Source of the DNA: Wallemia ichthyophaga EXF-994
Lineage: Eukaryota; Fungi; Basidiomycota
Length of the DNA: 32,000 nt
Direction: 5' to 3'
Assembly: GCF_000400465.1 (NCBI RefSeq)
Contig: NW_008806281.1
Location: 120,001-152,000, forward strand
Every line of letters starts with the position of its first letter. The stretch's first letter is position 1. This document shows positions 1-32,000 of this stretch, in pieces. Below the pieces are notes generated by a model. That model had not been told where the DNA came from. It did not search any database and was given only the letters and a program-made list of their open reading frames with translations. The translations under genes were made by a program, and so were the position numbers.

Positions 1-144
1 GGCAAGAAAGTGACCGCCAGACCACGCAAATCAGCCAAAAATCAGAAGGAGGCTACTAAATCCACAAAGAAAAGGAAGAAGGTGAGCAGCGAAGAAGACG
101 ACGCTAGCGATAATGCTAGTGCATGGGATAGCGAGGACAATTAG
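1..144 (+). CDS. 3' end of an unidentified gene (Lys-rich then acidic C-terminus), truncated by the window start
   Basis: Frame 1 is open from base 1: GKKVTARPRKSAKNQKEATKSTKKRKKVSSEEDDASDNASAWDSEDN, with TAG at 142-144. Confidence 0.6.
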   Translation, partial: GKKVTARPRKSAKNQKEATKSTKKRKKVSSEEDDASDNASAWDSEDN

Positions 145-188
145 TAAACTAAACTATGAAATGTATTATGAACTGTTGTAACAGTACG

Positions 189-1371
189 CTATTGCGAAGT
201 ATAGAAGTGGTAATCGTCAATGAGAGGTATGTAGTCGCCGACGATGCCTGCTGCAATACCGACCAGTGGCCAATTCTGCAGCCTGCTAACGACTGATTCG
301 ACGCGCGGTTTAGTGAAGTCGTGCCAAATAGGACCCCGAAGCAAGTATCTATGGGATTGTTAGTGGGGTGTATATATTCATAGCATAACCCACCTAATAA
401 ATGATTGCTCCCGTCTATTCTGTTCATTAGCCTCAATGCTTGACTTGTTGACGTCAAACGAGTATGGCGACACACCGCTCCTGCTCTTATGACCATACTT
501 GCGCAGCTGTCTGCTCATTACCGACATGGAAAGCGATAGAAGTAGCGGTGTCCATTCGGATTTGGTTCTCCAAGGTTTAGTGCGCGTCTGTGTCCTAGCG
601 AACTGGCGTCTGAGTGCCAAAACATACACTAGAGGTTCGGCAATAAGCATGAGTTCCGAGAAAACCTGCGCGCCACTACTCAGCGGCCTCACTAATGCAG
701 ATGGCGGAGTGAGTGAGTCAGTATCGAGCGCAGTGGCATGCAAGTAGTTATCGACACTTCCATACTTGGTCTTGAGATCGACTACACTCCTCGCTCCTCG
801 CACACCCCTATTGGCCTCATCGCACTCTGGATCGAGGCTTACATCCTGGTCACGAGAGGGCGTGCATGGCGTTACTAGCGGTCTTAGTTGCGTTTTCAAC
901 AGAATGACTAACTTCAGTGTAAACTTTAACGCTTCAATTGCCGTTATGTAATTCCATCGATGGCGCGCATATCGACCTTGCTCATCGCGCTTTTCTCGCC
1001 GGTGCATCACTATCTCGCCCAGGAGCTGCAGAGAGGTCGTCAAGGAAAGCAGCTTGGCTGATAGGGCGTGCAGGCGTCCCCAGTTGGAGGATGTGTATCT
1101 GCTGTGTGCGTTGAGAGAGTGCTTCGCAGAGTGCGCATCTTGTGATTGTGTGAGCATGTTGAGTGAGCTGAAGACTGTGTAGCGTATTCGTTAGTATTTT
1201 GCTGTGTATACACTATCATCCCTCACTCATCTCGGCTACTAACTCTGAATCGTCGAAGCGGCCAGGAAGTAGCCATGCCAGCGTACGCAGAGTCGGCTCT
1301 ATAGATTTAGAAAGAGCGATTACTTTGTCTTTCCTGTTAACGTTCCTCACGCTACCGATGTCGTTTGACAT
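189..1371 (-). CDS. PEX16: Peroxisomal membrane biogenesis protein Pex16 (3 exons)
   Basis: Spliced product: MSND...TLRTLAWLLPGRFDDSELVAEM / FSSLNML...LLGEIV...IEALKFTLKL... / YLLRGPIWHDFTKPRVES...GDYIPLIDDYHFYTSQ*. The LPGRF and YLLRGP motifs are Pex16 hallmarks. GT-AG introns lie near 1175-1226 and 341-385. Confidence 0.9.
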
Positions 1372-1431
1372 TTTCGTGATGATTGCTAATGACACAAAGA
1401 AATGCGGTAATTATCTTTACACTACTCATAA

Positions 1432-3327
1432 CTAGTTTACAAGTATCAGGCCGTCAATGCGCTCCCCTGTCTCCGTGCGTTTCCAAGACTCAATTGTCTC
1501 TCCCCACTCACTCACATCATACACTCTGAATCTACGGTCGTGGCCCTTCTTCCCGTAGCCCGAGTATGAGCTTCCACCCCCGAAACAGATCCATGTTCCT
1601 TGAATCAGCCTACATTCGTCAGTCAGGTGGCAGTGTCCATGTGCAATCACTCTTATTTCGTTGGTGGTGGTGTCGCTACCGCGGCGGAGCTCGTTAGCGA
1701 CGTTGAAGAAGCCACCATTTATGCCACTCGCACCGTCACCATCTTCAATGCCTTTACTACCCCATCCTTCTATAGGGGTCCCGTTGGCGTCGAGATCGGC
1801 GGGACTGTCGTAGTATTCACGCAAGGGGATGTGCGCAAATACCAATGCGTTAGCTTTTTGTGGTGTTTGTGATATTCTCTTGTGCGTGTCATCGAAGACT
1901 TCGCCTTGCTTTGGTATGAATGGTCGATTCTCTAGTTTGATGTTGTCCGATTCTTCGACGAACCAATCGATCTGATTCTGCGACTGGTGTGAGAAACGAA
2001 AGTAAAACATTTAAGTTCATCGTACCTGTCTGATGTAGTCATACTGCCCCATCATGTTCTTGAATGGGTTGTAACGAGGTGGAGGCAACAGCCCGTGCGT
2101 ATCGAACAAGTACATGGTAAGGAGGTGAGAATTGGTGCCATCAGGGGAGTACACTTTAAGCACATGATTCCCAACGCCGTGGATATCAGAAGGACCAGGC
2201 TGGGCGAGCGAGAAGGGTAATGCCTGAATAATTCTCATCTGCTCCGACCGAGGTAAATCAGTCATCTCAGAATCATGATTACCGAAAATTGCGGTAAATG
2301 GTATCTTTCTCTTAATCACCTCGCTGTAGACCTTGGAAATAACGCTGACAGCATCGAATGACGTACCCTGTCCATTCAACTGATCGCCTGTGAAGACAAC
2401 GAAATCAGGTTTGACGTCGTCGAGAGTCTCTGCCATAAGTTGTATAGAGTCTGGATCACCTTGGCATGGTGACTTGTCAGTGTCTCTGCATGTACCATTG
2501 CCCACGCTGAAATGTAGGTCAGCAATTTGTAGTATGCGGAATTGTCCGTTATCTCTAAATTTCAATTGTTCAGGCTGCTTGGGGTGTTTATAGCCTTTGC
2601 GGATAGTGAAAGTCATGCGTTCATTCTTGGATGACGCGTCTTGGATGTTTGCACCTTGTACGCGCTTGAAGTCTGGCCATGGCGGACCATCACCGAACAA
2701 GATATCAACCTCAGTGACTGCGTCTGATGGCCGTGGATTGGAGGATGGAGGATGAGTGTGGTAGTAGAGGCGGGTGTTTGGTGATGGATTCGATTTAACT
2801 TTGAACCAATTTTCATCCAATTTTTCTGAGCTGTCAGAAGAGAGCAGTTTGATGTCATCAATGTAGCTGACGTCTAGTCTACGAGACCTTCTGTAGTACA
2901 AGTAATTATTCTTATGGCCGCGTCCATTTTGTACATTTAAGCTCATGCCGACTCTAACCCAAGGGCCATACTTGCTGTTATCCTCAGAAGTTGAAGGAGG
3001 ATAACAGCCACCAAAGTAATACTCCAAAGAAGGTGGGAGTGAGCAGCTTCTTATGGTGATATCATTGATGGGTGTGGAATGTGGAAGTATTGGATTCCAT
3101 ATGTCAAGTGGAGCTTCGAGTACGTTGTAATTTGAATCATAGAGGCTGTTGTCGTCGCTGCTGTTGCTGCCGTGATCGACCAATTTCACGTAGTCGTAGT
3201 TCTGCCATTGGAGTGGAAGCAACTGCTTGTGCTTTGGTGTGTAATTCGTACTGAGGAGCGAGTATCGCGATAATAGAATTATCGTTATGAAGCTTGAAAT
3301 TATAAAGCTTAGAAGAAATTGCCTCAT
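1432..3327 (-). CDS. DCR2: Calcineurin-like metallophosphoesterase, DCR2/SIA1 family, with N-terminal membrane anchor (2 exons)
   Basis: Motifs QIADLH, FTGDQL, FGNHD, FAHIPL and AHGHCH, plus CFGGGSSYSGYG. A short GTACGA...CCAG intron near 1990-2030 joins ORFs 2017..3327 and 1432..2010. Confidence 0.88.
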
Positions 3328-3363
3328 CTTCGTTGTAGGCCTGTAAGCCGATAAGCGTGTAGA

Positions 3364-3851
3364 CTAAGTGACATATAAATGCTTACAATTGAAATAATTT
3401 AAAATGTATTCTAATTCATGTGAATCGACGTTTGTTTGGTAGTATAAGTACTTGAACAGCTCCCGCTCCATTTTGTTCACCTCGTGTAAGTCAAACCTAG
3501 TAACCACAACCCAACTCTGATTGCTGTATGTTTTATCACTGTGTGATTTGCAGCTCAGTATCATTGAGGCTATAAACAATCTACTAGAGCAGCTCCCTTG
3601 TACGTCTGGCTGTATGCTCTGTCAGCCACACAAGCGCACTGAGTCAAACACACCAATCTCAATTTCAATCTATACAGCAGCACTAGACTTGTCAAAACTA
3701 TGTACTCCTCCACCTGCGTTCTCTCCAACACTCGTCTTATAAACTCTAGCATTGTAGTGCTTCTCTCCGTCTTAAACATCTCCGATATTACCCTCTCAGC
3801 AACGATTGAAAACTCTTTGTAGAATTTGTAATTATTTGCAGCGATGCTCAT
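3364..3851 (-). CDS. Small Pho85-type (PCL/Pho80-like) cyclin-box protein (2 exons)
   Basis: Spliced: ...LVLLYRLKLRL / PDVQGSCSSRLFIASMILSCKSHSDKTYSNQSW...HEVNKMERELFKYL, which matches the PCL cyclin box (RLF.A..ILA.K...D..YSN.SW; ..N.MERE.L..L). GTGTGT...TACAG intron near 3605-3650. Confidence 0.8.
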
Positions 3852-3948
3852 TGTTATCTAAGATCATTCATATTTGCTTACAAATTACCTATCATATTGA
3901 TTATTGATTGCTCATTTGTGACATTCGGCGAAATTTCTCACTTTGTAC

Positions 3949-5621
3949 CTATCCGTTTTTAGAAAGTGCCTTATTAACCAGCTCATTAACATCCATCACT
4001 CTATCAAATTGGTCTTCATTAGGATGTCTCTCTCGTCTCAATCGCCGCACTTCCTCCGCTGAGACAGTGTTGATAAAAAATTTGCACCTCTTCACGCCCT
4101 CGAATTCCGAGAACTCCTCATCTTCATCGAATGCATAGCCACACTTCGGGAAATCGAGTCCATAGAAGCACTTATGTATCGTATCTCTGAAATACTCCAT
4201 CTCACTCCAGAACTCCGGTATACTGTTACTTTTGGATCCCATCTTGGCTTTGAGGTGGTGATCTATATTGGAGATGAGCCAGTGCATACTAAGGCGCAGT
4301 GCTGGCAGCGATCTCCTCATCGAAGTAGTCAGCAGGTGTGACAACCTGACGTCATCACCTTCGCTCCCGGTCCCACTATCAACCTCTTCCAAACTCACGC
4401 GCACGCTGCGCATGAGATGGGTGATGAGACGTACGAGGTATTTGTGTGCGGTACTCTTCCGCACCTCCGTCGACATGTTCGCACCGGCTATATCAATTTG
4501 TCTATAGGTGCGCAAAGAATGGTATAAGCAAATGTTGACAGCGACGATTCTAGTGATTGTCTCAGAATTGAGAGTGTGTGTATCCAGCAGCTTCCTAAAG
4601 AGACGCGTGGAATTGTTGACTAGTTTGGTGACACTTTGTATGCTGGGTTGGTGTTAGAACTTCAACTGCAATCCCCTTCTTGCACTCACTCATTGCGATT
4701 CAAGTAGAGCATGGCGTGGATCTTTATCAGCTGTTTAACTAATACATTATAGTCACCTCCGTCAGTATTTTCCTCCACACTCTCGTCCAGTACCTTGTTT
4801 AGAATGGAGGTGATGTTATTGCGTGCGAGATTCTGAGGCTGTTTTGGTGCTTTCGTGGTAGTGATGCAACGGTAGTAGTGGTAGAGTGCACCTAAATTGT
4901 CATCGTTATAGCTGCACACCACAGCCAAGCTATTGAAATGGAGTGCTTCATGAGGATTTACTGATTTTGCGAGATTGTAGCAAGCAACGACCTGAGTATA
5001 GATACGTCTCTTTCCATTGTCCTTTACGTGCTGCCCAGCTTTAGGACGACCTTTCTCCTCATTGTACAGCTCTTTATATCTCAGCAGATCACCAATGTAG
5101 ATGAGACAGCGGTAAATAATCCACGCCCGCAAATTTCTGTCGAAGGAGCCCTCGTCAGCTACGGTGTTGGAGTAGTCTAAGGAGACATCTGCGCGTGTCA
5201 CTTCCTCATCGCTATCGACATCCATCTGCACATCCTGCTTATGATCGCCATCCTGCGAGTCAATCGCATTAATAGTGTACTTGTATTCATCGAGGCTGTA
5301 CAGTGAGATAGTTCGGCTGATGATATCGACGTAGAAACGTTTTTCTTTGGTAAGAAAGGAGTGAAAGTGCTGCAAGACGCGTCTTCTCTCGTAAGAAACT
5401 TTAGATTGTTTCTCAGAGCCATCTAAATTGCGTATGCGACGTCTATACTCTGTAATGAGATTATGTGAGGTGTTGTTCCACAGCGCACTAAGCGTGGATT
5501 GTACAGCGTCATCTGGGCCCATTAGCAGTGCATTGAGATGCGTACGCTTGTACGACTGCGTTAGGAATGTCAAGTCTGTATCCCAAGGACTTTTGCTCGC
5601 TGCTTTTTCCGTGATGCTCAT
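3949..5621 (-). CDS. Est1/Ebs1/SMG5-7-like TPR-domain protein, no PIN domain seen (2 exons)
   Basis: YRCLIYIGDLLRYKELY, YNLAKSVNP...FNSLAV...GALYHYYRCI and LPALRLSMHWL match the Est1 and Est1 DNA/RNA-binding domains. A GTGAGT...CCAG intron near 4644-4690 joins the two ORFs in frame. The first ATG is at 5621 (MSITEK). Confidence 0.8.
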
Positions 5622-5646
5622 CTTACCATCACCGTCGTGAGTAGAA

Positions 5647-6244
5647 ATGGTGAGCGATCCAACGAACGATAAAAATATTTGGCTGTGTGCGTGTACATAT
5701 GGTGCAAATATCAATTTTAACTACTTCACCAGCCGCCAGCGAAGGTGATATGGAAAGAGTAGCGTATCTGGTTGAGAAATGCGGATTGGATGTAAATACA
5801 CTGGACGAAAACAGTTACAGCACTCTACACGCAGCTACATCTTACTCTCACTCCCATCTTCTCCGCTATCTCATTGAGAAAGGCGGTAATGTAAATATCG
5901 TCGACGATGATCACGAAACGCCGCTCTTTGTCGCCGAGGATGAAGATGTGGCAAGGCTGCTGGTGGAACACGGGGCTGACGCCTCACATCGCAACGCGGA
6001 AGGTCTCACACCACTCGAGAAACTCATTCAGGATGATGAGCACGAGGAAGTGCAGGAATATCTCAAATCTGTCGGTCCAGCGCCTGTATCAATGCCAAAC
6101 ACCAACGATAACACAGCACTCGAAGATACGGAAACTGGCAGAGAGATAGCCGAGATAATGGAACAGGCACAACGAGACGGCACAGATCCCGATGAGAGGC
6201 TGAGGGAGCTGGTGACGCGCAATCTGATGGGACAGCAGCAGTAG
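5647..6244 (+). CDS. Ankyrin-repeat protein (similar to the yeast YCR051W type; 2 exons)
   Basis: Spliced MVSDPTNDKNIWL/SASEGDMERV...YSTLHAATSY...GGNVNIVDDDHETPLF...EGLTPL contains ankyrin TPLH-like repeats. The intron has a GTGCGT donor and a CACCAG acceptor. Confidence 0.82.
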
Positions 6245-6326
6245 TAGCTGCTGCAGTGATATCCCGCCTTCTTGTAAAAGCGTATTAGACGGAACATTGA
6301 TACGGTAGTAAGAAAACACTATTAAC

Positions 6327-6692
6327 TTATTGTCTCTCTGGTAACTTTGGTGGCACGCTGTGGACTTGCTGGCTTTGGGTGGAGTTAGGCTGCTCCACGC
6401 TGCCTTCCTGTGATCCACCAGTGTTGCCTTTGCTGTTGAGCTTATCCATACCATCCTTCATCTCTTCTAAGCCCTGCTTCGATGTGCCCGGGTTATCTGA
6501 CTTGCTTTCAACGCTGCCAGCTTGACGGCCTGCTACTTGGTCACCGGCCCTGTCGACGCTCTCATTGAATGTGCCACGAATTGCCTCTCCTGCGCCTGTG
6601 TCGTGTGTTAGGCGTGTGTACACTGAAAACCTCAATCACGCACCGTGGAATCCCTTCCATGCACCTTGAATCTTGTCTTGAACTTTGTCCAT
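6327..6692 (-). CDS. Small hydrophilic hypothetical protein (2 exons)
   Basis: Spliced MDKVQDKIQGAWKGFH/GAGEAIRGTFNESVD..., with a GTGCGT...CTAAC...CACAG intron. It resembles the 'GIHGAGEALRG' small fungal proteins (recognition only). Confidence 0.65.
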
Positions 6693-7026
6693 TATTTGTT
6701 GTAATTACGTTAGAAGCAATTGCCCGCTCCACAGCCGCTGAAAATTGTTAAATGTGAAAACAAATTAAAGCAAATGATGATGTCATGTTGGTTTGTAGAC
6801 TATTCTTTAAAATCAGGCTATTTATCCACCTATTACTTCCAGTCGCAGATGACGTATTGCTAGCTATCTGTTTCTTTGACAGGAATGTGTAAAAAGAGTA
6901 TCCAATTGTAATTTTCAAGCTGTTATTGTACTTCGGGCCCTGCTAAGATTTTAATTCTGTGACCTCAAAATCGGGTGAGTTGAATTGCTTTTCAATTGGT
7001 CATCACTCAACTCAAATTAGATTCCT

Positions 7027-7428
7027 ATGGCTTCCAACTTAAAAAATTATGCTTTCTTTGTTATCGGTTTCTTAGGTTTATATTGCGCTGTGTTTATCTA
7101 CATTAGTCTTGAATGACGGAAATTCGACGGCCTCTATAATAGGTCTGCAAAAATCCACCCGAAGAGCATGGATCACTGCGTTGATATCACGTTTGAAGAA
7201 TAAATTAAACCTGATAATGACAGATTATCTGAATATGCTTGTTCAGCGGACTTGAGCTTCTATGTTCCAGATTATATGGATTGTGAAGGCCTCGTAACAC
7301 TGAAAACTGTTCACCTAGCTAAGAAGAGAAGTCTCGAACAACTACATCAGCTCAATATGCGAACTGGCACTGTAACCTATCACCATCCACTTGGATGGAA
7401 AACGCATACCTCTTTCAAATTTGGGTAA
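7027..7428 (+). pseudogene. Probable pseudogene of a small N-terminally anchored protein
   Basis: One frame of 134 codons from ATG 7027 to TAA 7426-7428, with only two internal stops (TGA 7114-7116, TAA 7201-7203) in AT-rich DNA. Hydrophobic N-terminus YAFFVIGFLGLYCAVFIYISL. Confidence 0.45.
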
Positions 7429-7524
7429 AAAAGTTATCCCAGAAACGACGTAACGAACGTCAGAATTGTATAAAAGGCTTTTTTGTAGCTCACTACCCAT
7501 AAATTTTGAAATGTCTATGATAAA

Positions 7525-8876
7525 TTACATGTCCTCTAGTGACCATTTTGCTCGTGGCATGAGTGTGGCAGGATTTGCTAGTTCCCCTTTAGCAAGTTTG
7601 TAGTGGGCTGCCCATGCGATCATGGCGGCGTTGTCTGCGTAAATATGGTAAGAGTGGTTTGCGAGGGGCAAGTTGAGATCAGACCCACCAGTACATAACG
7701 CTGGCGCCGGAAAGTAGATATTCAAGCCATGTCTTCCAGTAACATCTGACAATCTTACCCTTGTTAGCGTGAGCGCATAATCAAATCAAGACACACCTCT
7801 CGCGCAGGTATCCATTACTAGCTACACCCCCACTAACCACCAGACTAGATGGTTCGACGGTAGATTTGCTCAGTGCCAATGTCACCTATTCCCGAGTTCA
7901 GACTGACTGCTGAATTTGACATGCCGTCCACCCACCTTATCAGCCAACTGCGCCACTGCTGCACTCTGGAATGCGCGCGCTAGAGCTACTCTCGTCACAT
8001 CACCGCCGTCACTCTCATCCACCAGCCTCGAGAACGCGCTCCTGAGGCCCGAGTAGCTGAACAGGAGCTGAGAGGGGGCTGGTACGCGCAGCTTCTGTCT
8101 ATACTCTTTGACACGACAATCCACCTCATCTTTATGGCCAAACAAGTGCTCAGTGTGCCTCGCAAACCCCTCCAATGCGGCTCCCGGCGCCTTGCCTGAC
8201 CATGGTATATTGAGGAGCTTAGCGGCGTGATCGAAAGCGTTGCTTGGAGCGTGTGAGTAGACTACGAGATACCAACCATTCTAAACCTACCCTATCGAAT
8301 CGTCGTTTGTCGTCGCCAGCACTCGCATTTTGGTGACTTCTTCCGCGTCGACTATCATCGTGTGTCCTCCACTGCAAAGCAGCGTGTAAAATGGGAATTG
8401 CGGGGGATTCTCTTCTGTCAGACAGCAAGTAAGGGCGTGCGCTTGCTACAATGCTATAGCATGAGATAGAGCTCTATCTGCGAATAACACCCACCCACCA
8501 TGTGATGTACGCCTACTAGCGGTATTCCACTAACCCCGACTAGCGACTTGGCTGCGACCATCGCGATTTGCAAACACCCTTTCATGCCGGGTCCTTCGGT
8601 AGTAGCTATCGCGTCCAAATCCCCAAATGCAACTCCAGCACGACGGATCGCTTCTGAAATTGCAGGCGATATGTTTTTCATGTGTCCTTGCGTTGCGTAC
8701 AGCGGGTGTATCCCTCCGTATTGCTCATGTATTTGATCCTGTTTCATCACCACATTTGATAATATCTCCCGATGGTTGCTCACTATCGCTGCACATGTGT
8801 CGTCTGCTGAGCTCTCCAATGCTAGTATCAGCCGCCGCCGTACGTCTTTGTATACTGGGAATATCGATCTTCGCAT
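7525..8876 (-). CDS. QRI7: Mitochondrial tRNA N6-threonylcarbamoyladenosine transferase (Qri7/OSGEPL1, Kae1/TsaD family), multi-exon
   Basis: LILALESSADDTCAAIV, YGGIHP, IATTEGPGM, VGVHHM, FSYSGLRS, AFQSAAVAQL and DNAAMIAWA are TsaD/Qri7 motifs. The Arg-rich N-terminus looks like a mitochondrial presequence. Confidence 0.92.
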
Positions 8877-9028
8877 GCGATCGTCAAAGTGTAAGGAGAT
8901 GGCGAAGGCGGCGGTGAGAATTTATAATTTGGATGCGTTTAATACAACAAGTATGAATGATTGGATTATGTTCTGCAATTTACTTTTGCGAAAGACTTCC
9001 AAGAGGAGAATAAATGACGATTTATTAA

Positions 9029-11387
9029 TCAAAGTATGGTTATTTGCGAATTTTGACTTGTGTTTCCTGTAAATCGCTTGGCAACGAAAGTCAACACTCT
9101 CAATCCACTCACCATCAACTTCGAGGCATCAGCAGTAGCAGAAACGACGGATCCTGCTTCAGATCCATCCATCAGGTATAAGCGAGCCCTATCATCTAGT
9201 TTGTGGGCATAGTATACGGGTATACCTAATGAAACCGCAAGATTAGCAATCTGGTATGTCATAGATGTCGCGTATATTGTCTGGCTGAGGGTTAGGACAT
9301 TGAATCCAATGTCTTCGTGTAATACGTCATATCTAAATTTCTAGAGGTACCCGTCAAGCCAGAGTGCGTGTAGGCGTAGAATTAAAATTGGTTTGGTCGA
9401 GTGACACTTGGGTGATCAATTATCGTTCCACTCTTGCAGCTGCATGATTTGTTCTGCAGATCATTTCTAAGCGGCGCGAATTTGACGTGAGGCAGCTTCT
9501 GTCTAACCATAACGGTGATCTTTGGAGTTTTGCCACCAATCAGCTCCTTGTATGCTTGAACAATTGCTAGCCTCTCGTGCTGGAGCACCTCTCGGTACTT
9601 GACGTCAGACACGCCATCTCTGACATGCAGAACGTGCCTAGGAATAGCACCTAGATTGCTCTCTCTCTCTGTAAACGTTGACATTTATTTTGGCCATGTT
9701 CTTCAGGTTCTCAATAATCTCCTGGCGTACTCTCAAAGGTACTTTACTGCCTATAAATTTAGGGACACGCTGGTCTGTGTTTGAGACAACTCCAACAATC
9801 GACATAATGGTCCTCATCTCATGAGGAGGGTAGGTAACATCGACACCGAAGCACATCACTCTTTCAGGCTGAGCAAGGTATGGATTGGGTGAAACCAGTG
9901 TATGGTTGACGCCATCTCCTTTCACGTTTATCTTCAAAAAAATATTCGAGACATAGGTTGGCTTGGCATTGATCGCCTTTTTTTGCCACAAATAATTGCG
10001 AAGGAACTCCTACATGTATGTCGCAGTATTGCTAGATGACTGTGTACGTGTTTGATTTTTCAAATTTGCAAGTTGTAAGGACAAAATCTGTCTTCACGTT
10101 CAATCTCTTCGATTCGTTGAGAATTGTCTTGACGCTGGCATTCTCGTTACGCAGGAAGCAAATTGCTGGCTCATGGAGTACCGTCATACCTCTCTTCATA
10201 CACACTGCAACAACATCTTTGAGGAAATTTGTCAGCCATTCGTACTCGTCTGGTCTTCCAAAAGCAAACAGCTTCCAGTTATTAATTGTCGCTGGCTTGA
10301 AGAATGTCATATTTTGTGAATTTCTATCCCATTCCACGTCAGGCTCGCTGGGTTGGATCTGAAGACGGTTGCCGTATTCAAGACTTGATGGCTTGATTAC
10401 TGATGCAGAGCATTCGATGGCATTAGAATCAATTTTGAAGCCAAATTCACTGATGACAGGGTTATTCCTGGAAAGAGACATTGCTTGACCACGATAGTTT
10501 TTCAGTCTCTACAATGACTTAACTTTGCAGAAACTCATTATGTCTTTGGTCTGGGCAGAATTTAAAACCCCGCCTGGATGAATCTGACCTGGGATAATGT
10601 TCAGTAGCTCCATTGAAAAAAATGTCATGCTTTTCCCAATAACGGGTAATTGAAGAAGCCTGAGCACAAAGTTGTGCGTAGATTTAAGATAAGCTGTGTT
10701 GCTCAGCTTTCTCCCATTGTACTCCTCAAATGTGTAAGTGTTTGCATTGTTCACGGAAACGTCTTGGATTTTGAAGGGTTGTTTACGGTTAGGGATGTGA
10801 TTGGTCTCAACCTTGACCTTCTTGAGCTGCTTCTCTAGCTGGCGTCTCATTTGGTTGTTGAGGCGGCGGTTTGGACCGACAGTCATATTTATTGAACCAC
10901 TCAGACTAATCAGCTTTAGGGCTATCGCGTGTAAGCGACCCTCCTACAAAATTTGAATGGACGATGTGTCAATGTTCAAGACAACGTCGTTTGCAGAAAG
11001 CCTTGTTGTACTACAAGGTGTTGAAAAGAAGAGGATCTCGTTGTCGAAAGGAAGCCTCTTTAAGCTATAAAGTAGAGCATGGTCATCGTAAGCAAACATA
11101 TTTCCAAAAGTGACTTCGCGTTCCTGATTTTCATTATTAGCCACACAACAAGGTCTCAGGTTGAGAGATAGAGCGCTTACCAAGAAAAACTTCACAGCGC
11201 GCAAAATATCGTTCCAGCTGCGTATCTTTGGCCTGTCTGCCTCGACGCTCACATCTTACACATGAAACGACTGTTAGCGGACTTTGGGTTTCTCCTTCAG
11301 GGGAAAGAGGTTGGAAGACACCTTCACTTGTTGGTTGGAGATGAATTGCTTTGGTTTTAGCGGTAGGATCACTTTTGAATACGACAT
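9029..11387 (-). pseudogene. AGO: Argonaute (N-L1-PAZ-L2-MID-PIWI) pseudogene
   Basis: Ordered Ago motifs: VKVSSNLFP, FHV*DVSV, AYDDHALLYS, VLNIDTS, PAZ (FSMELLNIIPGQ), NPVISEFGFKI, GVPSQ, YVSNIFLKINVK, FGVDVTYP, RQEII, RDGVSD, SGTIID, FYAYTHSGLTGTSR, PVYYAH...RAR. Six internal stops and three frameshifts. The true start is uncertain: ATG 11387, or the frame may extend to 11675. Confidence 0.93.
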
Positions 11388-12167
11388 TGTGAATGCGTGG
11401 AAATCAAGGTTGAGAACTGGGCAGATTAATTTTACAATAATTCAATTTTCAGAGACTCGAGGCTTTGGTGGTAGCTTAAAGTCAGTCAATTCATTGAGTA
11501 CATCATCGCCAATTTTCTCACTTGACTTCAAACGTGCATCTTTCATCAGCATCTTAAAGCTGGCTAGATGCGTTTTGTAGGCGTTTGATTCAGCTGGTGT
11601 ATTGATAGGAAGCTGAGTTTGAGCCAAGTGCGGACTCCACAAGCTGTGAATCAGGCAAAAGCTGAAAGCATTCATACGTTAATCATGAGTACCATTTGTG
11701 GGTGTTCTTCAAGTCTTCTTCTAAGGATCTATATCATGCACAGTGCTCTAGATAGAAGTCATAATATGGTCAAAAGCGTTACAAGGATTAATATTTTTCG
11801 CCTATCTATACTTCTTGTGCATTGAAAGCTGTGGATTGTAGTGACTCAAAGGGATGCGGTTCTTGGCATGTGTGCCGCAAATTGGGAGGTAACTACGTGG
11901 AGCAACCGGAGGCGCGTGGATGGGTGCTGAGCTGGCTTTTGAAGAACTCTCAAAGAGTTGCAAAGTGCTCTTGTCGCTGGAAAGTCCACGACAACAAACT
12001 TTGACTTGTTTCGATGTTGGCGCACATTTAATACAGCTTCAATATGTAATTACCAACTTCAAGTAGATTGGGGAAGGCGTAAAAACTCGTGAAAACCTCC
12101 AAAATAGAGAATTTCGTATAATAAGTTTTTACGGATATGAATGTTTTAGATCGGATCTTTTAGTATC

Positions 12168-12248
12168 GGTTCGATGGTCTAGGGGTATGATTCTCGCTTT
12201 GGGACACCAATTTGCGAGAGGTCCAGGGTTCAAATCCCTGTCGAACCC
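12168..12248 (+). tRNA. tRNA-Pro(TGG) with a 9-nt intron (12204-12212)
   Basis: Canonical cloverleaf: acceptor GGTTCGA/TCGAACC, C73, anticodon arm CTCGC-TT-TGG-G[acaccaatt]T-GCGAG, T loop GGTTCAAATCC. A T-run Pol III terminator follows. Confidence 0.96.
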
Positions 12249-14346
12249 TTCCTTTTTTTTCCATCGTTTCCAAGTGGATCTTTTTGATAGCACTCGCTCA
12301 GTCATAGTTGTATGGCAGCCTTGAATTGCAATTGGGTATTGCATTCAGTTCTTAGAAGGTAATGAGCCTGAAAATATGTGTGCTGTAGGATATCTCAGCG
12401 GACTTCTAAGTGTTCCCACGTGATTGCGTTAAGTGCTAGAATTTTTTGCTGGTGCTGTCGGCTCGCCGGCTGCTTGAAGTGCGCATCTCTCGATCGCATA
12501 CGCAAACACCATCTGGTGGCAATGCGTATTTCATCAAGCAGTGTCCAAATCAAAAGAATTACACTTCAAGGTAAGAATATTGTTCATTTTGATTTTTTTG
12601 GCCTTTCTGTTGTTTTAGGTTTGCTTGTATTCTTCACTCCTGTCTTGATTTTAATTTAAACTTTTCAACTTGTCAACCGTGTTTGTTTGCTTAAAACCCT
12701 CAAATGGATCATTGAAGAACGCTATTGTACTTTCTAAAGATTTTGAGCTACCGTTCTTGCTTTTCTCGTCTTTCACTTTCTTTTGCAGATCAATCTCCTC
12801 TTCTTTGAGTTGATGGTATCGTCAGTTAGTGCCAAAAGGAAGAAGGCACTAATCGCAGGACATGCTTTTCCCCAATTTTGGAGCAACTCAGTGCCAAATT
12901 TTTCAACCGAAACGTTTCGCGCTGAGGCTTCCTTTGATAACACCCTCTGGTCAAATTCGGGAATTCTCTTTAAACAAATTGATCCTCTTCATAGATTGAA
13001 GGATTAAAAAACCTTATGTTTGGCAAATCATCTAGCGGAGGTAATTGCATGCCGAAATCATCGAAGGTGAAAAATTTAAACTTGCTTTCCCTATTTGCTT
13101 CTTCTTATGATTCGTGATAGTTTTCTACTGGGAATAATAAGTTGTGAATGAGATTGTGAATTTTGTCATGTTCCTAGTGGAAGATTGCCAATGTTGATTC
13201 AGTGTGTTTGTTGGTGAGCTTGGGTGATTGGACAGGCAACCAAATACATAAAATACTGCGAGCGCTAGCACTATAAACAAAAGTGTATTTGCTGCTCCTT
13301 AGCGCTTGCTGTGCATGCAGATAGCCACGTGACTAGCCATGAGGGTATTCGATAACCCACAGTCAGCAATAAGATTAATTGAATGCACCGAAAGCTTTGA
13401 GGAAAATAGCTGAGCAGATATGTTTACGCCGTTAGCCGGTGTTACCGGGAACGAGGGTAGCCGGATTCGTGAAAAACAACAAACACGAGGCGCGAGTCAC
13501 GTGTTTCTTGGCTGCCGCTGCGGTATTTAGGTGGCCCACATTCCTTACTCTTCTCCTTGCGTTAAAACGTCTTGGGGGCCATATTAAGGCAGGTATAATC
13601 CTTTCCCTGTAAATATTCTGCACTAATCCCAGTAAACTTTACCTTCACTGGTTCAACTCTCTCTGAACTTCATTAAGAGCTGGCAGTCCGTTCAAAGTCC
13701 GCTTTGAGTGTTACTCTAAGGAAGTTTGCTATCATCACTTGGACTCTCTAACCTCAACCACCAAGACGAGGCAGTCCGCAGATGATGTAAATGTGATTTC
13801 GCAAAGTTGAAAGAGTTGTACGACTACGACAATTCTATATTTGCAATTTAGATAGCCTTTTCAAATGTCATACCATCCATCGCTTAGCGATATTGGTGTT
13901 TCGCCGTATTTGTTTTTCTGCTCGAGTTCAAGTACGGCTAATCACCAGAGTTGGTATAAGAAATATCCGCCAAGTGCGTGTTTGATATCGCTAGCGATGA
14001 CGTTGCCGTTGTGACGCTGTGTGCGACGTGCGATACGTCTTGGGGATATTCTTGGAAGCAATCGAGGTTGGTTTAGCGTTAACGACCTCACATAATCTCG
14101 TTTAAATTCGTCTTGGGCATTTTGGCGCCATCATATGCACTGTAATCAATTGAAATGCGCTTGGTGCGGCAATTAGCTAGTTGATTTGCAAATCGAATAT
14201 AGTTATCAAGTCTAGATACAACCTCTACACGCTCTAATTCTTACTAACTGCGTCATTATCGCATCATAGTTGCTGGCTTGCCGCTTTTGACCTTCACGCC
14301 AATCAATTTCCTCATTTGGATGAGACGGGACTATAACATAGTACAG

Positions 14347-15353
14347 ATGGCTCAATTACTCTTTGCTAAGCTCCTGCACTTTATTGCCAAAGTCAAAGTC
14401 AACATGGAATAGTAAGTGGTGTGCATCATAACTGAAACACCACCTAAGCCATAAATCACAGCTTCGATTACAAACCACAGAAAGAGTTGTATTTCACGCT
14501 GGACAACACCAATGAAAAAGTGTCATACTGGACAGTAAACTCGCGTTACGTCGGCGATAATAAATCTATTGAGGTCATATTAAGACGCGACAACTACAGC
14601 AAGCCATTCACGATTCGCATATACGACAGACGCTACGACCAAAATCGTCCAGAGATGTGGAATAGGGATAAGGAGCAGGAGTTCAGACAAGCTCTGAATA
14701 ATGGTGACAGCAAGTTACAGGCTGGGGAAGTGGAAGCGTGGAGAGCATGCAACGCTCAATTCGAAAGGGATTTGGCTACAATGCAAACCATAAAAAGTGA
14801 GCCACTCTACTGTGTGCAGCAATTCGTCACCACTGTTACTTTTGAAATCAGCGTCGCCCCACCGGGCCATTCCCAGAAATACTTCACTGCGAGAGGATTC
14901 CTTCTTGAAGGCATGGGCGGCGCTCTTCCTCTAACAAGTAAGATTGAAGATGAGGATGCCGAGCTTCTTGTCAAAGATGCATGCAGATCCTTCGACAAGC
15001 TTGCGCATCTTGGTATATGTCTTGCAGAATATGATATGAATCATGTTAGCTTCCTCAGGGAATTTGGATTGGAGGCCAAGTTTCAACAGATCAGCAATTG
15101 CTTGCTTAAGAACGAGGCAGTTAGCCCTGTCGCGTGGAAGGCCGACGTTGCACACCACAGAATACTCTTCAAGGATGCTGTGATGTTCGCAATTGATAAT
15201 CACAAGAGAAAGCTTCAACTACCGAACAAATCTTGGGTGGATGATTGCAAGAGTGTTAAAAGCGGTGGCATCAGCAGCGGTAGAAAAAGGAAGAAAAAGT
15301 GGAAATCTGCGGTGCGATACTCACGCGCTGCGACGTGCAATCTCATCTCTTGA
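14347..15353 (+). CDS. Orphan protein-kinase-like (probable pseudokinase) protein (2 exons)
   Basis: Exon 1 starts at ATG 14347, and a 50-nt GTAAGT...CACAG intron (14412-14461) splices it in frame to the 288-aa ORF. IRIYDRRY...W...EQEFRQ, GFLLEGMGGALPL and ACRSFDKLAHLGI resemble the fungal 'LKLYDRRF...GILLQYIEG.PL' kinase-like family (recognition from memory). Confidence 0.6.
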
Positions 15354-15693
15354 GGTTGTGCATATGCTTTAAGGTCGTTTTTGATACAGGTTACATTTCA
15401 ATCAATTAGCTAGTTTTGCTTCATATTCACGTCGTCCTCTTCAAATTCACTCAAGTCACTCCCTTTAGTTTCCATTTCAAATTTTGTAATGTTTCACATG
15501 TATATTTGCTACAAGAAAAGGGGTGAAGACGTAATGAGTGAATTGGAGTGAATTGGATAAGTTAGTTAGGAATTTCTTATTAAAAGGGTGAAGAATGTAC
15601 GTGACTGAATGGGCTGCTATGTGGAGATAAGTTAAGCAAGAGGGCCAGCCTCTTTAATGGTGTAGCTGAGTGTTGTGCTATGTGCTGCGTGCA

Positions 15694-16267
15694 TCACTGA
15701 GCTGAAGCGGTGATAGTAATCGCGGGTGTGGGAGCAAAGTCAGCGTTGGAGAAAGGATCATTGAGGTGGATGTTAGACGAGCTCGGAACAATTTCTCCCT
15801 TGCTCGACAGTCTTGGAACGGGCTTTCTCTTAACGCTAGCCAGTCTGCCAACGCTTGAAGCTGATCTGGGGAGCGCGCCTAAGCCATCATCAGATACAGT
15901 GAGATTGAGTGGCTGAGATTGAGTGGTGTCTGCATTCCCATCCCCATTTTCATTTTCCTTCTCGCCGCTATCGTTCTGCATTTGCATTTGCACCTGCGCA
16001 GCCCGCAGCTGTGCATCCTTGATAGAAATGCTGTTCTGCATGATGGGAGACTCGCGCACTTGTTGAACATTCTCCTTGTCCTTGTCTTTGGATGTGTGCG
16101 ATAGATGCGCGAATGAATTCTACGCGTCGTTATCGTTAGCCGTCTCGTCGAACTTATTAGCACACCACGCTCACCTTGACTGGCCCGCCGATAACGAGCT
16201 TATTGAGACGCTTTCTGTGCGTTGAGTTGTCGTCAACTTCATGCGTATTTACACAAGGTATCAGCAT
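15694..16267 (-). CDS. Small disordered protein with a CRIB-like motif (2 exons)
   Basis: Spliced MLIPCVNTHE...KLVIGGPVK/NSFAHLSHTS...RESPIMQNS...; the intron is GTGAGC...GCTAAC...TAG. Confidence 0.55.
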
Positions 16268-16417
16268 GTCTGCGTCCGACCTCTGCGATGTGGTGGTTTA
16301 AGACAAAATCGACAAATATTTTTAAGTTTGGAATGTCTCTGCCTAAAAAGGAAATCTTACACGGCAGATGAAAGTTTTCAAATAGTTAGTTTAGATACAT
16401 TTACGTCATCACGTTGT

Positions 16418-17872
16418 TCAATTAGTATAGCCATATTGCTGGTAGCCGCCATAAGAGGGCTGGTCGTATGAGTATCCTTGATATCCACTCTGATCGTAAG
16501 ATACACCTCCTCCATATCCACCCCCTGTTTGAGCATTTGCACTAGCCCATATCTGAAAATTTGATTTGTTAGCTCGCTGTGTTTGATACAGTTACACTCT
16601 TCACTCACGTCTGGATTACGCCATGGTGGCAGGTTCTTGCCTTCTGACTGCCATTTCTCAACATAGGATGTATGTGTTGGTTGGGCAGCAGTCTGCCCAC
16701 TACCACCCTCAATCATACCCTTACTGGTACCGCCGCCTTCGCCAAGCTCAGCCATGAGGTTTGCGTACTCACTATCGAAACCAGGTGCATTGGAAGCGCC
16801 CTTGATCTGCTCCGCTTGGGCTGGATTGACGGTACAGTCTCTGGACAAGTGACCAGACTGACCACACAGCGCACATTTAATCTGCGTAGTAATGCTTTCA
16901 CCCTCTGGACACTCCCATCTTCTGTGGCCGGCGGCACCGCAGCTCTGACAGATTTGGCCTTCGTCGTCTCTGAGAGTGCCGTTCAAAGAGGCGAGCTCTC
17001 TGAGTTGGCTGCGCTTATGATCGTTCTCACCCTCTGGTGTTGAAGCTGCAGTCTCTATGACCTTGTTGATAAGCTTTACACACCTCCTCACTTTCTCCTC
17101 CGAGTCTGCGCTAACAACGCAATGAAGATCCTCTTCGCCCGATGAATCCATACTATCTGGCCTACCCTTACCCTCCTTGACGGAACCTTTACCTCTGATA
17201 GATATCTTAGCGCCAGACTGTCTCTCCATGTTCTTGAGTGAGTTGCCACGCGGTCCAACAAGTAAACCAAAAAAGTTAACTTCTGGGAAGTCATGTGTGG
17301 GGATGTAGACTTTTTCAGTGGGGCGCGTTGACCGCCTAGCCTGGTTATAATCGGAAGGAGGTCTGTAGCTGGGATCCATCTTCATCACCTTATCGATAAG
17401 TTTAATGCGCTCTCTCTCAAGCTTAAGTTTGTAGCGTTGTTCGCGGGTATTAGTGCGTTTACCCCAGCTATCGTAGCTTGGGGGTGGAGAAGGGCTGCGT
17501 TCAGCTTCTGAAGGGACAAACCTGCCTTTAAGTATTTTCTGATTAATCTCCTCAATACGCATTTGAGCAGCGTAACATTCAATAGCCTTTGGTGCCGCGT
17601 TGGCGTTGTAGATGGCGGTGGGGAGGACAGCACCCGAGTCTGCAGCATCGCCCCATCTCGATTTACGCTTGCGTGGGTGATCGCTGGGAGGTGGCGGTGG
17701 AGGCATTTCTCTCATCCTCTTCTCTGGTCTTTCTGTTGGTCTTCCGCGGGGTGCTTCTTCCTCAACGCCGTTTCCATACTTGCGTCTGTTACCCAGTGGG
17801 ATATTGTTAGCTGTGAGTGGCGTATTAGCGGTGGGTCTGTGTACACGCCATTCTCCACTCGCCTGAGGACAT
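16418..17872 (-). CDS. MSL5: Branchpoint-bridging protein BBP/SF1 (3 exons)
   Basis: RKRKSRW ULM, RSPSPPPSYD, KH domain (NFFGLLVGPRGNSLK; IRGKGSVKEGK), QUA2 (KRSQLRELASLNGTLRDDE) and two CCHC knuckles. The last intron near 16558-16612 gives a Gly/Tyr-rich tail ending TGA at 16418-16420. Confidence 0.95.
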
Positions 17873-18043
17873 GGGCGTTGGTGATGAAGAGGTGCAGCTA
17901 CAGCGCGGAGAAAGAGCTGCAAAATTTTTAGAGACGCGGGAGTATCCGTGGGGTGGCTGTGCGGCATCTAGAAGTGTATCTGTATCTCTACTCGCTTCCA
18001 CCCGCTTTCTACCCTCTTGCAGCCACCATCACCATCAAAACCG

Positions 18044-19849
18044 ATGGAATCTACCACACAGATCAAAACACGCTTGAGGCAATCTACTCGCGATTGCTCA
18101 GCGCGTGGTTTGATATTCGCCTCAATCTGGTCAGCCGAGATGGCAGCGTGTATGCGTATACCCATTGACAGTGCGAGCAATACACCTGCAGCGTTCCTCA
18201 CTTCCACGCCTGCACGAGCCACGCACGGCGACAGATCGTTCAATCCACCCGACGCCTTATCGTTCGACGACGACCAAGAGCTCGCGAGCGACGAAGAAGA
18301 TGTCTACGCGCTCGCCAAAGCCTATTACGACGCTAGGGAGTTCGACAGGTGCGCCACTGTCCTCTCCAACTGCACCACCGACAAGAGTTTATTTCTCGCA
18401 CTGTATGCCCGCTATTTGGACAGCGAGAGACGCATCCAGGAACGCACTGAACCTATCATGGGTGCGTCATTGTCTTGGTGTTGCGACTAGCTCAAGCTCA
18501 CAATACCAATCCAGGCCCACGCGATACGCGACGAGAGAATGCCAATACCCAAGTACCGCAGATCTTGGCCCACCTGCGCGACCCCAAGGACGCATTCCTG
18601 CTCTATCTCAAAGGTATCCTACTTCACCGCTCCTCTAAGCGGATAGAAGCGATGGATGCACTCATCAAATCGCTCAATGCGAATCCATGGAACTGGAGTG
18701 CGTGGTTGATGTTAGGAGTGTGTGTGCAAGACATTGACGATGTAAGTGTGGTGTGTGTGTATAAGCACAGAATGAAGAATAAAAAAAGTTGACCATGCCT
18801 AGCTCAGCGCCATTGAGTTGCACCTCCCACAAGGTGTAATGATGAGGATATTCAGCGTGCACATGCTCATAGAACTGCACGCAGTAACGGAGAAGCTTCA
18901 CGGGGCACTAGATGAGCTTGAGGAGGTTTTCACTGACTCTACGCACATCCACAGTCAGCGCGCATTTGTCTATTACAACATGCATCAGATGGAAGAGGCT
19001 GAAGAGATCTTTGACAGGCTATACGCACGTGACCCGCATCGCACGCAGGACCTCGACCTTTACAGCAACATCATCTACGTGATGGGCAACCAGACCAAGT
19101 TGGCTGCGCTAGCGCACGGTGTTGTGCAGCACAACCGGAGTGATCCGCAAGTTTGCTGTCTTGTTGGAAATTACTTCAGTATTCGAGGGGAGCACGAGAA
19201 GGCCATCATGTACTTCAGACGTGCACTGCGGCTGGATCGCGCCTACTTGAGTGCGTGGACGCTCATGGGGCATGAGTACATCGAGCTGAAGAACTCACAT
19301 GCTGCCGTCGAGGCTTACCGACGGGCTATCGACGCTAATGCGAAAGATTACAGAGCATGGTATGGTCTCGCACAAGCATATGAATTGCTCGGTATGTACA
19401 ACTACTCCCTTTACTTCTACCAGAGAGCTACAGCACTGCGTCCATATGACCAACGTATGTGGCATGCCCTCAGCAGCAACTATGAACATCTCAGACGGTT
19501 CGACGACGCTATCAAGTGTCAATTGAGATATATGGAGCTTGCTACAGATACAGTCGATCCTAAGATGCACATCAAACTGTCCAAACTGTACAAAGACGCT
19601 CGTTTGGCACACGAAAGCGCCCTCGAATTGCGCAAGGTTTACGATATTGTCGAATCAAGCTCCGGCGAGTTGAGAGTGACCGATTACGTAAACGTCTATC
19701 GCGAACTGGCTGTCTGGGAACTCAACCATGGAAATACTGCACTCGCGCAGTCGTATCTGATCAAGGTCGTCGAAACAAACGCCCCAGAGCGCGAAGAAGC
19801 CATGTCTATATTGCGCTCTATCCAGGTCAAGGAGCTAGGGCAGATGTAG
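18044..19849 (+). CDS. CDC23: Anaphase-promoting complex subunit 8 (Cdc23/Cut23; 3 exons)
   Basis: CSARGL...WSAEM, LAKAYYDAREFDRCA, NPWNWSAW, GNYFSIRGEHEKAIMYFRRALRL, WTLMGHEYIELKNSHAAVEAYRRA, DYRAWYGLAQAYE. Introns at 18462-18514 and about 18742-18802. Confidence 0.95.
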
Positions 19850-19955
19850 ATGTAAATGTAAACTAGTTGATATGCACTATGCATAAATTGAAAACTAAGT
19901 AAAACAACTAAGAATGATAGTAAGAAAGAAGAAAGAAAATGCCTATGCTAAGATT

Positions 19956-20713
19956 TTAGATATCTACAGCGCCTGGGACCTGGTCGTCAGAAGGCAAGCT
20001 GCCCTGATCAGATATTTCGACATCCGAGTCGTCGTCATTGTCTTGATCGAGCTTGACATTTTCTGGGAGGGCGAAGCGTTGAATGTAATCTGCGGGTGAG
20101 TGTATGATCAGCGTAAATGCCCTGAAAACCCGTTCCAACTCACCCTTTACTTTGGTTTCATAGCTTTGGGCATCGCGCATGGAAAGGGCAGCAGCCTCGC
20201 CATTGAGTGGATCCGAAGGGTTGGGATATCTGAGCAACTGGGGCAGGAACACCTCGAAGATGTTTATCAGATCGAACATGGGTGACCAAGTCTGATTGAT
20301 GACATCAAGACACACACTACCACTCTGCTCATCGATATTTGGGTGAAATATTCTATTGAGGAATCCAATTGAAGGGGATTTGAATGGATACTGGTCAGGT
20401 AATTCTACGCGTACTTTCCATACACCGCCTTGGTAGTGTGCTGGTGACAGCGCCATTAGAGTGGGCAATTGGGCAATTGGGCCACTCACTCTCTTTGGGA
20501 CCGTGGAATCTAACAAAAAACTCTTGCATGTTGTCGTTGCTGAGATTCACTTCGTACTCGGACATGAGACTGTTGTTGTGTACGTTAGTCTCTTACCGCT
20601 TTCGGAAATAACCAACTGACAGCTTGAATACATCAGTCTCTATTCTGCGCCGTGGTGAACTGTGCTGGCAGTGTCAGTGGCTAGGCCTCGAGATTTCACG
20701 CTCAACTTATCAT
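19956..20713 (-). CDS. UBC8: Ubiquitin-conjugating enzyme E2, Ubc8/UBE2H family (5 exons predicted)
   Basis: [78 protein letters not shown] and an acidic tail. The first intron is non-canonical (see findings). Confidence 0.93.
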
Positions 20714-20828
20714 GACGGAATCTATTAAACTCGATAAGGCGAGCGATTGCGGGAGAGAAAGGAGGAAAAGAGCAATGTATAAATATTTACAAGTTCCAAA
20801 TAGATACTCAGGTATACTAAAATTACCT

Positions 20829-21654
20829 TCAAAGCGTGCAGTAGTTGTGTTTGAGCAATCCATAGCTACCTTTCTGTGCGTACTTTGCGACACTCTGGCC
20901 AAGTTTCGCAGCCTCACTCTGTAACTTCTCCTCGGAGCATACAACGTCGACTATACCAACCTCATTCAGCTGCGGTGGAGTCCAGCGCCTGCAATCCAGT
21001 ATTGTCTGTCTGATCAGCTGCCAGTTGTTGAGGCGACGCATCAATACCGAAAGCATGCCCGGGGGAATGTTAGAGGCGAATCTGAAGACCTCTCAGCAAT
21101 ATCCCTGATGATACCCCCACTTACTCATTCTCATTCATGCAGAACCACCCTCTGCCGTTGGATTTACCGACGATATAGTCACAGCAGAGCGCCAAGACGA
21201 ATCCCATGGCGAAGGCGTGTCCATTGACGGCTGCGATTGTGGGCACTGTATGATATCAACATGCAAATGAAGACAGACATAGAGTTGACTCACAGGGGAA
21301 ACTGGATAAACGGAGAATGAAAGGGTCTAGAATACTGGCGAAGAACATCTTATCGTCCAGCGCCTTATCGAGTACTAAACCGTTGCTGAAGAATTTCAGC
21401 CCTGAACCCGTGAGAACCAGAGATGCAGCCGGATACAAGTCGCTACGAAGGGACCTCCAATGAGATTCTACATCATCTAAAGCCTTGGATAACCCCAAAT
21501 CGAGGAAATCCCTTTCAATTCGGTTCTCTGGCTGGCCATTAGACAATCTATTCATCGTAATCTTGTAGATGTTTGAATTTGGCATTGAGAGAGTACACAA
21601 GTGCTCTCCATTGTGCTTGTAGTGCTTATCTTGAAATACAACTATGTCGGACAT
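20829..21654 (-). CDS. Crotonase-fold enoyl-CoA hydratase/isomerase (3 exons)
   Basis: LVLTGSGLKFFSNGL, then spliced PTIAAVNGHAFAMGFVLALCCDYI and WFCMNE: crotonase family motifs. Confidence 0.85.
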
Positions 21655-21717
21655 GACTATACAGGTAATACCCGGTTATGGCTTCCTGGTTCACAGCCAC
21701 CACGCATACCGCCGCAA

Positions 21718-22900
21718 TGGATCAGAATCAGAATTTCAAAGTCGGTAGCCCAAATGTCTTCATCGAGGCTGCTAAGGATGCTCGTGAGTCTGCTATATTG
21801 CTGTGTCTTCTATTTTCTAACTCACCGGCAGTCTGGTCGCTACAAGCATGGCTCACCCAGTGTATGTCCAGCCGCACCAAAACTATCAATATAAACGGAA
21901 CTCAATATAATATCATAAAATACCTCTCAGAAGGCGCGTTCAGCTACGTGTATCTCGTCAGCGACGCGGACAACGTCTACGCGCTCAAGAAGATCACAAA
22001 CGGCGGCTTCGAAGGTGAAGTGGGATGCTACCAGCGATTCAAAAGCAAGTACATAATAAGTCTCCTCAACTACTCCATTCAAGATGGCGCTATCAACCTC
22101 ATCCTCCCCTACTTGAAGAAAGGCAACTTGCAGGACTATATCAATCTCAATTCCACCTTGGATGAGCGCATGTCGCTGCAACTGTTTAGTGGTGTGTGTC
22201 AGGGTGTGCAGGTGCTGCACAATCACTACCCCGCACACTCTCACTCCCGCTCTAGCTATCCTCCATCCTCAATTGACCAGGATGTCAACGACGAAGAGGG
22301 CGATCAACCTGGTCACGTCCCATACGCACACAGGGATATCAAACCAGGGTGGGTAGCCTTCGCCCACTATTACACCCCGCTGACCCAACTCATCCTCAAG
22401 GAATGTAATGCTCGCTGATGACGGCACACCCGTATTGATGGACTTGGGTAGCTGCATCAAGGCTAGAGTGCGCATTCATAACCGGTCACAAGCGCTCGTG
22501 CAGCAGGACATGGCAGCTGAGCACTCCTCTATGCCGTACAGGGCACCTGAGCTGTTCGATGTGAAATCGGATACCACTTTAGACGAGAAAGTCGACATAT
22601 GGGTGGGTGTTTATCGTAGCGAGGAATTTATCTTTCTGACATCAACAATAGTCTTTGGGTTGCACCCTCTATGCCCTCGCTTACTCTCACTCTCCATTTG
22701 AAGATCCAAAACAGGCCGCACAGGGTGGCTCTATTGCAATGGCTGCTCAGAGCGGCAGATTTACTTACCCTGCTAATGACACCCACTCGGATACATTCAA
22801 AGCAATTATAGAAGCTTGCTTGAAAATAGATCCTTCGAAAAGACCAACTATAAATCAACTCATCAGCATGACCGAACATGCCCTCAGTGTCGGTGTTTGA
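21718..22900 (+). CDS. ENV7: NAK-family Ser/Thr kinase, STK16/Env7-like (multi-exon; an alternative upstream ATG is at 21678)
   Basis: LSEGAFSYVYLV, YALKKI, YAHRDIKPG/NVML, LMDLGSC, AAEHSSMPYRAPELFDVK, KVDIW/SLGCTLYA, RPTI. The YAHRDIKP and EH.SMPYRAPELF motifs are typical of STK16/Env7. Confidence 0.87.
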
Positions 22901-23022
22901 GAGGCACTTCACATATGCACACGATGTCCACCTACTACACGTTTCAATCGCGATTAATATGTACTTTTACAAACCCAAATAAAAATGCACTATGATGCCA
23001 GAATGCCACTGCCCCTGCCACA

Positions 23023-24292
23023 CTAAAATCTAAATGGCCCCTGATTGCTCGATGATACACCCGGAGACAGCATACCGTTGTTGGTCGTGTATGGCGGTGG
23101 TGGAGACGTCGATGTATTCATCCCAAAAAACCCAGGCGACAGTCTCGGTGAGGGCATGTTAACGTTTGGAGATGTGATTGGAATGTGCATCTCCCCATCT
23201 TTGTCTGAATGCGGTTTGAATCGTTTAGGCAGCAGTCTGTCTAAAGTGCGAACTGCGAAACGAGAGCAACACCACACACCACCAATCAATGCCGTCAACC
23301 TGATGAGGAGCTTAGTGAATGACATAGTAGTTGCGTTCATTTGTAGATGAATTGGCTCGAGATCGTATCTGAAGAAAAGTCCCGGAATACCTCGCTGGTG
23401 GTTGCTGATGGTTTTAATATCCTCGCGTGCCGAGTACTGATTCGTCGAGAGAGAGTGCCCCGACGCGTCGACATACGTCGTTGGAACTACGTGCATGAAA
23501 TACTGGTATACTGGGAAATGGTTGTTTGAAATCTCGACACTTCTGTCGAGCGGCTGTGCTATGTAAGGGAAGTGCTGACCGAATGAGAATTCGTCGATAG
23601 TGTGAGAGAGGTTCATTACTGGGAAATATGTGAGTGTTTTACTTTTATGCAACAGCTCGACCAACATTTATGATCCGTGTGCTCCAGGCTGCTATAGCCA
23701 TGACCAAGAGTAGTGATATGCATGTTACCGTTGACCTTCTTGGTTTCGACGCTGCCGTAGAGTCTACATGCTGGACCATTCTTGATGGGTTTCTTGGTTT
23801 TCTTGAAACGATTACGCGTACCCGTAGGTCTGAACCACTTCCTGCCTTTCCTGCTATCCTTTACAATACGACTGAGGGTGCTCTGCTTGTCGTGGCCCAT
23901 CTGATGGTATTTCTCCGGCTCAAAGGTGGTACCATCCTTTTGTATTCTATCGCTCAGCTTCAGCCTGTCGCCTACAGCATCCCTTATGTCTACATTAAGG
24001 TAATGGCAGGGCATAGCGACTGTGAGATCGACGTTCAGTTGCATTTCTCTTTGTGTGGTGGTATCTACGCTGAATTGATATTCGTTGTGTCCATACAGCC
24101 ATTCGCCGATTTCATGAAACACAAGCAGCACTAAAGTAAATATAACAACCACTGTCGCTATCCCGCCCCGTTTCGAGCGTATCTGTGAATATGTGAGTTG
24201 TGTTGGCCGGTGATGTGTTTGCGTATACGCACCGTGTACGTCGGCTGCGTCTTGGGGAAAGCGTCAAATGTTCTCAACGGCGGCATCGACAT
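23023..24292 (-). CDS. ERV41: ER-Golgi vesicle protein Erv41/ERGIC2 (multi-exon)
   Basis: LRTFDAFPKTQPTY, LTVAMPC..L.VDIRDAVGDR, ACRLYGS...KKVNGNMHIT, NLSHTIDEFSFG, YQYFMHVVPTTY, PGLFFRYDLEPI, TALIGG. Confidence 0.88.
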
Positions 24293-24466
24293 TGCAGAGC
24301 TCATTTCAATTGATAGTCACCGTCGCGGTTCAAGGAGATAGCGGGCGCAACCAAGAATGCTACCGTTTAGCGCGTTTGATTGGAATGTTAGTTTTATTGA
24401 TAAATTTCATTTGACACGCATTCTCTCGTCTATCTTACAGCCATCTTATAGCCAAGTAGAGACGCT

Positions 24467-26142
24467 ATGGAATGGGAAGGCGAGGCTAGAATTAAAGGTC
24501 CAGAATGGCTACACAAGCCACTGCTCACATTTAGTCTTTTTGGCCTGCAGCTGGTTTGGAGCGTAGAGCTCTCAATGGCCAGCCCATATTTGCAATCCTT
24601 AGGCCTATCTAAAGCTTCTATATCTTCTGTCCTCCTAGCAGGGCCACTCAGTGGTCTAGTAATGCAGCCAACGATTGGTGCACTCGCAGACAGCACAAAG
24701 TGCAGATTCGGCAGAAGGAAGCCTTATATCATAGCTAGCGTGCTACTCAGTTCCCTGAGCATCCTCCTTCTCGGTTACAGTCGCAAAGTAGCTTCTATTT
24801 TCACCACTATCAACACTCAACCCAACGATGACCTCACTATTTACCTTGCTGTTCTTGCCGTATACCTCGTCGACTTTTCCATCAATGCAGTCCAAGCTGC
24901 CGATCGAGCACTCATCGTAGATACCCTGCCATCCTTTGAACAGGAAGGCGCAAATGCCTGGGCCAGTCGCATGATCGGTGTTGGTAGCTGCATCGGTTAC
25001 TTCATCGGCAACATCGACCTTACTAGATACCTTTCCATCTTGGGAGACACCCAGCTTGAAATTCTGTCATCACTTGTCGCTTTCTTTGTCGTGGTCACTC
25101 ATTTTCTCACGTGTTTTAGCGTGTCTGAGAGGATCCTCGTGAGAGACCAGGGCACAACCAGCATAAAGCAGGTATTCAAGACTCTCTTTACCACTAAACC
25201 ACCTCCCAGAGTACGCAAGTTGTGCATAATACAATTCTTCGCTTCAATGGGATGGTTCCCAGTCATGTTCTGGTCAACTTCTTACATTGGAGAGCTCTAT
25301 CTGGATGATAGTAGCCTGAGTGATGCTGATAGCCGGACAGCAGATGAGGCGACGCGAGTTGGTACGCGCGCCATGCTGTTTCAGGCTATCGTGTCTTTTT
25401 CAACCGCTGTCATACTCCCTACACTCATAATACCACTTGTCAAGCCCCAGGGAACTGTACAAAAGACCCGTAATACACTCTCGAAGCTCATAAAAAAGCT
25501 TTTACGGCCATCGCTATTGGATCTGTCTTCTGTGAGGGAATTGCGGCTGAAACGACACTCCAATTCTAACAATATTTGCAGATGTATACCATGTCTCACA
25601 TTGTCTTCGCGGTAGCCATCTTTAGTGCTAGCTTCTCGTCTTCTTACGTCGTTTCGTCGGCAATGGTTGCTGTTGTTGGATGCACTTGGGCGCTCGCCCA
25701 ATGGGCGCCTTTTTCTCTTCTAGGCGAGAGCATACTCTTGGATGCGAAGAATGGGGAAATAATGTACGATGCGGAAGACGTCGAAAGAGAAGTACTGTTT
25801 GATAGCAATAGTTCTAGCACCGAGCATTTGCATCCACCATTACCCCTCCAAGCCCCGCCAAACGCCATCGACGTCACTTCGTCAAGCCAAGCTGGTGTCA
25901 TGCTTGGTATACTGAACGTATCTACGGTCGTACCTCAGTTTTTGATTACTGCAATCTCGTCGTTTATCTTCTCCTTCATAGAGCCGAAGAAAAATGGTCT
26001 TGAGCATAGATCGGCTGGTGCTGATTTCGAAAACACTAATACAAGAGGTATAGGGATAATCATGCGGATAGGTGCATGCGCGGCACTCGTGGCGGCTATT
26101 TTGAGCTACAGATTTACCAAGGATAGGTTGTCTCGTAGATGA
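24467..26142 (+). CDS. MFS sucrose/alpha-glucoside transporter (SLC45/SUT1-like; 2 exons)
   Basis: GLQLVWSVE, LAGPLSGLVMQPTIGALAD, RFGRRKPYI, DFSINAVQAADRALIVD, WAPFSLLGE, GILNVSTVVPQ. Confidence 0.9.
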
Positions 26143-26254
26143 AGGCCATAATGAAACATGGATAAGTTGGATAATCTGTATAATTTAAGTACATTGATCA
26201 TTAAGGTATATATTGCGATGTTTCGTGCAACGTGTGTCGGTGCATTCTTCATTC

Positions 26255-26837
26255 TCAACTTTCAACCTCACTCTTCATACTCTCATTAATAGCGTATTCG
26301 GCAATCAAGCATAGTTCTTTGTACTGCAGCTCCTCTAAGACCTTCTTTGCTTCTGGGCTATTCGACAACTCTATCTCCTCCACCTTGTCGACCACCTTGG
26401 CTGGCTGAAGTTTAGCGTTATATACTTGCTGTAGCAGTGGATGCTTCACTCTCGCAAACCACCTGTACACAGTTCGTCAGCGTGGCGACTTTGACTTCGG
26501 ATGCAAATGAACCGACCATTTGGAATTCCAGAAATCACCTTCTCTCCTATGCACAATGGCATGCAAATAATCGAGCAACGAATCGCCTTGGTTCATTTCA
26601 GCGTAGTAGTGTGTGCTTTTTATATCGTCATTGAGCATGTGCAGTGCTGCGCAGGGGTAAGTCGGCTGTGCGAGAAATTCAAAGACCCCACTAACAAGCT
26701 TTTACATGAAAACTGGCAGCGAGTTTATCAATGTCGCCCGTTAGAGGCGGATAGTACACTTCTTGGTCGAGGTTGAGTGCCGGAAGCGGGTCGCGCTGTG
26801 ATAGTTGGTCGTATATCATTCGAACTGTTCTTGTCAT
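26255..26837 (-). CDS. Conserved hypothetical protein with LHMLNDD...HAIVHRREGDFWN motif (3 exons)
   Basis: Reconstructed from two GT-AG introns: MTRTVRMIYDQ...FHVKA/SLHMLNDDIKSTHYYAEMNQGDSLLDYLHAIVHRREGDFWNSK/WWFARVKHPLL... The ORF track shows only the last exon. Confidence 0.75.
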
Positions 26838-27946
26838 TATCCTTTTTTCTCGTATTCTCGACCCGGGGAAATTAGATTTCGGTGCGATGGTTGTCGAAGT
26901 AAAAGGAAAAGTTGTGTTGACACTTGTTGCACAGTGTAAACTTTCTTATTGGCTTTTCTTTAGGCTTTGATATAAGTTTGGTTTGCTCAATTTTTGCCCA
27001 CGTAAACCTGTTCTCCTGATTGAAATTCGAAATTCCAAAAGTCCGGTTTCCTATGAGGTCATTTCTTTCTGAGAAAAGTCACGTTAATTTTTGATCAATT
27101 TTGTTTGAAGCTATGCTATTATATGCTAGTATGGCTGCTTTATCTTTTATGAGTACCCCGACACAGGTGTCTCGGCGTGACTCGGAATTAATTAAGATGA
27201 AAGATTTGAGGACTCAGACCCAGACTCAGTTCCGGAACAATTCAAAGGGCTATAAATATGAAACAATTGGTTGATTGTCTCAGAAATTGGTTTGTTGGCT
27301 TATATCAGTCTTTCTAAAACTTTGATTGGCAAGCTGATCTCTTCATCACAGCTTTATTTCGACAACTTTTCCGCAACAGCAAATTGAAGCTAACTTGAAA
27401 CAACCTAAGTAGCTCTTTCTTTAAACTGATACCTCCTGATGATGATGATGATGATGAGATCTGATTATATTGTTAAGACGATACATGTTAGAAACTGCGT
27501 CATCAATACTTCTTATAGCATGAGGAGTCAAAAGGGGTGCTGAAATTACTGGAAGCTTTTCTTAATTCGTAATTCGTGAATTGTTGGTGATTCTCAATTA
27601 CGCTGAATCACCGGAGTATCTTTGGTACGTAGTCAATTGCGGTTTGAAGGATTCGTACAGGGCTTGTAGAGAGCGTGAATTTCTGTGTATTGATCCTAAT
27701 TCGAACCGAGTATTGATCTTGGTAATCTTTCTTCTTAATGTGATTCTGGCCATTTTATGTCTTTTGCAGACGAAAGTTCTATGGGAGATGTTGTCCTCTG
27801 TGCCACACGCACAGCATTGAGGCAAATTGATCAGTCGGAAACGGCCTGATACCTCCTTCGTCACGTATCTTAAACTATTATAAGGTCGATAATAATAACT
27901 GATAAACTTAAAATTTTACCAGCTAAGTTAGCGTAACGGTTCCACC

Positions 27947-28056
27947 GCGGCATGGGTCCGATGGTAAGATTCTATCTTAGGGTTAGTAGAAGTTGAGGCA
28001 AGCGCCTCCTTTTAATAAGCCTGATAGCGAACCGGGTTCGATTCCCGGGTGCCGCC
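27947..28056 (+). tRNA. Atypical tRNA-Pro(AGG)-like gene with a 39-nt intron (27983-28021)
   Basis: Acceptor GCGGCAT/GTGCCGC, C73; anticodon arm CTATC-TT-AGG-G[intron]T-GATAG; T arm CCGGG-TTCGATT-CCCGG; downstream T-runs. It deviates at G8, G14 and A15. Confidence 0.75.
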
Positions 28057-28924
28057 GTCTTTTTTATTTTTTTCTTTATTGAGTAACCCTAGACCTATGT
28101 GGCCTATTAGGACTGTGCGCAAGAAATTACTTTCCGATTATGTGCAAAGCCCAATGCCAGCAAATAAGCAATCAAGTCTGTTGACACGCTGCGTCATCTG
28201 TCGTTGAAGTCGAACGCGATCAAATAATATGGGCTGAGTTAACGCCAAGACCATCATCAGCCTGGGCGTAAAATGTCTCAGCCGGATATTGCAGCACAGT
28301 TGCACAATCAATAGCTTAGCTAACGCTGCATGAGTACCCTGCTCCCCACTCTCTGAAACCACTCACTTCTGTAACATGAAGATGGAACTAGATAGCGGAG
28401 TTTGGGTGTTGATAGCATTTAGTGAGCTCATATATGTTCTAACTCCAGATGGCTAAAATCAAAAATAGTAATCACAATCATTGTTTGCGTGTTTGGTATT
28501 GTCCTGGCAATGCTTCTCAAGCTGTATCTATTCAAGAAAAGTGGTGGACAGCATATTATCCCGGATGAGACAAGCACTCATGACAAAGAGATGGCAATGC
28601 ACTGTAGTGAAGATCTTCAGAATTCTACACTTATTCAAATCTTTAGAGACTTAGAATAAGTTATATTCGATGTACAAAAAGCAAAGAGTGAAGTGATGCC
28701 GGCGTGTATATCAGGAACTGTGATTAATTGATTTTGTTAGCATATGAGAGGCGTGTGTGTCATATCTGTGATTAAATCATCTCTTAAAGTATGAAGAGCC
28801 AATTTGTAGCTAGAACGGCTTCTTAGTATAAAGAAGAGTAATTTTAAGTGAAGTGAAATGACGTGGTCCGAGTGGTGTGTGTGGATGTGTGTTTATGTTT
28901 GCATTGTGGTGATTTGCAAAGCTA

Positions 28925-31005
28925 TCAATGTGCTTGCCCAATGGCACTGTCAATATAGAACCCTTGCAAACTATCTTCAATCGTCATCAGGTCGTTATCG
29001 TCAGACTCCTCGAGCTTGATATACGGTGAATGTGATTTGAACTTGTGTGAATGTAGGTCGTTAGGAGGCAGAGAATGTGGCGAGAATATTTCAGTATGAT
29101 ATAACTTGTCAGCTTCTGCACTTAGTATGTCGCCAGATGATAGCGAAATGCGCTCGTCTTGATCCGCCGAGCGCGGTGTGTGCGGTGTGTGCGGTGTGTG
29201 CGATGCATAAGCCATCCGTGGCGAGTATAGCGGGTGTACCAGCGAGTACAGCTGCTCTTCCCGCGCGGGCGGTATCGGCAATTCAATGTCCTTCGTGTCT
29301 GGTGTTTGGACGGCAGACGGAGGATTAGAATGGGAGTGGGAGTGGGAATGTAGAGAGCACGCTGCCTTTTGCAAGATCGAGACTTCATCTTCCGTGTCGA
29401 TAGTGCCAAGTGGCGTACCCAGCTCGACGACTTCTTCGCTCTCTTTTAACGAAGTGCCAGTTGGGGTTCCAAGCTCTTCGACTACATCATCTTGCTCGAT
29501 CTGTTCAAGATACCGCTCTTCCTGGGCAAATGAAGCACTCCTGTCATAGACACTCCGCATCACTCCTTCCTCCTCCCGAGGGTCTTCCGTGTGACGATGT
29601 AAATTTCCACTTTCATGTGAGTGAGTTGACGCTTTAGTTGATGAATAAGCTATCGACGTTTCGAATGAGTTTCTAGGCGTAGGTTGTTGGTTATCGTTAG
29701 CACCATAATTGAAAACACGGATAGGTTTGCGAGGGATGGAGAATTGGTCTGATTCGAAGGACATTTGGTGCCTAGGTTGCGGTCCCGAATTGAAGTGAAG
29801 AGGGAGCTGAACCTCTTCAACTGATATAATAGACTTGCATTCGGGTTGAGGGTGCTGTGGTTCGACGTGGTCTAAAGGTTGAGTGGGTTGAACAGCTTCG
29901 GTAGATTCAGTAAGTTCCTCTGTATTTTTCATACTGCGAAGAAGCGAAGAATGCCTTTTTTCAATGGATATCCCTCCACTTGTTCTTCTGCTTGCTCTCT
30001 CCCTCGCTCGTCCTCTTGATGGCAGTTGTTCACGTTCTTCGGTATTCTCTTCCTCGTGACTATCACCTAAAATCTTTGATTCACGTCTTTCTGGGGAGTA
30101 TCCTGAAGGGTCTTGAATTACATAATGTTCAGGGTTTGTTCGCGGCGTCTCAGAGTTGCCGAAGTTGCCGAGACTCTCGGCGGGAAACTGATGGGCACGA
30201 AGCATGCTAGAGTTCGAGGAAAGAGGCTGCCTTTCGGCCATAGATTCATCCTCTTCCTTGAGTGGTTCGACTGGAGAGATCGTAAGTTGGGAGTTGTGCA
30301 TATGGAACAACCACACTTACCAGTACTCAACCAAGCCTGTATAGGTTCCCAATCGTCGTGAATATCTTTCATTGGGTGCTCATTGATAGTGGGTATCTGA
30401 TCATTATCTGCAGCAACGGAGCTAAATCTTTGAGGTACGGCAAAATGAGTAGCCGGAGAAGTGGGCAGGCTGGACATGGATGGCTTCCTAAGGTTAGTCG
30501 ATGAAAAGGCCTTCCTTGGGAAATTGAATAGACTGAGCGTGTTCCTCTTCCGCACACCAGAAAATTGTGATTGAGAATGACTTGTATTTCTTTTAAGTGA
30601 TTGAATTGTATGCCAAAGAGAGGAGCTTCTCTTATCTGTTGATTTGTTTGAAGAAGAATGCTGACTTTGACTAGATTGTCGGTTTCGCAGCCGCTCTTGT
30701 TCCTGCTGCTGCTGCACGGTCAAACTCGATGCACGCGACGGCACCGGTGGTTGAGCTTCCGGCCTCACTAGCGATGACTGCCTGTTTGGTATATAAGAGG
30801 ACGGTAGTGGTACGTTGAATGTGTTTTTCGGTGGGTTTGATGTATCCTCGATGCTCTCGCTGCTCTCGCTTGGATCCCCATCCGAACCGGACGGCGGTGT
30901 GAGATCGCTGGGAGCAGGTGACGGTGTTCGCGATGCACTCTTTGGCCGTCTTGCAGATCGTTGTGGTCTCGCTGGCCTCTTCTGAGGCACCTCGAGATTG
31001 CTCAT
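28925..31005 (-). CDS. Large low-complexity Ser/Pro/Glu-rich hypothetical protein (2 exons)
   Basis: ORFs 30118..31005 and 28925..30316 join through a GTAAGT...CTCCAG intron near 30280-30328 (..WLST/VEPLKEE..). No domain was recognised. Confidence 0.7.
29173..29202. repeat. Coding 9-bp tandem repeat (GCGGTGTGT)x3, encoding HTPHTPHTP on the minus strand
   Basis: Directly visible in the sequence. Confidence 0.8.
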
Positions 31006-31158
31006 GGTGGAGGTGTAACTTCAAGTGGAAGGAGCGCGGAAAAACAAAGCGTTAATTTGGTCAATCAGGAACTCTGATGTTGTATATGTTAGTAGATCAT
31101 TTGGTGCTGGAGTGTAATCGCTACAAACGCGTATAACCGGTCTCTTAATCGTGCAGCC

Positions 31159-32000
31159 ATGACGCTCGGATATGCAAAGTTACAGGATGGACGGATAGAC
31201 GGTGCAGATGGTGCAGGTGGTGTGGACAGCACGCATGAGCCACCGCACACGATCCACTCCAACTGGAACAAGGCTGATGCAAATCTCGAGGAAATCACGC
31301 TGGACGATCTCAGCGAGCCAGTCGAGCCAGCGCCACTGAAGCGCTCCCTGATAGCCGGATGCGGGCCACTCGGGCGCAACTACACTCCCAGCTCCATCTA
31401 CGAGTCTGCGGCCCCCGTTGAAGCCGTCAAAGTGGCATTAGACAATGGTCGGTGGCGGCTTATAAACTGTGGAAATCGAACGCTCTCTCTTACATTGCAT
31501 ACACAGGTGTGCGTGCTTTCGATAACGCCCCTCACTACGCACCCGCCGAAGCCGTTCTCGGCCGGGCGCTTAACATCCTCGAGCCATTGCACCCGAGGCA
31601 CACATACACGCTCATCACCAAAGTCGGTCATTACGGCGATGAGGTCAATTACAGTGAGGCGCGTATTCACGAATCTCTCCGCAGATCGTTTGCATATCTC
31701 AACACGGACTACCTAGATATCGTCTACCTCCACGATGTCGAGTTCGTAGCGGAGGCGATAGCTGATATCAACGAGGCTGGTCAGCCAACAAGAGTGCTCG
31801 ACAATCTCCAAAAGTACAATTTGACTGGTGAGCCGAGGATACTGGGCAAGGGCGACGAAGAGGTGCTCAACGCCCTACGGATACTCAACGGGTATAAGAA
31901 AAAAGGCAAAATACGCAATATAGGCGTTTCCGCACTACCCTTACCAACACTGCTGCGTGTTTCTAGGTTGGCTATTAGCCACCTCGGAAAAGATTCACTG
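31159..32000 (+). CDS. Aldo-keto reductase, Ara2/L-galactose dehydrogenase-like; truncated by the window end
   Basis: GCGPLG, then spliced G/VRAFDNAPHYAPAEAVLGRAL, TKVGHYG, DYLDIVYLHDVEF and KGKIRNIGVS. Intron near 31448-31508. Confidence 0.85.

What the first reader, a model, noticed from the sequence alone, without database searches (positions are those of the whole stretch)
9029..11387. Fossil Argonaute: a near-complete, intron-retaining AGO pseudogene recording loss of an RNAi component
Seen in sequence: the scattered ORFs in the track are pieces of one Argonaute. The frame holds from 11387 to about 9985 across stops at 11274-76, 11256-58, 10944-46, 10509-11 and 10032-34. It then shifts at a T7 run (9978-84) and a (CT)6 run (9659-70), has a stop at 9382-84, and shifts again near 9337-41. 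Two introns with intact signals remain (11124-11180 GTAAGC..GCTAAT..CAG; 9067-9112 GTGAGT..TTACAG), so this is a decayed genomic copy, not a retrocopy. Established knowledge: several small-genome basidiomycetes, including Ustilago maydis, lack RNAi; I recall Wallemia being listed among them but cannot verify that here. Inference: the locus is a datable relic of a recent or lineage-specific RNAi loss, or a dead paralog.
Basis: partly seen in the sequence, partly recalled or inferred. Interest (0 to 1): 0.82.

Follow-up and report, generated by a model that had tools for sequence, protein, structure and literature searches.

The report
Dead Argonaute paralogue in Wallemia ichthyophaga
This is a decayed, non-functional copy of an Argonaute (RNA-silencing) gene in the salt-loving fungus Wallemia ichthyophaga, but the same genome keeps an intact Argonaute elsewhere, so it records the loss of one gene copy, not the loss of Argonaute.

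Summary
Window 9025-11387 (minus strand) is an Argonaute relic with ArgoN, PAZ, ArgoMid and Piwi matches in order across four frame pieces.

It missed two:
- a deletion of about 411 bp at 11034/11033, removing about 95 codons, two introns and part of a third;
- a seventh stop at 9042-9040.

The window is 100% identical to W. ichthyophaga EXF-994 scaffold KE007231.1. The relic is the positional orthologue of intact Argonautes in W. hederae and in an unnamed relative (Logan run SRR25399871).

Three other independently assembled W. ichthyophaga strains share six stops, the large deletion and the -1 deletion. This rules out assembly error. The two repeat-run frameshifts vary in length between strains, and three nonsense mutations are each private to some strains. 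Decay is neutral and still going on.

EXF-994 carries an intact six-exon, 849-residue Argonaute (EOR00032.1) on scaffold KE007237.1, from an older paralogue lineage.

Modest wider interest: reviews list Wallemiomycetes as lacking Argonaute, yet W. ichthyophaga keeps one and W. hederae two. Dicer and RdRP could not be tested.

The parts
11181..11387 (-). Relic of Argonaute exon 1. The conserved ATG is at 11387-11385. In-frame stops at 11276-11274 and 11258-11256.
   Evidence: Alignment with L001, L002 and L003; coordinates; ArgoN hit.
11124..11180 (-). Intron 1, 57 nt (GTAAGC...CAG), kept at the ancestral position.
   Evidence: Same position as intron 1 of the three intact relatives.
11034..11123 (-). 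Relic of exon 2, cut short at its 3' end by the large deletion.
11011..11033 (-). Deletion junction at 11034/11033, followed by the leftover 23-nt 3' tail of intron 4 (polypyrimidine tract and TAG acceptor). About 411 bp is missing relative to L003 1329-1739, about 95 codons of the N/linker region. The breakpoint is ambiguous by about 3 nt.
   Evidence: alignment. The identical junction is present in three other strains.
9113..11010 (-). Relic of the large exon 5 (PAZ, MID, PIWI). Stops at 10946-10944, 10511-10509, 10034-10032 (on the residue equivalent to K533 of human AGO2) and 9384-9382 (only in this strain). Also a 3-bp in-frame deletion at 10624/10623, +1 in the A7 run at 9984-9978, +4 in the (AG)6 run at 9670-9659, and -1 at 9336/9335. 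The DEDH codons are still readable.
9067..9112 (-). Last intron, 46 nt (GTGAGT...ACAG), kept at the ancestral position.
9025..9066 (-). Relic of the last exon. Premature stop at 9042-9040 (TAC>TAA), five codons before the ancestral stop at 9027-9025.
7525..8876 (-). Intact neighbour QRI7/TsaD, immediately downstream. It serves as the synteny anchor shared with W. hederae and L003.
12168..12248 (+). tRNA-Pro gene upstream of the relic, a synteny anchor shared with W. hederae.
   Evidence: blastn match to L002.

Best explanation
Window 9025-11387 (minus strand) equals W. ichthyophaga EXF-994 scaffold KE007231.1 at about 129025-131387. It is a non-processed pseudogene of one of several Argonaute paralogues of the genus Wallemia, here called type A.

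Type A sits between QRI7 and tRNA-Pro. It is intact in W. hederae (E3P99_02408) and in an unnamed closer relative (Logan SRR25399871). In the W. ichthyophaga lineage, selection on this copy was relaxed, presumably because an older paralogue (type B, EOR00032.1 on KE007237.1) covers the function; that step is inferred.

The copy then decayed by ordinary neutral mutation: point nonsense mutations, slippage in a homopolymer and a dinucleotide repeat, a single-base loss and a deletion of about 0.4 kb. Most lesions became fixed before the sampled strains diverged, and new ones are still appearing.

The relic makes no functional Argonaute. The two or three short 'genes' annotated on it are artefacts of gene calling.
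For: - Domain order ArgoN-PAZ-ArgoMid-Piwi over four frames.
- The window is 100% identical to EXF-994 over 13.3 kb.
- Flanking-gene order matches W. hederae over about 22 kb and L003 over about 11 kb.
- L003 has an intact six-exon, 840-residue Argonaute at the same place.
- NJ tree: (relic, L003) 98%; with W. hederae type A 100%; type B sister to type A 99.9%; type C (W. hederae E3P99_03753 plus an ENA protein) 92%. A 3-residue and a C-terminal deletion shared only by the relic, L003 and L002 agree with this.
- Relaxed constraint: the relic has 134 unique amino-acid changes against 45 in L003 (chi2 44). Third codon positions give 131 against 105, not significant. Flanking genes give 42:25 and 14:13. 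dN on the relic branch is 0.141 against 0.045. 21% of residues invariant in four intact Wallemia Argonautes are changed.
- Seven stops are seen; about 9 are expected at 0.1 neutral substitutions per site.
- Three other strains share six stops, the large deletion and the -1. The run lengths differ between strains (A7/A8/A9; (AG)6 against (AG)5). Within-species SNPs in the relic are 19 nonsynonymous, including 3 private nonsense, against 5 synonymous.
- Intact type B copy in the same assembly: its spliced CDS translates exactly to EOR00032.1.
Against: - No expression data were available, so transcription, nonsense-mediated decay or an RNA-level role cannot be judged.
- Redundancy with the type B paralogue is an inference, not a shown cause of the decay.
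- dS between the species is saturated (pS 0.65-0.80), so the dating is rough.
- The placement of type B rests on a neighbour-joining tree of nine sequences, not a likelihood analysis.
- The species behind L003 is unknown.
Confidence: 0.9

Rival explanations
1. One reading: a unitary pseudogene marking loss of RNA interference in this lineage.
For: Reviews and the funRNA survey list Wallemiomycetes with 0 Argonaute, 0 Dicer and 0 RdRP. No W. mellicola or W. sebi relative of this Argonaute family appeared in two protein searches. Dicer and RdRP in W. ichthyophaga were not tested, so the pathway could still be crippled at another step.
Against: An intact Argonaute with all four domains exists in the same assembly and in every sampled strain. 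Its cluster holds five distinct 855-residue forms plus the 849-residue EXF-994 form, with no sign of decay.
Confidence: 0.07
2. The lesions are sequencing or assembly errors and the gene is really intact.
For: Two frameshifts lie in a homopolymer and a dinucleotide repeat, which are classic error sites.
Against: Six stops, the 411-bp deletion and the -1 are identical in four independent assemblies (GCA_000400465.1, GCA_004918745.1, GCA_004917845.1, GCA_004918445.1). Amino-acid evolution on this branch is three times faster than in L003.
Confidence: 0.01
3. The locus still encodes useful short proteins, such as the PAZ-only and MID-only products annotated in EXF-994, or works as a regulatory RNA or small-RNA source acting with the intact paralogue.
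For: The EXF-994 annotation calls a 125-residue PAZ gene and a 149-residue ArgoMid gene here. Other strains have 133- and 211-residue models. Both retained introns keep their splice signals.
Against: - Within-species changes are 19 nonsynonymous to 5 synonymous.
- Private nonsense mutations fall inside the 149-residue fragment: 10236 in L006 and L007, 10355 in L008.
- Gene models differ from strain to strain.
- No + strand ORF in the region has a Pfam match.
Confidence: 0.03

Closest known systems
W. hederae E3P99_02408 (P0002) and the intact Argonaute on Logan contig SRR25399871_1626 (L003), the type A positional orthologues
   Same: - Same place, between QRI7/TsaD and the upstream region.
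- Intron 1 and the last intron lie at the same positions.
- Same clade-specific indels.
- Protein identity to the relic's conceptual translation is 62-64% (W. hederae) and 69% (L003) by BLASTP, or 66% and 70% over common columns.
   Different: They are intact six-exon genes of 824 and 840 codons as respliced here. The relic has seven stops, three frameshifts and about 95 codons missing.
W. ichthyophaga EXF-994 'Protein argonaute-2' EOR00032.1 (P0029; cluster of P0003), the type B paralogue
   Same: Same genome, same protein family, same six-exon structure. 54-57% identical to the relic's conceptual translation.
   Different: - Different scaffold and neighbours (ABC transporter, adenylosuccinate lyase, GAPDH).
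- Intact.
- Lacks the type A indels.
- Branches outside type A.
Loss of RNA interference genes in other fungi: Ustilago maydis against U. hordei, Saccharomyces, and decayed RNAi genes in Cryptococcus deuterogattii. The last case is from my own knowledge. The first two are cited in PMC7763443.
   Same: Lineage-specific loss of Argonaute genes among close relatives, with a relic or synteny gap marking the place.
   Different: Those cases remove the whole pathway. Here only one paralogue is dead and another is intact in the same genome.

Membership tests
Eukaryotic Argonaute (AGO clade), by descent | N, PAZ, MID and PIWI domains in that order | tested here: met
   Pfam ArgoN, PAZ, ArgoMid and Piwi (three collinear stretches) along the minus strand.
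Eukaryotic Argonaute (AGO clade), by descent | Catalytic DEDH tetrad in PIWI | tested here: met
   In the alignment to human AGO2 and AGO3, GVDVT, RQEII, RDGVS and YYAHK align with the GADVT, RQEII, RDGVS and YYAH motifs. I take these from memory to hold D597, E637, D669 and H807. The codons survive only as remnants.
Eukaryotic Argonaute (AGO clade), as a working gene | Uninterrupted reading frame that includes the 5'-phosphate pocket and the C-terminus | tested here: not met
   Seven stops, three frameshifts and about 95 codons deleted. The stop at 10034-10032 replaces the K533 equivalent, and the stop at 9042-9040 removes the last five residues.
Non-processed pseudogene | Homology to a functional gene plus disabling lesions that are not artefacts | tested here: met
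   The lesions are shared by four independent assemblies.
Non-processed pseudogene | Introns kept at ancestral positions, with no poly-A tail or target-site duplications | tested here: met
   Intron 1, the last intron and the tail of intron 4 align with the introns of L001-L003. The locus is syntenic.
Non-processed pseudogene | Neutral evolution | tested here: met
   Relative-rate test 134:45 at the amino-acid level, with third positions equal. Within-species SNPs are 19 nonsynonymous to 5 synonymous, with three private nonsense mutations.
Non-processed pseudogene | No functional product | not testable with these tools
   No RNA-seq or proteome data were available.
Unitary pseudogene marking loss of RNA interference | No intact family member left in the same genome | tested here: not met
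   EOR00032.1 on KE007237.1 is intact.
Unitary pseudogene marking loss of RNA interference | Dicer and RdRP also absent or decayed | not testable with these tools

The most novel reading that the evidence does not exclude
Wallemia may be a genus caught dismantling RNA interference step by step. On this reading there were three ancestral Argonaute lineages (A, B, C). W. hederae keeps A and C. W. ichthyophaga keeps B and carries a decaying A. The W. sebi/W. mellicola group has none. If Dicer or RdRP are already missing in W. ichthyophaga, its remaining Argonaute would be working without Dicer or be next to go. Either way, the textbook entry 'Wallemiomycetes lack RNAi' would need correcting.
Probability: 0.25. 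Interest if true: 0.55.

Novelty: new member of a known kind. Interest (0 to 1): 0.35.

Why it matters
By itself this is an ordinary dead paralogue. Three things make it useful:
1. It corrects the annotation of W. ichthyophaga genomes, where pieces of the relic are called as separate hypothetical genes.
2. Together with the intact copies, it shows that the statement in surveys and reviews that Wallemiomycetes have no Argonaute does not hold for W. ichthyophaga and W. hederae.
3. It offers a small, well-sampled natural series for asking why fungi shed RNA-silencing genes. The series has fixed lesions, segregating lesions and intact orthologues.

Tried and rejected
- **Rfam at gathering threshold** found nothing in the window, not even the tRNA.
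- **dS-based dating** failed because synonymous sites are saturated (pS 0.65-0.80). I used relative rates and excess dN instead.
- **W. mellicola/W. sebi syntenic locus.** I spent the last protein search on the QRI7 exon to fetch it. It returned only unnamed Logan and ENA relatives. The best of them, L009, has QRI7 with no trace of Argonaute in the 3.7 kb upstream, but that upstream side is not syntenic with the window. It therefore cannot distinguish a clean deletion from a rearrangement or from 'never there'.
- **Bacterial-type promoter and terminator scan** is not informative for a fungus.
- **Automatic splicing of the annotated P0003** failed because that model reads six residues into intron 2. 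I respliced it by hand.
- **Literature searches** for Wallemia with Argonaute, RNAi, Dicer or pseudogene found no report of this relic.
- **Rejected: alternative genetic code or programmed recoding.** Flanking genes translate perfectly with the standard code, and the frameshift runs vary in length between strains.

Full report
**1. The observation**

On the minus strand of window 9029-11387, four frame pieces match Pfam in the order of a eukaryotic Argonaute:
- ArgoN, E 2e-4
- PAZ, E 9e-13
- ArgoMid, E 1e-6
- three consecutive stretches of Piwi, E 6e-12, 8e-14 and 1e-6

A conceptual translation finds intact Wallemia Argonautes at E about 1e-277, and tblastn maps them back collinearly across three frames. 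This is far beyond chance.

**2. Anatomy**

I aligned the locus at the DNA level with three intact relatives:
- L001, W. ichthyophaga strain E3P96
- L002, W. hederae
- L003, Logan run SRR25399871

I spliced each relative by hand. All three have six exons and five introns at the same positions.

The window keeps the conserved ATG (11387), intron 1 (11180-11124) and the last intron (9112-9067).
- stops at 11276-74 and 11258-56 (TAC>TAA);
- stops at 10946-44 and 10511-09 (both CAG>TAG);
- a stop at 10034-32 (AAG>TAG);
- a stop at 9384-82 (GAA>TAA);
- +1 in the A7 run at 9984-78;
- +4 in the (AG)6 run at 9670-59;
- -1 at 9336/9335.

Three things were missed:
- About 411 bp, measured against L003, is absent at 11034/11033. 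The gap takes out the end of exon 2, intron 2, exon 3, intron 3, exon 4 and the start of intron 4, about 95 codons. The residues that seem to carry the frame across this point ('LFFSTPCS') are the leftover 23-nt tail of intron 4 plus one exon base.
- Once the last intron is removed there is a further stop at 9042-40 (TAC>TAA), five codons before the ancestral stop at 9027-25.
- There is an in-frame 3-bp deletion at 10624/10623.

Aligned with human AGO2 and AGO3, the relic still shows the four motifs that I take from memory to carry the catalytic residues D597, E637, D669 and H807. The stop at 10034-32 sits on the equivalent of K533; I recall that residue as a 5'-phosphate-binding lysine.

**3. 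Whose genome**

Two window ORFs fall in 90%-identity clusters with W. ichthyophaga proteins. EXF-994 proteins map to the window at 100% once intron gaps are discounted. The window is 100% identical over 13,327 bases to EXF-994 scaffold KE007231.1. From the ranges given, window position w corresponds to record position 120000 + w.

**4. Are the lesions real?**

Three other W. ichthyophaga assemblies (L006, L007, L008) are about 99% identical across the relic. They share the following:
- six of the seven stops;
- the large deletion, with an identical junction;
- the -1 deletion.

The stop at 9384-82 is private to EXF-994; the other strains have GAA there. The homopolymer is A7, A8 or A9 and the dinucleotide run is (AG)6 or (AG)5, depending on the strain.

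Of 24 within-species SNPs in the ancestral frame, 19 are nonsynonymous and 5 synonymous. Two more nonsense mutations are private to other strains: 10236 in L006 and L007, and 10355 in L008. Indels occur in the relic and in intergenic DNA, but in none of the flanking genes.

Assembly error is excluded. The copy is evolving neutrally and is still picking up lesions.

**5. Orthology and history**

Gene order around the relic matches W. hederae over about 22 kb and L003 over about 11 kb. QRI7/TsaD lies just downstream, followed by Ank, EST1, the phosphatase, PEX16 and XPG. tRNA-Pro, SF1 and ANAPC8 lie upstream.

L003 carries an intact 840-residue Argonaute at this place, and W. hederae carries E3P99_02408.

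A bootstrapped neighbour-joining tree on 574 complete columns gives the following support:

| Grouping | Bootstrap |
|---|---|
| relic + L003 | 98% |
| relic + L003 + W. hederae type A | 100% |
| W. ichthyophaga intact Argonaute (type B) as sister to all of type A | 99.9% |
| type C (W. hederae E3P99_03753 + ENA protein P0032) | 92% |

Two deletions shared only by the relic, L003 and L002 agree with this tree. So the intact W. ichthyophaga gene is not a recent copy of the relic. It is an older paralogue.

**6. The intact paralogue**

The P0003 cluster holds six named sequences from W. ichthyophaga strains, including 'Protein argonaute-2' EOR00032.1 of EXF-994. In the same assembly as the window, scaffold KE007237.1:206765-209576 has this gene between an ABC transporter and adenylosuccinate lyase. 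Its six exons translate exactly to the 849-residue protein with no internal stop.

The Dicer half is untested.

**7. Relaxed constraint and rough age**

| Comparison (outgroup W. hederae) | Relic / W. ichthyophaga | L003 | chi2 |
|---|---|---|---|
| Unique amino-acid changes, Argonaute | 134 | 45 | 44 |
| Codon positions 1+2 | 154 | 66 | 35 |
| Codon position 3 | 131 | 105 | 2.9 (not significant) |
| Flanking gene, phosphatase (PAP29) | 42 | 25 | 4.3 |
| Flanking gene, PEX16 | 14 | 13 | 0.04 |

The acceleration is specific to this gene and to replacement sites.

Branch dN is 0.141 for the relic against 0.045 for L003. The excess is about 0.1 per site. At that neutral distance about 9 stops would be expected in 743 codons, and 7 are seen.

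Synonymous sites are saturated (pS 0.65 for the relic against L003), so absolute dating is not possible. As an inference, if dS is about 0.75 per branch, constraint was lost in roughly the last seventh of the branch. That is well before the sampled strains diverged.

**8. Mechanism**

Shown:
- The copy cannot make an Argonaute.
- It decays by point mutation, repeat slippage and deletion.
- The decay is neutral.

Inferred:
- Constraint was lost because the type B paralogue suffices.

Unknown:
- Which lesion came first.
- Whether the locus is transcribed.
- Whether Dicer and RdRP exist in this genome.

**9. Comparison with what is known**

The funRNA survey lists Wallemiomycetes with 0 Argonaute, 0 Dicer and 0 RdRP (PMC4290597). 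A review repeats that Wallemiomycetes have lost RNAi (PMC7763443). From my own knowledge, those counts probably rest on the 'W. sebi' CBS 633.66 genome; I did not verify this.

My two searches found this Argonaute family only in W. ichthyophaga, W. hederae (two genes), one Logan assembly and one ENA metagenome. The next-best proteins are only 25-27% identical. No W. mellicola or W. sebi member appeared. That agrees with the surveys for those species, but the search is not sensitive to very distant Argonautes.

A more distant Wallemia-like contig, L009, has QRI7 with no Argonaute trace upstream. Its upstream side is not syntenic, so it settles nothing.

No paper in the library reports this relic.

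**10. Verdict**

This is a real, well-supported Argonaute pseudogene. It is a dead paralogue in a genome that keeps an intact Argonaute, not a fossil of Argonaute loss. It is ordinary in kind. It has modest value for annotation and for correcting the picture of RNA silencing in Wallemia.

Noticed in passing
window 12168-12248 (+): ARAGORN calls this 81-nt tRNA-Pro with anticodon GGG. Rfam at gathering threshold did not report it, and ARAGORN missed the homologous stretch in W. hederae.
   Followed up: partly
window 10509-10886 and 10032-10481 (-); L005 2442-2819 and 2847-3296; L006 1941-2384 and 2442-3092: Public annotations call fragments of the relic as separate protein genes: 125 residues (PAZ) and 149 residues (ArgoMid) in EXF-994, and 133 and 211 residues in another strain. 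These are gene-calling artefacts on a pseudogene.
   Followed up: yes
L002 10001-10289 (W. hederae E3P99_02408) and L001 about 10360-10384 (W. ichthyophaga E3P96_01913): Two annotated models look slightly wrong. The W. hederae N-terminus starts 82 bases too far upstream with an extra intron; the conserved ATG at L002 10083 gives an N-terminus matching the other Wallemia Argonautes. The E3P96 model reads six extra residues (VWYLTR) into intron 2 compared with the EXF-994 model.
   Followed up: partly
window 192-3327 (-); L006 10001-13139: The phosphatase (615 residues) and PEX16 (361 residues) are separate genes in the EXF-994 annotation. Several other strain annotations fuse them into one 955-residue model.
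   Followed up: no
window 11388-13327: The stretch upstream of the relic shows 2.9% SNP columns between strains, against 0.2-1.0% in the relic and flanking genes. This may be fast-evolving intergenic DNA or an alignment-end effect.
   Followed up: no
L009 1-9089 (Logan SRR33769985): A more distant Wallemia-like contig has QRI7, then an inserted NMO/IMPDH-like gene, then Ank and EST1. It has no Argonaute trace and no tRNA-Pro in the 3.7 kb upstream of QRI7.
   Followed up: partly
L004 10001-12749 (W. hederae E3P99_03753): The third Argonaute lineage (type C) has only two introns in its annotated model, against five in types A and B. I did not check whether this is real intron loss or a model error.
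   Followed up: no
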